Position numbers and translations under genes: made by a program. Positions 1 to 64,000 of a DNA stretch of 64,000 nt are shown here, piece by piece. Within the stretch, counting starts at the first letter, position 1. Every line of letters begins with the position of its first letter. The stretch comes from Clostridia bacterium. GTDB taxonomy: Bacteria > Bacillota > Clostridia > Oscillospirales > CAG-272. Under the pieces are notes generated by a model that had not been told where the DNA came from, searched no databases, and was given only the letters and a program-made list of their open reading frames with translations. The stretch spans positions 14,093 to 78,092 of the forward strand of contig JAFVOQ010000034.1 in assembly GCA_017505785.1 (NCBI GenBank), read 5' to 3'.

Positions 1-997
1 CCCCAAGGAAATGGCGATCCGTAACAAATACAAGGGCCGCAATGACCAGGCGACCCAGCAAAAAATGGCACAGGAGATCCAAAAGATGTATCAGGAGGAG
101 GGCTTTAACCCCATGGGTGGATGCCTGCCTCTGCTCATTCAGCTTCCCGTTATTTTGGCACTGTATCAGATCGTGATCGATCCCCTTCGCTACGTGCTCG
201 GTAAGGCAGCTACGCTTTCGAGCGCTTTGACGACCTACTGCACCACCGCAAAGGCGGCAGGTGGTCTTGGCCTTAGCATCGGCAACGGCAAGGGCACCAT
301 CGAGCTACTCTCTCAGGCAGGCAACAAGCTTGAGGGGCTCAAGAGCTTTGCTTACTATTCTAACGCCTCTGAGTGTTATGCGGATCTGACGAACGTTGCG
401 ATCCCCGATTTCGAGTTGTTTGGTCAAAACATGGGTAATATTCCCTCGTTTACTAGCATTTTGGTATTGGTGCCGATCCTCACCTTTGTCTTCTATTTTG
501 CCAGCATGAAGCTCAACCGCAAGTTCACCTATCAGCCTGCCGTGCAGGATGCACAAATGGGATGCTCCAACAACATGATGGATATCACCATGCCTCTGAT
601 GAGCGTGTATATCGCTTTCATCGTTCCTGCCGCCGTTGGTATCTACTGGATCTTCAAGAGCGTGCTTTCCACCCTCAAGTCCTTCGTTATGAGCAAGGTA
701 ATGCCGGTTCCGGTCTTTACCGAGGAGGATTATAAGGCAGCCGAAAAGGCACTCAAGGGTAAGGGCAAGTCGGAAAACAGACCTGCACAGCGCACGTCTA
801 CCTCCGGCACCAAGCCCCGTTCTCTGCACTATATTGACGAGGAGGATGAGCCCCTGCCGCCTCCTGTGCCCGATAGGGTTGAGGAGCCTGCCAAAAAGAA
901 AGAGGAGAAGGCTGAGCCTGCCGTCAACGAGGAGAAGCCCTCCCAGGTGCCCAACCTCAAAGAGGATCGTAAAAACAACGACAACAAGAAAAAGTGA
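1..997 (+). CDS. yidC: Membrane protein insertase YidC/Oxa1 family (5' end cut by window edge)
   Basis: Frame of ORF 11..997 is open to the window start. It has the YidC core ([17 protein letters not shown], several TM helices) and a K/E-rich tail. It is followed by jag and mnmE, as in the conserved cluster. Confidence 0.9.
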
Positions 998-1007
998 GGA
1001 TAGAGCT

Positions 1008-1706
1008 ATGAAAAAGGAAATTACCGTAACTGCAAAAACCGTTGAGGAAGCAGTTTTGAAGGCAGTGGCAGAGCTTGGTGCACCCAATGCCGAGGCGATC
1101 ACGTATACTGTTTTGGAGGAGCCGAAAAAGGGCTTTCTCGGCTTTGGTGCCGTGCCTGCCAAAATCACTGCCGTATACGCCGCCAAGGGCGCGAATGCCG
1201 CAGTTGAGTTTATTCGTGCGCTGGTTGACGGCATGGGTATAAATGCCAACGTCAAGCTTGTGGAGAGTAATGAAAAGGATGAGAACAAGCTTATTTGTGT
1301 GGAGGGCGAGGGCGCAGGCGTGCTGATCGGTCACCACGGTGATACGCTTGACTCCTTGCAGTATCTGGCAAATCTTGCCGCAAACAAAAAGGTTGCGGGC
1401 GAGAAGCGCGATTTTTGCCGTATTACCGTTGATGTGGAGAACTACCGCGCCAAGCGTGAGGAAACACTGCGCGCATTGGCACGCAGAAAGGCAGAGCAGG
1501 TCTTGCGCTATAAAAAGAGCGTGATGCTGGAGCCCATGAATCCTTATGAGCGCCGCATCATCCACTCCGAGGTGCAGCACATTGAGGGCGTATCTACCAA
1601 TTCTATCGGTAGTGAAAATAACCGTAAGGTCGTAATGTATCTCGATACCGAGGCGACCGCACGTCCCGCATCGCGTCAGGATTTTGACGAGTTTGCAGAA
1701 TTTTAA
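1008..1706 (+). CDS. khpB: RNA-binding protein Jag/KhpB (Jag_N-KH-R3H)
   Basis: ATG at 1008 (codon 59 of tracked ORF 834..1706) follows GAGGA. N-terminus MKKEITVTAKTVEEAV and the R3H-like C-terminus EPMNPYERRIIH fit the family. Position after yidC is conserved. Confidence 0.85.
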   Translation: MKKEITVTAKTVEEAVLKAVAELGAPNAEAITYTVLEEPKKGFLGFGAVPAKITAVYAAKGANAAVEFIRALVDGMGINANVKLVESNEKDENKLICVEGEGAGVLIGHHGDTLDSLQYLANLAANKKVAGEKRDFCRITVDVENYRAKREETLRALARRKAEQVLRYKKSVMLEPMNPYERRIIHSEVQHIEGVSTNSIGSENNRKVVMYLDTEATARPASRQDFDEFAEF

Positions 1707-1773
1707 TAAAAAGTAAAAGGGCACGGTGCGGGGCACTGCCGCAAGGCAAAACCCGCACCGTGTTGTGGTTTTT

Positions 1774-3141
1774 ATGAAGGTAAATGATACGATAGCCGCC
1801 GTTTCGACACCGCGCGGTAAGGGTGGCATTGCTGTGATCCGTATATCCGGTGCTGATACTGCGGCAGTGCTTGCGAAAATATTTTTGCCGCGCGGCAGAT
1901 CTCCCGTCGAAAATCCGCGCCGTGCTTGCTTTGGTAGTATTTGTATGCCTGCGGGTGAGGTGATCGACGAGGGGCTTGTAACGTACTTTGCCGCCCCTGC
2001 ATCCTTTACGGGTGAGGACGTGGCGGAGATCTCCTGCCACGGCGGTGTGCTTTTGACCGAAGCTGTGCTTGGTGCTGCTTTTGCGGCAGGGGCGCGCCCT
2101 GCCCAGGCGGGCGAGTTTACCGCGCGCGCCATGATGAACGGTAAAATGGGGCTTTCCTCTGCAGAAGCACTGGGCGCATTGCTTGAGGCGGGCACCAAGG
2201 GGCAGCTCGCGCTCGCACGCGGTGGCATGGAGGGCAAGCTTGCCGATGCCACACGTGAGATCTATGAGCGTCTTTCGGCCATTCTTTCGGATATCTATGC
2301 CAAGGTTGATTTTCCTGACGAGGATCTTAACAGCATGAGTGCTACGGAGCTTCGCGCCGCACTTGCACAGGTTAAGGCAAAAACCGAAGCACTTGCCGCC
2401 ACGTGGCAGTGCGGCAGAGCTGTCAGCGAGGGGATCGAAACCGTGATCTGCGGCCCTGTTAACGCAGGCAAATCCTCGCTTTATAATGCGATCGTGGGAT
2501 ATGATGCCGCTATTGTGACCGATATAGCCGGTACCACGCGCGATATCATCAGCGAAACAGTGTCGCTTGGAAATGTTACCCTTCGCTTGTCGGATACGGC
2601 GGGCTTGCGCGATACCGCGGATGCCGTGGAGCAGATCGGCGTGGCACGCGCCGATGCCGCGATCGACCGCGCCGAGTTGGTGCTTGCCGTGCTCGACGGC
2701 AGCCTTGTGCCAGACGAGAGGGTAAAGGCATTTTTGGAACGTCTTAAGAGGGCGTGCGGTACGGTGGTCGTGGTGCTTAACAAGCAGGATAAGGATGCGC
2801 TGTTTCCCACCTCGCTTCTTGCCGATTTTTCGTACGTTGTAACGGTTAGTGCAAGGGATTGCGAAATATCTGCCCTCTGTGAGCTGGTAGGCAAGCTCTA
2901 CACCGCCGATATCGATCTTCGCCATGATGCCATTGTGGCAAACGCGCGCCAGTTTGCCGCGCTGTCACGCGCAACAAATGCGCTTGCTGCTGCTATTGCG
3001 GCGCTTGATGCCGGGGTCCCGTTGGATGCCTCCTGCGTGGATGCCGAGCTTGCCATGTCTGCCGTTGGCGAGGTTGACGGCAGAGCCGTTAGCGAGGATA
3101 TTGTAGCCGATATTTTTTCTCATTTTTGCGTTGGTAAATAA
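1774..3141 (+). CDS. mnmE: tRNA modification GTPase MnmE
   Basis: Start re-picked at M17 of ORF 1726..3141 (MKVNDTIAAVSTPRGKGGIAVIRISG). G-domain motifs GPVNAGKSSL, DTAG and NKQD are present, as is the C-terminal CVGK tetrapeptide typical of MnmE. Confidence 0.95.
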   Translation: MKVNDTIAAVSTPRGKGGIAVIRISGADTAAVLAKIFLPRGRSPVENPRRACFGSICMPAGEVIDEGLVTYFAAPASFTGEDVAEISCHGGVLLTEAVLGAAFAAGARPAQAGEFTARAMMNGKMGLSSAEALGALLEAGTKGQLALARGGMEGKLADATREIYERLSAILSDIYAKVDFPDEDLNSMSATELRAALAQVKAKTEALAATWQCGRAVSEGIETVICGPVNAGKSSLYNAIVGYDAAIVTDIAGTTRDIISETVSLGNVTLRLSDTAGLRDTADAVEQIGVARADAAIDRAELVLAVLDGSLVPDERVKAFLERLKRACGTVVVVLNKQDKDALFPTSLLADFSYVVTVSARDCEISALCELVGKLYTADIDLRHDAIVANARQFAALSRATNALAAAIAALDAGVPLDASCVDAELAMSAVGEVDGRAVSEDIVADIFSHFCVGK

Positions 3142-3162
3142 GAAACAAAAAGGAGTGAGCTT

Positions 3163-3504
3163 ATGAAAACAAGTGAACGCGTATTATTTATCATTGGTGT
3201 CATTCTGACTGCTGCCGCCCTGTTGCTTGCATGCTTTGCGGCATATTTTGGTATATCGTCCTTGATCTCGCTCCGCTTTCACGGTGTGCAGGGCACCGAA
3301 AGCATCGGTGTTGCGTTTATGCTTGTGTTTTTGGTGATCTTTTCCTTCGCTACGTGGGCAGCTTCCTTACTTGCCGCAATTCTGTTGCTTATTCGCCCTG
3401 TACGTACACAGCACCCCCGTGTGCGGCGTTGGTCGCGCGTGCTGCTTATATTGCTTTTGGCAATGAGCCTTCTGCTTGGCGTTATATTTTTGCTTTGCCT
3501 ATAA
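3163..3504 (+). CDS. Hypothetical small membrane protein
   Basis: 113-aa ORF with AAGGAG upstream and about three hydrophobic helices. No family recognised. Confidence 0.5.
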   Translation: MKTSERVLFIIGVILTAAALLLACFAAYFGISSLISLRFHGVQGTESIGVAFMLVFLVIFSFATWAASLLAAILLLIRPVRTQHPRVRRWSRVLLILLLAMSLLLGVIFLLCL

Positions 3505-3569
3505 GATGATTGAAAATAACACACCTGTGTGCAAAAAATCAGCACACGGGTGTGTTTTTATGAGATCTG

Positions 3570-4313
3570 TTAGGGCGTTTTGCATTCTTCAAGTTTAGGG
3601 ATCGGAAAGGCGTTAAGCGCCTTTTTGCGTTCCTTGTGATCGGGCATGACGGTAGCAAGATATTGCCAAAACGCGGTGCTGTGATCGGCATGGTGGAAAT
3701 GCGCGAGCTCATGGCAGATCACGTAATCGACAAGTGCAGGGGGCAAAAAAACAAGATTGCGACTCAGCGTTACACGCCCCTGTGTAGGGCGGCAAACGCC
3801 CCATTTTGTTTTCATGGTGCGAAAAGCGAGTGAAGGGACTTTGGGTGGCTTTGGTGCAAAGATCGGGGTAAGCTCTTTGGTGCGAGGTGTAAGGCGTGTG
3901 CGCGCCTCGCGGTCAAGAAATTCGGCAAAGCACTGTATGCGCTCTGCATGATTTTCGGGATCCTTTACGGCAAGGGTGAGGATGCCATTTTCAGCACAGG
4001 CATAGCGCGTGTTTGCTTTTATGACCCAAACGGTATGAGATATCCCCCAAATAGGGATCGCTTCGCCCGTGATCAGGCACAAGGGCTTGGGCTGTGCCGC
4101 TTGGCGATCTGCCAATTTTTTTCGCGCTTTTTCAATAAAGGTGACCTGCGCTGAAAGAAATTCCTCTACGCGAGCGAGTGGCGTGTGCTGCGGTGCCGAA
4201 ATGTGGAGCGAGCCGTCGCTTTTGACGCGCAAGGTGAGATTTTTTACCTTTTTGCGTTCAAAGGTATAGGCGTAGAGCTTGTCGCCTGTGGTGTAAGTAC
4301 GTGCTTCCTTCAT
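3570..4313 (-). CDS. YgjP-like M48/DUF45 family metal-dependent hydrolase
   Basis: HELAHFHHADHS (HExxH) lies near the C-terminus and the overall layout is YgjP-like. It is the last gene of a tightly packed minus-strand operon (cca, hydrolase, ruvX, this gene). Confidence 0.8.
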   Translation of the reverse strand: MKEARTYTTGDKLYAYTFERKKVKNLTLRVKSDGSLHISAPQHTPLARVEEFLSAQVTFIEKARKKLADRQAAQPKPLCLITGEAIPIWGISHTVWVIKANTRYACAENGILTLAVKDPENHAERIQCFAEFLDREARTRLTPRTKELTPIFAPKPPKVPSLAFRTMKTKWGVCRPTQGRVTLSRNLVFLPPALVDYVICHELAHFHHADHSTAFWQYLATVMPDHKERKKALNAFPIPKLEECKTP

Positions 4314-4314
4314 G

Positions 4315-4761
4315 TTATCGGCGGAGCTTATCCAATGCGTTTTGCAGGATGATCTCGGCGGAAAGCGTGTCGATCACGCCCTTTCTTCGCTGCCCTCTGG
4401 TATTGGTTTCGTTAAGAAAGCGCGATGCCGCCATGGTGGTCATGCGCTCATCCATGAGGGCAAGGGGCACATCGGGGAGCCGTTCCTCAAGCATGGCGGC
4501 AAGCTGGCGAATGCGTGCCGCGCGCGGTCCCTCCGTGCCGTTCATGTTTACGGGAAGCCCTAACACGATTGCACTGATCCTTTCAGCCTGTACCACCTCG
4601 GCAATTGCCTCAACCGAGCGTTCAAGTCCACCGCCCTTGATGTTGCCAACACCCGATGCAAGCATACGGGAGGCATCGGATATTGCAAGACCGGTGCGCG
4701 CCTCTCCAAAATCAATGCCGAGCACGCGTCCCTTGGTTTCTTTCAGTTTTTCAAAGCTCAT
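4315..4761 (-). CDS. ruvX: Putative pre-16S rRNA nuclease / Holliday junction resolvase-like RuvX (YqgF)
   Basis: 148 aa with the N-terminal motif RVLGIDFGEARTGLAISD typical of the YqgF family. Confidence 0.9.
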   Translation of the reverse strand: MSFEKLKETKGRVLGIDFGEARTGLAISDASRMLASGVGNIKGGGLERSVEAIAEVVQAERISAIVLGLPVNMNGTEGPRAARIRQLAAMLEERLPDVPLALMDERMTTMAASRFLNETNTRGQRRKGVIDTLSAEIILQNALDKLRR

Positions 4762-4764
4762 AGG

Positions 4765-5715
4765 TTACTCCTTACAGGTCATAGGGATTTTGGAAAGGAA
4801 ATCCATAATGTCATCAAACACCTCGTCGCGGTTTTCCTCGTTGTGCATTTCGTGCCTGCCGCCCTCATATAGCTTTAGGGTGACGTTACAGCCTTCTGCC
4901 AATAGACGCTCGTAGATCTTTTTCACACCTCGCCCGTAATTGCCAACGGGATCCATATCACCGGCAAAAAGCAGAATGGGTAAATTTTTTGGCACGCCCT
5001 GTGCCCACTGCTTGCTCGAAACGGCGCCAAGCAGTGAGAAAAGTGTATCATATCCCGCAGCGGTAAACACGTAACAGCAAAAGGGATCATTTGCATAACG
5101 CTCGCGCACACTGCGCTCGCGTGTAAGCCATGCATTAGGGTCATTTTCCTTCGAGAAGTGCTTGTTGTAAGCACCAAAGGCAAGGGAAGTGATGAATTTA
5201 CTGCGGTGACGGTGTCCCTTTGCGCGTGCAATGGCGTGTGTTAGCTTAAGCGCGAGGGCGGTGGGCTGCTCGGGCCCCGCTGTGCCGCTGATCAGAGCAC
5301 CCGTCAGCTCCTCGCCGTAGCGAACGAGATACAGCCTTGCGGCAAAGGAGCCCATGCTATGTCCGTAAAGGAATAGCGGAAGACCTTGAAAACGGCTTTT
5401 GATGATCCCTGTCATCGTATAGAGATCCTCTACGATATAATCCGCGCCGCCTCTGGTTGCCGTGTAGCCAAGATCGGACTTTTTGGGGGCGGTTTGACCG
5501 TGCCCCAAATGATCGTTGCCGCAAAAAATGATGCCCTGTGCCGCAAAACGGCGCGCCCAATCGTCATAGCGTGCCACGTATTCGCACATTCCGTGCGAAA
5601 GCTGAATGATAGCACGCGGTGTGATATTCTGCGGTATCCACGCGTATGCGTGTACGGTGCTGATGCCGTCAGACGAGGGATATGTGAACTCCTCAAAGGA
5701 AATGTTATTTGTCAT
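4765..5715 (-). CDS. Alpha/beta hydrolase (lysophospholipase / monoacylglycerol lipase-like)
   Basis: GHSMGS nucleophile elbow. ATG at 5715 is preceded by AAGGAGA and overlaps the cca stop as ATGA. The tracked TTG at 5721 is less likely. Confidence 0.8.
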   Translation of the reverse strand: MTNNISFEEFTYPSSDGISTVHAYAWIPQNITPRAIIQLSHGMCEYVARYDDWARRFAAQGIIFCGNDHLGHGQTAPKKSDLGYTATRGGADYIVEDLYTMTGIIKSRFQGLPLFLYGHSMGSFAARLYLVRYGEELTGALISGTAGPEQPTALALKLTHAIARAKGHRHRSKFITSLAFGAYNKHFSKENDPNAWLTRERSVRERYANDPFCCYVFTAAGYDTLFSLLGAVSSKQWAQGVPKNLPILLFAGDMDPVGNYGRGVKKIYERLLAEGCNVTLKLYEGGRHEMHNEENRDEVFDDIMDFLSKIPMTCKE

Positions 5716-6941
5716 AGCCAATTCTCCTTTTCACAAATGCGGCGTGCCGCCGCAAGCAGTGTATCACGTTGATTTGCCGTTGGATCCTGCCACACAAGAT
5801 CCTGCAGATAGGCGAGCAGTGCCGCCGTTTTCTCAACACGCACCCCCACCTTTTCCTGTAACGCCTTGCCGTTTACTGCCAAACGGCGCAGCTCTGTTGC
5901 CGTGCCGTCCTTTAAAACAGTGCGCGTGAGTGTCATGGCGCGGTCAACGTCCTCGCCAAAGAGCGCGGCGCGCAGCAGCAGTGCCCCCTCAAAGTGCGGA
6001 AAATGGCGGCAGACAAACCGCCTTGCTTCGTAAGGGCTGTTGGGTAATTTTTCGCCAAGTGCCGTAACATAGGCACACATGCTGTCGGAAAATGCATTTG
6101 GCGCATGCCAACGCCTTGCAAGTCGGCGCAGCGCATCGGGTGTTTGTCCATGCAGCAATGCCGCCATGCGAAGCGGCGCTTGCTTTGGCAGAATATTTAG
6201 CGCTGTAAGGCGCGTGAGATCGGGAAAAATGTCAAAAAATATATAGGGCATGCATCCGGCATTCTGCATGCCGCAGATCCCGCGCTCCGGCACAACGCCC
6301 AAAACGGTGCGCGTTAACTCCGAGAAAATGCGCTCAACCGCAATATCCGCAAGGCGAGGGGCGCAAAGGCATGCACCCTGTGCGGTTTTGGGCTCAACGG
6401 TGAAGCCCAGCTGTGAAGCAAAACGAAAGCAACGCAAAATGCGCAAGGCATCCTCGCGAAACCGCTTTTCGGGATCGCCCACGGCGCGCAGAATACCGTT
6501 GGCAAGGTCCGCTTGACCGCCAAAAAGATCCACAAGCCCCGTTTCCTCGCTCCATGCCATAGCGTTTACCGTAAAATCGCGGCGCGCAAGATCCGCACCG
6601 AGATCGGTGGTAAAGGTCACGTTATCGGGGTGACGACTGTCGCTATAGGTGCCGTCGGTGCGGTGGGAGGTGATCTCTATCGGCTTTCCCTGCAAGAGCA
6701 CGGTTACGGTGCCATGTGAGAGCCCGGTTGGGATCACGCGAAAATTTTTAAAAATTTCAAGCATTTCCGCAGGGGTGGCGTTTGCGGTAAGGTCAAAATC
6801 GTGGGGCTGCACACCGCGCAAAAGATCGCGCAGACTGCCGCCTACAAGATACCCACGCTTACCGTTTTGCCGCAAGACATCTAAAACCTCGTGCACGTAT
6901 GTGGGTATTTGCCCTCGGATATCTACTTGCATTTTGCTCAT
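5712..6941 (-). CDS. cca: CCA-adding tRNA nucleotidyltransferase (PolyA polymerase head-domain family)
   Basis: N-terminal GGSLRDLL..DFDL nucleotidyltransferase motif in a 409-aa protein typical of Firmicutes Cca. Confidence 0.8.
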   Translation of the reverse strand: MSKMQVDIRGQIPTYVHEVLDVLRQNGKRGYLVGGSLRDLLRGVQPHDFDLTANATPAEMLEIFKNFRVIPTGLSHGTVTVLLQGKPIEITSHRTDGTYSDSRHPDNVTFTTDLGADLARRDFTVNAMAWSEETGLVDLFGGQADLANGILRAVGDPEKRFREDALRILRCFRFASQLGFTVEPKTAQGACLCAPRLADIAVERIFSELTRTVLGVVPERGICGMQNAGCMPYIFFDIFPDLTRLTALNILPKQAPLRMAALLHGQTPDALRRLARRWHAPNAFSDSMCAYVTALGEKLPNSPYEARRFVCRHFPHFEGALLLRAALFGEDVDRAMTLTRTVLKDGTATELRRLAVNGKALQEKVGVRVEKTAALLAYLQDLVWQDPTANQRDTLLAAARRICEKENWL

Positions 6942-7057
6942 CTCCCTGTTATAGTGCTCTTTCTTTCATTATAACCATTATAACATAAAATTTCGTCGGT
7001 GTAAACAAATCGGCATTTTTTGCCTTGTTTTGTTTTTTGAAATCGGTAAACACTATT

Positions 7058-7344
7058 GCCGAAGAGAACCAAACCTCATACGCCCTGCGGCGAGTATTTT
7101 TCGCGTCTTTTGCCCAATCTCGCCTTGCAAGATGCTCATCTTGCTTCGCCTCGTTTTGACAAAATCCAACAAAAAATACAGTGCCGGAGGGTGCTGTGCA
7201 GTTTTGTGCGAGCAAATATTTCGCAGATGCAAAGAGAAAATGCGAACCAATATAGGATAATTGCGAGTGTTTTTCTACAGCAGGTGCACATATTTGTCGC
7301 CCCAAACCGTGTGAGTTTGGCTCTCTTCGGCTATTGCCGAAGAG
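7058..7344. repeat. Non-coding segment bounded by inverted repeats, with alternative pairings
   Basis: Left arm GCCGAAGAGAACCAAACCTC (7058-7077) is complementary to GAGTTTGGCTCTCTTCGGC (7313-7331). Each half of the right arm also forms a local hairpin: CCAAAC/GTTTGG (7302-7320) and CTCTTCGGC-TATT-GCCGAAGAG (7323-7344). Confidence 0.6.
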
Positions 7345-7387
7345 CATTGTGACATGTTGCACGGCTCTTGGAAAAGAGGTAAAAAGA

Positions 7388-7600
7388 ATGACTGTCATTG
7401 ACCGTATTGCTCTGATCCTTGTTGTGGTTGGTGCCCTTAACTGGGGCGGGATCGGGCTGTTCAGCTTTGATGCGGTTGCGTGGATCTGCGGTGGCGCGGG
7501 CACCTTGCTTGCGCGTATTATCTATACCGTTGTAGCGCTTGCCGGCATCTGGTGCATTTCTTTGATCTTTCGTTCTGAGGACGCAGTCGAAGAAATGTAA
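7388..7600 (+). CDS. DUF378 family small membrane protein
   Basis: Start re-picked at M19 of ORF 7334..7600 (RBS AAGAGG). Sequence MTVIDRIALILVVVGALNWGGIGLF matches the DUF378 pattern. Confidence 0.75.
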   Translation: MTVIDRIALILVVVGALNWGGIGLFSFDAVAWICGGAGTLLARIIYTVVALAGIWCISLIFRSEDAVEEM

Positions 7601-7612
7601 CACTCATTTCTT

Positions 7613-7662
7613 GCCGCCGCGAGGAACACGCGTTAGTGTGTTTCTTTGCGGCGGTTTTTTTT
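7613..7662 (+). terminator. Rho-independent terminator after the DUF378 gene
   Basis: GCCGCCGC ... GCGGCGG stem followed by a T8 run. Confidence 0.7.
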
Positions 7663-7938
7663 GTAAAAATACATATTTTGTGAATATCGTTGAAAAAATA
7701 TTCACGCTGGGCAACCGTTATAATGGCTTTTGCACCGCGGCGCAGTAGCAGAACACGTTTTTGAATTACCTCGCATGGCCTTCATGCAACCGATGATTAT
7801 ATATTTATGCTTATTGATATAATGATTATTTTATCATGCATTTTTAAAATTCTCGCGCGCCGATCCTCACACATTTTTAACAAAAAAATGCGCGCCCTGC
7901 CATACATTTTTGCTTTGTGTCCACAATTTCAAAAATAA

Positions 7939-7952
7939 TGCAAAAATATTCA
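7939..7952. promoter_or_regulatory. Candidate ARG box (ArgR/AhrC operator) abutting the argG promoter
   Basis: TGCAAAAATATTCA resembles the TGAAT-W4-ATTCA ARG-box core and lies 10 nt upstream of the -35 element. A second inverted repeat, TGAATA-N12-TATTCA, is at 7681-7704. Confidence 0.4.
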
Positions 7953-7961
7953 CAAAAATGC

Positions 7962-7990
7962 TTGACAAATACAAAAAGAAGTGTTATGAT
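7962..7990 (+). promoter_or_regulatory. Sigma-A type promoter of argG
   Basis: TTGACA (7962-7967), 17-nt spacer, TATGAT (7985-7990), about 55 nt before the argG ATG. Confidence 0.6.
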
Positions 7991-8045
7991 AATGCCATGC
8001 CAATTTGGACGATGTAAATTCTTAAATACCAAGGAGATCAAAATC

Positions 8046-9269
8046 ATGGAAAAGAAGGATATCAAAAAAGTAGTGCTCGCCTATTCCGGCGGCCTTGACA
8101 CCTCTATTATCATTCCGTGGCTCAAGGAGAACTATAATAACTGTGAGGTTATCGCAGTTTCGGGTAACGTTGGCCAGGCAGATGAGCTTGAAGGGCTTGA
8201 GGAGAAGGCGATCAAAACCGGTGCTTCCAAGTGCTACGTGCTTGACTTGACTGACGATTACGTCGACAATTACATTATCCCCTGCGTGAAGGCAGGCGCA
8301 ATTTACGAGGAATATCTGCTCGGCACCAGCCATGCACGTCCCTGCATTGCCAAGGCGCTGGTTGATATTGCAATCAAGGAGGGGGCAGATGCCATTGCAC
8401 ACGGCTGTACCGGTAAGGGCAACGACCAGGTTCGCTTTGAGCTGACCATTAAGCGCTTCGCACCCGATATGCCCATCATCGCTCCTTGGCGCGAGTGGAA
8501 CATCAAGTCCCGTGAGGAGGAGATCGATTACGCAGAGGCACATAACGTACCGCTGAAGATCAATCGCGAAACCAACTATTCCAAGGACAAGAACCTTTGG
8601 CATCTTTCTCACGAGGGTCTTGATCTTGAGGATACCGGCAACGAGCCGCAGTATGAGAAAAAGGGCTTCCTCGAAATGGGCGTTTCTCCCATCAACGCGC
8701 CCGACTTTCCTACCTACATTGAGCTTGAGTTTGACAAGGGTGTACCTGTGGCACTCAACGGCGAGAAGATGTCTGCCAAGAATATTATCCTTGCGCTCAA
8801 CAAGATCGGCGGGGAGAACGGCATCGGCTTGCTTGATATCGTTGAGAACCGTCTTGTCGGCATGAAGTGTCGCGGTGTGTACGAAACGCCCGGCGGAGCG
8901 ATCCTCTACAAGGCACATAGCGTTCTTGAGACCCTTTGCCTTGACAAGTACACGATGCATGAAAAGCAGAAGCTTGCCGTAACCTACGGTGAGCTGGTCT
9001 ATAACGGTCAGTGGTTCACCCCCTTGCGCGAGGCACTTGCCGCATTTGTTGATAAAACGCAGGAGCGCGTGACCGGTAAGGTGCGCCTGAAGCTTTACAA
9101 GGGCAATATGATCAATGCGGGCACTTGGAGCCCCTACACGCTTTACAGCGAGGAGATCGCCACCTTCGGCGAGAGCAACTACAACCAGAAGGATGCAGAG
9201 GGCTTTATCAACCTCTTCGGTCTGCCGATCCAGGTGCAGGCAATGTCCGATATGGGTAAACTGAAATAA
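8046..9269 (+). CDS. argG: Argininosuccinate synthase
   Basis: Start at M44 of ORF 7917..9269 (AAGGAGA RBS). [10 protein letters not shown]-loop and full-length ArgG-like sequence. Confidence 0.95.
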
Positions 9270-9340
9270 TCAAAAGCAATTACGGACTGCCGTACCGAGA
9301 GGTACGGCAGTCCTATGGTGTTCTTTAAGGAGAGAAATTT

Positions 9341-10717
9341 ATGGCAAAAATGTGGGCGGGTAGAACCGCAGGAAAAACCGAGAAGCTGGCAGACGATTTC
9401 AATTCCTCCTTGCGTTTTGACCGCAAAATGTATAAGCAGGATATTACGGGCAGCATGGCGCACGCGGCAATGCTTGCCAAGCAGGGAATCATCGAGCAGC
9501 AGGAGGCGGATACGCTGATCAAAGGGCTTGCGGGTATTTTAAATGATATCGAAGAAGGCAAGCTTGCGTTTGACGAAAGCTGCGAGGATATTCATATGTT
9601 TGTGGAGCAGGAGCTGACCACCCGTCTTGGCGCGGTAGGCAAAAAGCTACATACTGCGCGCAGCAGAAACGATCAGGTGGCACTTGATCTTCGCATGTAT
9701 CTGCGCGATGAGATGAAGGAGATCATACAAAAAATTATCGCACTCATTGAGGTGCTTGCCGATAAGGCAGACAAATACGATAAGTGTATTCTCCCCGGTT
9801 ACACCCATTTGCAACGCGCACAGCCCATTGTTTTTTCACACCATTTGCTGGCATATGCCATGATGCTTTTGCGTGACAAATCCCGTTATGAGGACGCCCT
9901 TGCGCGTATGAATGTGTCGCCTATTGGCTCCTGCGCGCTTGCCGGCACCACCTATCCGATCGATCGCCGCTTTGAAGCCGAGCAGCTCGGCTTTGCCGAT
10001 ATTGCAAGAAACAGCATTGACGGCGTTTCTGACCGCGATTTTTGCCTTGATTTCATGAGCGCGTGCTCTGTTTTGATGATGCACCTTTCCCGCTTTTCTG
10101 AGGAGCTGATCCTGTGGTCAAGCTGGGAGTTCCGCTTTGTAGAGCTTTCCGATGCATACACCACAGGCTCTTCGATCATGCCGCAAAAGAAAAATTCCGA
10201 TATGGCAGAGCTGATAAGGGGCAAAACGGGCCGTGTTTACGGTGATCTTATGGCACTGCTTACAACCATGAAGGGCCTTCCGCTTGCATATAACAAGGAT
10301 ATGCAGGAGGATAAGGAGAGCGTGTTTGATGCCGCTGAAACGGTGCGTATGTGTCTTGACGTGATGACACCGATGATCGACACCATGACCGTGCGCGCCG
10401 ACCGCATGAGAAAGGCGGCAGAGGAGGGGTTCATCAATGCCACTGATCTTGCCGATTATCTGGTGAAAAAGGGCATGCCCTTCCGTGATGCGTACCGCGT
10501 TTCGGGCAGTATTGTGGCAGAATGTATCAAAACGGGGGCGGTTCTCGAAACCCTGCCGCTTGAGGTCTACCGCGGATACAGCGATCTTTTCACGGGCGAT
10601 CTTTATGATGCCATTGACCTTTCGGCGTGCGTGGCAAAGCGTACCTCGGAGGGTGGACCCTCGGTGAAATCCGTTAGGGATCAGATCGCTTATGTAAGGG
10701 AACAGCTCAAAAAATAA
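9341..10717 (+). CDS. argH: Argininosuccinate lyase
   Basis: Fumarate-lyase family signature GSSIMPQKKN. N-terminus MWAGR...FNSSLRFD is typical of ArgH. Confidence 0.95.
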   Translation: MAKMWAGRTAGKTEKLADDFNSSLRFDRKMYKQDITGSMAHAAMLAKQGIIEQQEADTLIKGLAGILNDIEEGKLAFDESCEDIHMFVEQELTTRLGAVGKKLHTARSRNDQVALDLRMYLRDEMKEIIQKIIALIEVLADKADKYDKCILPGYTHLQRAQPIVFSHHLLAYAMMLLRDKSRYEDALARMNVSPIGSCALAGTTYPIDRRFEAEQLGFADIARNSIDGVSDRDFCLDFMSACSVLMMHLSRFSEELILWSSWEFRFVELSDAYTTGSSIMPQKKNSDMAELIRGKTGRVYGDLMALLTTMKGLPLAYNKDMQEDKESVFDAAETVRMCLDVMTPMIDTMTVRADRMRKAAEEGFINATDLADYLVKKGMPFRDAYRVSGSIVAECIKTGAVLETLPLEVYRGYSDLFTGDLYDAIDLSACVAKRTSEGGPSVKSVRDQIAYVREQLKK

Positions 10718-10735
10718 CAAGGATTTTTTCTTGCA

Positions 10736-10772
10736 ATAGCGCAGTGTGTTGTGACATACTGCGCTATTTTTA
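10736..10772 (+). terminator. Rho-independent terminator after argH
   Basis: ATAGCGCAGT / ACTGCGCTAT 10-bp stem followed by TTTTTAT. Confidence 0.75.
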
Positions 10773-10815
10773 TGATGGCAGAACAGCAGGGTCCTGCGCG
10801 AGTCATAAAACAGAC

Positions 10816-10844
10816 TTGACCTTTCGGAGAATATCTGTTATAAT
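10816..10844 (+). promoter_or_regulatory. Sigma-A type promoter of the lipoprotein gene
   Basis: TTGACC, 17-nt spacer, TATAAT. Confidence 0.6.
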
Positions 10845-10906
10845 TATACTATATATTTATAGTTGTTTTACACAATGTAAAGCCATACTGAAGGAGGGAC
10901 CACTCT

Positions 10907-12535
10907 GTGCGGCGCTTGTCTTTTTTAATCTTGCTCATGCTTTGCCTTATGCTATTGATCTCATGTGGCGATGACCAAGACAAAAACTACATTACCTTTG
11001 GGGAAGCAGGTGTGCTATCTGCACAGATCGAAACTACTGAACAGGGGAGTATGCGTATACCCTCTCCCGCAGGCACAAATGCAGCCTTTTGTGTGGGATG
11101 GAAGGCCGAAGCCGAGGGTGAAACCGTGTTTTTGCCTGTCGGTGCAACCTACACCTACAAAGCGGGGGAGAGTAAAAGCTTTACACCCGTATATTTTCAT
11201 TTCACAACCGAAGCAGATGTATCTCTCATGCTTACCGAGGCGGCAAGCGGCATTTGCTTTGCCACCAAGGTGAATAAAGCGGAGTGGAATACGCTTGCTG
11301 CGCTTGCAACCGAGGTAACGCGCGGCGCGCTTGTTCTGCCTGTGGCACAGGCACAGGCTATTGGTGAAATTTCGCACGCAGCACTTTCTTCGCTTTCCCT
11401 TCCACCTCCGTTTGTTGATAGTATAACCGATGCATGGAGCCTTGAAGAGGAGGATCATTTTGTCTTTTCCGCGGCTCTGACCGACATTCCAAAAGAAAAC
11501 TACACTACAAGCTATACCGCTATTGGGTACATCAAGATCACTTACAGTGACGGCAGCGAGAGATATGCGTATGCCAATTACGGTGAAGGCGGTGCCCCTG
11601 CGGCCGCATTTTATTCCTTTTCTGAGGCGGTGCGTAAATATCTTGCCTTTACCATGGATGCGCCTCAGCTCGAGCTTGTTGAGCACAACGGCAGCATACG
11701 CTTTGTATCCTCTATCTCAAAGGATCAGTGGAATGCGCTGGTAAATACCAGTGTTGGTACGGTGACGCGCGGTACGTTGATCCTCTCGGCGAGTGAAGTG
11801 GCTGAAATTGGCGGTACACTCACACATGCGGCACTACAGAAGGCGGGTAAAACAGCTATAGATATCCCCCGTGCCACTTGGCTGACAAATACAGATACAT
11901 CACTTTTGTTTGAAGGCACGCTCACGGATATCCCTGAATTTTTGCGTTCTACCGCATACACGGCTGTCGGATATATCAAAATCACAAATGTTGACAATAG
12001 CGTGACCTATATTTATGCCGATCACGAAAACAATGTTACACCGTCTGCCTCGGTTATGTCGCTTGCAAATGCCGCACTGCTTGACCTTTCCGAAACGCAA
12101 GAGGGTGCGTACCAATACGCAGTAGGAGAAAAGTTTTCACCCTATAACGAGGAGGAGCAAGCAAAGCTCACAGCACTGTCAAAATATCCCGTTTTATTGG
12201 TGTTTGATAATTCGGTGAAGGGCAATCGCCGCCTGCATGACGATTATTTTGCCCTATATACCGAACGCATGATCCGTTTTGGCGATGATAGCAATGTAAG
12301 CAACAATTCCGCTTCTTCCGAGGAGGCTCGTGAAATCTACCAGGCTCTTTACGATACCATATACATTGGGGGAGGCGCATTGATCATTACCGCTAAGGAC
12401 GGCACACAGCTGAATGCCGAAAATATTGGTAAGATCCTTGTGGATTACGGGACAAACATAATAGAAATCAGCACTTATATTTTCTATAACGGCTCACTTG
12501 TGGTGCCGTATAAGGTTTATACACGCCCCTACTAA
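10907..12535 (+). CDS. Hypothetical secreted lipoprotein with an internal tandem duplication
   Basis: GTG start with a GAAGGAGGG RBS. Signal peptide ends in the lipobox LLISCG. Two ~125-aa modules (about aa 98-225 and 248-372) share landmarks. No family recognised. Confidence 0.6.
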   Translation: MRRLSFLILLMLCLMLLISCGDDQDKNYITFGEAGVLSAQIETTEQGSMRIPSPAGTNAAFCVGWKAEAEGETVFLPVGATYTYKAGESKSFTPVYFHFTTEADVSLMLTEAASGICFATKVNKAEWNTLAALATEVTRGALVLPVAQAQAIGEISHAALSSLSLPPPFVDSITDAWSLEEEDHFVFSAALTDIPKENYTTSYTAIGYIKITYSDGSERYAYANYGEGGAPAAAFYSFSEAVRKYLAFTMDAPQLELVEHNGSIRFVSSISKDQWNALVNTSVGTVTRGTLILSASEVAEIGGTLTHAALQKAGKTAIDIPRATWLTNTDTSLLFEGTLTDIPEFLRSTAYTAVGYIKITNVDNSVTYIYADHENNVTPSASVMSLANAALLDLSETQEGAYQYAVGEKFSPYNEEEQAKLTALSKYPVLLVFDNSVKGNRRLHDDYFALYTERMIRFGDDSNVSNNSASSEEAREIYQALYDTIYIGGGALIITAKDGTQLNAENIGKILVDYGTNIIEISTYIFYNGSLVVPYKVYTRPY

Positions 12536-12558
12536 GCCTTTTTGGCCATTAAAAGTAT

Positions 12559-12587
12559 ACCGCCAATGCGCGTGTCGCATTGGCGGT
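12559..12587 (+). terminator. Terminator hairpin after the lipoprotein gene
   Basis: ACCGCCAATGCG / CGCATTGGCGGT 12-bp stem. The T tract is weak. Confidence 0.5.
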
Positions 12588-12630
12588 ATTGCGTTATGCA
12601 CCCCCGGTTTGCAGTAAGGCAAAAAAGCTC

Positions 12631-12659
12631 TTGACTTGCTCTGCAAAAAGAGGTACAAT
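12631..12659 (+). promoter_or_regulatory. Sigma-A type promoter of azlCD
   Basis: TTGACT, 17-nt spacer, TACAAT. Confidence 0.6.
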
Positions 12660-12697
12660 AGACAACGGTTATTTCAGCTTTTCAGAAAGGCGATATC

Positions 12698-13456
12698 ATG
12701 ACAACTCGAAAAACATGGTTTTTGCGCGGTGTGCGTGACGGCATGCCTATTGCTATCGGCTATTTTGCCGTGGCTTTTGCGCTGGGCATTCAGGCGACAA
12801 CAGCGGGGCTTACCGCTTGGCAATCCGCCCTGCTCTCCTTTTTAAACGTTACTTCGGCGGGTGAAGCTGCGGGTGTTGCGTTGCTTGGGGTAGGCACGAC
12901 CTATGTAGAGCTTGCATTTACGCAGCTGGTGATCAATATTCGCTATTTGCTGATGTCCTGCTCACTCTCGCAAAAGCTTGCGCCCGAAACGGGCTTTTTG
13001 CACCGTATGCTGGTGGGCTACGGCGTCACGGATGAGATCTTTGGTATTTCAGCGGCAGTGGAGGATAAGCTCTCTCCCTATTACAGCTATGGCGCGATTG
13101 CGGTAGCTGTGCCGGGTTGGACGCTCGGTACACTGCTTGGTGCTGTTATGGGCAATATTTTACCTGCGCGAGCCGTGGGTGCGCTTGGTGTGGCACTTTA
13201 CGCGATGTTTCTTGCCATTATCTTACCGCCCGCAAGAAAAAGCCGCATCATTGCCGGGCTTGTGGCAGCTTCTATGGCGGCAAGCGCACTGCTTACCTAT
13301 CTTTGCACAAAGCTCTCGCTTGCATGGTTCACCGAGGGATTTCGCATCATCACGCTTACAGTTCTCATCTCAGCCGCCGCGGCAATTCTTTTTCCCGTAA
13401 AGGATGAAGGCGAAGGGACTTGTGCTGTGGGAGAGGAGGCAGATCATGGTCAATAA
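12698..13456 (+). CDS. azlC: AzlC family branched-chain amino acid exporter subunit
   Basis: Polytopic membrane protein with the AzlC-like N-terminus LRGVRDGMPIAIGYFAVAFALGI. Paired with a small AzlD-like gene. Confidence 0.85.
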   Translation: MTTRKTWFLRGVRDGMPIAIGYFAVAFALGIQATTAGLTAWQSALLSFLNVTSAGEAAGVALLGVGTTYVELAFTQLVINIRYLLMSCSLSQKLAPETGFLHRMLVGYGVTDEIFGISAAVEDKLSPYYSYGAIAVAVPGWTLGTLLGAVMGNILPARAVGALGVALYAMFLAIILPPARKSRIIAGLVAASMAASALLTYLCTKLSLAWFTEGFRIITLTVLISAAAAILFPVKDEGEGTCAVGEEADHGQ

Positions 13457-13754
13457 TATTGTGCTTGCTATTTTACTTATGGCGGGCGTTACGTATCTGA
13501 TTCGCGTGCTGCCGTTGGTGCTGATCCGCCGTGAGATCAAAAACCGAACGGTGCGCTCTTTTCTTCATTACGTACCCTATGTTACGCTGTCTGTGATGAC
13601 CTTCCCGGCAATTCTTTGGGCAACAAATGTCATCTGGTCGGCGATCGCCGCCCTTGCCGTTGCCGTTGTGCTTTCCCTTAGGGGATGTAAGCTCCCCGTG
13701 GTTGCGGCCTGCGCGTGCGTAGCAGTGTTCCTCGTGGAACTGATACCGTTTTAA
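13446..13754 (+). CDS. azlD: AzlD family branched-chain amino acid exporter subunit
   Basis: Start re-picked at M15 of ORF 13404..13754 (MVNNIVLAILLMAGVTYLIRVLP). About 100 aa with 3-4 TM helices. Overlaps the azlC stop by 11 nt. Confidence 0.75.
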   Translation: MVNNIVLAILLMAGVTYLIRVLPLVLIRREIKNRTVRSFLHYVPYVTLSVMTFPAILWATNVIWSAIAALAVAVVLSLRGCKLPVVAACACVAVFLVELIPF

Positions 13755-13769
13755 GCCTAAAACGCCATT

Positions 13770-13815
13770 CCCCCACCTCACCAAAGGTTTTGGTGAGGTG
13801 GGGGTAAATTTTTTG
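13770..13815 (+). terminator. Rho-independent terminator after azlD
   Basis: CCCCCACCTCACCAAA / TTTGGTGAGGTGGGGG stem followed by a T run. Confidence 0.8.
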
Positions 13816-13824
13816 CCCGAAGGG

Positions 13825-13863
13825 AAAAAAGAGGCTGTCGCAAATTTGCAATTTGCGACAGCC
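13825..13863 (-). terminator. Rho-independent terminator after the ABC exporter operon
   Basis: GGCTGTCGCAAAT / ATTTGCGACAGCC stem with a T run on the minus strand (A run on plus at 13825-13830). Confidence 0.75.
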
Positions 13864-13882
13864 CCCTCCCTTGGCACTTTTC

Positions 13883-15826
13883 TTATTCCAATTCAAATGC
13901 GCCGGTGTAGAGCTGATAGTATACACCGCGCTCGGCAATGAGCTTATCGTGATTGCCACGCTCAATGATGCGGCCGTGGTCAAGCACCATAATCACGTCG
14001 GAATTCATAACGGTGGAAAGGCGGTGCGCGATCACAAATACCGTTCTGCCCTCCATAAGCTTATCCATACCGCGCTGTACGATTGCCTCGGTGCGGGTAT
14101 CGATCGAGGAGGTTGCCTCGTCCATGATCATGACGGGCGGATCGGCAACTGCGGCACGCGCAATGGCGATCATCTGGCGCTGACCCTGCGAGAGGTTGGC
14201 ACCGTTGCCAGAAAGCTCGGTATCATACCCTTGCGGCAAGCGAGAAATGAAATCGTCTGCACCGACAAGCAGGGCGGCGGCACGACATTCCTCGTCGGTG
14301 GCGTCGAGGCGACCGTAACGGATATTATCCATAACCGAGCCCGTAAAGAGGTTGGTATCCTGCAAAACGATCCCGAGAGACCGACGCAGATCGGATTTCT
14401 TGATCTTGTTGATATTGATGCCGTCATAACGGATCTTGCCGTCGGCGATGTCGTAAAAGCGGTTGATCAGATTGGTGATCGTGGTCTTACCGGCACCGGT
14501 AGCACCCACGAAGGCAACCTTTTGACCGGGTTCGGCATACACGCTGACATCACGCAAAACGGGCTTGCCCTCCTCATAGGCAAAATCCACCTCCGTCAGG
14601 CGCACGTCGCCGCAAAGGCGCGTGTAGGTTACAGTCCCGTCTGCCTGGTGCGGGTGGCGCCATGCCCAAAGGCCGGTACGCTCGGTGGTTTCGGTAATGT
14701 TTCCTTCGGAATCGACCTTGGCGTTTACTAAGGTCACATACCCTTCATCAGCTTCGGGTGCTTCATCCATCATTTCAAACAGACGTGCACCGCCCGCCAT
14801 ACCCATGACCACATGGTTAATCTGCTGTGAGGCTTGGTTGACGTTGCCCGTAAACTGCTTTGCCATATTGAGGAACGGCACGATGATACTAATGCTAAAG
14901 GCAGCAAAACCGCCGCTGCGGTGAAGAAGCATGGAAAGTCCAACGTTCGGGACACGCGCAAGCAGGAATACACCACCCACTACTGCCATAATGACATAAA
15001 GAATATTGCCGATGTTGCCGATGATAGGGCCTAAGGTGTTGGCGTATGCATGGGCACGTGCGCTATCCTCAAAGAGCGCCTCGTTGATCTCTTCAAAATC
15101 GCGCATCGCCGCTTTCTCATGACAGAAAACCTTTACGACCTTTTGACCGTTCATCATTTCCTGCACGTAGCCCTCGGTCTTACCCATGGCGCGCTGCTGA
15201 CGAATGAAGTATTTGGCAGAGCCGCCACCGATCTTTTTGGATACCGTGATCATGGCAAATACGCCGACAAGGAGCACCAGTGTCATCCAAAGGCTGAAAT
15301 ACAGCATAACGAAAAGCACGGATACGAGAATAACAACGGAGTTCAAAAGCGACGGTATTGCCTGGGAGATCAGCTCGCGCAGCGCATCGATATCGTTGGT
15401 ATAACGGCTCATGATATCGCCGTGCTTGTGGGTATCAAAATATCGAATGGGTAGGTTTTGCATTTTATCAAACATCGTGCGGCGGAGCTTGCAAAGGAAG
15501 CCTTGCGTGATGATTGCCATAAGCTGTGTTTGCAAAATAATGGCGATCCAAGAAACCGCGTAAAAGCAAGCGAGCAGTATGACCTTTGGCACGATATCGC
15601 CCGAAGCCTCGCTCCATGTGGCACCCGAAAGCTGTGCCTGCTCAATGGCAGCAATGACCTTCTGCATAAAGACGGCAGGGAGTGCAGCGGTGACAGCAGA
15701 GATCAAGATGCAAACAACAATGACAGGGGCAAGGACGGGATAATAGCCAAAGAGCATTTTCAGCACGCGTGCAAGCACACGGGAGCTTGCCTTTGGGGGC
15801 TTCATCATGAATTTCTTTTTACTCAT
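13883..15826 (-). CDS. ABC transporter permease/ATPase fusion, second half of a heterodimeric type I exporter
   Basis: N-terminal 6-TM domain. Walker A GATGAGKTT, signature LSQGQRQ, Walker B MIMDEATS. ATG at 15826 overlaps the upstream stop by 8 nt (ATGAGTAA). Confidence 0.9.
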   Translation of the reverse strand: MSKKKFMMKPPKASSRVLARVLKMLFGYYPVLAPVIVVCILISAVTAALPAVFMQKVIAAIEQAQLSGATWSEASGDIVPKVILLACFYAVSWIAIILQTQLMAIITQGFLCKLRRTMFDKMQNLPIRYFDTHKHGDIMSRYTNDIDALRELISQAIPSLLNSVVILVSVLFVMLYFSLWMTLVLLVGVFAMITVSKKIGGGSAKYFIRQQRAMGKTEGYVQEMMNGQKVVKVFCHEKAAMRDFEEINEALFEDSARAHAYANTLGPIIGNIGNILYVIMAVVGGVFLLARVPNVGLSMLLHRSGGFAAFSISIIVPFLNMAKQFTGNVNQASQQINHVVMGMAGGARLFEMMDEAPEADEGYVTLVNAKVDSEGNITETTERTGLWAWRHPHQADGTVTYTRLCGDVRLTEVDFAYEEGKPVLRDVSVYAEPGQKVAFVGATGAGKTTITNLINRFYDIADGKIRYDGININKIKKSDLRRSLGIVLQDTNLFTGSVMDNIRYGRLDATDEECRAAALLVGADDFISRLPQGYDTELSGNGANLSQGQRQMIAIARAAVADPPVMIMDEATSSIDTRTEAIVQRGMDKLMEGRTVFVIAHRLSTVMNSDVIMVLDHGRIIERGNHDKLIAERGVYYQLYTGAFELE

Positions 15827-17558
15827 TTTCTTTGCCCCCTCTCGTTTGTTGCTCATATATCTCGCGGTAAATATCACAAGAGGTCAGTAATTCCTCATGC
15901 TTGCCTGCGGCACAGATCTTGCCGTTTTCCATGACAAGGATAAGGTCGGCATCTTCTACCGATGCCACACGCTGTGCAATGATGATCTTTGTAGTTTCGG
16001 GAATAAAGGAACGGAAGCCCTCACGAATGAGTGCATCGGTTTTGGTATCCACCGCGCTGGTGGAGTCGTCAAGAATCAGGATCTTCGGCTTTTTGAGCAG
16101 TGCACGCGCAATGCAAAGGCGCTGCTTTTGACCGCCCGAAACGTTCGTGCCACCCTGCTCGATGTAGGTGTCATACCCGTCGGGGAAGGAGGAAACGAAA
16201 TCATGTGCTTGCGCCAGGCGGCAAGCCTCGATCAGCTCCTCATCGGTCGCGTTTGGATTGCCCCAACGCAAATTTTCCTTGATCGTGCCCGAAAACAGGA
16301 GATTCTTTTGAAGCACCATTGCCACAGCATCACGCAGCGTCTTGATATCGTATTGGCGCACGTCAATGCCGCCAACCAGCACGCTGCCCTCGGTGGTATC
16401 GTAAAGACGGGGTATAAGCTGCACAAAGGTTGTTTTACCGGATCCTGTGCCGCCGATCACGCCAACTGTCATGCCTGAGCGCACGTGCAGATCGATATCA
16501 GAGAGCGCATAGCGCTTTGCCTTGGCGGAATATTTAAAGTTAACGCCCTTAAAATCAATCGAGCCGTCCTGCACTGTCATTACGGCATTTTCGGGATTTA
16601 CAAGCGTTGGCTCCTCGCCAAGTACCTCGTAGATACGCTTCATCGACTCGGCGGACATGGTGATAATGACGTAGATCATAGAAAGCATCATCAGCGACAT
16701 CAAAACCTGCATGCCGTATGTAAGCATGGCGGAGAGCTGACCCACATCAACACCCGAGATGCCCTCAATGGCCATACGAGAGCCCACGAGCAATACAAAG
16801 ATCATGTTAAAGTAAAGGCAGATCTGCATAATGGGGCGGTTCCACGCCACGATACGCTCGGCCTTTACAAAGTCGCCGCGAATATCCTCGGCGGCAACGC
16901 CAAACTTACCTTTTTCATAGTCCTCGCGCGAAAAGCCCTTTACCACACGCATGGCGCGCACGTTTTCCTCGATCGACTCATTGAGGCGGTCGTACTTGCG
17001 GAACACGCGGCGAAACGCGGGCATTGCCTTTTTGCCTACCATCATAAGGCCAAAGGCAAGCACGGGGATGATCACGACAAAGGTCATAGCAAGCATGCCA
17101 CCCATTACAAAGGACATGATGACCGAGAAAATGAGCATCAAGGGCGCGCGAATGGCGGTGCGGATCAGCATCATGTAGGACATTTGTACGTTTTGCACAT
17201 CGGTGGTCATACGTGTTACGAGTGATGAGGTGGAGAATTTATCGATATTTTCAAAGGAAAAATCGCCTATCTTTTCGTAAAGGTCATGACGCACGTTTTT
17301 ACCGAAGCCCGCCGCTGCACGTGCACAGCAAAAGCCGGCAATACCGCCGCAGGCAAGCGACAGGCAGGCCATGACAGCCAGTACCGCACCGACCTTGATC
17401 ACCTCCGGGAGCGCGGCACCCGCCTTGATCTGATTGACAAGGTTTGCTGTGATAAACGGAATAAGCGTTTCGATGACCGACTCGCCCACAATAAAAATGA
17501 GTGTTAAGACCGTCGGCTTTTTAAATTCACGCACACAGCGCAACAATCTTTTTAGCAT
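15819..17558 (-). CDS. ABC transporter permease/ATPase fusion, first half of a heterodimeric type I exporter
   Basis: Start at M8 of the tracked ORF with an AAAGGAGGAAG RBS. Walker A GGTGSGKTT, signature VSGGQKQ, Walker B LILDDSTS. Confidence 0.9.
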   Translation of the reverse strand: MLKRLLRCVREFKKPTVLTLIFIVGESVIETLIPFITANLVNQIKAGAALPEVIKVGAVLAVMACLSLACGGIAGFCCARAAAGFGKNVRHDLYEKIGDFSFENIDKFSTSSLVTRMTTDVQNVQMSYMMLIRTAIRAPLMLIFSVIMSFVMGGMLAMTFVVIIPVLAFGLMMVGKKAMPAFRRVFRKYDRLNESIEENVRAMRVVKGFSREDYEKGKFGVAAEDIRGDFVKAERIVAWNRPIMQICLYFNMIFVLLVGSRMAIEGISGVDVGQLSAMLTYGMQVLMSLMMLSMIYVIITMSAESMKRIYEVLGEEPTLVNPENAVMTVQDGSIDFKGVNFKYSAKAKRYALSDIDLHVRSGMTVGVIGGTGSGKTTFVQLIPRLYDTTEGSVLVGGIDVRQYDIKTLRDAVAMVLQKNLLFSGTIKENLRWGNPNATDEELIEACRLAQAHDFVSSFPDGYDTYIEQGGTNVSGGQKQRLCIARALLKKPKILILDDSTSAVDTKTDALIREGFRSFIPETTKIIIAQRVASVEDADLILVMENGKICAAGKHEELLTSCDIYREIYEQQTRGGKENE

Positions 17559-17590
17559 ACTTCCTCCTTTCGGGAACATCCCGACACATC

Positions 17591-17616
17591 AAATTAGTTT
17601 AATTATAAACTAATTT
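17591..17616. promoter_or_regulatory. 11-4-11 inverted repeat (candidate operator) in the ABC operon 5' UTR
   Basis: AAATTAGTTTA-ATTA-TAAACTAATTT with perfect 11-nt arms, located between the predicted -10 element and the RBS. Confidence 0.5.
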
Positions 17617-17631
17617 TTCTTCGACCTTATT

Positions 17632-17660
17632 ATTGTACCATTGTGCATCAAAAATGTCAA
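17632..17660 (-). promoter_or_regulatory. Sigma-A type promoter of the ABC exporter operon
   Basis: On the minus strand: TTGACA (17660-17655), 17-nt spacer, TACAAT (17637-17632). Confidence 0.6.
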
Positions 17661-17693
17661 GGTATATATACTAAAATAATTATAATCATATTT

Positions 17694-17735
17694 ATAAAAA
17701 AAGAGGGCGAAGAAACCGAAATTTCTCCGTCCTCT
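17694..17735 (-). terminator. Terminator after the small lipoprotein gene
   Basis: GAGGACGG...CGCCCTC imperfect stem followed by a T run on the minus strand. Confidence 0.6.
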
Positions 17736-17785
17736 TTTTGTGTGATTGGGGCAAAAGCCCCCGTAGACAAACGTTTTACAAAAGA

Positions 17786-18142
17786 TTATTTTTCAATCTT
17801 TTTGTAGGTGAAAGGACCGATCTTGATAGAGCCGTCTTCGTTCTCAGCAAAAGACTGGGTATCGGTAGTTTCTTTGCCTTCCGCATCAACCCAAGTAAAG
17901 ATGATCTCGTCGCCGTCAACCTTGTATTTGCCCTCACGAGTAAGGCTATCGATTTTCTCACCGCCTGCGTAAGAGCTGAAGGTTACCTTGTTACCGCTGA
18001 ACGAGTACATCGTATAGATCTTGGTGATGTCCTTGTCACCGGCATAGTAGTCGCCGGAAGCTACACCGCCGCAGGATGCAAGCGTTGCGCAAAGCATAAC
18101 AGCAACAAGGGTGAGCGCAAGAATGCGTACAAACTTTTTCAT
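17786..18142 (-). CDS. Small lipoprotein (paralog A)
   Basis: Start at M6 of the tracked ORF. Signal peptide MKKFVRILALTLVAVMLCATLASCG carries a lipobox. Paralogous to 19801..20229. Confidence 0.6.
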   Translation of the reverse strand: MKKFVRILALTLVAVMLCATLASCGGVASGDYYAGDKDITKIYTMYSFSGNKVTFSSYAGGEKIDSLTREGKYKVDGDEIIFTWVDAEGKETTDTQSFAENEDGSIKIGPFTYKKIEK

Positions 18143-18348
18143 TTTGAGTTCCTCCATGGAATTGTGATGATTTGCAAGGCAGAAGCACCCTGCATGGCAA
18201 TATTATAGCATATGAATTTTTAAAAAACAAGTGAATTTTTATATTTTTTAGTAACTTGTGGAAATCTCTTAGGATGATCTATAAATTTCGGTATATCGTT
18301 GCTTTTTGCGCCAAATCATGTTACAATAAAACAAAGGGGGGTGTTCCC

Positions 18349-19752
18349 ATGATCGATTTCAAACACATAGAAAAATACCGTGAGAACAACCGTATCGAGG
18401 CAAAACGCGCTATGGGCGGTTTGCCGTATAGCGTGTGGGAGACCTATTCTTCCTTTGCCAACACTATGGGCGGTGTGATCTTGCTTGGCGTGGAGGAGGG
18501 AAAGGATAAGAGCTTTCATGCCCTTGACCTGCCCGATCCGCAGGGCCTGATTCGAAAATTTTGGCGGCAGCTTAACGACCCACGCCGGGTAAATGTAAAC
18601 ATTTTAACGAAGGATAGCGTGCGTATAGAGCACGTGGACGGCAAGCGCATTGTGGTGATAGAGGTGCCACGCGCGCACCGTACCGATAAGCCCGTTTATA
18701 TTGAAAATGACATGCACCACGGCACCTACCGCCGCGGTGGAGAGGGGGATTATCGCTGCACACCCGAGGAGATCGACGTGATGCGGCGCGATGCCGCCGC
18801 GCGCTCACAGGATATGCGCTTGCTCGAGGGGTGCTCGCTGGATGCGCTTTGTGGAGAAACGGTCCTGCAATACCGTGCGCGCATGAAGGAGCTGCGCCCG
18901 GGACACGTATATGAGCGATGCAGTCAAAATGAATTTTTGATACAGATCAACGCGGCCGGCACAGGTGCTGACGGGGTATTACATCCCAGTGCCGCAGGAC
19001 TTTTGATGTTTGGCAAATATGAAGCGATACTTGGCGAAATACCGACGTATCGTGTCGCCTTCAAAAAGGAAGGTGCTCTTAACGGAAATGGCGAATGCAA
19101 GGAAAACCTGTATCAATTTTTTTACCGCGCCATTGGTGAGCTGCACGGTGGATTTTCGCGTAGCGTTACGGCTCAAAATGCCATTGAGGAGGCACTTGTC
19201 AACTGTTTGGTGAATGCTGATTACCGTGAGCGCGGCGGCGTATTGATTGAAAAAAGCGCCGATATGCTACGGTTTTCAAATCCGGGTGCCTTTCGTATTG
19301 ACCCGGGGCAAGCGCGCACGGGTGGCGTTTCCGATTCGCGCAACAAGGCAATTTCTCGTATGTTTTTGCTCATAGGTGAGGGGGCGGGTATAGGCGGCGG
19401 CATTCCGCGCATGTTTTCCGATTGGCGTAAGAATGCACGCCCAACTCCGTTTTTTGAAGAGCGCTTTGAGCCCGAACGTACTACACTGACACTTCCGATG
19501 CGTAAGCAACCTGCTTGTAAGGACGCGAATATGCAAAAACGTGCCATTCCCGGCACTGCTGCCAAGCAAATGATAGCAGAGCATCTTACAGCAGTGATCT
19601 TTTCACGTGCGGCGCAGATTGCAGCAGCCGTGGGCTTGCCGCTTTCGCGCGTGAGACGTTGCCTTGCGCAAATGCGGCACGATGGGATCGTGATATCCGA
19701 TGGGCAGGGTAAAAATACGCTTTGGCGGTTACGTGAACGCGCAGGATTATAA
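18349..19752 (+). CDS. AlbA_2 (Schlafen-like) domain / HATPase_c_4-type ATP-binding protein with a C-terminal wHTH
   Basis: ATG at 18349 with a G-rich RBS. N-terminus IDFKHIEKYRENNRIEAKRAMGGLPYSVWETYSSFANTMGGVILLGVEEG matches the divergent-AAA/AlbA_2 pattern. The C-terminal ~60 aa look like a winged helix. Confidence 0.7.
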   Translation: MIDFKHIEKYRENNRIEAKRAMGGLPYSVWETYSSFANTMGGVILLGVEEGKDKSFHALDLPDPQGLIRKFWRQLNDPRRVNVNILTKDSVRIEHVDGKRIVVIEVPRAHRTDKPVYIENDMHHGTYRRGGEGDYRCTPEEIDVMRRDAAARSQDMRLLEGCSLDALCGETVLQYRARMKELRPGHVYERCSQNEFLIQINAAGTGADGVLHPSAAGLLMFGKYEAILGEIPTYRVAFKKEGALNGNGECKENLYQFFYRAIGELHGGFSRSVTAQNAIEEALVNCLVNADYRERGGVLIEKSADMLRFSNPGAFRIDPGQARTGGVSDSRNKAISRMFLLIGEGAGIGGGIPRMFSDWRKNARPTPFFEERFEPERTTLTLPMRKQPACKDANMQKRAIPGTAAKQMIAEHLTAVIFSRAAQIAAAVGLPLSRVRRCLAQMRHDGIVISDGQGKNTLWRLRERAGL

Positions 19753-19756
19753 AAAA

Positions 19757-19784
19757 GAGGCGGCAATTTTGCCGCCTCTTTTTT
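19757..19784. terminator. Bidirectional terminator between convergent genes
   Basis: GAGGCGGC-AATTTT-GCCGCCTC stem flanked by A6 and T6 runs. Confidence 0.8.
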
Positions 19785-19800
19785 ATTGCTTAAAGTATTA

Positions 19801-20229
19801 TTAACCTGCCTCGTAAAGTACGTAAACGGCACCATCTAAAGTAAAGGTGGAGTTAGCCTTGTCAATCACAACGGATTTTGTCATTGTTTGGGTTGCACCA
19901 CTTGCATCATCCCAAGTAAAGGTGATATTGCCGCGCGTGATGCCGTTATCTTTATCTGCTTGACGAGCTTCCTTGTCCTCGGACTCGATGGCCTCGATCT
20001 TGTACTTGCCCGAATAAGCAAGAAGGGGATCTTCTTGTTTTACATAACTAATGTAGGTGTTGTAGGAAAAGGATGTGCCGTCAAAGGTGTAGCTCGTATA
20101 ACAACCGGTCAAGGCAGGGTCGCCCAAAACGTATTCACCGGCTTTTACCTTCTTGCCACAGGATACAAGAGAAAAACAGAGCATAACTGCAATCAGTGTA
20201 AGGGATAATACACGAGTAAAGACTTTCAT
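19801..20229 (-). CDS. Small lipoprotein (paralog B)
   Basis: Start at M13 of the tracked ORF. MKVFTRVLSLTLIAVMLCFSLVSCG carries a lipobox. Shares GKYK and ITFTW landmarks with paralog A. Confidence 0.6.
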   Translation of the reverse strand: MKVFTRVLSLTLIAVMLCFSLVSCGKKVKAGEYVLGDPALTGCYTSYTFDGTSFSYNTYISYVKQEDPLLAYSGKYKIEAIESEDKEARQADKDNGITRGNITFTWDDASGATQTMTKSVVIDKANSTFTLDGAVYVLYEAG

Positions 20230-20265
20230 AAGTATGTCCTCCGTTATAGTTTTATGGATATCCAT

Positions 20266-20294
20266 AGTATATCATGTGTTGCAAAAAAATGCAA
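20266..20294 (-). promoter_or_regulatory. Sigma-A type promoter of lipoprotein paralog B
   Basis: On the minus strand: TTGCAT, 17-nt spacer, TATACT. It is immediately followed by the palindrome TATGGATATCCATA (20253-20266). Confidence 0.5.
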
Positions 20295-20361
20295 TAGATT
20301 TTTTTGATTTTGTGCATTTGTACAAAAAAAGGAGACAGAATATGGTTACTTTGCAATTCCG

Positions 20362-21813
20362 TCAGGCTTTTTTCGCCCAAGTCGTACCGCTTGATGTATC
20401 GGTCAATACGATACCTTTTTCCAACAGCTCCCCACGGATGAGATCGGCCTTGGCGTAATCCTTGGCTTTCTTTGCGGCGGCGCGCGCATCAATTGCTTCT
20501 TCAATGGCACGGATCTCGGGATCGTCGGAGTAAACACGAACAGCTGCCTTTGCAGCTTCTTCAGCCTTTTGCTTTGCCAGTGCATCTGCTCTCTCAAGCA
20601 GATCCAGTGCCAAAACTGCGTCAAAATCCCCGATCGCGGCACGCTTTGTAGCGGTGTTTGCGGAAGATTTTAACACATTATACAGTGCGGTTATGGCAAG
20701 GGAGGTGTTAAGATCATTGTCAAGTGCTTCTCTGAATTTCGCCTTCAGCTCCTCCAATGCGCCTTCGTCAACCTGCTCACCCTCTACTGCCTTCAGTGCT
20801 GCAATACGGGCAATCAACTTGTTGTAGGAAACAACTGCATTGTCGAGATTTTCAAAGGTGAAGACCAAGGATCTGCGATAGTGCGATCCAAGGCAGAAAA
20901 AGCGGTAGGCAAGCGGATCGTACCCCTTGCTTTGGAGCAGAGATACGGTGAGAAACTCACCCTTGGATTTTGACATTTTGCCGCTATCCGTATTGAGATG
21001 CAGCACGTGCATCCAGTAGTTGCACCATTTATGACCGAGGTATGCCTCGCTTTGTGCAATTTCGTTGGTATGGTGAGGAAAGGCGTTATCAATACCGCCG
21101 CAGTGAATATCAAGACGCTCGCCAAGATGCTTCATTGCAATGCAGGAGCACTCGATGTGCCAACCGGGGTAGCCGATGCCCCAGGGGCTATCCCACTTGA
21201 GCTCTTGATCCTCAAATTTGGATTTGGTGAACCACAGCACGAAATCTGCCTTGTTTCTCTTATTGCCGTCCTCCTCAACACCCTCTCGCACGCCTACGGC
21301 AAGATCCTCGGAGGTAAAGTCGTTAAAAATATAGTATTGGGAAAGCTTTGAGGTGTCAAAGTAAATGTTGCCACCTGCCTCGTAGGCAAAGTCCTTTTCG
21401 AGTAACGCCTCGATCACACGGATAAAATCATCAATGCAGGCGGTGGCAGGCTCGATCACGTCGGGGCGGCGGATATGCAGCTTTTCGCAGTCGGCAAAAA
21501 AGCAATCGGTGTAATATTTGGCGATCTCCATTACCGTTTTCTTTTCTCGCTTGGCGCCCTTTAGCATCTTATCCTCGCCGGTATCGCCGTCGCTGGATAG
21601 GTGTCCCACGTCGGTAATATTCATCACGCGCGTGACGTCATAACCGAGATAACGCATGTAACGGTCAAGAATGTCCTCCATGATATAGGTGCGCAGATTG
21701 CCGATGTGCGCGTAGTGATAAACCGTAGGGCCACAGGTGTAAATGCTTACCTTTCCCGGTTCGTTTGGCACAAATTCTTCTCTTTTGTGCGTGGCTGTGT
21801 TATAAAGAATCAT
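20362..21813 (-). CDS. cysS: Cysteine--tRNA ligase
   Basis: HIGH-type motif (YHYAHIGN) and KMSKS motif, with a full-length CysRS-like sequence. Lies 3 nt downstream of cysE. Confidence 0.95.
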   Translation of the reverse strand: MILYNTATHKREEFVPNEPGKVSIYTCGPTVYHYAHIGNLRTYIMEDILDRYMRYLGYDVTRVMNITDVGHLSSDGDTGEDKMLKGAKREKKTVMEIAKYYTDCFFADCEKLHIRRPDVIEPATACIDDFIRVIEALLEKDFAYEAGGNIYFDTSKLSQYYIFNDFTSEDLAVGVREGVEEDGNKRNKADFVLWFTKSKFEDQELKWDSPWGIGYPGWHIECSCIAMKHLGERLDIHCGGIDNAFPHHTNEIAQSEAYLGHKWCNYWMHVLHLNTDSGKMSKSKGEFLTVSLLQSKGYDPLAYRFFCLGSHYRRSLVFTFENLDNAVVSYNKLIARIAALKAVEGEQVDEGALEELKAKFREALDNDLNTSLAITALYNVLKSSANTATKRAAIGDFDAVLALDLLERADALAKQKAEEAAKAAVRVYSDDPEIRAIEEAIDARAAAKKAKDYAKADLIRGELLEKGIVLTDTSSGTTWAKKA

Positions 21814-21816
21814 AGA

Positions 21817-22614
21817 TTACTCCTTTGCGGATTTAGTTGTTTTCTTTTTTGGGGTGGATTTTTCCTTTTCGTCGGGTGTGATCGCTTTTTCCAGCTTCAC
21901 AAGGCGACGACGTAGCTTTTCGCTCGCGGCACGCAGGGCGGTGAGCTCCTCTTTAATGGGGTCGGGAATGTGGATTTGGTCAAGATCGTTGGCAATACGC
22001 ACGCCTCCAACGCTTACCACACGGGCCGGGATGCCCACAGCTGTGCTGTCTGAAGGAATATCGTGTAAAGCCACGGCACCTGCCGCGATCTTTGCGTTGT
22101 CGCCGATCGTGAGTGGTCCCAGCACCTTGGCACCGGCACCGATCATAACGTTGTCGCCAAGTGTGGGGTGACGCTTGCCTACATTTTTACCTGTGCCGCC
22201 AAGTGTCACGCCTTGATAAATGGTGCAGTTGTCACCGATTTCGGCGGTTTCACCAATCACAACACCGGCACCGTGGTCGATCACAAGCCCACGCCCGATC
22301 GTGGCACCCGGGTGAATTTCAATTCCCGTGACAAACTTTGCACCTTGGCTGATCAGCCTTGCAGTAAAGGTGTGTCCGTTTTTGTAGAGCTTGTGCGAAA
22401 CGCGGTGCGCTGTACGGGCATGCAGGCCCGAATAGAGCAGAACGATCTCGGCATTGTTCGTGGCAGCGGGGTCGCGCTGGCGAAAGGCATCCACGTCATA
22501 ACGCACCTCTTTGATAAAGTCACGCCCGCCGCGATACGTATCCTTGGCGACCTTGCGTACCGCGTCGCTAAGAATAGTAGCTCCCTGTGCGATTTTTTCA
22601 TAATCGATATTCAT
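21817..22614 (-). CDS. cysE: Serine O-acetyltransferase
   Basis: SATase N-terminal region (DPAA...LLYSGLHA) and left-handed beta-helix hexapeptide repeats, plus a ~55-aa charged C-terminal extension. Confidence 0.9.
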   Translation of the reverse strand: MNIDYEKIAQGATILSDAVRKVAKDTYRGGRDFIKEVRYDVDAFRQRDPAATNNAEIVLLYSGLHARTAHRVSHKLYKNGHTFTARLISQGAKFVTGIEIHPGATIGRGLVIDHGAGVVIGETAEIGDNCTIYQGVTLGGTGKNVGKRHPTLGDNVMIGAGAKVLGPLTIGDNAKIAAGAVALHDIPSDSTAVGIPARVVSVGGVRIANDLDQIHIPDPIKEELTALRAASEKLRRRLVKLEKAITPDEKEKSTPKKKTTKSAKE

Positions 22615-22639
22615 ATAAAAACCTCATTGCTTATTTTTA

Positions 22640-22900
22640 GGTGTATTAAAACAAAAAACACCCCTGTACCAATTGGTACAGAGGCGGCGTGAACCGCGGT
22701 TCCACTCTGCTTTGGGTTGCCCCCTTACCGCCCGAATGCCGAGCAGTTCTCCCTTAACGCGGGCTACGGCAACAGCTAACGCCAAGTGCGCTCACCGCCG
22801 CATCTCACGGGTGCACATCTCCCGCCTCCCTGTATGCTGCTTACAGCCAAGGCAGCACTCTCTTAACAGGTCCACGGGTCTTTTCCCGATCATAGATCTT
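22640..22900 (-). promoter_or_regulatory. T-box riboswitch leader (Cys specifier) of cysE-cysS
   Basis: On the minus strand: AGAGAG GA-motif; candidate specifier UGC followed by A (plus 22813-22815); T-box sequence AAAGCAGAGUGGAACCGCGG (about 22694-22713); terminator CCUCUGUACC/GGUACAGGGG followed by a U run. Confidence 0.85.
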
Positions 22901-22907
22901 CCTATAT

Positions 22908-22936
22908 ATTATACACAGGAAAAGGGAATTTGTAAA
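22908..22936 (-). promoter_or_regulatory. Sigma-A type promoter of the cysES leader
   Basis: On the minus strand: TTTACA, 17-nt spacer, TATAAT. Confidence 0.6.
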
Positions 22937-23034
22937 CCCCTTTTCAAAAAAATAATGAAAGCGGCTTTTGAAGCAGCGACAAAAGTAAAAACCGCTTTTC
23001 CGCAGCAGCAGAAAAACGGCTTTCAGATAAAATT

Positions 23035-24114
23035 TTAATAATATTGCGCAACCAACCCTTGCAGCACGGAATGCTTTTTTTCCATATCGGCAACCAGCTT
23101 GAGCTGTGTGCGCGTGCGTTCGAGATTGTGCCCCTCGCGATGAATGCGGAAGTAGGTATCACCTTGCAGGTGATCGGTGAGGAACCGCATGCCCTGTTCT
23201 AAGGTTAGTATGCGTGCGCCCTCGGGGAGTGCGCGGAGTTCCTCCTTGGTGATGCTGTCAGAAAGGCTTTTTACAAAGCCTTTGGTGTAAGCATCAAACA
23301 TCTCAGCGCGCACATATACCTTGTCAAGATCGGTTTCGTCCTCTCGGGCACTTGATGCACCAAAGCGAATGGCATCGCCGAAGTCGTAAAGAAGCGATCC
23401 CGGCATTACGGTATCAAGGTCGATCACGCAAAGCCCCACTCCCGTTTTTTTGTCAATAATTACGTTGTTTGGCTTGGTGTCGTTGTGCGTTACACGTAAG
23501 GGGAACGCGCCGCTTGCAAGCCCGTCAACAATAAATGAGCAATCCTTGCGGCGGGCACGGATAAAGGCAATCTCCGCTGCGCATTCCTTGGCGCGCCCGC
23601 AAATATCGGCAGCGACCGCCGCCTCAAAGGCCTCGTAACGCTTTGCCGTGTTGTGGAAATTGGGGATCGCTTCATAAAGGGTGGATATGTCGTAATCGGA
23701 CAGCTGATTTTGAAAATTACCAAATGCTGTGCCCACGCGCGTAAATAACGCCGGAGTGTCGCAACTCTCATAGCAAATTCCGTCAATAAACCGATAAGCG
23801 CGCCAGTATTCGCCGTTGTCGTCGATATGGTAGTAGTGCTCGCCGCTTTTCACAAATTGCAGTGCACCGTTTTGCACATCGCCGCCGTCGGCGGCAAGCT
23901 TGGCGCGGATATGATCGGTAACGCCCACTAAGTTTGCCATGATCGCAGGGGGATCCTTGAAGACCTCTTTTTTTATTTTTTGTATGACATAGCGATCGTG
24001 AGCGCAATCCACAAAATAGGTGCTATTGATATGACCTATTTTACATTCGCTAATAGAGAGTGCAGGTGAACTAAAATCAAAAGCCGAAACGATTTTTTTT
24101 GTATTATTCATCAT
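23035..24114 (-). CDS. nahK: N-acetylhexosamine 1-kinase-like phosphotransferase (APH family, NahK/LnpB-like)
   Basis: Similar along its length to my recollection of Bifidobacterium NahK (HINSTYFV, PLRVTHNDTKPNNVIID, IDLDTVMPGSLLYDFGDAIRFGAS, MRFLTDHLQGD). Start is uncertain (ATG 24114 or TTG 24120). Confidence 0.8.
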   Translation of the reverse strand: MMNNTKKIVSAFDFSSPALSISECKIGHINSTYFVDCAHDRYVIQKIKKEVFKDPPAIMANLVGVTDHIRAKLAADGGDVQNGALQFVKSGEHYYHIDDNGEYWRAYRFIDGICYESCDTPALFTRVGTAFGNFQNQLSDYDISTLYEAIPNFHNTAKRYEAFEAAVAADICGRAKECAAEIAFIRARRKDCSFIVDGLASGAFPLRVTHNDTKPNNVIIDKKTGVGLCVIDLDTVMPGSLLYDFGDAIRFGASSAREDETDLDKVYVRAEMFDAYTKGFVKSLSDSITKEELRALPEGARILTLEQGMRFLTDHLQGDTYFRIHREGHNLERTRTQLKLVADMEKKHSVLQGLVAQYY

Positions 24115-24226
24115 AAACAAACGGAGTATCGCACGGGGCGCACTTCCTTTGCCTTTCCGATCGTAATCAAATATTCACAAAGTCTTTCCTGCAAGCGTTC
24201 AGCTTGCTTTGAGGCGCAAAAAGGCC

Positions 24227-24946
24227 TTAGTCAAGCACGTCTGCCGTGCAAATGAGGGTCACATCGGGGTGAAGATTGAGCATGGTTGCAGGGAAGCTTG
24301 TATCTATGGTGCGCTCCAGCATTGCAGAAACGGCATCCTTTTTAGAGGCGCCGGAAGCCATGATAACGATCTTTCTTGCCTTGAAAATGGTGCCAATGCC
24401 CATGGTAAGCGCGCGGCGAGGCACATCGTTTGCGCTGGCAAAAAAGCGTGCGTTTGCCTCGATCGTGTCCTCGGTAAGATCGGTTACGTGCGTATCAAGC
24501 ATCAGCTTGGTATCGGGCTCGTTAAAGCCGATATGTCCGTTTCTGCCAATGCCGAGAATTTGAATATCAATGCCGCCAAGGTCAGTTACAAGCTGCTCGT
24601 AGCGCTTGCATTCCGCAACGGGATCTGCAGCGGTGCCGTCGGGCACGTTGGTGTTTGCCTTGTCGATGTCAATGTGATCAAAGAGCTGATGGTTCATAAA
24701 GTAGCGGTAGCTTTGATCGTTGGCGGGATCAATGGGGTAGTATTCGTCAAGATTTACAGAGGTCACGTTTTTAAAGCTAAGCTCACCCTTCTTGCACATT
24801 TCGGCAAGGGCAGCGTACATGCCCTCGGGGGTAGAGCCGGTGGCAAGACCGAGCACGCAGTTCGGTTTTTCCTTGACCAGGCTTGCGATCATTTGCGCGC
24901 CGTGCTGGGACATTTCCTCATAATTTTTGCAAACGATAATGTTCAT
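24227..24946 (-). CDS. nagB: Glucosamine-6-phosphate deaminase
   Basis: LGLATGSTPEGMY and GIGRNGHIGFNEP motifs. 239 aa. Confidence 0.95.
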   Translation of the reverse strand: MNIIVCKNYEEMSQHGAQMIASLVKEKPNCVLGLATGSTPEGMYAALAEMCKKGELSFKNVTSVNLDEYYPIDPANDQSYRYFMNHQLFDHIDIDKANTNVPDGTAADPVAECKRYEQLVTDLGGIDIQILGIGRNGHIGFNEPDTKLMLDTHVTDLTEDTIEANARFFASANDVPRRALTMGIGTIFKARKIVIMASGASKKDAVSAMLERTIDTSFPATMLNLHPDVTLICTADVLD

Positions 24947-24998
24947 AAATTGATACCTCGTTTTATTAAATTCGGCAAAGCCGTTTCTGTCATTATAT

Positions 24999-25027
24999 AT
25001 TGTAACATACTACATGATTAAAGTCAA
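24999..25027 (-). promoter_or_regulatory. Sigma-A type promoter of nagB-nahK
   Basis: On the minus strand: TTGACT, 17-nt spacer, TACAAT. Confidence 0.6.
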
Positions 25028-25068
25028 TATTATAAATGCTATATAATTTTTTGATTTGAAGCATCTGA

Positions 25069-25100
25069 TAAAAAGAGCTCAACCTAAAAGGTCAAGCTCT
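25069..25100 (-). terminator. Terminator after the SPFH / zinc-ribbon / TPM-like operon
   Basis: AGAGCTTGACC / GGTTGAGCTCT stem followed by a T run on the minus strand. Confidence 0.7.
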
Positions 25101-25106
25101 TATCTG

Positions 25107-25916
25107 TTATCTGCCGCCGCGTCTGCCGCCGCCCCCACTGCCACGTGAGCCGCCGCGAGAGCCACTGCCCCCGTTGCTTGATTGCACGCGCACACGTGTC
25201 ACATAGCTGCCGACAAAACGATCCTCGCGGTGTGTAAGATTTAGCCGTGCATAGCGATCCAGCGGATATGTAACCCCGTGCTGCTTTTTTCGATAGAAAA
25301 GTACAACGCCGAGTATGCTACCGCCGGCACTTACAAGCCCCGCCACAGCCGCGATCAGAACAACGACCAGAGGCTTACGTCGTTCTTTTGCCGCAAGCGC
25401 CTTATAATGCCCGTCTATCTCATCGGCACAAAGCGAAAAAAACGCTGTCGCGCCGTCCTTGACGTTGCCTGCCTTCAGGTTGTCGTAAACGGCATCTGTA
25501 TCCAGTATGCGGTTAACGTCATGATCCGAAAAAGCCTCGGATGCATCTCCGTAGGTGTACATATCGTAATAAAATTTGTTGTTAGCACCTGTCATACGGA
25601 CAACGAGAACCACCGCGTGCGTTTTGTGAGGATAAAAATCGGAGAGGTCAAGCATGGTACGAATTTCACTGTTAGTCAGATAATCGTCGGCGTAGGCCGT
25701 TTGCATGGTGATGAGATGAAATTCGATACCGTGTGTATCTGTTTGTGCCGAAGGGGATAAGCTTTTTTCGTCTTCCTCGCTCAGTATGCCGAGCAGATCA
25801 AGCACATTTACCTCGGCAGGCTGCGGCGCGGTTGTCACCTCTGCCGCAAGTAAGGGTACGCTGAGAGCTGTGGCAACGAGAGGGATGAGAAGGCATAGTA
25901 AGAGTGTTTTTTTCAT
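25107..25916 (-). CDS. Secreted/membrane-anchored protein, TPM-domain-like (YdjH-like), with a Gly/Arg-rich tail
   Basis: Signal peptide, one C-terminal TM helix (LVVVLIAAVAGLVSAGGSILGVVLF), and a GGSGSRGGSRGSGGGGRRGGR tail as often seen in TPM proteins. The domain call is tentative. Confidence 0.45.
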   Translation of the reverse strand: MKKTLLLCLLIPLVATALSVPLLAAEVTTAPQPAEVNVLDLLGILSEEDEKSLSPSAQTDTHGIEFHLITMQTAYADDYLTNSEIRTMLDLSDFYPHKTHAVVLVVRMTGANNKFYYDMYTYGDASEAFSDHDVNRILDTDAVYDNLKAGNVKDGATAFFSLCADEIDGHYKALAAKERRKPLVVVLIAAVAGLVSAGGSILGVVLFYRKKQHGVTYPLDRYARLNLTHREDRFVGSYVTRVRVQSSNGGSGSRGGSRGSGGGGRRGGR

Positions 25917-25927
25917 ACCGTCCCCCC

Positions 25928-27019
25928 TTATTTAAACAAAAACAGCTTTAAAAGCGCGGCGAGAACGCTCGCACCGATGCCGACGAGCGTGCCAAGGATC
26001 GCCAGCTTTTTGCCGCTGACGGGAAATCTGCCCCACACCTTTCCCGTATAACCGTTCATGGCGTAGGTGTAGGTTTTGCCCTTGTGGCGGTAGGTCAGCA
26101 GCCAAATGGGCATAAGCGTGTAATCCCAGTGTAGCACGCGTGTCAGGAGGCGTGGCTGTGAGGGTGAAACGGTGGCATATCCGTTAATGGTGTTGGAAAG
26201 GAGAGTGGTGGCGTAGCTTGTCATACGGGTGCGTACTGCCTCGCGTACGGCTTCCTTTTCAATGTTGCGCTTTTTTGCAATAAAGCCCGAGAGGTAGGGC
26301 ATGGAAAATTCCTGTAAGGAATCCGAGGGGTAGGGGAGAATACCGTCAAGCATCTCGCGGTCCTCCTCGGTAATCGCGGGCGTGACGATATCCTCAAAAT
26401 GGATCTCGCCCGCACGGCTGATGTGATAATTGGAGGTTTCGGTATAGCGATAATCCCCCTGCCGCCAGGTGCGAACACGGGTTGCGCGTGCTGTCATTGA
26501 GGCAGAAACGTCTGCATCGGTGACCCAAAACGGGTAGTAGATGCCACAAATTTTATCCACCTGCTCCGCTGATAAAAAATCTCGCGGCACAAAGTGCCGT
26601 TTGCCTGCAAAAGCAAAAAACTTCTCTTGCGCGGCGACCTTGTCAAATTGAAACGGGATCACCTTATGCGGTTTCATTTGTCCTGCAAGTCGCCCCGAAA
26701 ACAGCACGTAGCTGTGACAATAGGGGCACGACGTTGCGGCGGTGTTTTCGTCTGCCATGATCTCTGCGCCGCACGAGGAGCATACGTAGGTGCGTATTTG
26801 GGCGCAAAACTCGTTGTCGGGAATCTCGCTTTCCTCGGCTGCGCGCTCTGCCGCCTCGGAGGCTGCTTCCTCTGCCTTCCGCGCTGTTTCGGTGTCGTCA
26901 AGCTCCTCTTTTGTAAATTCCGAACGGCAGTATTCACAGGAAAATTTTCCTGTGCTCGGGTCAAATGCGAGGGGGGCTGCACAATTCGGGCAGTGATATG
27001 TAACGGTTGCTTCTACCAT
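25928..27019 (-). CDS. Zinc-ribbon membrane protein (YdjG-like)
   Basis: Two CxxC...CxxC ribbons (CPNCAAPL..CEYC; CSSCGAEI..CPYC) and a C-terminal TM helix. Translationally coupled to the upstream SPFH gene. Confidence 0.55.
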   Translation of the reverse strand: MVEATVTYHCPNCAAPLAFDPSTGKFSCEYCRSEFTKEELDDTETARKAEEAASEAAERAAEESEIPDNEFCAQIRTYVCSSCGAEIMADENTAATSCPYCHSYVLFSGRLAGQMKPHKVIPFQFDKVAAQEKFFAFAGKRHFVPRDFLSAEQVDKICGIYYPFWVTDADVSASMTARATRVRTWRQGDYRYTETSNYHISRAGEIHFEDIVTPAITEEDREMLDGILPYPSDSLQEFSMPYLSGFIAKKRNIEKEAVREAVRTRMTSYATTLLSNTINGYATVSPSQPRLLTRVLHWDYTLMPIWLLTYRHKGKTYTYAMNGYTGKVWGRFPVSGKKLAILGTLVGIGASVLAALLKLFLFK

Positions 27020-27021
27020 GA

Positions 27022-28290
27022 TCAGTCCTTTTTCTTACCGCAGTTTTGGCAGAAATTGCCGCTGCTCTGCGTGCCACACTCCGAGCAGAACCATTTATCC
27101 CCCGAAACGGGTGCTTTTTCGCCGCATTCCGAGCAGAATTTGCCACTGGCACTGTTGCCGCATTTGGGACAGACCCAGGCGGTAGCGGCACTTGGCTGCT
27201 TCGCGCCGCATTCCGAGCAGAATTTGCCTTCGTTTTGTGTGCCGCACGCGCAGGTCCAGCCGTTTACTTTTGCGGCTTTCTTTGCCGCATCACGCTCCAT
27301 TGCGGCGCGGTTGGTTTCGGAAAAGGCACCAAAGCTACCTGCAGTGTTCATGCCCATACCCATGCCCATAAAGGCGGTAGTTGAACCGCCGGCGGTATTT
27401 CCTGCCGCCTCAAAGCCGCGTGCGATCGCACCCTGTACATAGCCCTCGCGCACGGCAGCATCGCCGAGCATGGCACCTTGGTTGCGCATGTTGATCAGCT
27501 TCTTGGACTCCTCGTCGTAAGAAACGCTGGCAATGCCTACCGACAGCACCTCAAAGCCGCGCAGTGCCTTCCAGTCATTATCAAGCTCGTTTGCCATGTA
27601 GGCGGAAAGCTCGCGAGATCTTGAGGCAACGTGCGAAATGCGAATGCCATCCTGTGACATGCGGTTGATCGCCGCTTGCAGCGCATCAAGAAACTCTGAA
27701 AGATATTGCTCGTTGATATCGTTGATATCCACCGTGGTGGCACTGCGCGGAATTGCCTCGGTATAGAATTTCAGCGGATCGGTGATTTTAACGGAATATG
27801 TACCGAATGCGCGCAGGAACAGCTCGGAATTGTAAAAGTTATCAAAATAATTTACAGGGTTGCGCGTGCCGAATTTAATGCCCTTGATCTCCTGCAAATT
27901 GATAAAATATGCCTTTTGAGAGGAGGAGGGAACACCGCCGTATTTGATACGGCTGAAGGTTTCTGCAAGCGATTTGCCAAACTGCCCTGCAAAAAGTGAG
28001 GGCATAGCGGAATTGTCAACCTTGTAATAGCCGGGCTCAGCCGTGAAATCCACTACCTTACCGCCGTCAACCAAAAGCATGAATTGATTGTCGTATACGT
28101 GGATGATCGAACCGTTTGAAATGGTATCCTCTGTGCCTTTTTTATTGCTGCCCCGCTTGTCATTTTTTCTAACCTTTACGCCTTTACAAAAAACGGTGGT
28201 GTCCTGCATGACACCGGCCTCTATTACCTCCTGCCAGGTGTCGGCAAGCCCACCTCCAATGGCGGAAAGTGTTGCTTTGATAATGCCCAT
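27022..28290 (-). CDS. SPFH/Band-7_1 (virion-core-like, YdjI-like) protein with three C-terminal zinc ribbons
   Basis: The N-terminus MGIIKATLSAIGG..SNGSIIHVYDNQFMLLVDGGKVVDF fits the PF13421-type SPFH family as I recall it. The C-terminus has 3 x (CxxCG..FCxxCG). AAGGAG RBS. Confidence 0.7.
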   Translation of the reverse strand: MGIIKATLSAIGGGLADTWQEVIEAGVMQDTTVFCKGVKVRKNDKRGSNKKGTEDTISNGSIIHVYDNQFMLLVDGGKVVDFTAEPGYYKVDNSAMPSLFAGQFGKSLAETFSRIKYGGVPSSSQKAYFINLQEIKGIKFGTRNPVNYFDNFYNSELFLRAFGTYSVKITDPLKFYTEAIPRSATTVDINDINEQYLSEFLDALQAAINRMSQDGIRISHVASRSRELSAYMANELDNDWKALRGFEVLSVGIASVSYDEESKKLINMRNQGAMLGDAAVREGYVQGAIARGFEAAGNTAGGSTTAFMGMGMGMNTAGSFGAFSETNRAAMERDAAKKAAKVNGWTCACGTQNEGKFCSECGAKQPSAATAWVCPKCGNSASGKFCSECGEKAPVSGDKWFCSECGTQSSGNFCQNCGKKKD

Positions 28291-28336
28291 GGTTCAAATG
28301 CTCCTTTTATTATATAATTATTTAAGTCATGCAATT

Positions 28337-28597
28337 AACAAAGCGGCGACCTTGCGGCAAAACGCAAAGCCGCCGCAGCGACAAGATCGCGCATTGCGCG
28401 AAAATACAGTGTGACCCGCCGAGCCGTGTAACCGATATATCAGAACCCTGTTTTCACAAGGCGGTGCCCTGCCGAATGTTTTACTGCTCCCAGCGTCCTT
28501 TGCCCTGTCGAGACAAGTCGATCGATGCAGGGAAAGGGAGGTCTGCAAACCGCATTCGGACTGCGTTCGGGCTCCATTTCATACGTGTCGGCTCCAC
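28337..28597 (-). ncRNA. Unclassified structured leader/sRNA upstream of the SPFH operon
   Basis: GC-rich ORF-free spacer. Possible promoter TTGTAA-18-GATAAT (28633-28604). Hairpins at 28497-28537 and 28387-28401. A 34-nt GC hairpin at 28343-28376 followed by UUUGUU lies ~50 nt before the RBS. Confidence 0.4.
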
Positions 28598-28638
28598 CAA
28601 CCGATTATCACGCACTAAGCAGGCTGTTTACAAAAAAG

Positions 28639-28932
28639 TTATTGATCGTGGTCGATCTCGGAGGCAAACATGTCGTCAAAGTAGTCGGCAACGTCGTCAA
28701 ATTCGTCGTCGTCATCAATGGTAACAAGGCTCTCCTCGCCATTTTCCACAATGGTTTTGAGAATGGTGTATTCACACACCTCACCGTTTTCCTCGGCATC
28801 CTCTACGGCGATCATGGCATAATACTTGATGCCGTTTTTCTCACAGGTGCCAATGAGCTCAAACTCGTGCTCATTGCCTTCCTCATCCTGCAGGGTGTAA
28901 ATTTCAACTTCGTTCATTTCTTTTTCGGTCAT
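28639..28932 (-). CDS. DUF1292 (UPF0473) family acidic protein
   Basis: Start at M24 of the tracked ORF. The pattern EEGNEHEFELIG...YAMI and the acidic D/E-rich tail are typical of DUF1292. Confidence 0.75.
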   Translation of the reverse strand: MTEKEMNEVEIYTLQDEEGNEHEFELIGTCEKNGIKYYAMIAVEDAEENGEVCEYTILKTIVENGEESLVTIDDDDEFDDVADYFDDMFASEIDHDQ

Positions 28933-29021
28933 GGTTAAAACCTCACTGTTCGTAGTATTTCCGCACACCGGGAAAAATATGTGGCAAGGGCAATGGGGCA
29001 ACCCTCGCTTTCTTCAATAAA

Positions 29022-29050
29022 AGTATATCATGTTTTTGGGGGAATGTCAA
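29022..29050 (-). promoter_or_regulatory. Sigma-A type promoter of the DUF1292 gene
   Basis: On the minus strand: TTGACA, 17-nt spacer, TATACT. Confidence 0.6.
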
Positions 29051-29199
29051 TCAAATTTTTCGGACCCCTTGATGCAAATTATAACAAATAGCAGCGCCGC
29101 AAAGAGAAAAACCGCGCGGCACTGCTAAAATTGAAATAAAAACATCAAAAAATGGAAAAAAATGTTTTCAAAAATGGAAAATCCAATCTCTAATTTGGA

Positions 29200-30795
29200 T
29201 TATTGGCGATCAAAATCCTCCAATACCAAGGAGGGGTTGTTGTCAAGTGCCCATTTGATACTCCACTGCCCGGTAAACAGCAGATAGCTTTTGCCGCGCA
29301 CATCGGTAACACGGCGAGTGTCGGAAGCCAGATTGAGCTTGGCGAGATCCCCACCAAAGTCCTTGATGCGTTGAATGTATTGGAAGGGGAGATCGCGCTT
29401 GATATATTCTACGCCGTACTCCGATTTCATGCGGAATTGCAGCACGTCGTATTGGAGCGTACCGATCACGCCCACAAACACGCGCTCGTAGCCACTGTCG
29501 GGCTCAAAGAAGATGCGAATGGCACCCTCCTGTGCAATTTGGTTCATGCCCTTTTGGAATTGCTTGCGCTTCATCGAGTCGATCTGCTCTACCATGGCGA
29601 AATGCTCGGGCGCAAAGGTGGGGATGCCCTCAAAGGCAAGCTTGCGCTCCTTGGTGCATACTGTGTCGCCGATCGAAAATACGCCGGGGTCGAATACGCC
29701 GATGATGTCACCTGCATATGCCTCGTCAATGCCCTCTCGTGCTTCTGCCATCATTTGCTGGGGCTGCGCCAGCTTAATGGGCTTGCCTGCCTGCATGTGA
29801 TAGTATTCCTTGCCGCGCTCAAACTTGCCCGAGCAGATACGCAAAAAGGCAATGCGGTCGCGGTGTGCCTTGTTCATGTTTGCCTGGATCTTGAATACAA
29901 ACGCCGAAAAGCGGTCATCAAACGGATCTACCGTTTCCGTTTCGGTTGTGCGGGGCAGAGGCGTGGGGGTCAGCTGCAAGAAGTATCTGAGAAAATCCTC
30001 AACACCGAAGTTGTTCAGTGCCGATCCGAAAAATACAGGCGAGAGCTTGCCTTTTGCAATGGCATCAAGGTCAAAATCAAAGGAAGCACCGTCAAGCAGC
30101 TCAACCTGCTCCACAAGCTCCTCTCGAAGGTTTTCACCGATCAGCTCGTCAAGCTTTTCGGTGTCGGAAATGTCGCATGCGATCGAGGAAAGGCGGCTCC
30201 TGCCGCGGTGTGCATCGTCAAAGGCGTGAATGGCGCGCTCACGGCGGTCGTAAACACCCTTAAAGGTCACGCCGCAGCTTATGGGCCAGTTCATGGGGTA
30301 TGTGCCAATGCCAAACTCACGCTCGAGCTCGTCGAGCAGATCAAAAGGGTCACGTGCCTCGTGGTCGAGCTTATTAATAAAGGTAAAGATCGGGATGCCG
30401 CGCTTGGCGCAAACATGAAAGAGCTTGCGCGTTTGAGGCTCGATACCCTTTGCCGCATCGATCACCATAACCGCGCTGTCGGCTGCCATGAGGGTGCGGT
30501 AGGTGTCCTCCGAGAAGTCTTGATGCCCGGGGGTGTCAAGAATATTGATGCAATAGCCGTTATATTCAAATTGAAGCACCGATGAGGTCACCGAGATGCC
30601 GCGCTGCTTTTCGAGCTCCATCCAGTCAGAAACGGCGTGGCGATCACTTTGCTTGCCCTTAACCGAGCCTGCGGATTGAATGGCACCGCCGTAAAGAAGG
30701 AGCTTTTCTGTCAGGGTGGTTTTACCTGCGTCGGGGTGTGAGATGATCGCAAAGGTGCGTCTGCGCTCTATTTCTTTTCTTGTTCTTTCGTCCAT
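29200..30795 (-). CDS. prfC: Peptide chain release factor 3
   Basis: RRRTFAIISHPDAGKTTLTEKLLLYGGAI G-domain. 531 aa, RF3-like throughout. Confidence 0.95.
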   Translation of the reverse strand: MDERTRKEIERRRTFAIISHPDAGKTTLTEKLLLYGGAIQSAGSVKGKQSDRHAVSDWMELEKQRGISVTSSVLQFEYNGYCINILDTPGHQDFSEDTYRTLMAADSAVMVIDAAKGIEPQTRKLFHVCAKRGIPIFTFINKLDHEARDPFDLLDELEREFGIGTYPMNWPISCGVTFKGVYDRRERAIHAFDDAHRGRSRLSSIACDISDTEKLDELIGENLREELVEQVELLDGASFDFDLDAIAKGKLSPVFFGSALNNFGVEDFLRYFLQLTPTPLPRTTETETVDPFDDRFSAFVFKIQANMNKAHRDRIAFLRICSGKFERGKEYYHMQAGKPIKLAQPQQMMAEAREGIDEAYAGDIIGVFDPGVFSIGDTVCTKERKLAFEGIPTFAPEHFAMVEQIDSMKRKQFQKGMNQIAQEGAIRIFFEPDSGYERVFVGVIGTLQYDVLQFRMKSEYGVEYIKRDLPFQYIQRIKDFGGDLAKLNLASDTRRVTDVRGKSYLLFTGQWSIKWALDNNPSLVLEDFDRQ

Positions 30796-30999
30796 GTTTT
30801 TTATCCTTAAATTTTAGTCGTTCTATATTTTACCGCATTTTCGCGAATAATGCAAGAGCAGAAAGAAAAAATGTATTTATAAGGTAGTCAAGGCTCTTTT
30901 TTAAGCATGTCAAGGCTTTTATTTACTGTGTTTTGCAAAGATGACAAACAGCCCAAAAAACGAGTGCTATTTTTGTGTATTATTTTATTGAAAAAGCAC

Positions 31000-31028
31000 T
31001 TGCCTTTTTTCGCAACTCATGGTATACT
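31000..31028 (+). promoter_or_regulatory. Sigma-A type promoter of nrdDG
   Basis: TTGCCT, 17-nt spacer, TATACT. Confidence 0.55.
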
Positions 31029-31040
31029 AAATGCTGCCTG

Positions 31041-31088
31041 ACACAACATATTGTGTTTCATTGTAAAATTTGCATCTAAATATAGGGG
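31041..31088. promoter_or_regulatory. Tandem NrdR boxes
   Basis: ACACAACATATTGTGT (31041-31056) and CATCTAAATATAGGGG (31073-31088) have centres 32 bp apart. They lie between the -10 element and the nrdD start. Confidence 0.65.
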
Positions 31089-31117
31089 CGCACGGGCGCT
31101 CGAAGGGAGAGGAAAAA

Positions 31118-33301
31118 ATGAAGATCATTAAAAGAAACGGCTCGGAAGTGACCTTTGACCGCGACAAAATCGTGCGCGCTATTGAGAAGGCGAACGAAAG
31201 CGGCGAGGGAAAACCTGAACTCACCAAACGCCAAATTGACTATATTTCCTTTGTCATTGAGGATTATTGTGAGGATGTGGGGCGTGCGCTTTCCGTGGAG
31301 GAGATCCAGGAGCTGGTAGAAACGCTGATCATTCAGCAAAATGCACCCGAAACAGCCAAGCGCTACATTCGTTATCGCTTCACGCGTAACCTTGCACGTC
31401 GCGCCAACACCACCGATGAAAATATTCTTTCATTGATTGAGTGTAATAATGAGGAAGTGAAGCAGGAAAATTCCAATAAAAACCCCACTGTCAACAGCGT
31501 GCAGCGTGACTATATGGCGGGCGAGGTGTCAAAGGACCTTACGCGCCGTATTCTGCTCCCTGAGGACATTGTGCGTGCGCACGAGGAGGGCATCATTCAC
31601 TTCCACGATGCGGATTATTTTGCACAGCACATGCACAACTGCGATCTTGTGAATCTTGAGGATATGCTGCAAAACGGCACTGTGATCAGCGGTACGCTGA
31701 TCGAAAAGCCCCATAGCTTTTCCACCGCCTGCAACATCGCCACACAGATCATTGCACAGGTTGCCTCTAACCAATACGGCGGTCAAAGCATTTCCTTGAC
31801 GCACCTTGCGCCCTTTGTGCAGGTGTCGCGTGAAAAGATCAGGGGAGAGGTGCTTGCAGAAATGGAGGATATTGGCATTGCTCCCGGCGAGGAGAAGATC
31901 GCCGAGATCGTAGAGCAGCGACTCCTTAAGGAGATCAGTCGCGGCGTGCAGACCATTCAATATCAGGTCGTGACATTGCTGACCACCAACGGACAAGCTC
32001 CCTTTGTAACGGTATTTATGTATCTTGGCGAGGCTAAGAATCCGCAGCTCAAGCACGACCTTGCACTCATCATTCGCGAGGTGCTGCGTCAGCGCATCCG
32101 CGGTGTAAAAAATGAGGCAGGCGTGTACGTCACACCCGCATTCCCCAAGCTCATTTACGTGCTTGAGGAGGATAATATTCACGAGGGTGCTCCCTACTTT
32201 GAGCTCACAAAGCTTGCCGCACAGTGTACGGCAAAGCGTATGGTGCCCGACTATATCTCCGAAAAGGTGATGAAAAACCTTAAGGTTGATGACAATGGCG
32301 ACGGGCAGTGCTATACCTGCATGGGCTGCCGTTCCTTCCTCACGCCATGGGTGGATGAAAACGGAAAAGCGAAGTATTACGGCCGCTTTAATCAAGGTGT
32401 GGTTACCATTAATCTGGTGGATGCCGCGTGCACCGCAACGCTTGAGGGCAGAGATATTGAAAAATTCTGGAAGGTGCTTGACGAGCGACTTGAGCTTTGT
32501 CACCGTGCGCTGCAATGCCGTCACGAGCGCCTTGAGGGAACGCTTTCCGATGCCGCGCCCATTCTGTGGCAGTACGGTGCGCTTGCCCGCCTTGAAAAGG
32601 GCGAGCCGATCACCAAGCTCCTTCACGGCGGTTATTCCACCATTTCGCTCGGTTACGCAGGTCTTTGGGAGTGCGTATATGCCGTAACGGGCAAGAAGCT
32701 CACCGACCCCGAGGGGCAGAGCTTTGGCCTTGAGGTAATGCAGCGTCTGAATGATGCCTGCAAGAAATGGAAGGCGGAGGAGAATATCCATTATTCGCTT
32801 TACGGCACGCCCCTTGAGTCCACGACCTATAAGTTTGCCAAGTGCCTGCAAAAGCGCTTTGGCAAAATTCGCGGCGTGACCGATAAGAGCTATATCACCA
32901 ATTCTTATCACGTTCACGTTACCGAGGAGATCGATGCCTTCGAGAAGCTGGCGTTCGAGTCTAAATTCCAAGAGCTTTCTCCCGGCGGCGCGATCAGCTA
33001 CGTTGAGGTTCCCAACATGCAGGATAACCTGGATGCGGTGCTTGAGGTCATGAAGTTTATTTACAATAATATCATGTACGCCGAGCTCAACACCAAGAGC
33101 GATTACTGCCAGGTTTGCGGCTATGACGGAGAAATTATGATCGTGGAGGATGACGGCAAGCTTGTTTGGGAATGCCCGCATTGCCACAACCGCGATCAAA
33201 ACAAGATGAACGTAGCGCGCCGCACGTGTGGGTATATCGGCTCGCAGTATTGGAACCAAGGGCGCACACAGGAGATCCGTGAGCGCGTGCTGCATCTTTG
33301 A
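31118..33301 (+). CDS. nrdD: Anaerobic ribonucleoside-triphosphate reductase (class III) with an N-terminal ATP-cone
   Basis: Start at M17 of the tracked ORF (MKIIKRNGSEVTFDRDKI, ATP-cone). C-terminal Zn site CQVCG..CPHC and glycyl-radical motif RRTCGYIG. Confidence 0.95.
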   Translation: MKIIKRNGSEVTFDRDKIVRAIEKANESGEGKPELTKRQIDYISFVIEDYCEDVGRALSVEEIQELVETLIIQQNAPETAKRYIRYRFTRNLARRANTTDENILSLIECNNEEVKQENSNKNPTVNSVQRDYMAGEVSKDLTRRILLPEDIVRAHEEGIIHFHDADYFAQHMHNCDLVNLEDMLQNGTVISGTLIEKPHSFSTACNIATQIIAQVASNQYGGQSISLTHLAPFVQVSREKIRGEVLAEMEDIGIAPGEEKIAEIVEQRLLKEISRGVQTIQYQVVTLLTTNGQAPFVTVFMYLGEAKNPQLKHDLALIIREVLRQRIRGVKNEAGVYVTPAFPKLIYVLEEDNIHEGAPYFELTKLAAQCTAKRMVPDYISEKVMKNLKVDDNGDGQCYTCMGCRSFLTPWVDENGKAKYYGRFNQGVVTINLVDAACTATLEGRDIEKFWKVLDERLELCHRALQCRHERLEGTLSDAAPILWQYGALARLEKGEPITKLLHGGYSTISLGYAGLWECVYAVTGKKLTDPEGQSFGLEVMQRLNDACKKWKAEENIHYSLYGTPLESTTYKFAKCLQKRFGKIRGVTDKSYITNSYHVHVTEEIDAFEKLAFESKFQELSPGGAISYVEVPNMQDNLDAVLEVMKFIYNNIMYAELNTKSDYCQVCGYDGEIMIVEDDGKLVWECPHCHNRDQNKMNVARRTCGYIGSQYWNQGRTQEIRERVLHL

Positions 33302-33306
33302 TCCTT

Positions 33307-33837
33307 ATGAATTACGGCGCAATTAAAAAACGCGATATTGCAAACGGTCCCGGCGTGCGTGTTTCACTTTTCGTTTCGGGCTGTACGCATCATTGCCCCG
33401 GTTGCTTTAACAGTGATACGTGGGATTTTAACTACGGCGAGCCGTTTACCCCCCAAACGGAGCGAGAAATCCTTGATCTCATGGCACCGGATTACATCGG
33501 CGGCTTTTCACTGCTTGGGGGTGAGCCGATGGAGCCGCAAAACCAACGTGTTTTGCTACCGCTTTTGCAAAAAATCAAAGCACGGTACCCCACTAAAACC
33601 GTTTGGTGCTATTCGGGGTATGTGCTTGAGGAGCTCGTGGGCGAGAGCCGCGCGCGGTGTGAGGCGACCGACGAGATGCTTTCTCTCATCGACGTGCTTG
33701 TTGACGGCAGATTTGTGGAAGCAAAGAAGGATATTCGTTTGCGTTTCCGCGGCTCGTCGAACCAGCGTTTGATCGATCTCAACAAAACGCGTGAAGCCGG
33801 CAAACTCATTTTGTGGGATGACGGTACGCGAAAATAA
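33307..33837 (+). CDS. nrdG: Anaerobic ribonucleotide reductase activating protein (radical SAM)
   Basis: ATG at 33307. Cluster motif GCTHHCPGCFN. Immediately downstream of nrdD. Confidence 0.9.
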   Translation: MNYGAIKKRDIANGPGVRVSLFVSGCTHHCPGCFNSDTWDFNYGEPFTPQTEREILDLMAPDYIGGFSLLGGEPMEPQNQRVLLPLLQKIKARYPTKTVWCYSGYVLEELVGESRARCEATDEMLSLIDVLVDGRFVEAKKDIRLRFRGSSNQRLIDLNKTREAGKLILWDDGTRK

Positions 33838-33846
33838 CAGTAAAAT

Positions 33847-33883
33847 GGGCTGTGTCTAACTGACGCAGCCCTATCTCTTTTTT
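33847..33883 (+). terminator. Terminator after nrdG
   Basis: GGGCTGTGTC / GACGCAGCCC imperfect stem followed by a T-rich run. Confidence 0.6.
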
Positions 33884-33947
33884 GCGGTGCTTTTGCGATG
33901 CCAGGTACATCCATATCATGTAAAAATACAAAAAATGCGTTTTTGTA

Positions 33948-33976
33948 TTGACTTTTACGGCGTAAAACGATATAAT
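33948..33976 (+). promoter_or_regulatory. Sigma-A type promoter of the DUF1836 gene
   Basis: TTGACT, 17-nt spacer, TATAAT. Confidence 0.6.
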
Positions 33977-34032
33977 AGTTATATGTATGATTGTCGTATT
34001 CTGTCTTATCATACAGGAAGGGGAAGTTCTAT

Positions 34033-34761
34033 ATGACGTTAAAGGAGCTTGAAGCCCTGATCGGGGTTGCCGTAAAGGATGCTGATCTTGCCGATACGGA
34101 TATCCCTGCCATTGATCTTTATCTTGATCAGATTTTGAGCCTTGTTGCCGACAAAAACAGCAGTGCATCGCCGCGTTACCGCGAGCGTGCATTGACGAAA
34201 ACCATGATCAACAATTATTCTAAGGACGGTCTGATCAGCCCGATTACAGGCAAGAAATACACGCGCGAGCACATCATAGAAATGCTGCTCGTATATGCGC
34301 TCAAGAATACGCTTTCTATCGCAGAGATCAAGCGTGTGCTTATGGGTGCGCGCAATGACTGCGGCTTTGCCGGCAGCGATCTTGCAACGGGGTATGAACG
34401 GTTTCTTTCTGTGAAGGAAAGCAACCGCACACGCGCCGGCGCGCTTGTCCTGTCCTTGCTGCAGGAGGATGGTCTTGACGTAGAAAACGATCATGATTTT
34501 TTTGTGGCGCTCCTTGATATTCTGTCGCTTTCGGCTTACCTTAAGGCGGTGGCGCAGGAAATGCTGGAGGCGCGTTATACCGATCCCGACCAGATCGAGC
34601 GCGAGCGCCGCGAGCGTGAACGCCAGGAAAAGAGAGAGCGCGACGAAGCCGAAAAGCAAAAAAAGCGCGAGCGCGATGAGGCGGAACGCCAGGAAAAGGC
34701 AGAAAAACGCGAGGAAAAGAAAAAAGAAAAGAACCGTGTTCTGCCCGATCCCGAGGATTGA
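34033..34761 (+). CDS. DUF1836 domain protein with an R/E/K-rich repeat tail
   Basis: Start at M15 of the tracked ORF. The DUF1836-like core is IPAIDLYLDQILSLV..TKTMINNYSKDGLISP..KKYTREHI. The C-terminus is RERRERERQEKRERDEAEKQKKRERDEAERQEKAEKREEKKKEK. Confidence 0.65.
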   Translation: MTLKELEALIGVAVKDADLADTDIPAIDLYLDQILSLVADKNSSASPRYRERALTKTMINNYSKDGLISPITGKKYTREHIIEMLLVYALKNTLSIAEIKRVLMGARNDCGFAGSDLATGYERFLSVKESNRTRAGALVLSLLQEDGLDVENDHDFFVALLDILSLSAYLKAVAQEMLEARYTDPDQIERERRERERQEKRERDEAEKQKKRERDEAERQEKAEKREEKKKEKNRVLPDPED

Positions 34762-34811
34762 GGGGCTTCTTAATACTTTTGAAAAATGATCGATTCCAGT
34801 GAGGTGACAAA

Positions 34812-36677
34812 ATGACAAATATATGTTGGAGAAAGATTCGAAAAATAGTCGCGTTTGTGTTTGCGGATCTTGCTTTTTTGCTGCTTTCGCTATTTCTGGC
34901 ACGCGTACTGTTTACCAACAGCTTAGACGGTGTTTTCAAGAATGGCTTCAGTGTCTTGGGTGCTGCGGTGCTGACCTTGCCCATATTTGCACTGTGCGGT
35001 TTTTACAACATGTCCCTTAGAAATGCGGGATTTGAGGAAATGCTGCGCATTTGCCTTGGCGTGCTGGTGGCAATGCTTCCGAACATACTCTTTAATCACT
35101 TAATCGCCGGATTTCGTGTGCGCGAGGTCGTGCTTGCGTTTGTGTTTCTTTTTGATCTGATCTGCATATCGCGCTACTGGTCACGCTTTTCAAACGCATG
35201 GCGGCACCGTTTCATCGGAAGAAAAGAGCGAATCCCCGTTATGGTCATAGGCGGCGGTGATGCCGGCACCACGATCATTCGAGAAATGAAGACCTCTGAT
35301 AAGATCGCATATGTACCGCTTTGTATTATTGACGATGACCCACAAAAGGTCAACACGCGAATTTGTAACGTGCCTGTTGTGGGAAATCGAAACGATATTG
35401 AACAAGCGGTTCAAAAGTATGGCGTTGAGCAGATATTTATTGTAATTCCTTCGGCCCACAGACAGGCGATCAGTGAGATCTGTGAGATCTGTGCCCGCAC
35501 CAAGTGCCGCGTGCGTATTTTGCCCGGAATGCATGAGATGATCGACGGCACGGCAATCACGCACCTGATGCGAGATGTGAGCATTGACGATCTTCTCGGT
35601 CGTGAACCGATCAGCATAAACACGCGCGAGGTTTTCGGTTATATCGAGGGCAAAAACATTTTGGTTACGGGCGGTGGCGGTTCGATCGGCAGTGAGCTGT
35701 GCCGACAGATCGCGGCGCACAATCCCGCCTCGCTCACCATTTTTGATATCTATGAAAATAACGCTTATGATATTGAAATGGAGCTGCGGCGCAATTTCCC
35801 GTATCTTAATCTCAAGGTGCTGATCGGCAGCGTGCGCGAGGCAAGGCGTGTGAACGATGTCTTTGACATGGTACATCCGCATATCGTATTCCATGCGGCG
35901 GCGCACAAGCATGTGCCTCTTATGGAAACCAGCCCTGCTGAGGCTGTTAAAAACAATGTGTTTGGCACATATAATGTGGCTAAGGCAGCGAACGATTTCG
36001 GCGCAGAACGCTTCGTTATGATCTCTACTGATAAGGCTGTCAATCCCACCAATGTCATGGGTGCCACAAAGCGTATTTGCGAAATGATCGTGCAGAATTT
36101 TGCCCAGCATTCCGAGAAAACCGATTACGTTGCGGTTCGCTTCGGCAACGTGCTCGGCAGTAACGGCAGTGTGATCCCGCTGTTTAAGCGCCAAATCGCC
36201 GAGGGCGGTCCTGTCACGGTGACGCATAAGGATATTATCCGTTATTTTATGACGATCCCCGAAGCCGTTTCGCTTGTGCTGCAAGCCGGGGCATATGCTA
36301 CGGGCGGTGAGATCTTTGTGCTTGATATGGGTGAGCCGGTGCGAATCGTATCGCTTGCCGAAAATCTGATCCGCCTTTCGGGCTATACACCCTATGAGGA
36401 TATTCAAATTACCTTTACGGGCTTGCGCCAGGGAGAGAAGCTTTTTGAGGAGCTTCTCTTAAACGAAGAGGGGATGCGGAAGACCCCCAACAAGAAAATT
36501 TATATTGGCAACCCCATTCATGTGGACGGCGCACTGCTTGATCACACCCTTGATCAAATGAAAGCTGCCACTGCAACGAATGATAATGCAACGCTGCTTG
36601 CGCTGATCAAGGAGTTGGTTCCTACCTACCGTGCCGATAAGCGAACCAATGCGGCAATCTCTAAAAACAAGGAGTAA
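34812..36677 (+). CDS. Polysaccharide biosynthesis protein CapD/PglF-like (membrane-anchored NDP-sugar 4,6-dehydratase)
   Basis: About four N-terminal TM helices, then two Rossmann regions (VMVIGGGDAG; VTGGGGSIGSEL) and an SDR-type catalytic region. Confidence 0.85.
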   Translation: MTNICWRKIRKIVAFVFADLAFLLLSLFLARVLFTNSLDGVFKNGFSVLGAAVLTLPIFALCGFYNMSLRNAGFEEMLRICLGVLVAMLPNILFNHLIAGFRVREVVLAFVFLFDLICISRYWSRFSNAWRHRFIGRKERIPVMVIGGGDAGTTIIREMKTSDKIAYVPLCIIDDDPQKVNTRICNVPVVGNRNDIEQAVQKYGVEQIFIVIPSAHRQAISEICEICARTKCRVRILPGMHEMIDGTAITHLMRDVSIDDLLGREPISINTREVFGYIEGKNILVTGGGGSIGSELCRQIAAHNPASLTIFDIYENNAYDIEMELRRNFPYLNLKVLIGSVREARRVNDVFDMVHPHIVFHAAAHKHVPLMETSPAEAVKNNVFGTYNVAKAANDFGAERFVMISTDKAVNPTNVMGATKRICEMIVQNFAQHSEKTDYVAVRFGNVLGSNGSVIPLFKRQIAEGGPVTVTHKDIIRYFMTIPEAVSLVLQAGAYATGGEIFVLDMGEPVRIVSLAENLIRLSGYTPYEDIQITFTGLRQGEKLFEELLLNEEGMRKTPNKKIYIGNPIHVDGALLDHTLDQMKAATATNDNATLLALIKELVPTYRADKRTNAAISKNKE

Positions 36678-36680
36678 ATT

Positions 36681-38186
36681 ATGAACGAACAAGCAAAAAC
36701 AAATGAAATAACCCTAAGCTTTTTGGTAGCAGTTCTGAGAAAACGCTTGCTCCCACTGCTCCTTGCTCTTGTTGTGGGTGCTGCGGGCGCGTTCGCCTTC
36801 ACAAAGCTGTTTATTGATCCCATGTATTCTTCCACTGCTGAATTTTCGGTGGAAAACACCTCAAATAAGGATGGTGCGATGAACAGCAGCTATCAGGCAG
36901 GTGCTGCCCAGTTTGCCGCAAACTATGCAAACGAGGTAAAGGGAAACGTATACCTCAGCCAAATTTTAAAGGCGTATAATGAGCAATACGGCAAGGAGCT
37001 TACATTAAAGCAGCTTTCAAAAAAGATTTCCAGCTCCTCTAAGAGCAGCTTGCCTGTATTTACGGTAAAGGTGTCATCCACCGACCGTCAAGAGGCGTAT
37101 GATATTTTACATGTTATAGAGAACATGACCCCCGATCTTTTGCTCAATGACAGTACTAGAGCATATGTTAACGTTAAACTGATCGAATACGGCTCCTTGG
37201 CGGAAACTGCCGATTCTCCCAACACCTTGCTCAATACGGCAATCGGCGCTATACTTGCGGTTGTTTTTGTGTATGCGCTGTTCTTTTTCAAGGCATTCCT
37301 TGATAAGACCGTATATGATGAAGAAATACTCAAAAACACATGCCAGCTTCCCGTAGTGGGTCAGATCCCGCGCTGGAGCGCAAGAGGCGGCGAAGAGATC
37401 AAAAAACACAACGCGCAAGCCCTGGATGCGCCAAATGCGGCTGCGCACATTCAGAGAAATTATGATCATCGCCTGCTTGCCAAGGAAACGCCGTTCTCTA
37501 TTTCCGAATCCTTTAAAACCATGCGTACCAATCTTATGTATGTAGCTTTGGAGGACAATCGTTGCCCTGTGTTTGCCGTCACCTCGGGCTTTGCCGGGGC
37601 GGGCAAGAGCCTTGTGATTGCCAATATGGCAATCAGCTTTGCGCAGCTCGGCAAAAAGGTGCTTTTGATCGACGGTGATATGCGTTGCCCTGTGCAGCAC
37701 AAGGTATTTGATCTGTCCGCAGAGCTTCACGGGCTTTCCGAGGCATTGGCGGGCATTGACGAAGATCCGCTTGAGGCCTGTGTTGTAAAGAATGCATACG
37801 AGTCGCTTGACGTGATGGTGTGCGGTCATATTCCGCCCAATCCCTCCGAGCTGCTGGCTTCTGTCAGAATGCAGTCCTTGATCGACATGGCAAAGGAAAA
37901 ATACGATTATGTGTTTATGGATCTGCCTCCGTTGCTTGAAACTGCTGATGCGGGCGTTTTGACCTCACTGGTATCGAGCTACATTGTCGTGACGCGCGCG
38001 GGGTATTCTAAGATCGATGCTGTATCCGAGGTGATCAATAAACTCTTGGCAACCCGTGCCAATATTGCGGGCTTTGTGCTCAATGATGTAAATGCCAAGG
38101 GCGCATTCGGTTATTATTCTCATTACGGCAATTACAGCAAATACGGTAAATATGTGCACCGTGCTGAAAACGGATCCAACAAGTAA
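36681..38186 (+). CDS. Fused Wzz-type chain-length modulator / BY-family tyrosine autokinase
   Basis: The N-terminal Wzz region has two TM helices. The C-terminal kinase has Walker A SGFAGAGKS, Walker A' LLIDGDMRCP, Walker B FMDLPP and a terminal Tyr cluster GYYSHYGNYSKYGKY. Confidence 0.85.
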   Translation: MNEQAKTNEITLSFLVAVLRKRLLPLLLALVVGAAGAFAFTKLFIDPMYSSTAEFSVENTSNKDGAMNSSYQAGAAQFAANYANEVKGNVYLSQILKAYNEQYGKELTLKQLSKKISSSSKSSLPVFTVKVSSTDRQEAYDILHVIENMTPDLLLNDSTRAYVNVKLIEYGSLAETADSPNTLLNTAIGAILAVVFVYALFFFKAFLDKTVYDEEILKNTCQLPVVGQIPRWSARGGEEIKKHNAQALDAPNAAAHIQRNYDHRLLAKETPFSISESFKTMRTNLMYVALEDNRCPVFAVTSGFAGAGKSLVIANMAISFAQLGKKVLLIDGDMRCPVQHKVFDLSAELHGLSEALAGIDEDPLEACVVKNAYESLDVMVCGHIPPNPSELLASVRMQSLIDMAKEKYDYVFMDLPPLLETADAGVLTSLVSSYIVVTRAGYSKIDAVSEVINKLLATRANIAGFVLNDVNAKGAFGYYSHYGNYSKYGKYVHRAENGSNK

Positions 38187-38214
38187 GCGTTTTGACTGCC
38201 GAAGGAAATAGATA

Positions 38215-39564
38215 ATGAAATCTGTCATACAAAAATACGGTGCAGAGATATATCGCCTGGCGCTCTGTCTTGCAGCGTTCTTTACGGCAGTACGCACAGG
38301 GGGCGATACCGAAAGGATCGCCCCTATTGCGGTAGTGCTTGTTTGCGTGCTCTGCGTTGGCTTATTGGTTCTTAAAAGTGCCAAGTATCTCACGCTATTA
38401 TTTTTGCAGCTTACCTTGCTGCTGATCTTTTGCTACGATTCCTTTTCTGTTTTTGTTCAATATGCTTGGCTTTTGCCCGTTGTGCTTGTCGGCATGGCGG
38501 TGTATTTGATCCGCAAAAAACCGCGTTTTTCTTTAGGGGCGTCGGTTTTGCCGCTTATAGCGGTCAGCGTGGCAACACTGCTTGGCGGCGTTGGCATGAT
38601 ATCCGCCTCCGATTATTTTCGACCGGCCTCACTTGTGTTTATGGCAGGGCTTGGTCCGGGGCTCGTTCTTTCCTATTGGATCATGAAGAGTGAGCTGAAA
38701 ACGGGGGCAGACCGCGAGGCGTTTATGCGCGATCTTTTGTGTTGGGGCATGACTGCCGCCGCCATTGTTTTTTGGTACATGGTGCCGCGTGTGATAGAAG
38801 CGCGGGCGATCTTTGGCTATGAGGTGCCTCAATGGAGCAACAATATCGCTACCATGCTGATGATCGCTTTGCCTGCTGCGTTTGCGCAGAAGAGAAGGGG
38901 ATTTGAGCACTATATTTTGAGTTTTCTTATGTTTGCTGCTACCATGCTGGTGGGATCTCGCGGTGGACAGGTGTTTGTGGGAATAGAGCTGATTATTTGC
39001 TGCTTTTGGGCATTTCTCACGGAGAAGGGTCGCGTTAAAAAGTGGTGTAGCTGTGCCTGCCTTATCCTTGTTTGCGTGGTGGCGGTCGGTTTGCTAAACG
39101 AGCTTTATCAGAATTCGGTTATAGTGGATTTCGCAAACAGAAGCGAGGTGCGCTGGAAGCTGCTTGCGCGCGGCTTTGAGGATTTTTCTAAAAATCCGCT
39201 TTTTGGCAGTGGCTTTGGATATCGCGGTAACGGGGACCTGTTTAATGGCAAGCAGGGAACGATCAATTGGTATCACATTTTTATAGCACAGGTCGTAGGC
39301 GGCCTTGGGATTGTGGGCATTTTGGCGTGGAGCTACCAGCTTTATACGCGTGCTTGCCTGTCCTTGCGTGTGTGGCGTACAACCGACTTTGGCTTCGCGC
39401 TTTGCTATCTTGGATTACTTCTCATGTCCATGGTAAATCCGGGTGAATTTTGCCCCGTTCCCTATGCTTTTTTGGCAGTCTGCTTCTTTGTGGCAATTGA
39501 AAACCGCATTGAGGAGGAAGGATCCTTGCCATTGGGAAGGCTTTATATGCCGTGGCGCAAATAG
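38215..39564 (+). CDS. O-antigen ligase/polymerase (Wzy_C) family membrane protein
   Basis: About 10-12 TM helices with a central loop carrying LVGSRGGQ, typical of the O-antigen ligase family. Confidence 0.7.
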   Translation: MKSVIQKYGAEIYRLALCLAAFFTAVRTGGDTERIAPIAVVLVCVLCVGLLVLKSAKYLTLLFLQLTLLLIFCYDSFSVFVQYAWLLPVVLVGMAVYLIRKKPRFSLGASVLPLIAVSVATLLGGVGMISASDYFRPASLVFMAGLGPGLVLSYWIMKSELKTGADREAFMRDLLCWGMTAAAIVFWYMVPRVIEARAIFGYEVPQWSNNIATMLMIALPAAFAQKRRGFEHYILSFLMFAATMLVGSRGGQVFVGIELIICCFWAFLTEKGRVKKWCSCACLILVCVVAVGLLNELYQNSVIVDFANRSEVRWKLLARGFEDFSKNPLFGSGFGYRGNGDLFNGKQGTINWYHIFIAQVVGGLGIVGILAWSYQLYTRACLSLRVWRTTDFGFALCYLGLLLMSMVNPGEFCPVPYAFLAVCFFVAIENRIEEEGSLPLGRLYMPWRK

Positions 39565-39565
39565 A

Positions 39566-39603
39566 AAACGGCTCAAATGCAGAGGCATTTGAGCCGTTTT
39601 TTT
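39566..39603. terminator. Bidirectional terminator between the Wzy-like gene and spoVT
   Basis: AAACGGCTCAAATGC / GCATTTGAGCCGTTT 15-bp stem flanked by A and T runs. Confidence 0.8.
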
Positions 39604-40156
39604 ATGATTCCAGCTGCTTGCCGAGAAATCCTGCGGCTGTTTGAATAAGCTTGCTTTCCACATCGGAGGCAGGCATAAATTTGTCGTTTTTGTCACCCGT
39701 TGTAAGGGATACGACACAGCCAACAATATCACCTTCTGCAAGAATCGGCATCGCACAGCTGACGGTATGACTTCCGCCCTCAGCTATTGCGGGAATGCGC
39801 TCCATGCCGTCACGCCATACATACATAGTGCGTCCTTCAATAATCTTTTCAAGTCCTTCGGATACCGATTTTTCTCCGTATTCCTTGCGCGGCACACCCG
39901 CTGTTGCAATAATGGCATCTCTGTCGCAGATCACGACCGAAAGGGCACAGGTTTTGTGCAGCGTTTCCGCATATTCTCCCGCAAATGCGGCAAGCTCTCC
40001 AATGGGTGAATATTTTTTAAAAATGACCTCACCCTCGCGGTCGGTATAAATTTCAAGGGGGTCGCCCTCGCGAATACGCATGGTGCGTCTTATTTCTTTT
40101 GGGATCACGACGCGGCCGAGGTCATCGATGCGTCTGACGATTCCTGTTGCTTTCAT
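39602..40156 (-). CDS. spoVT: Stage V sporulation protein T (AbrB-family regulator)
   Basis: N-terminus MKATGIVRRIDDLGRVVIPKEIRRTMRIREGDPLEI (SpoVT/AbrB swapped-hairpin) plus a GAF-like C-terminal domain. 184 aa. Confidence 0.9.
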   Translation of the reverse strand: MKATGIVRRIDDLGRVVIPKEIRRTMRIREGDPLEIYTDREGEVIFKKYSPIGELAAFAGEYAETLHKTCALSVVICDRDAIIATAGVPRKEYGEKSVSEGLEKIIEGRTMYVWRDGMERIPAIAEGGSHTVSCAMPILAEGDIVGCVVSLTTGDKNDKFMPASDVESKLIQTAAGFLGKQLES

Positions 40157-40281
40157 ATATATAAAATTCTCCTTGCTTTACAGATTTGTACTGTTAGTAT
40201 TTGCAAAAGAAGCAAGTTTATACTTTTATTTCTGTCATTGTGAAAATCGGAGGAAACATCTTTACTTTTAATATTTGAATG

Positions 40282-40590
40282 TGATATAATAAAACCACGC
40301 ATGCGCCGCACCCGCTATATTCGCGGGCACCTCGGCGCGAATTAAGGTAGGTTTTGTTGATCATAATTTCTTTTGATTTTATGCTGTTTTCTCGGACGAT
40401 TGCCGTGAAAACAGCAAGAGGTAGAAATTATGATATAATAAAACCACGCATGCGCCGCACCCGCTATATTCGCGGGCACCTCGGCGCGAATTAAAGTAGG
40501 TTTTATTGATCATAATTCTTTCCGATTTTATATCGCCACTCGCGCCCGTCGGCTCTCGCGGCGATTCTAAGGTAAGAATTATGATATAAT
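40282..40590 (+). repeat. Tandem structured repeat (2 full units plus 1 truncated) upstream of the GntP permease; candidate cis-regulatory RNA
   Basis: The 87-nt cores at 40282-40368 and 40431-40517 differ at 2 positions. Periods are 149 and 151 nt. Each core is followed by a 12-bp stem with compensatory differences. Each unit begins with TGATATAAT. Confidence 0.8.
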
Positions 40591-40621
40591 AAATTCAATA
40601 TGTTACACGGAGGGCTTTTTA

Positions 40622-41962
40622 GTGGTCATCTCGTTAATCGGAATTTTTTTGGGACTTGCGTTGCTGATCTACCTTGCCTATAAGGGATGCTCGATCATTT
40701 GGGTCGCGCCGGTTTGCGCGGCACTGGTTGCGCTTATGGGCGGGCTTAATGTGCTTGATACTTATCTTGGTGAATATATGTCGGGTACGGCAAGTTATAT
40801 TATTTCTTGGTTCCCCGCCTTCTTTCTTGGTGCTATTTACGGTAAGATCATGGATCTCACCGGCTCGGCGCGCTCTCTTGCCAATAAATTGGTTTCTATC
40901 ATCGGGCTTCGATATGCGCTTCTCGCCGTTATCCTACCCTGTATCTTGATGACCTATGGCGGCATTTCCTGCTTTGTCGTGGTGTTTGTACTGTATCCGA
41001 TGGGGCTTGCTATTTACCGAGAGGCAAATCTTCCGCGCACTCTTTTGCCTGCGGCAATTGCGTTTGGGTCTTTTGGCATTACGATGATTTGTCTGCCCGG
41101 TTCGCCGCAGATTCAAAACATTATCCCCACAAGCTATTACGGTACCACCGCGACAGCCGGTCCTCTTATGGGTCTGCTCGCCGCCTTGCTGATCGGTGTG
41201 CCGGGGTACTTTTATCTTCAATGGCGCATATCCTGCGCGAGAAAACAGGGACTTGGCTTTGTGGAGGATGAGAAGCACGCCGAAAAGGGTGAGGCACGTG
41301 AGCAACCGAAATGGCATTGGCTTTGCGGCCTTGTCCCTCTTATCGTGGTCGTGCTGATCCTCAACGTCCTGCCCCCTATTCTCAAAAGCTTCGGCATTGC
41401 AGACCTCAATTCCAACCAGGCGATCATCATTGCGCTTCTTGGCGGTATTGCCGTCACGTGCTTGATGAATCTGCATCAGCTAAAAGAGGTGCTGCCTGCC
41501 TTTAACGCCGGTGCCAACGGATCGCTTGCGGCGATCATGAACACATCTTGTGCTGTTGGATTCGGTGCAGTTTTGAAGATCGTACCCGGCTTTGAGGTCC
41601 TCAAAAATGCCATGCTCAATATGCCGGGCTCGATTCTCTTTTCGGAGGCGGTTGCTGTCAACGTCCTGTCGGGTGCAACAGGCTCGGGATCGGGCGGTAT
41701 GTCGATCGCGCTCGAAACGCTCGGTCCGGTCTATCTTTCCAAGGCGACTGAGCTCGGGATGAATCCCGAGTGGCTGCACCGTATTGCCTCTATTGCCTCG
41801 GGCGGTCTTGGCACGCTCCCTCATAACGGCGCCGTGATCACCCTGCTTGCCGTGTGTAACTGCAAGCACAAGGAGTCGTATGCCGACATCGGTGTGACCT
41901 GTTGCCTCATCCCTACCGTGGTATCCTTGCTTTTGGCGCTGGTGTTTGGATTGTTTGTTTAA
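40622..41962 (+). CDS. GntP family (ion transporter superfamily) permease
   Basis: GTG start 7 nt after GGAGGG. 446-aa polytopic membrane protein with a GntP-like N-terminus and length. Substrate is unknown. Confidence 0.8.
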   Translation: MVISLIGIFLGLALLIYLAYKGCSIIWVAPVCAALVALMGGLNVLDTYLGEYMSGTASYIISWFPAFFLGAIYGKIMDLTGSARSLANKLVSIIGLRYALLAVILPCILMTYGGISCFVVVFVLYPMGLAIYREANLPRTLLPAAIAFGSFGITMICLPGSPQIQNIIPTSYYGTTATAGPLMGLLAALLIGVPGYFYLQWRISCARKQGLGFVEDEKHAEKGEAREQPKWHWLCGLVPLIVVVLILNVLPPILKSFGIADLNSNQAIIIALLGGIAVTCLMNLHQLKEVLPAFNAGANGSLAAIMNTSCAVGFGAVLKIVPGFEVLKNAMLNMPGSILFSEAVAVNVLSGATGSGSGGMSIALETLGPVYLSKATELGMNPEWLHRIASIASGGLGTLPHNGAVITLLAVCNCKHKESYADIGVTCCLIPTVVSLLLALVFGLFV

Positions 41963-41970
41963 AATACATA

Positions 41971-42001
41971 AAGCGGAGTGAGTTTCACTCCGCTTTTTTT
42001 G
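41971..42001 (+). terminator. Rho-independent terminator after the GntP permease
   Basis: AAGCGGAGTGA / TCACTCCGCTT stem followed by T8. Confidence 0.85.
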
Positions 42002-42033
42002 TGTGTCACATTGTATATTTTTTATCAAAGACC

Positions 42034-42062
42034 TTGACATAAAAAAAGCAAAGGTATATAAT
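42034..42062 (+). promoter_or_regulatory. Sigma-A type promoter of serC-serA
   Basis: TTGACA, 17-nt spacer, TATAAT. Confidence 0.65.
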
Positions 42063-42116
42063 AAAAGTTAATCTATATTTATGGAAAGCAAAGATGCTTT
42101 CGGCTTTTGGAGGCTT

Positions 42117-43211
42117 ATGATGAACAGAGTGTTTAATTTTTCTGCAGGACCTTCCATGCTCCCCCTGCCCGTGCTTGAAAAGGCAGCGGCAGAGCTGATT
42201 GTTTACGGTGATTCCGGCATGTCCGTTATGGAGATGTCGCATCGTTCGCCCGATTATGAAGCAATTATTGCGGATGCCGAGGCAATGCTTCGCAAGCTGA
42301 TGAACATCCCCGATAACTATAAGGTGCTCTTTTTGCAGGGCGGCGCTTCTACCCAATTTGCGGCAGTTCCCCTGAACCTCATCGGCCGCACCGGTAAGGC
42401 TGACTACGTGGTTTCGGGTCAGTTCTCCGGCAAGGCGTTTAAGGAAGCACAAAAAATGGGCTATGACGTTGTTTGCACTGCTACCAGCAAGGAGGATAAC
42501 TTCGATCACATTCCCGCCCTTACGCGTGAGATGTTCCGTCCCGATGCCGCTTACGTACATATCTGCTATAACAACACCATTTATGGCACGAAGTATGCTG
42601 ACATTCCCGACACGGGCGATATTCCGCTTGTTGCCGATATGTCCTCCTGCATTCTTTCCGAGCCTGTTGACGTAAGCCGCTTTGGCGTGATCTATGCAGG
42701 TGCGCAGAAAAACATGGCACCCGCAGGTCTTACGATCGTTATTGTGCGCGAGGATCTGCTTGAGTATGCCGATCCCAAAATGCCCACCATGCTGGAGTGG
42801 AAGACCATGGCAGAGAACGGCTCGATGTACAACACGCCCCCTTGCTACACCATTTACGTAGCAAAGCTGGTTTGCGAGTGGCTGCTCTCTCTTGGCGGCC
42901 TTTCGGAAATGAAGAAGTACAACGAAAAGAAGGCTGCTGTTCTTTATAACTATCTTGACAGCCAAAGCTACTATATCGCTCCTGTGAAGAAGGAGAGCCG
43001 TTCGATGATGAACGTCACCTTTGTTACGGGTGATGCCGAGCTTGACAAGAAATTTGCCAAGGAGGCAGCTGCCGCAGGCTTGAAGAATCTCAAGGGTCAC
43101 CGTTCGGTTGGCGGCATGCGTGCTTCTATTTATAACGCAATGCCCAGCGAGGGTGTTGATAAGCTGGTAGCGTTTATGAAGGATTTTGCTGCTGCCAATC
43201 CCAAGGCTTGA
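42117..43211 (+). CDS. serC: Phosphoserine aminotransferase
   Basis: N-terminus MNRVFNFSAGPSMLP and full-length SerC-like sequence. Start is ATG 42117 or 42120, after GGAGG. Confidence 0.95.
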   Translation: MMNRVFNFSAGPSMLPLPVLEKAAAELIVYGDSGMSVMEMSHRSPDYEAIIADAEAMLRKLMNIPDNYKVLFLQGGASTQFAAVPLNLIGRTGKADYVVSGQFSGKAFKEAQKMGYDVVCTATSKEDNFDHIPALTREMFRPDAAYVHICYNNTIYGTKYADIPDTGDIPLVADMSSCILSEPVDVSRFGVIYAGAQKNMAPAGLTIVIVREDLLEYADPKMPTMLEWKTMAENGSMYNTPPCYTIYVAKLVCEWLLSLGGLSEMKKYNEKKAAVLYNYLDSQSYYIAPVKKESRSMMNVTFVTGDAELDKKFAKEAAAAGLKNLKGHRSVGGMRASIYNAMPSEGVDKLVAFMKDFAAANPKA

Positions 43212-43225
43212 AAGGAAGCAATCAG

Positions 43226-44395
43226 ATGAATAACATTCTTTTACTTAACAAAATTGCGAAGGTGGGCACAGAGCGTCTTGACCCCACCGTATATCAGTGC
43301 GGCACCGATGTCAGCGCACCTGTCGGTATCATGGTTCGCTCTGCCAAGCTTCATGATATGACCTTTAATTCTGAACTGCTTGCCATTGCACGTGCGGGTG
43401 CAGGTGTGAATAACATTCCCGTTGCACGCTGCGCCGAGGAGGGCATTGTGGTATTTAACACCCCCGGTGCCAATGCAAACGGCGTAAAGGAGCTTGCGAT
43501 CTGCGCATTGCTTCTTGCTTCTCGCGATGTGGTAGGCGGTATCAATTGGGCGCGCTCGCTTGCGGGCACTGCTGACGTTGCCAAGCAGGTTGAGGCAGGC
43601 AAGGCACAGTTTGGCGGTACTGAGATCAAGGGCAAAACGCTTGGCGTCATTGGCCTTGGTGCCATTGGCGGCTTGGTGGCAAACGTTGCCGTAAAGCTTG
43701 GCATGAAGGTTGTAGGCTGTGACCCTTACCTTTCTGTTGCGGGTGCATGGAATCTTGATCATCATATCGAAAAAGCCAACACGTATGAGGAGGTTTATCA
43801 GAAAGCCGATTACCTCACGCTTCACGTGCCTGCCACGGAAACCACAACGGGCATGATCAACGCTCAAACGATCGCGCAGATGAAGAAGGGCGTAAAGATC
43901 ATTAACCTCGCACGTGCAGAGCTCGTCAATGCTGCCGATCTTGCCGCAGCTATGGCAAGCGGTGCGGTTTCCGCATATGTAACCGATTTCCCGACTGAGG
44001 AAACGGTTGCCATTCCCGGTGCTATCGTGATCCCGCATCTTGGCGGCTCTACGGAGGAATCCGAGGAAAACTGCGCGGTAATGGCTGCAGATGAGCTTGA
44101 TGAGTACATCCGTTACGGCAATATCCGCAACAGTGTAAACTATCCTGCCGCATCCATGCCTGTTTCTGCCACGGTGCGCGTTTGTGTGCTGCATGCCAAC
44201 ATTCCTGCCGTGCTTGCAAACGTATCCGCAGTTATGGCAAAGGACGGCATTAATATCGAAAACATGCTCAACAAATCCAAGGGCGACAATGCTTATACCA
44301 TTCTTGAGGTAAACGGTGAGGTAACTGAGCAGGCGGAGAAGGATATTCTTGCGCTTGACGGTGTGCGCCGTGTAAGAACCATTCGCTTTTCATAA
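43226..44395 (+). CDS. serA: D-3-phosphoglycerate dehydrogenase (with C-terminal ACT-like domain)
   Basis: 2-hydroxyacid dehydrogenase fold with NAD motif GVIGLGAIGG. The C-terminal ~70 aa are ACT-like. Adjacent to serC. Confidence 0.9.
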   Translation: MNNILLLNKIAKVGTERLDPTVYQCGTDVSAPVGIMVRSAKLHDMTFNSELLAIARAGAGVNNIPVARCAEEGIVVFNTPGANANGVKELAICALLLASRDVVGGINWARSLAGTADVAKQVEAGKAQFGGTEIKGKTLGVIGLGAIGGLVANVAVKLGMKVVGCDPYLSVAGAWNLDHHIEKANTYEEVYQKADYLTLHVPATETTTGMINAQTIAQMKKGVKIINLARAELVNAADLAAAMASGAVSAYVTDFPTEETVAIPGAIVIPHLGGSTEESEENCAVMAADELDEYIRYGNIRNSVNYPAASMPVSATVRVCVLHANIPAVLANVSAVMAKDGINIENMLNKSKGDNAYTILEVNGEVTEQAEKDILALDGVRRVRTIRFS

Positions 44396-44440
44396 TAAAA
44401 AGAAGGGCTGATTCATTTTTGCCCGTAAAAACACAAGAAA

Positions 44441-44483
44441 AACCGCTTTTTTCATCGGCAAACGGTGGAGAAAGCGGTTTTTT
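44441..44483 (+). terminator. Terminator after serA
   Basis: AAACCGCTTT ... AAAGCGGTTT stem followed by a T run. Confidence 0.65.
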
Positions 44484-44523
44484 AGGTGCAAATTTTAACG
44501 AATTTCAATTTTTGGTATCCCCC

Positions 44524-44552
44524 TTGTCAAAAAGGGAAAAATATGCTATAAT
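44524..44552 (+). promoter_or_regulatory. Sigma-A type promoter of prfB
   Basis: TTGTCA, 17-nt spacer, TATAAT. Confidence 0.55.
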
Positions 44553-44605
44553 TATTACAATTAGTTATTATGGAAAATGTCGCTTATGCGGCGGGAGGTA
44601 CTTTT

Positions 44606-45712
44606 TTGATTATCGCACTTGAAAATGCCAGACACGAGCTTATTGATATGCGCGAAAAGCTACAGGATCTTGGAGGCGCGCTTCGCATTGAGGATCTTGC
44701 CGCACGCGTGGCGGAGCTTGAGCAAAAAACCGCAGACCCCTCGTTTTGGGCAGATCCCAATTCCGCAAAGGTCTTGCAGGAATTAAAGCAAAGCAAGGAT
44801 ACCATTGCCGAATACGAGGCACTTTGCGCACGCCTTGAGGATGCCATAGCCTTGGCGGAGATCGCAATCGAGGCAGAGGATGAGAGCTGTGTTGAGGAGG
44901 TCGAAGGCGAGCTTGCGGCAATCATTGAAGCGGAAGATACCCAGCGTATGGAGGTGCTCCTTAACGGGGAATATGACCGTAGCAATGCGATTGTTTCCTT
45001 CCACCCGGGCGCGGGTGGCACCGAGGCGCAGGATTGGGCGCAGATGCTATACCGTATGATCACACGCTGGGCAGAGCGTCGCGGCTTCAAATATAAGCTG
45101 GTTGACTGGCTTGACGGCGACATGGCGGGTATTAAGAGTGCTACCATTATGGTAGAGGGTACAAACGCCTACGGGTACCTCAAAAGCGAAAACGGCGTGC
45201 ACCGCCTGGTGCGCGTATCGCCCTTTGATGCCGCAGGCAGACGTCAGACATCCTTTGCCTCGATCGAGGTCATGCCCGAGTTTGATGATGTGGATGCCGT
45301 AGAGATCCGCGATGAGGATATTGAGGTCACTGCCCACCGTTCGAGTGGTGCGGGCGGTCAGCACATCAATAAAACCGACTCTGCCATTCGTATTTTGCAT
45401 AAGCCTACGGGTATTGTGGTCGGTTGCCAGACCGAGCGCAGTCAGCTGCAAAACAAGGAAACTGCCATGAAGATGCTCAAGGCAAAGCTCATGGAGATCA
45501 AGCTTCGCGAGCGCCTGGATACCATTGAGGAAATTCAGGGCAATAAGGTGAATATCGAGTGGGGCTCACAGATCCGTTCCTACGTGTTTATGCCCTACAC
45601 ACTCGCAAAAGATACCAGAACGGGATTTGAAAACGGCAATATCGGTGCTGTTATGGACGGCGATATCGACGGATTTATCAATGCATATCTTAAAATGAAC
45701 GCAGGTCAGTAA
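44606..45712 (+). CDS. prfB: Peptide chain release factor 2 (single frame, no programmed frameshift)
   Basis: SPF tripeptide (RVSPFDA) and GGQ motif (SGAGGQHINK). The likely start is TTG 44606, 7 nt after GGGAGG. The tracked ATG at 44570 lacks an RBS. Confidence 0.9.
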   Translation: MIIALENARHELIDMREKLQDLGGALRIEDLAARVAELEQKTADPSFWADPNSAKVLQELKQSKDTIAEYEALCARLEDAIALAEIAIEAEDESCVEEVEGELAAIIEAEDTQRMEVLLNGEYDRSNAIVSFHPGAGGTEAQDWAQMLYRMITRWAERRGFKYKLVDWLDGDMAGIKSATIMVEGTNAYGYLKSENGVHRLVRVSPFDAAGRRQTSFASIEVMPEFDDVDAVEIRDEDIEVTAHRSSGAGGQHINKTDSAIRILHKPTGIVVGCQTERSQLQNKETAMKMLKAKLMEIKLRERLDTIEEIQGNKVNIEWGSQIRSYVFMPYTLAKDTRTGFENGNIGAVMDGDIDGFINAYLKMNAGQ

Positions 45713-45727
45713 GGGGAGGTGCGCTGC

Positions 45728-46036
45728 ATGAAAATGAAGAAAGAAACCAAAGAGATCTTGGGGCTTTCTGCAGTGTTTTCAGCTTTGGTGCTAACAGTTA
45801 CTTTTATCGTGCTTGCCATTCGGCGCAGAAGCGTTACCGAAGCACTACTCGCGCTTGCCGCGGCTACAGGCAGTACGGTCGGTGCGGCACTTTTGCTTGA
45901 TGCCGTTGTTGCGCCCGATCCCGAAGGGGAGGGCGTTGTGATGCCGAGCGAGGAGGAGAAGACCGCCGATGCCCCCGAGCTTTTTGAGGGTGAGGGGTGC
46001 GAAGCCGCCGAGCATGCAATACGGCAGGCACTTTGA
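45728..46036 (+). CDS. Hypothetical small membrane protein
   Basis: ATG lies 8 nt after GGGGAGG. One or two hydrophobic helices and an acidic tail. No family recognised. Confidence 0.45.
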   Translation: MKMKKETKEILGLSAVFSALVLTVTFIVLAIRRRSVTEALLALAAATGSTVGAALLLDAVVAPDPEGEGVVMPSEEEKTADAPELFEGEGCEAAEHAIRQAL

Positions 46037-46068
46037 CAAAAATAAAATCTAAATAAGGAGGGGAAAAG

Positions 46069-47439
46069 ATGAAGAGCTTTTTAAGGAGCATCAGCGCGAT
46101 GCTATTGATCGTTTTTTTTGCCTCCTTTTGTCTTTGGCGATATGAAAAGCTTTCTTTTATCGATGACGTTACCGCGTATTTTAGCGGTGCGCTTGATCGC
46201 TTTGACCGTTTGCTGGCGTTAGCAGAACCGAAAGGTGAGGAAGAAGAGGAGCAGCCAAGCGGCCCCGTTGATAGCGGCAGTAACTATACCGATTACAATC
46301 CTGCTGTCAAGGTGGATGCCACCTTGGAGGAAGCTCTGCGCCAAGGTCTTAACAATATGGAGAGTGTGATCGATCTTTCCGCACTTTCTCCGACGAAGGA
46401 TGCGGTAAAGGCGGCGATGTCTTCCATTATATACTCCTCGCCCGAATATTTTTATTTGCAATCCGCATACGGCATATCCTCAAGCGAGGGGGCGGTTGTT
46501 TCTGTTACGCCAACCTATACTGCCACCAAGGAAGAAGTGCTTGGAATGCGTGAGATCTATCAGGAAAGGCTTGCCGAGATCGTAGCGGGCGCACCGGAAA
46601 ACGGTTCGGATTTTGATAAGATCCTCTACTTACATGATTATTTCATACGAAATTACACCTATGACGAAACGCTTACCATTCGTGACGCATACACCTTTTT
46701 TACGCAAAAAACAGGTGTTTGTCAGGCGTATATGCTGGGTTTGATCGCCGCGGCAAGAGAGCTGGGGCTTGAATCCATACCCGTAACAAGCGATGCAATG
46801 AAGCATGCGTGGAATTTGGTAAAGATCGACGGTGCGTGGTATCATGTGGACATTACGTGGGATGATAACAAAAGCCACCCCACGCTTACCTCTTATACGT
46901 ATTTTCTGCAAAGCGATGCGGGGCTCGTTGCCATAGATGCGGCAAGGAAGGAAGCTGACCGTCACCGCGCTTGGGCAACGGCAAAAGCGGCAAGTGATAC
47001 CAAGTATGACGGTGCCGCATTTCGCACATCCAATTCTCCGATTTTAAAGCACGGGGGCGTATATTATCTCAGTGTAAGTGCTTCCGGTGGCTCTGCGCGC
47101 GGCATGATCCTATCCGGCACCGATATTACCGCCCTGACACACTTTCTTGATATCAAGGGCGGCTACTGGGTAGCAGAGGGCAATCGGTATTACACAGGTT
47201 GTTATGCGGATCTTGCGGTCGAAAACGGATATCTTTACTATACCTCGGGCAATTCCGTGAGTCGTGTTCGCCTCACTGCTCCCCAAACCGATTATAAGGT
47301 TTACCTGATTACCGAGCTTGGTGAGGGGGAGAGCATATACGGTATTGTAGGTATTGAGAACGGCAAGCTGACCTATCTAAAGGCGGCTACCCCTTATGCG
47401 AAAGCATATACCGTTGGTACGTTAGATGTTGCACAGTAA
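46069..47439 (+). CDS. Membrane-anchored transglutaminase-like (papain-fold) domain protein
   Basis: N-terminal TM helix. Core GVCQAYMLGL...HAWNLVKIDGAWYHVDITWDD provides the Cys-His-Asp pattern of transglutaminase-like enzymes. Confidence 0.7.
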   Translation: MKSFLRSISAMLLIVFFASFCLWRYEKLSFIDDVTAYFSGALDRFDRLLALAEPKGEEEEEQPSGPVDSGSNYTDYNPAVKVDATLEEALRQGLNNMESVIDLSALSPTKDAVKAAMSSIIYSSPEYFYLQSAYGISSSEGAVVSVTPTYTATKEEVLGMREIYQERLAEIVAGAPENGSDFDKILYLHDYFIRNYTYDETLTIRDAYTFFTQKTGVCQAYMLGLIAAARELGLESIPVTSDAMKHAWNLVKIDGAWYHVDITWDDNKSHPTLTSYTYFLQSDAGLVAIDAARKEADRHRAWATAKAASDTKYDGAAFRTSNSPILKHGGVYYLSVSASGGSARGMILSGTDITALTHFLDIKGGYWVAEGNRYYTGCYADLAVENGYLYYTSGNSVSRVRLTAPQTDYKVYLITELGEGESIYGIVGIENGKLTYLKAATPYAKAYTVGTLDVAQ

Positions 47440-47460
47440 AAGTAGCCTTATCGTAAATAA

Positions 47461-47500
47461 AGCTGCCCCCACTTGCGCGAACAGCGCAAGTGGGGGCAGC
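47461..47500. terminator. Bidirectional terminator between convergent genes
   Basis: AGCTGCCCCCACTTGCGC / GCGCAAGTGGGGGCAGCT 18-bp stem. Confidence 0.8.
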
Positions 47501-47525
47501 TTTGTGATACGGGGAAGTTACAGCG

Positions 47526-48740
47526 TTATTTTGTTACCGCGCGGCGGTAGTTCTTTTTGCCACGCTTGATAAGCAAACCGTTTTCGAGCTCTGCCTTGGT
47601 ATAGGCTTTGCTAATATCGGTTACCTTATCACCGTCAACCGTGACACCGCCCTGCTGTACGTTGCGGCGTGCCTCGGATTTGGAGGCGCAGAGCTCAGTT
47701 TTCACAAGTAAGGTAAGAATATCGATCGCACCGTCAACAAGGTCGTCGTCGGTGAGCTCGGTGGTGGGGGCATCTGCGGCGGAGCCGGCACCGAACAGTG
47801 CCTTGGCACTTGCCTCTGCCTTTACGGCCTCTTCCTCCCCGTGCACCAGCTTGGTGAGCTCATAGGCAAGGATCTCCTTGGCGCGGTTGAGCTGCTCGCC
47901 CTCCCAAGTGTCCATTTTGTCGATCTCCTCGAGGGGCAGGAAGGTGAGCATGCGGATGCACTTCAGAACGTCGGCGTCGCCCACGTTGCGCCAATACTGG
48001 TAAAACTCGTAAGGGGTAGTCTTTTCGGGGTCAAGCCAAACCGCACCGCTTGCGGTCTTGCCCATTTTCTTGCCCTCGGAATTGAGCAGCAGGGTAATGG
48101 TCATGGCATAGGCATCCTTGCCAAGCTTTTTGCGGATCAGCTCAGTGCCGCCAAGCATGTTCGACCATTGATCGTCGCCGCCAAACTGCATGTTGCAGTT
48201 GTAGGTCTTAAAGAGATGATAAAAGTCGTAGGATTGCATGATCATGTAGTTAAATTCAAGGAAGGAGAGTCCCTTTTCCATGCGCTGCTTATAGCATTCG
48301 GCGGAAAGCATCTTGTTGACCGAGAAGCACGCGCCCACGTCACGCAGCACATCTACGTAGTTGAGGTCAAGCAGCCAATCGGCATTGTTGACCAAAATGG
48401 CGTTGTTAAAGTCAATGAAGCGTGACATTTGCTTTTTAAAGCATGCAACGTTATGGTCAATGGTTTCACGTGTCATCATTTTACGCATGTCGGTTCTGCC
48501 CGAGGGGTCGCCGATCATGGCAGTGCCGCCACCGATCAGCACCACAGGCTTATTGCCTGCCATTTGCAGGCGCTTCATCAGGCAAAGTGCCATAAAGTGT
48601 CCTACGTGCAGGGAATCTGCCGTGGGGTCAAAGCCAATATAGAAGGTCGCCTTTCCCTCGTTTACAAGCTCACGGATCTCGGCCTCGTCTGTGACCTGTG
48701 CAATCAACCCTCTTTTGACAAGCTCTTCGTAAATTTTCAT
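47526..48740 (-). CDS. tyrS: Tyrosine--tRNA ligase
   Basis: HIGH-type motif (SLHVGH), KMSKS-type motif (KMGKT) and a C-terminal S4 domain. Confidence 0.95.
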
Positions 48741-48744
48741 CGTC

Positions 48745-49017
48745 TATCTCCTTAGCAAAACAAAATAAAAACGCCCCCCTGCCACACGGCAAGAGGGCGA
48801 AGGATCGCGGTACCACCTCTGTTACCGCCCGGGGGCGGCATCTCAAACGGCATGCGCCGTGCTCGCGTAACGGGCGAAACCGTCGCAGCCTACTAAGGCA
48901 GTCCCTTTCGGTGCGCAACTCGCGAATGTACTTGGGCAAGCGCACCCTCCGTTTTACACCAACCAACGGCTCTCTTTGCGGCGCATGCTCGCTTACTCTT
49001 TCGGTCACAGTCTTTAC
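48745..49017 (-). promoter_or_regulatory. T-box riboswitch leader (Tyr specifier) of tyrS
   Basis: On the minus strand: AGAGAG motif; candidate specifier UAC followed by A (plus 48928-48930); T-box AACAGAGGUGGUACCGCG (about 48806-48823); terminator 48772-48799 followed by a U run. Confidence 0.85.
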
Positions 49018-49023
49018 CAAATT

Positions 49024-49052
49024 AGTATAACACACCTTTTTTTGCTTGTCAA
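49024..49052 (-). promoter_or_regulatory. Sigma-A type promoter of the tyrS leader
   Basis: On the minus strand: TTGACA, 17-nt spacer, TATACT. Confidence 0.65.
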
Positions 49053-49161
49053 GCCCAATTTTAATGTTGTGTGCAGTACTTGACTTTTTATAGGTTTTGT
49101 TATAAAATAATATATTGATATCCATAGATGCTGCCACGTGCGGCGCAACGGAGGATTGTAT

Positions 49162-50022
49162 ATGAAACAAAATCTGCTTCAGCAAATGACAGCGCGCATG
49201 CCCGAATTTTCAAAGGGACAGCGCCTGATCGCGCAATATATCTTAAATCATTACGACCGCGCGGCGTATATGACGGCATCGCGCCTCGGCAGCCTCGTGG
49301 CGGTATCCGAGTCCACCGTTGTGCGCTTTGCCAATGAGCTTGGGTTTGCGGGCTATCCCGAAATGCAGCGCGCCCTGCAGGAGCTTGCCAAAACCAATCT
49401 TACAGCCGCGCAGCGTATGCAGGTTGCAGATAATCTGCTCGATAAGAACAATATCCTCGATCACGTGCTTCAGGCCGATGCGGATAAGATCCGCCACACG
49501 CTTGATGCCATCGATCGCGATGCATTTTACGGTGCTGTTGAAAAAATCGTGGCGGCGCGCAATATCTATATTTTGGGTGTGCGCTCCTCCTCTGCACTTG
49601 CTGATTTTCTGACCTTTAATTTCCGCATGATGTTTGATAACGTGCGTGCGGTGGAGGCAACGACGGGCACCGAAATTTTTGAGCAGCTGCTGGATATTGG
49701 CCCCCAAGATGTTTTTATTGCGATCAGCTTTCCGCGGTATTCCAAGCGTACGGTACGTGCCGTGGAATTTGCACACCGTGCGGGTGCTGACGTTGTGGCA
49801 CTCACTGACAGTGCCACATCGCCCCTTGCCCCCGAAAGCGACCAGCTTTTAACGGCGCGCAGTGACATGGCTTCCTTTGTGGATTCCCTGGTGGCACCGC
49901 TTAGCATCATCAATGCCATGGTGGCGGCGGTATCGATGCGCAAGCACGACGAGGTTACCGATCGCTTGCACCGTCTTGAGCGTATTTGGGATGAATACGA
50001 CGTGTACGACAAAAACAGTTGA
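49162..50022 (+). CDS. MurR/RpiR family transcriptional regulator (HTH_6 + SIS)
   Basis: Start at M9 of the tracked ORF (RBS GGAGGA). The N-terminus FSKGQRLIAQYILNHYDRAAYMTASRLGSLVAVSESTVVRFA is the RpiR HTH. The C-terminal domain is SIS-like. Confidence 0.85.
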   Translation: MKQNLLQQMTARMPEFSKGQRLIAQYILNHYDRAAYMTASRLGSLVAVSESTVVRFANELGFAGYPEMQRALQELAKTNLTAAQRMQVADNLLDKNNILDHVLQADADKIRHTLDAIDRDAFYGAVEKIVAARNIYILGVRSSSALADFLTFNFRMMFDNVRAVEATTGTEIFEQLLDIGPQDVFIAISFPRYSKRTVRAVEFAHRAGADVVALTDSATSPLAPESDQLLTARSDMASFVDSLVAPLSIINAMVAAVSMRKHDEVTDRLHRLERIWDEYDVYDKNS

Positions 50023-50024
50023 GT

Positions 50025-51266
50025 ATGGCAGTAACAGTTGCTGTAATTGGTGGAGGTGCGGCAGGGCTGATGGCGGCAATACACGCCGCGCGCCTTGGTG
50101 CTACCGTTACCGTTTTTGAAAAAAATGAACGCTGCGGGCGTAAGCTTCGCATTACGGGCAAGGGTAGATGTAACGTCACAAATCATTGCACACGTGATGT
50201 GTTTTTTGCAAATGTTACGGGCAATGCGCGTTTCCTTTTTTCCGCATGGGATCGGTTTTGCGCGGAGGATACCGAAGCCTTTTTTGAGGAGCTTGGCGTG
50301 CCACTGAAGATCGAGCGCGGCAATCGCGTGTTTCCCGTTTCCGATAAGGCGACCGATATCGTAGATGCGCTGGTGCGCGAATGCCGCAAAACGGGGGTTC
50401 ATATTGGGTGTGAAACCGTCACCGATCTGCTCCTTGACGGGGAAAGCGTGCTTGGTGTGCGTACCTCGCGCGGTGAAACGCAATTTGATGCCGTGATCGT
50501 GGCAACAGGCGGTGTTTCCTACCCCTTGACGGGCTCTACGGGTGACGGCTATCGCTTTGCTTTGGCGGCAGGGCATACGGTTGTGCCCCCAACGCCCTCG
50601 TTGGTCCCCTTGGTGGAGGACGGCAATTTTTGTGCCTCGGTACAAGGTCTTTCCCTAAGAAATGTGCGCCTCGCGGTACATGATGCGGTGAAAAACAAGA
50701 CCGTGTTTGAGGATTTCGGCGAAATGCTTTTTACGCATTACGGGCTTTCAGGGCCACTTGTGCTCTCGGCATCGGCGCACTTGGCCGATATGTCGGTGGG
50801 GCGTTATACGCTTTTCATTGACCTCAAGCCCGCGCTTGACGAAAAAACGCTGGATGCACGCCTTTTGTCGGATTTTAGAAAGTATCAAAACCGCGATTTT
50901 CTAAACGCGCTTTCCGATCTTTTGCCGCAAAAGCTGATCGCACCCTTGGTGCGCCTTTCGGGTATTGATGCGCGCAAAAAGGTCAATGCTATCACAAGAG
51001 AGGAGCGCCTGGCATTTCTTGCGCTTTTGAAGCACCTTCCCGTAAAGGTGCGCGGATTTCGCCCCATTGCCGAGGCGATCATCACCAAGGGCGGTGTTTC
51101 CCTAACCGAGATCTCGCCTCGCACTATGGCATCAAAAAAGGCACGGGGGCTCTATTTTGCGGGCGAGGTGCTTGATCTTGATGCTTATACCGGCGGCTTT
51201 AATTTGCAAATTGCGTTTTCCACCGCGGTTCTCGCGGGAGAGAGCGCCGCATGTATGATAGAATAG
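50025..51266 (+). CDS. HI0933/BaiN-like NAD(P)/FAD-dependent flavoprotein
   Basis: Dinucleotide motif VAVIGGGAAGLMAA followed by GRKLRITGKGRCNVTN, typical of the HI0933 family. Confidence 0.85.
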   Translation: MAVTVAVIGGGAAGLMAAIHAARLGATVTVFEKNERCGRKLRITGKGRCNVTNHCTRDVFFANVTGNARFLFSAWDRFCAEDTEAFFEELGVPLKIERGNRVFPVSDKATDIVDALVRECRKTGVHIGCETVTDLLLDGESVLGVRTSRGETQFDAVIVATGGVSYPLTGSTGDGYRFALAAGHTVVPPTPSLVPLVEDGNFCASVQGLSLRNVRLAVHDAVKNKTVFEDFGEMLFTHYGLSGPLVLSASAHLADMSVGRYTLFIDLKPALDEKTLDARLLSDFRKYQNRDFLNALSDLLPQKLIAPLVRLSGIDARKKVNAITREERLAFLALLKHLPVKVRGFRPIAEAIITKGGVSLTEISPRTMASKKARGLYFAGEVLDLDAYTGGFNLQIAFSTAVLAGESAACMIE

Positions 51267-51286
51267 CTAAAACGAGGAGAAACAGC

Positions 51287-51961
51287 ATGATCAGAATTGC
51301 CATTGACGGCCCCAGTGGGGCGGGTAAAAGCAGCATAGCAAAGGCTGTTGCCGCACGGCTCGGCATTGTTTACGTGGATACGGGTGCGCTTTACCGTACG
51401 GTTGGCTACTATGTGAGAAGCCGCGGCTTTTCGCGCACCGATACCGAGGGCATCATCTCTTGCTTGCCCCATATCAAGATCGAGGTGCGCTATGAAAACG
51501 GCGCACAGCACGTATATTTGAACGGCGAGGATCTTGGTGACCGCATTCGTGAGCCCGAGATCTCCATGTACGCATCTGCCGTATCTGCCGTACCCGCCGT
51601 GCGTGATTTTTTGCTGGATACACAGCGTGATATCGCCGCCAAAAACAGCGTTATTATGGACGGACGCGATATCGGCACTGTTATTTTGCCCCATGCCGAT
51701 GTGAAGATCTTTATGACCGCATCCAACGAGGCGCGTGCACTGCGCCGCACCAAGGAGCTTGCCGCAAAGGGCATGCCCGCCTGCTACGAGGATGTGCTGC
51801 GCGAGATGATCGAGCGTGACAGTAATGACCGCAACCGTGCCGTAGCACCTGCTGTGGCAGCTCCCGATGCCGTTTTGCTTGATAACTCCCACATGAGCAT
51901 TGAGGAAAATGTGGAGGCGGTTTTGGCGATCATTCGAGAAAAAAGCGGTGTAACGGTATGA
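51287..51961 (+). CDS. cmk: Cytidylate kinase
   Basis: Start at M13 of the tracked ORF. P-loop IAIDGPSGAGKSS. Confidence 0.95.
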   Translation: MIRIAIDGPSGAGKSSIAKAVAARLGIVYVDTGALYRTVGYYVRSRGFSRTDTEGIISCLPHIKIEVRYENGAQHVYLNGEDLGDRIREPEISMYASAVSAVPAVRDFLLDTQRDIAAKNSVIMDGRDIGTVILPHADVKIFMTASNEARALRRTKELAAKGMPACYEDVLREMIERDSNDRNRAVAPAVAAPDAVLLDNSHMSIEENVEAVLAIIREKSGVTV

Positions 51962-52578
51962 AAAGTGTATTTTATGTAATCATTCGCACCCTGCTTGTTA
52001 TCCCTGCCAAGCTTCTGTTTCGCGTTAAGGTGGTAGGCAGAAAAAACGAGCCGAAAAAGAAAGAGGGCGTATATCTTGTCTGCGGCAATCATCAAACCGT
52101 GCTCGACCCCGTGTTTTTGTGCATCGCATTGCGCCGCCAGCAGCCGCATTTTATGGCAAAGGCAGAGCTGTTCCGTGTACCTGTGATCGGCACGCTTGTG
52201 CGCTGGCTTGGTGCGTATCCCGTTTCTCGCGGTAAGGGCGATGTGGGTGCGATCAAGCATGCCATTAAGCTACTTGAGAACGGGAGGAGTATCGGCCTGT
52301 TCCCACAGGGCACGCGCTGTGCCGGTAAGGGTCCGCGCGAGTGCAGGGCAAAAAACGGTGCGGCAATGATCGCTGCGCACGCAAATGCAACGATCCTGCC
52401 CGTGCATATCAAAATGAAAAATTACACCTGGAAATTTTTTAGGCGCGTAACGGTAGTGATCGGTGAACCGATCCCGTTTGAACGCTTTGGCTACGATAAG
52501 GAAGCCACAGGCGAGTACGCACGCATTTCGGCCGAGGTATACGGTGAGATCTGCCGCCTTGGCGACACGGTGAAGTAA
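51958..52578 (+). CDS. plsC: 1-acyl-sn-glycerol-3-phosphate acyltransferase
   Basis: HX4D motif (NHQTVLD) and FPQGTR block. ATGA overlap with cmk. Confidence 0.85.
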   Translation: MKSVFYVIIRTLLVIPAKLLFRVKVVGRKNEPKKKEGVYLVCGNHQTVLDPVFLCIALRRQQPHFMAKAELFRVPVIGTLVRWLGAYPVSRGKGDVGAIKHAIKLLENGRSIGLFPQGTRCAGKGPRECRAKNGAAMIAAHANATILPVHIKMKNYTWKFFRRVTVVIGEPIPFERFGYDKEATGEYARISAEVYGEICRLGDTVK

Positions 52579-54614
52579 TGGAAGTGACGATCGCAAAAAA
52601 TGCGGGCTTTTGCCCCGGTGTTCGCAATGCCACCGAGCGTCTTCATCACCGCATGGAAAATGGGGCGCAGGGCGAGCGCATTGTGACGCTTGGGCATCTC
52701 ATACATAATGAGGAATATAACAGGGGGCTTGCCGCGCGCGGCGTTCGTGCGATCGCGGCGGATGAGCTTGCCTCCCTTGCCGCTACCGCCACACCCGATG
52801 CGCCTATTACGGTTTTTGTGCGCGCACATGGCATCAGCCGCGAGGTAAGAGCGCATTTAGAGGCACTTGCCGCGGCACACGAGGGCTTTTCCTTTGAGGA
52901 TTGCACCTGCCCGTTTGTGACAAAGATCCACCGTATTGCTAAGGACCTGTCGCAAAACGGGGGACAGCACACGCATATTTTTATTTGCATCGGAAATGCC
53001 GCCCACCCGGAGGTGGAGGGCTTTATGAGCTGCTTTGACGGTGAAAAATATGTTTTTGCGAGCTTTTCCGATTTTGAAGCGGCACTTGCCGGTGCACTTG
53101 GGGAGAAGGTTTTGTCAAAAGTGCCCGTAATGGTGGCACAAACGACCCAAAATTTAACAGAATGGAAAAAATGTCAAAAACTTTTAAAAAAGGTCTGTAC
53201 AAATGCTTTAATTTTTGATACAATATGTAATGTTACGGATTCCCGACAGACAGAAGCGGCGGCGCTTGCCGCAATTTCAGACGGTATGATCGTGATTGGT
53301 GGCAAGGAAAGCTCAAACACCGCAAAGCTTTTCGATATCTGCCAGGCACACTGCCCCGAAACCCTCCGTGTGACCGATACGGCGCAAATGCCTTTGGTGA
53401 AAACGTTTTCATTGACCCATCGCAAAGTGGGTATAGTTGCGGGAGCTTCGACCCCGCAAGAGATCATTGAGGAGGTATATAAAACAATGACTGAAGCAGA
53501 AAACTTTGCAAAATTACTCGAAGAGACTGAAGTCAAAAATTTACATACAGGAGCAATCGTTACCGGTACCGTATCTCACGTATCCGACACTGAGCTGCAG
53601 CTGGATCTCGGCGCAGGCGTAACCGGCTACATCAAGGCCGACCGCGTAACCGATGATCCCTCTGTAAAGCTGACTGAGCAGTTCAAGGTAGGCGACACGG
53701 TAGAAGCCAAGGTAGTTCGCGTAAGCGATATCGAGGGTGTAGCTGAGCTTGACAAAAGACGTGTTGACTCCGGCAAGAACTGGGAAAAGATCGTTGCCGC
53801 AAAGGAGGCAAACGAGGTACTTGAAGCAACCGTTGCCGATGTGGTGAAGGGCGGCGTGATCGTGTTCGTTTACGGCAACCGCGTATTTATTCCCGCGTCG
53901 CAAACGGGCGTTCCCAAGGACGGCGATCTCGCTCCTCTTAAGGGCACGAGCATCAAGTTCAAGGTGATCGAAACCAAGGAGCAGGGCCACAAGGCAATCG
54001 GCTCCATTCGTGTTGTGCTTCGCGAGGAGCGCCGCGCAAAGGAAGAGGAATTTTGGGCATCCATTGAGGAGGGTAAGACCTATACCGGTGTTGTAAAGAG
54101 CATGACCTCCTACGGTGCTTTTGTGGATCTTGGCGGTGTTGACGGCATGGTACATACCAGCGAGCTTTCTTGGAAGCACATCAAAAATCCCGCAGAGGTT
54201 CTCTCCGTTGGCGAAACCGTTACTGTTTTTGTGAAGTCCTTTGACCGCGAAAAGAAGCGTATCTCTCTTGGCTACAAGACCGAGGATACCAACCCCTGGT
54301 TCATCTTTACAAACAAGTGCCAGGTTGGTGACGTTGTTCCCGTTAAGATCGTTAGCATGATGCCCTTTGGCGCATTTGCTGAGATCATCGACGGTGTTGA
54401 CGGTCTTATCCACATCTCGCAGATCGCCATGACCCGTATCGGCAAGCCTGCAGATGTTCTTGAGATCGGTCAGTCGGTTGATGCTAAGATCATTGAGATC
54501 GACAGCGAAAAGCAAAAGGTAAGCCTTTCTATCCGTGCACTTCTTGAGGAGGTTGCTGCCGCTGAGGCTGCAATGCCTGAGGAAGCAGTGGAAGAGGCTC
54601 CCGTTGAGGAATAA
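52578..54614 (+). CDS. ispH: Bifunctional 4-hydroxy-3-methylbut-2-enyl diphosphate reductase / ribosomal protein S1 fusion
   Basis: The N-terminal ~285 aa are LytB/IspH-like (MEVTIAKNAGFCPGV). They are followed by four S1 (OB-fold) repeats. Confidence 0.9.
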   Translation: MEVTIAKNAGFCPGVRNATERLHHRMENGAQGERIVTLGHLIHNEEYNRGLAARGVRAIAADELASLAATATPDAPITVFVRAHGISREVRAHLEALAAAHEGFSFEDCTCPFVTKIHRIAKDLSQNGGQHTHIFICIGNAAHPEVEGFMSCFDGEKYVFASFSDFEAALAGALGEKVLSKVPVMVAQTTQNLTEWKKCQKLLKKVCTNALIFDTICNVTDSRQTEAAALAAISDGMIVIGGKESSNTAKLFDICQAHCPETLRVTDTAQMPLVKTFSLTHRKVGIVAGASTPQEIIEEVYKTMTEAENFAKLLEETEVKNLHTGAIVTGTVSHVSDTELQLDLGAGVTGYIKADRVTDDPSVKLTEQFKVGDTVEAKVVRVSDIEGVAELDKRRVDSGKNWEKIVAAKEANEVLEATVADVVKGGVIVFVYGNRVFIPASQTGVPKDGDLAPLKGTSIKFKVIETKEQGHKAIGSIRVVLREERRAKEEEFWASIEEGKTYTGVVKSMTSYGAFVDLGGVDGMVHTSELSWKHIKNPAEVLSVGETVTVFVKSFDREKKRISLGYKTEDTNPWFIFTNKCQVGDVVPVKIVSMMPFGAFAEIIDGVDGLIHISQIAMTRIGKPADVLEIGQSVDAKIIEIDSEKQKVSLSIRALLEEVAAAEAAMPEEAVEEAPVEE

Positions 54615-54625
54615 TTGAAAATTCA

Positions 54626-54669
54626 GGGGACATCGCAAATGCAAGCTGCATTTGCGATGTCCCCTTTAA
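54626..54669 (+). terminator. Terminator after ispH/rpsA
   Basis: GGGGACATCGCAAATGCA / TGCATTTGCGATGTCCCC 18-bp stem followed by TTTAAATTT. Confidence 0.8.
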
Positions 54670-54696
54670 ATTTATATGAAAAATCCCGAAATATCA

Positions 54697-54726
54697 TTGA
54701 CAGTAAGGCATAGGATATGTTATAAT
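54697..54726 (+). promoter_or_regulatory. Sigma-A type promoter of the MGS-like gene
   Basis: TTGACA, 18-nt spacer, TATAAT. Confidence 0.55.
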
Positions 54727-54789
54727 ATACTGGAATAGATAGTATTTTTGACGCTGATATTCTACGGTCGAGGGAAGGAAGGTGTAAGC

Positions 54790-55218
54790 ATGGAAATTGC
54801 CATTATTGCGGCAGACATGAAGAAGGAACTGATGACACAGTTCTGCATTGCGTATTGCGGTGTGCTCAGTAAGCATAACCTATGTGCCACCAGCATTACC
54901 GCGAAGTACATTTCGGAAGCCACAGGTCTTACCATCGAAAAACTACTTACGGGTGAGCAAGGGGGAGAGCAGCAGATCGCCACACGCGTTGCGTATAATG
55001 AGATCGATATTTTGCTGTATTTTCGCGATACGCGCCCCGAAGCGATCTATGACGATAAAGAAACGCAAGAGCTTTTGCTTGCCTGTGACCGATACAATAT
55101 TCCCGTTGCCACTAATATTGCAACCGCAGAGGCGCTGATCACAGCCCTTGATCGTGGCGATCTGGATTGGCGAAACTTCTTAAATCCAAGAAGCGAGTAT
55201 AATCGCAGCAAAAAATAA
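54790..55218 (+). CDS. Methylglyoxal synthase-like domain protein (catalytic residues not conserved)
   Basis: Start at M15 of the tracked ORF. It aligns along its length with MgsA (ATGxxI, GGxQQI, NIPVATN), but AHD is AAD, GGDQQ is GGEQQ, and PH(D/E)PD is IYDDK. Confidence 0.75.
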   Translation: MEIAIIAADMKKELMTQFCIAYCGVLSKHNLCATSITAKYISEATGLTIEKLLTGEQGGEQQIATRVAYNEIDILLYFRDTRPEAIYDDKETQELLLACDRYNIPVATNIATAEALITALDRGDLDWRNFLNPRSEYNRSKK

Positions 55219-55224
55219 CAAAGT

Positions 55225-55417
55225 GTTTGGAACACGCCCCTGTATTCTCGTGCACAGAGAGGGAACGGATTGCTGAAACGTTCTTCACGAGGGATGCTTC
55301 GGGTACCGCCCAAATGCCAGACTGTATAAATTTTGAGTGAAACGCTCGGGTGGAACCGTGTGATCTTATCGCACCCCGACAGGTCTTTGACCCTGTCGGG
55401 GTGCGTTTGTATTTTTA
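55225..55417 (+). promoter_or_regulatory. T-box riboswitch leader of thrS (compact)
   Basis: AGAGAG at about 55255. T-box AACGCUCGGGUGGAACCGUG (55341-55360). Terminator GCACCCCGACAGG/CCUGUCGGGGUGC (55371-55404) followed by a U run. The specifier is ambiguous (ACC 55305-55307 or ACG 55278-55280). Confidence 0.75.
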
Positions 55418-55440
55418 ATATTCTCAAAGGAGTAAAGGAT

Positions 55441-57378
55441 ATGTTTAAAGTAAGCTTTCCCGAAAAAACATTGGAATTTGAAGCACCGCTATCGGTTTTT
55501 GATGCCGCAAAGGCAGCCGAGCTGGTGACACGCGCGCATATTGCCGCAGAGGTTGGCGGTGCTGTTGTCGGTATGACGCATACCCTTGCGGGCGATTGTG
55601 AGGTAAAGCTTCTCACCTTTGCCGATGCTGCAGGTAAGCACGTGTTTGATCATACTGCGGCCCATATCTTAGCACAGGCTGTTAAGCGTCTGTATCCCGC
55701 TACCAAGCTGACCATTGGCCCTGCTGTGGAAAGCGGCTTTTACTATGATTTTGATAGTGACATTCCCTTCACGCCCGAGGTGCTTTCCGCACTTGAGGGT
55801 GAGATGAAGAAGATCGTGAAGGAAAATCTCCTCATCGAGCGCTTTGAGCTTCCCCGTGATGCGGCAGTAAAGCTTATGGAGGAGAAGGGCGAGCCGTATA
55901 AGGTGCAGCTGATCAACGAGCTGCCCGCGGATGCCGTGATCAGCTTTTATCGCCAGGGTGAATTTACCGATCTTTGTGCAGGCCCTCACCTCTTTTCCAC
56001 CGCCGCTGTTAAGGCTGTAAAGCTGACGCAGTGCACGGGCGCATATTGGAAGGGTGACCAGAACAATAAGATGCTGCAGCGCGTGTATGGCGTGGCATTT
56101 CCCACCAAGGATGAGCTGAAGGCACACCTTGAGGCACTTGAGGAGGCGAAAAAGCGCGATCATAATAAAATCGGTCGTGAGCTTGAATATTTTACTACCG
56201 TAGAAAGCATTGGACAGGGCTTGCCGATTCTGTTGCCGAAGGGCGCACGTACCGTGCAGGTTTTGCAACGCTGGATCGAGGATGAGGAGCAAAAGCGCGG
56301 CTATCTTTTGACCAAAACCCCCCTTATGGCAAAGCGCGATCTTTACCGCATTTCGGGTCACTGGGATCATTACCGCGACGGCATGTTTATCCTTGGCGAT
56401 GCCGAGGACGAAACGAAGGAATGCTTTGCACTTCGCCCCATGACCTGCCCCTTCCAGTATCAGGTGTTCCTCAATAAAAAGCGTTCCTACCGCGAGCTGC
56501 CGATGCGCCTTGGCGAAACCTCAACGCTCTTCCGCAATGAGGATTCGGGCGAGATGCATGGCCTCATTCGTGTCAGACAGTTCACCATTTCTGAGGGACA
56601 TCTTATTCTGCGTCCCGAGCAGCTCGAGGAGGAGTTCCGCGGCTGTCTTGAGCTTGCCAAATACGTGCTTGATACCGTTGGCATGCTTGAAAATTGCAGC
56701 TTCCGCTTCTCGCAGTGGGATCCTGCCCGTGCCGGCATCAAGTACGAGGGTACAAGAGAGCAGTGGGAGCACGCGCAGTCGGTAATGGGTACGATTCTTG
56801 ATAATCTTGGCGTCAAGTATGAGATCGGTATTGACGAGGCGGCGTTCTACGGCCCCAAGCTCGATATCCAGTATAAGAACGTGTTTGGCAAAGAGGATAC
56901 CATTGTTACCATTCAGATCGATATGCTTCTTGCCGAGAAGTTTGGCATGGAATATGTCGATAGCGACGGACAGATGAAAACGCCTTACATCATTCACCGT
57001 ACCTCTCTTGGGTGCTATGAGCGTACGCTTGCTTACCTTATCGAGCGTTATGCGGGGGCTTTGCCCACTTGGATGTCGCCCGAGCAGGTTCGCATTCTCC
57101 CCATTGGTAACGAGCATATTGACTACGCCTATGACGTGAAGAAGCAGCTTGCTGCCAAGGGCGTGCGCGTGGAGGTTGACGACCGCAACGAAACGATCGG
57201 TAAGAAAATTCGCAACACGCAGCTGGAAAAGGTTCCCTATATGCTGGTAATCGGTGACAACGAAATGAATGCCGGCACGGTTGCCGTTCGTTCCCGCAAG
57301 GAGGGCGACAAGGGCGCTGTGGCAGTTGACGCGTTCCTCTCCGACCTGCTTCTTGAAATTGAAGAAAAGAGAAGATAA
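55441..57378 (+). CDS. thrS: Threonine--tRNA ligase
   Basis: Start at M37 of the tracked ORF (AAAGGAG RBS). It has TGS, second-additional, class II core and anticodon-binding regions and is ThrRS-like throughout. Confidence 0.95.
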   Translation: MFKVSFPEKTLEFEAPLSVFDAAKAAELVTRAHIAAEVGGAVVGMTHTLAGDCEVKLLTFADAAGKHVFDHTAAHILAQAVKRLYPATKLTIGPAVESGFYYDFDSDIPFTPEVLSALEGEMKKIVKENLLIERFELPRDAAVKLMEEKGEPYKVQLINELPADAVISFYRQGEFTDLCAGPHLFSTAAVKAVKLTQCTGAYWKGDQNNKMLQRVYGVAFPTKDELKAHLEALEEAKKRDHNKIGRELEYFTTVESIGQGLPILLPKGARTVQVLQRWIEDEEQKRGYLLTKTPLMAKRDLYRISGHWDHYRDGMFILGDAEDETKECFALRPMTCPFQYQVFLNKKRSYRELPMRLGETSTLFRNEDSGEMHGLIRVRQFTISEGHLILRPEQLEEEFRGCLELAKYVLDTVGMLENCSFRFSQWDPARAGIKYEGTREQWEHAQSVMGTILDNLGVKYEIGIDEAAFYGPKLDIQYKNVFGKEDTIVTIQIDMLLAEKFGMEYVDSDGQMKTPYIIHRTSLGCYERTLAYLIERYAGALPTWMSPEQVRILPIGNEHIDYAYDVKKQLAAKGVRVEVDDRNETIGKKIRNTQLEKVPYMLVIGDNEMNAGTVAVRSRKEGDKGAVAVDAFLSDLLLEIEEKRR

Positions 57379-57382
57379 AATA

Positions 57383-57415
57383 AAAGCCGATGCAAGCTTA
57401 GCTTGCATCGGCTTT
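57383..57415. terminator. Bidirectional terminator between thrS and the GH28 gene
   Basis: AAAGCCGATGCAAGC / GCTTGCATCGGCTTT 15-bp stem. Confidence 0.8.
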
Positions 57416-57427
57416 TGCTATGTAAAA

Positions 57428-58786
57428 TTATACCTGCTTGAAGTTTGTGACGTTCTCAAGCAGCATCTCGTCGCGCGCGTCGGGCTTTTCGGTTGAAAAG
57501 TTCACGTTATAAAGCCTGAGGTTATTGACGTGCTTGGCGACCATGCCGTGCACAGGGGCTTTTGTACCGATCGCTTTTACGCCCGGATATTGCTTTCTCA
57601 GCTCATTCAGCACGATATTTCTGTCTTCCTTCGTGCCGCCGCCGGGCGATACGAACTGGATGTTCGACAGGCTCACGTTGTCAATGATACTGTCGGGCTG
57701 ACCTGCGATCAAAAGCGGGAAGTGGTGGGGGGTGCCGATCAGCTTATTTGCGTAATAATCTCGCGAGTTTTGCGCCATGGTGGCGGTAATGGTTTCGGTA
57801 TAGGGACCCGTGACGATGACGTTTGAGATCGCCACGTTTTTCATGACGCCGATCTTGGTACCCTCAGGGCCGCGTGCGCGGTCACTGACGAGAAGCGCGA
57901 TCGGAACGCCAACGTTACGCATGGTAATGTTGGAAACGGAAAGCCCTTCTACGCGTGCACCGTCCGATGTCATGAGGAAAAGACCCTCAAGGCGCGTGTC
58001 GTAAACGGTACAGCCGGTTACGGTCGTGTTGATAAAGGCAGAGTTTGATTCGGTACCAAACTTAATGGCAGAGGCGTGGCTTCTTACCACACACCCCGTA
58101 ATGGTGAGGTTTTCCATTGCCTGAAAACGCCCGAGGGTATAAGAGCATTTGGGGACGATCGCATCGTCACCGGCATCCACGATACAGTCGGAAATGACCA
58201 CGTTCTTGCAGGAGTCAGGGCTGATGCCGTCCACGTGTGTGAAGACGTTAAGACCCGAAATAATGACGTTTTCGCATCCCGCAACGTAAACCGCGAGGTC
58301 GGTCACGTTGCGGATCACCAGATCCTTGATGACAACGTTGGTGCACTCCTTAAAGGCAACGACCTTGCAGCCGCGGCACCAATGGCAGCCTTTGCTTCCG
58401 GGGAACTCGGTGAAATCAAGATCCTCCCAAGCCGATTGCATATCGATCTTGCCGTAGCCGGTAAGGGCGATATCGTTGGCATTGTCGGCATGGAACAGGC
58501 TATGGTGGAAGAAGCTGTGGCTTCTGTCCTGGAACTCGGTGTTTGCGGCATCCTCCTCATAAGGATCAAAGTCAAGGCGGTTGGTGCTGCCAAGGATCGT
58601 CGCGCCCTTGTCAAGCCAAACGTGCACGTTGGATTTAAAGTGCATCGTGCCGCAAAGATATTTGCCCTCGGGGATATAAACGGTACCGCCGCCGGCTTCG
58701 GCACAAGCGTCGATTGCTTTTTGAATGGCTTTTGAATCAAGTGCCACGCCGTTGGCAACGGCACCGTATTCCTTTACGTTAAACAT
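57428..58786 (-). CDS. Glycoside hydrolase family 28 (polygalacturonase-like, right-handed beta-helix)
   Basis: N-terminus FNVKEYGAVANG..AIQKAIDAC. GH28-type acidic cluster DGISPDS...DAGDDAIVPK and the HASAIKFGTE block. Confidence 0.8.
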   Translation of the reverse strand: MFNVKEYGAVANGVALDSKAIQKAIDACAEAGGGTVYIPEGKYLCGTMHFKSNVHVWLDKGATILGSTNRLDFDPYEEDAANTEFQDRSHSFFHHSLFHADNANDIALTGYGKIDMQSAWEDLDFTEFPGSKGCHWCRGCKVVAFKECTNVVIKDLVIRNVTDLAVYVAGCENVIISGLNVFTHVDGISPDSCKNVVISDCIVDAGDDAIVPKCSYTLGRFQAMENLTITGCVVRSHASAIKFGTESNSAFINTTVTGCTVYDTRLEGLFLMTSDGARVEGLSVSNITMRNVGVPIALLVSDRARGPEGTKIGVMKNVAISNVIVTGPYTETITATMAQNSRDYYANKLIGTPHHFPLLIAGQPDSIIDNVSLSNIQFVSPGGGTKEDRNIVLNELRKQYPGVKAIGTKAPVHGMVAKHVNNLRLYNVNFSTEKPDARDEMLLENVTNFKQV

Positions 58787-59080
58787 AGGCTTGCTCCTTT
58801 GTATAATCTTGTTTTCTGATTGTAATGAACGTGATAACGCCCGTAATTTACAGTATCATTGTAACATGGTGTGATTGCTGTAAATGCAAAATACTGCTAA
58901 AAACGTGTACTTTTCTGCTGCTTTTTTTGAAGCACTGAAGTTTTTTGCGTTTGATTTGTAAATAAAGTATAGCAAATAACGCGAAAAATAGAAATGGAGT
59001 ATAGAACGGATAATTGTAAAAATCAATAAGGAATGGGCGAATGCAGCGCTCACGCCCGCATTCGCCCATATAAGGAAGAT

Positions 59081-60739
59081 TTATTTTACTTCAATAATGG
59101 AGCTATCCCACATTTCAGGTGCCTCAAAGCCCATGAGATTCACCATGGTTGCCGCCACGCTGGAAAGTCCAAAATCACCGTTGTCTGCCTTTACGGTATA
59201 AGCATTCTTTGCCTCGGTGTTATCGTAAATGATGCAGGGTACGCGGTTTAAGGTGTGGCTAGTCTTTGCCTTATAGGAGCCGTCCTTGCCTACCTTGGGC
59301 TGCCCTTGCTTGTCGGTTTCGTACATCTCGTCGGCATTGCCGTGGTCAGCTGTGAGAAGTGCTACACCGCCAAGACGGTCAATGACAGGGAGAAGCCGTG
59401 CCAGCTGAAGATCAAGTGCTTCCATGGAGCAACGCGTTGCGGCAAGCGAGCCGGTGTGACCTACCATATCGCCATTCGGGAAGTTGACGCGTAAATACTT
59501 GTATTTCCCGCTTTCAAGGCACTCGATCAGCTTATCGGTGATCTCGGCACATTTCATCCAGGGGCGCTGCTCAAAGGGCACAACGTCGGAGGGAACCTCG
59601 ATATAGGTTTCCAGCTCCTCGGAGAACTTGCCCGATTTATTTCCGTTCCAGAAGTAGGTCACGTGTCCGTATTTCTGCGTTTCGGAAATCGCAAGCTGTG
59701 AAACACCCGTATTCGCAAGATACTCGCTCATGGTGTTGGTAATCTCGGGGGGAGATACCAGATATTTTTTCGGAATATGCAGGTCGCCGTCGTATTCAAG
59801 CATGCCTGCGTATACCACCCGGGGCACGCGCACACGGTCGAACTTGTCAAATTCTGCACCGCCGTCAAAGGCTTTGGAGATCTCAATGGAACGGTCGCCG
59901 CGGAAGTTGTAAAAGATCACGCTGTCGCCGTCGTTGACCGTGCCAACGGGCTTGCCGTCCTTGGCAATGACGAAGGGCGGGAGATCCTGGTCGATGACCT
60001 TGGTTTCCGCACGGTAGGTCTTAACAGCCTCAGCCGCACTTGCAAACTGGCGGCCTTCGCCAAGCACGTGCGTTTTCCAGCCAAGCTCTACCATTGCCCA
60101 GTTTGCCTCGTAGCGGTCCATTGTAATGGTCATGCGTCCGCCGCCGCTGGCAATTGCGGCATCAAAATCAGTGGAGTTCAGGTCGGCAAGAAACGCCTCA
60201 AACGGTTCAATATATTCAAGCGCAGAGGTTTCGCCTACGTCGCGCCCGTCAATAAGGGTGTGGATACGAACGGTTTTTACGCCCTCAACCTTCGCCTCAC
60301 GCACCATTGCCTTCAGGTGGTCAATGTGAGAGTGCACGTTACCGTCGGAAAACAGGCCCAGGAAATGAAGTGTGCCGCCCGTTGCCTTGACGTTTGCAAC
60401 AAGCTCCTGCCAAGTGGCGGAAGCAAACATCTTGCCGCTTTCAATCGAGTTTGAAACCAGCTTTGCCCCCTGTGCAAACACCTGGCCGGCACCAAGGGCG
60501 TTGTGCCCTACCTCGGAGTTACCCATATCGTCGTCGGAGGGAAGGCCAACGGCGGTGCCGTGAGCCTTCAGACTCACGGTCGGGTAGTTTTTCATCAGCA
60601 TGTCAAGGCAGGGGGTGTATGCTGCGGCAACGGCGTTGCCTGCGGTATCGGGTGCAAGCCCTACGCCGTCCATTACAACCGTCACAACGGGACCCTTAAC
60701 GCCACTGAACTTCTGCAATTTTTTTAACGTTTTCCTCAT
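59081..60739 (-). CDS. gpmI: 2,3-bisphosphoglycerate-independent phosphoglycerate mutase (long form)
   Basis: N-terminus VVMDGVGL...; MGNSEVGHNALGAG and the metal-binding C-terminal TADHGNAD motif. 552 aa. Confidence 0.95.
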   Translation of the reverse strand: MRKTLKKLQKFSGVKGPVVTVVMDGVGLAPDTAGNAVAAAYTPCLDMLMKNYPTVSLKAHGTAVGLPSDDDMGNSEVGHNALGAGQVFAQGAKLVSNSIESGKMFASATWQELVANVKATGGTLHFLGLFSDGNVHSHIDHLKAMVREAKVEGVKTVRIHTLIDGRDVGETSALEYIEPFEAFLADLNSTDFDAAIASGGGRMTITMDRYEANWAMVELGWKTHVLGEGRQFASAAEAVKTYRAETKVIDQDLPPFVIAKDGKPVGTVNDGDSVIFYNFRGDRSIEISKAFDGGAEFDKFDRVRVPRVVYAGMLEYDGDLHIPKKYLVSPPEITNTMSEYLANTGVSQLAISETQKYGHVTYFWNGNKSGKFSEELETYIEVPSDVVPFEQRPWMKCAEITDKLIECLESGKYKYLRVNFPNGDMVGHTGSLAATRCSMEALDLQLARLLPVIDRLGGVALLTADHGNADEMYETDKQGQPKVGKDGSYKAKTSHTLNRVPCIIYDNTEAKNAYTVKADNGDFGLSSVAATMVNLMGFEAPEMWDSSIIEVK

Positions 60740-60797
60740 GATATCTCCTTTGGCGGCTTGCCAAACGGCAAGCCCTGTGTTATACTATTTTCAGGAA

Positions 60798-62027
60798 TCA
60801 GCCCTTGGCACTAACCAGTGCTTCGGTGTCGCGTGCAATCAGGAGCTCCTCGTTGGTCGGGATCACGTACACGGCAACCTTAGAAGCGTCGGTTGAGATT
60901 TTTACATTGTTAGACTGTCTTGTGATCTTGGCGTTGAGCTCCTTGTCGATATCAATGCCAAGGAAATCAAGATCGGTCAATACTGCCTCGCGCAACGTGG
61001 TGCTGTTCTCGCCAATGCCTGCGGTAAATACGATCGCATCAAGACCGTTCATTTCGGCAGCATACGCGCCAATGAGCTTCTTGAGTTGGAGCTTGAGGAT
61101 GCTGATAGCAAGCTTCGATTGCTCGTGGTGGGGGTTTGCAGGGCCATCGGCAATTGCCTTTTGCAGGTCGCGCGAGTCGGAGGAATAGCCGCTTGTCACA
61201 CCAAGGAAACCGGATTTCTTGTTCATCAGGTCACTGACGCCGGCGGGCGTGAGGTTCAGCTTCTCCATCATAAAGGGAACGATTGCAGGGTCAATATCGC
61301 CACAGCGCGTGCCCATTTCAACACCTGCAAGGGGGGTAAAGCCCATGGAGGTATCCATAACCTTGCCGTCCTTTACCGCAGAAACAGAGGAGCCGTTGCC
61401 AATGTGGCAGGTTACAATCTTTGTGCCCTGGGTCTTGCCAAGGATCTTCAGCATCTCGCCGGCAACAAAGCGGTGGGAGGTGCCGTGTGCACCGTAGCGG
61501 CGCACGCCATAGTCGCGGTAAAGCTCATAGGGCAGAGCGTACATGAAGGCTTCGGGCTTCATCGTCTGGTGGAAGGCGGTATCAAATACCAGCACCTGAG
61601 GCTTGCCGGGCATAACAGCAAGGCAGCCTTCGATACCTTGAATGTGTGCAGGGGTATGCAGGGGTGCAAAATCGTGGCAAAGGCGCAGCTTTGCGAGCAC
61701 CTCGTCAGTCAGGAGCACCGACTCAGAGAAATAGGCACCGCCGTGCACCACGCGGTGACCCACAGCCTCGATCTCGTCCATAGAAGAAATGCAGCCATAT
61801 TCGGGGTCAAGCAGCTTCTCCACAACAAGGCTCATCGCCTCTGCGTGATTTTTCATGGGGCGTACTTCGCTTGCCACAAGCCCTTTTACAAGCTGCTTGT
61901 GCTCGATAGCGGAGCCGTCAATGCCAATGCGCTCGCAAAGGCCCTTGGCAAATACAGTTTCGGTGTTTGTGTCAAAAAGCTGATATTTCAGGGAGCTCGA
62001 TCCCGCGTTGACAACAAGTACGTTCAT
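60798..62027 (-). CDS. ackA: Acetate kinase
   Basis: Start at M22 of the tracked ORF (GGAGGA RBS). N-terminus MNVLVVNAGSSSLKYQLFD plus VHGG and GIGEN motifs. Confidence 0.95.
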   Translation of the reverse strand: MNVLVVNAGSSSLKYQLFDTNTETVFAKGLCERIGIDGSAIEHKQLVKGLVASEVRPMKNHAEAMSLVVEKLLDPEYGCISSMDEIEAVGHRVVHGGAYFSESVLLTDEVLAKLRLCHDFAPLHTPAHIQGIEGCLAVMPGKPQVLVFDTAFHQTMKPEAFMYALPYELYRDYGVRRYGAHGTSHRFVAGEMLKILGKTQGTKIVTCHIGNGSSVSAVKDGKVMDTSMGFTPLAGVEMGTRCGDIDPAIVPFMMEKLNLTPAGVSDLMNKKSGFLGVTSGYSSDSRDLQKAIADGPANPHHEQSKLAISILKLQLKKLIGAYAAEMNGLDAIVFTAGIGENSTTLREAVLTDLDFLGIDIDKELNAKITRQSNNVKISTDASKVAVYVIPTNEELLIARDTEALVSAKG

Positions 62028-62161
62028 TTTTGATCCTCCGTGGTACAATAAAATAATAAGTAATATTTGCAGCAAAATATAGTATAACACATCAAAATGC
62101 TTTTTTCAATATTTCATTGAGAAAAAAGCCAAATTTTTCCGCAAAAAGAAGGGGAGTGCTG

Positions 62162-63319
62162 ATGAAACACGTTGGTATTATTTGCGAATACAATCCGTTC
62201 CATACGGGGCACGCGCGCTTGCTGGGCGCGGTTCGCGATGCGAAGACCGTGGTGTGCTTGATGAGTGGCGATTTTACCCAGCGCGGTGAAGCGGCAATTT
62301 TGCCCCCTGTGTCGCGTGCCGCCATGGCATTGGCGAGTGGGGCAGATCTCGTGCTCCAGTTGCCGTTCCCGTTCTCGGCTTCATCGGCGCGCTATTTTGC
62401 CACGGCGGGTGTGCGCGCGCTTGGTGGCCTTGGGATAGATACGCTTGCCTTTGGCAGCGAGTGTGGCGATATAGAGGTGCTTGCCTCGCTTGCCGCGCGT
62501 GCACCTGAGGGGGATTATCGAAAAAAAGCACCGCACGTGATGCAAAATACAGGTGATGCCGCTGCGTATTTTGCAACGCTTGGTGAAAATGTTTCCTCAA
62601 ATGATATCTTGGCTGTAGAGTATTTGCGCGCCATGGCGCGTGAAGCACCAGATATGGTGCCCTTTGCCGTTGGCCGCAAGGGGGCAGAATACCGCCAAAC
62701 GGTGTTAAAAAAGGAGGAGTATCCTTCCGCCACCGCCCTGCGTGAGGCTTTAACTGCCGGTGAGGATGTTGAGGCGTATATTCCAAGTGAAGCGCGTGAA
62801 ATTTTTAGGGAATCCGTAACACGCTACGGCATTGCCGATACCGCGCGCCTTGGCAGTGCACTGCTCGCCCTGTTACGCACAGACGGTGCGGGAAATTCAG
62901 CCTTTGATGAAATTGCCGAGTGTGGTGGGGGCCTTTATCGTCGCCTGCAAAAGGCGGCTTGGGGCACGGGGGATTATGCTGCGCTTTGTGGGGCGGCGGC
63001 AACCAAACGCTATACCGACGGGCGGATCCGCCGTGCGCTCCTTTACCTGCTTGCAGGTGTAAAAAAGGAGGATCTTGCAGCACACCCCATATATGTGCGG
63101 CTGCTTGCCGCCAACGCACGTGGCAGAGAATTTCTTGCCGAAACCATGAAACGCCGCACCGTTCACGTGGTAACAAAGCAAGCCGATATCGCAGGGCTTG
63201 GCACTTGCGCTGCCCGCCAGCGTGAGCTTTCACTGCGCGCCGACGGACTTTTTGCGCTGTGTTTTGCAAATACCGTTACGCCTCATGCCCTGCAGACCGC
63301 AAAGCCCTATCTTTTATAA
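62162..63319 (+). CDS. tmcAL: tRNA(Met) cytidine acetate ligase (YlbM/TmcAL family nucleotidyltransferase)
   Basis: Start at M16 of the tracked ORF. MKHVGIICEYNPFHTGHARLL...MSGDFTQRGEAAIL matches the TmcAL N-terminal HxGH region. Confidence 0.8.
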   Translation: MKHVGIICEYNPFHTGHARLLGAVRDAKTVVCLMSGDFTQRGEAAILPPVSRAAMALASGADLVLQLPFPFSASSARYFATAGVRALGGLGIDTLAFGSECGDIEVLASLAARAPEGDYRKKAPHVMQNTGDAAAYFATLGENVSSNDILAVEYLRAMAREAPDMVPFAVGRKGAEYRQTVLKKEEYPSATALREALTAGEDVEAYIPSEAREIFRESVTRYGIADTARLGSALLALLRTDGAGNSAFDEIAECGGGLYRRLQKAAWGTGDYAALCGAAATKRYTDGRIRRALLYLLAGVKKEDLAAHPIYVRLLAANARGREFLAETMKRRTVHVVTKQADIAGLGTCAARQRELSLRADGLFALCFANTVTPHALQTAKPYLL

Positions 63320-63352
63320 ACGTAAAGGATGTAACCATATTTTTCAAATCGC

Positions 63353-63381
63353 TTGACTTTTTTAACAGAGCGTGGTATACT
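63353..63381 (+). promoter_or_regulatory. Sigma-A type promoter (extended -10) of the small ORF
   Basis: TTGACT, 17-nt spacer, TGgTATACT. Confidence 0.6.
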
Positions 63382-63415
63382 ATTATGCAGTAAATTTAGC
63401 AGAGGAGGCAGGACG

Positions 63416-63625
63416 ATGGCTGATACAAGAAAAAAGGTTGAGGGTGAATATCTGATGTATCAGGGCAAGCCCCTGGTGCGTGAAAACGATACCATTATTT
63501 ACGGCGATCTCAATAATGATCCTTGCGTACTGTGCCTTGATATTATGGGTTATACAGGTGAGGGCGAGGCAAGAGTGCCGAGCAAGGTTCTTATTCAGGT
63601 CGTGGACGCTAAGGATCCCAATTGA
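63416..63625 (+). CDS. Hypothetical small protein, possibly frameshifted
   Basis: ATG at 63416 follows GAGGAGG. The 69-aa ORF ends at TGA 63623. An overlapping frame (63622-63717) continues as LIIKQGDKGSLHDAFALGMTWLDLELKKAQA. Confidence 0.4.
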   Translation: MADTRKKVEGEYLMYQGKPLVRENDTIIYGDLNNDPCVLCLDIMGYTGEGEARVPSKVLIQVVDAKDPN

Positions 63626-63824
63626 TCATCAAGCAGGGTGATAAGGGGAGCTTGCACGACGCGTTTGCACTTGGCATGACGTGGCTCGATCTTGAACTGA
63701 AAAAGGCACAAGCGTGATATAAAAAAGCACCCCTTACGAGGCTTCTCATAAGGATGTTTACAAATTTTGGCAGAGAACTTGTTTTCTCTGCCGATTTTGT
63801 GATATAATGGGATGGGTGATGAAA

Positions 63825-64000
63825 ATGGATAAGGAAAAAGAATTGCCGAAAAGAAAACCTACAAGGCTAAAAAATTTTGATTACAGCTCCGCAGGTGCAT
63901 ATTTTGTCACAATATGTATCAAAGACAGAAAAAGGATACTTTCGGATATTATCAAACCGGTAGGGGTCGGCGCCTTCGACGACCCGTTAACACCGCAAAT
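63825..64000 (+). mobile_element. IS200/IS605-family Y1 (REP-associated tyrosine) transposase-like gene, 3' end cut by window edge
   Basis: My own translation from ATG 63825 gives MDKEKELPKRKPTRLKNFDYSSAGAYFVTICIKDRKRILS..., the RLKxFDYSxxGAYFVTICT pattern typical of RAYT-like proteins. It is preceded by TGATATAAT. Confidence 0.6.

Follow-up and report, generated by a model that had tools for sequence, protein, structure and literature searches.

The small 6S RNA imitates an open promoter and restrains RNA polymerase, and its short product RNA (pRNA) in Escherichia coli is AUCGGCUCAG. Maturation of 6S-1 RNA from longer precursors is established in Bacillus subtilis (PMC10578484), and the 6S RNA of Clostridium acetobutylicum shows several processed bands on northern blots (PMC3879012). 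Functional, processed 6S RNAs are thus known from Clostridia; in Clostridium difficile, where multiple 6S species also occur, the 6S RNA co-migrated with RNA polymerase and pRNAs were detected (PMC10117727). The 6S gene, ssrS, has been reported together with protein-coding neighbours: ssrS-ygfA of E. coli is described as a dual-function transcription unit (Hsu et al. 1985, as cited in PMC8414754), and the gene order rarA-ssrS-uspA is found in lactic acid bacteria (PMC8414754). The window analysed here is the whole 64-kb stretch of DNA from a Clostridia bacterium. We are highly confident that its minus strand carries an ssrS gene (approximately 28409-28628) for a 6S RNA with a length of ~216-220 nt. 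The full-length match to Rfam family RF00013, the covariance model R1 described below and the covariation of the fold all point to this assignment. It means that the RNA is of a known kind, and is a new member of the 6S family with a score below the family threshold.

The gene lies in a spacer of 348 nt (28291-28638), between the stop codon of a DUF1292 gene (28639-28932, minus strand, 97 aa; Pfam PF06949, E 3.1e-15) and a gene for an SPFH/Band_7_1 protein with zinc ribbons (27022-28290, minus strand), which is located 3' of the spacer and is a neighbour only. DUF1292 proteins belong to the YrzB family and are uncharacterised acidic proteins. The prfC gene (RF3) is located at 29200-30795 on the minus strand, another zinc-ribbon protein gene follows beyond the SPFH gene, and every gene at the locus is on the minus strand. 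Comparison of the SPFH protein placed the window among Oscillospiraceae/Ruminococcaceae-type Clostridia MAGs. The C-terminal ~80 aa of this protein contain three invariant W-x-C-x2-CG-x4-G-x-FC-x2-CG zinc-ribbon repeats, and its homologues are labelled “virion core protein” in some NCBI records. The GC content of the spacer was 0.53-0.56 vs 0.31-0.43 in the adjoining spacers 29000-29224 and 30800-31024, which is matched with the original prediction of a GC-rich spacer among AT-rich ones. That prediction, made from the sequence alone, took the spacer for a riboswitch-like leader of the SPFH gene, in which a sensor domain would control the terminator hairpin at 28343-28376 and so the read-through into the SPFH gene. 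The structured domain, the terminator-like hairpin, the RBS and the gene do follow in this order on one strand, as such a leader would have them.

The spacer could also be suspected of encoding a protein, either in a 73-aa sense ORF (28327-28548, minus strand) or in the plus-strand antisense frames 28329-28724 and 28525-28938, and stop-free runs of 55-78 codons, chiefly antisense, are present in every orthologue. There are only three sense-strand ORFs in the spacer, with 73, 45 and 44 aa, but these are disrupted by stop codons or frameshifts in most orthologues, and indels of 1, 2, 4 and 5 nt are common. Substitutions follow compensatory base pairing and not third-codon-position variation. The plus-strand ORFs are antisense to the DUF1292 gene, and their translations are arginine-rich and of low complexity. 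Because no ORF is conserved among the orthologues and the substitution pattern is compensatory, a protein-coding spacer was rejected and its probability is practically nil; the earlier statement that 28291-28638 has no credible ORF is right.

A default Rfam scan of the whole window detected only a T-box leader elsewhere (RF00230, 48790-49017, minus strand, 104.9 bits), which is the sole gathering-level Rfam match in the window; the 6S RNA in the spacer was missed at its sub-gathering score. The lack of a gathering-level match at the spacer in the default scan would fit a riboswitch of the kind first proposed. When 28200-28750 was scanned with an E-value threshold and permissive filters, accepting E up to 10, 6S was the single match and no riboswitch or aptamer family was matched in this segment. 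The RF00013 (6S/SsrS) match extends over 220 nt at 28409-28628 of the minus strand and covers model positions 1-187, with 37.3 bits and E 4.7e-6, under the gathering score of 46.4 bits. The low score is largely explained by a 41-nt apical insertion and three mismatched terminal pairs. The original prediction reported that no 6S signature could be matched, which is wrong, since RF00013 matches over its full length. The Rfam search that it proposed thus gave a 6S match from end to end, with the reservation that the score is under the gathering score in the window and over it in orthologues. Several canonical 6S motifs align with the RF00013 consensus. GGAGCCGA precedes the 14 nt of the 5' bubble strand, the internal arm contains GGUUUGCAG and GCAGUAAA, and the 3' side has CACC-GCC...GGUUC. 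For the putative SPFH leader, this means that the supposed sensor domain is itself a full-length 6S match.

To place the sequence among relatives, 80 SPFH-anchored loci were taken from GTDB species genomes, which gave 81 sources including the window. At the syntenic sites, six orthologues scored above the RF00013 gathering score, with 57.7 (L002), 54.7 (L005), 50.4 (L047), 50.3 (L066), 47.6 (L003) and 47.2 bits (L006), and other syntenic orthologues gave full-length matches below the threshold (32.6-42.6 bits). The covariance model R1 was built from six syntenic orthologue sequences and the Rfam-type structure. It found one match in the 64-kb window (243.9 bits) and was positive in 19 of the 80 SPFH-anchored loci, each time on the gene strand upstream of SPFH. 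R1 joins the homologues to the window sequence by full-length matches with E from 1e-9 to 1e-63. Distant DUF1292-linked homologues found with R1 reached 74.8 (L128), 73.6 (L156) and 68.5 bits (L136) against RF00013, and 9 of 20 sampled DUF1292-linked homologues passed its gathering score (49.2-74.8 bits). In locus L047, a palindrome-like segment (184-285) also matched the mir-3158 model on both strands with ~39 bits, where the model threshold is 97 bits; this is almost certainly a chance hairpin or an inverted repeat.

The 6S-type fold was tested as 61 pairs against 500 shuffles, and in a slid-partner control the 3' partners were moved by 1-3 columns. In the model-fitted alignment of 20 orthologues (A4), 93.3% of cells were paired and 33 of the 61 pairs showed compensatory changes; the structure-blind MAFFT alignment of the same 20 sequences (A7) gave 89.3% and 31 of 61, and 52 distinct DUF1292-linked sequences (A6) gave 91.1% and 50 of 61. 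None of the 500 shuffles was as good in any of the three alignments, and sliding the partners brought pairing down to ~40% in all of them. Of the 61 pairs, 59 are present in the window sequence. The folding energy is modest compared with shuffled sequences (z = -1.85 for the 348 nt, z = -1.66 for the 220-nt core), so the evidence for structure is the covariation and not the energy. The rod maintained in evolution consists of a closing stem, a 14/15-nt central bubble, an internal stem and an apical hairpin. Conserved G-U pairs, such as the U-G found in 18 of 20 orthologues at two closing-stem positions, would be A-C mismatches on the opposite strand, and the RNA is therefore assigned to the minus strand.

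All parts of the rod are on the minus strand. The closing stem is formed by 28601-28624 and 28414-28435, and in its helices 1-2, pairing is 94-98% and 12 pairs are compensatory. On its bubble side, the short helix 3 (GGAGCC at 28590-28595 with GGUUCU at 28442-28447) is 90-91.5% paired. The central bubble has a 5' strand of 14 nt (GACACGUAUGAAAU, 28576-28589), unpaired in the Rfam consensus alignment, and a 3' strand of 15 nt (GCCUUGUGAAAACAG, 28448-28462), which can form a small CCUUG/CAGGG hairpin. This hairpin is 93% paired, one of its pairs shows compensatory change in 3 sequences, and it hints at an optional element of the fold. The internal stem beside the bubble, helix 4 (GGAGCCC at 28569-28575 with GGGCACC at 28463-28469), shows 100% pairing and 3 compensatory pairs, with C-G, A-U and U-A exchanges. 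RNAalifold proposed a different fold, in which the second GGAGCCC pairs with GGGUUCU and a CAGGGC/GCCUUG hairpin is formed. It was rejected: 266-296 of 500 shuffles reached the observed values, and changes in columns 67 and 68 are uncompensated in it, while they are compensated in the Rfam-type pairing. The long-range pairing of GAGCCG with CGGCUC (28421-28426) proposed earlier did not hold either. Its GAGCCG is actually at 28589-28594, 10 nt away from the position given for it (28579-28584), the pairing is found in 70.8% and reached by 259 of 500 shuffles, and there is no covariation. CGGCUC belongs to the 3' strand of the closing stem.

The 41-nt insertion relative to the RF00013 consensus is exactly the CCUUUCCCUG/CAGGGCAAAGG helix with its inner hairpin that the original prediction had located at 28497-28537 (minus strand), and its helices 8-10 covary. 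The apical loop has 10 nt (UCGACUUGUC, 28512-28521, minus strand; columns 127-136 of A4). Its core GACUUGUC is invariant in 20 of 20 close orthologues, while the stems covary freely. GACUUGUC recurs in only some distant relatives, and most of these lack the whole apical extension. The loop would be too far from the bubble (~45 base-pair equivalents) to act as a mimic of a -35 box, despite its UUGACU. The 41-nt apical module with the invariant GACUUGUC loop is thus clade-specific, and is a minor new point.

The molecule folds as a long imperfect double-stranded rod with a large central bubble. If the RNA works as other 6S RNAs, this shape would mimic an open promoter. The rod could then occupy the active site of the housekeeping holoenzyme, sigma-A RNA polymerase, and sequester the enzyme under low nutrients. 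When the NTP level rises, the polymerase would copy the 6S template and produce a short pRNA, predicted as 5'-GUCGGCUCCACCAA... with its start opposite C28587. The predicted template site is CC-N-AC(-A) in the 5' bubble strand, which is invariant across the 20 orthologues. In the Rfam alignment, GGAGCCGAC of the window corresponds to the consensus region that holds GAGCCGAU of E. coli. Within GAGCCGAU, U44, the start of the E. coli pRNA, is aligned with C28587, and from this alignment initiation is predicted opposite this invariant C. Positions 4 and 5 of the predicted pRNA GUCGGCUCC are GG, which has also been reported for verified pRNAs (PMC8414754). Synthesis of the pRNA would unzip the GGAGCC/GGUUCU helix, which by this analysis is probably the one disrupted in the process, and the RNA would refold and release the enzyme.

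Among the 81 SPFH-anchored sources, the RNA was present in 20, and all 20 have DUF1292 directly upstream; in the R1 search it was absent from all 61 SPFH loci without DUF1292. In a second set of 80 metagenome-contig loci anchored on DUF1292, R1 found the RNA directly downstream of DUF1292 and on the same strand in 60, and in 8 of the 20 misses less than 130 nt of downstream DNA was present. None of these 80 loci had SPFH within 2 kb. The DUF1292 stop codon is ~10 nt from the 6S 5' end in the window, and 5-30 nt in most loci. In one locus (L088), the 6S gene is followed after ~85 nt by a SAM riboswitch (RF00162, 2609-2694, 70.5 bits), so the gene 3' of 6S varies between lineages. The synteny across both sets of loci identifies the RNA as a DUF1292-linked 6S gene, and SPFH is an incidental neighbour in the clade of the window. 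The original prediction suggested comparing the upstream regions of SPFH homologues, as if the RNA went with SPFH; it goes with DUF1292 instead. These results also bear on the idea of an SPFH leader, as the RNA is found in exactly those SPFH-anchored sources that have DUF1292 upstream, is frequent at DUF1292 loci where SPFH is not near, and in L088 is followed by a SAM riboswitch in place of SPFH.

The intrinsic terminator of the 6S (or DUF1292-6S) transcript is located at 28337-28376 on the minus strand, with a 14-bp stem that contains 10 G-C pairs, followed by UUUGUU. The 34-nt GC hairpin at 28343-28376 with its UUUGUU, part of the original prediction, is present as described, and its 14-bp stem scores as terminator-like. 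In 19 of 20 orthologous loci, a GC hairpin with a U run separates 6S from SPFH; the sequences of these terminators are unrelated, and both the distance and the intervening hairpins vary freely. In the window, the terminator lies ~33 nt past the last conserved pair at the 3' end of the RNA. Because the sequence is unrelated among orthologues and the hairpin is ~33 nt away from the RNA, we regard it as a constitutive terminator and not as an expression platform; transcription would stop at 28343-28376, ahead of the SPFH gene. A riboswitch should keep its terminator coupled to the sensor, but here another hairpin stands between them, the sequence and spacing vary, and there is no conserved competition of terminator and antiterminator among the 19 orthologous loci. 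Every conserved nucleotide is explained by the 6S rod. A riboswitch-like control of SPFH is hence extremely improbable, and the clear Rfam match, which the original prediction had itself named as speaking against such a leader, is essentially what was obtained. What stood of that prediction is a structured non-coding RNA (“sRNA” in its title) with a terminator-like hairpin, and not the riboswitch-like SPFH leader.

The hairpin between the 6S 3' end and the terminator in the window, UCGCGC-AAU-GCGCGA, is present at 28387-28401 (minus strand), where it had been noticed before. Comparable small hairpins of other sequence are found in L001, L002, L004/L016, L006 and L011, and not in the remaining orthologues. 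The hairpin may be a 3'-processing or protective element. In L007 (2174-2500), 6S and SPFH are 336 nt apart, and the spacer holds two tandem copies of a structured repeat of ~115 nt (AAAATCGGCGC..TTACCC..CCTCGAAAGGTCGACACCTT..), which may be a small mobile or repeat element.

A weak promoter, TTGTAA-18-GATAAT, had been proposed at the 5' edge of the spacer. It does match 9 of 12 positions, but it lies inside the covariation-supported closing stem, whose 5' strand holds the supposed GATAAT -10 box. An RNA started there would be without the 5' side of this stem, so this is not the promoter of the RNA, and the conservation of GATAAT is explained by its pairing with GUUAC. In the 20 orthologues, no consistent promoter was found directly ahead of the RNA. 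The sole recurring upstream match, TTGACG-17-GACGAT, has a poor -10 box and was rejected as the DUF1292 coding motif FDD..ADYFDD. A candidate sigma-70-type promoter, TTGACA-17-TATACT (29022-29050, minus strand, 11/12, with TG), is located upstream of DUF1292. Since the RNA 5' end abuts the DUF1292 stop codon and there is no recognisable promoter between them, we infer that the 6S RNA is most likely co-transcribed with DUF1292 from 29022-29050 and then trimmed. Alternatively, 6S might be driven by a promoter hidden within the 3' end of the DUF1292 coding sequence.

Distant relatives are different in this respect. In L128, L119, L102, L123, L132 and L136, a clear TTGATT/TTGTAT-17-TATAAT promoter is found ~20-50 nt upstream of 6S, some with an extended -10 TG, and the gaps to DUF1292 are longer. 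There appear to be two modes of expressing the DUF1292-6S gene pair, one with an own promoter for 6S and one without. An RNA that starts just past a stop codon and has no own promoter is the typical layout of a 3'-UTR-derived sRNA, and the start 5-30 nt past the DUF1292 stop in most loci, with no own promoter, could suggest a base-pairing sRNA from the 3' UTR of the DUF1292 mRNA, which would act on other mRNAs and resemble 6S in structure only. But the RNA is like 6S both in sequence and in fold, this likeness is continuous through homologues up to 74.8 bits, and several distant relatives have their own promoter ahead of the RNA. Nearly the whole molecule is in the covarying rod, which is not the build of an sRNA with a seed: the only long conserved single-stranded stretches are the bubble and the loop at the apex. 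So we consider a base-pairing 3'-UTR sRNA very unlikely.

The candidate “orphan riboswitch” is therefore a housekeeping 6S RNA, and does not represent a new regulatory class. In the Oscillospiraceae lineage, RF00013 scores are sub-gathering (37.3 bits in the window, 32-43 bits in several relatives), and it means that standard pipelines would leave ssrS unannotated; with the conserved DUF1292 neighbour and model R1, the gene can be recovered simply. A minor new point is that DUF1292 and ssrS are linked widely in Clostridia. In a full-text literature search, with the likeliest survey papers outside its reach, there was no paper naming both 6S RNA and DUF1292. For a widespread protein family, the linkage gives a small lead that can be tested. 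A stronger proposal would be an obligate DUF1292-6S co-transcript, with a possible link of DUF1292 to 6S biogenesis or action and a sequence-specific partner of the apical loop, and this we regard as rather doubtful.

Compared with riboswitch leaders such as the T-box of the window (48790-49017) or the SAM riboswitch, the element is alike in having a structured domain, a GC hairpin with a U tract and a gene on the same strand. Unlike these leaders, it matches no riboswitch family, its terminator is uncoupled from the structured domain, and it is not linked with the downstream gene across genomes.

Compared with the 6S RNAs of RF00013 (E. coli SsrS, B. subtilis 6S-1/BsrA, and those of C. difficile and C. 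acetobutylicum), it shares a rod of ~200 nt with closing stem, central bubble of ~14/15 nt, internal stem and terminal loop, and the possible 3'-bubble hairpin. The length, strand and coding status are also matched with 6S RNA, as the RNA is non-coding, has a defined strand, and its 220-nt match falls in the range of ~180-220 nt. Consensus motifs are also in common: GAGCCGA borders the bubble at its 5' edge, the internal arm has GCA...GCC and GC..UAAA, and the 3' side has GGUUC. The pRNA predicted here, GUCGGCUCC, is similar to that of E. coli, AUCGGCUCAG. Different from the norm of the family are the score of 37.3 bits, under the gathering score of 46.4, and the 41-nt apical extension with its GACUUGUC loop, which is absent from most other 6S RNAs, including distant DUF1292-linked ones.

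With ssrS-ygfA and rarA-ssrS-uspA, the locus has in common that, within a lineage, the 6S gene keeps the same protein-coding gene beside it and on its strand. In arrangements of this type, the transcript can be shared with the neighbour and the 6S RNA is matured by processing. Unlike in these two cases, the partner in the window is an upstream DUF1292 gene, whose stop codon is only ~10 nt from the RNA.
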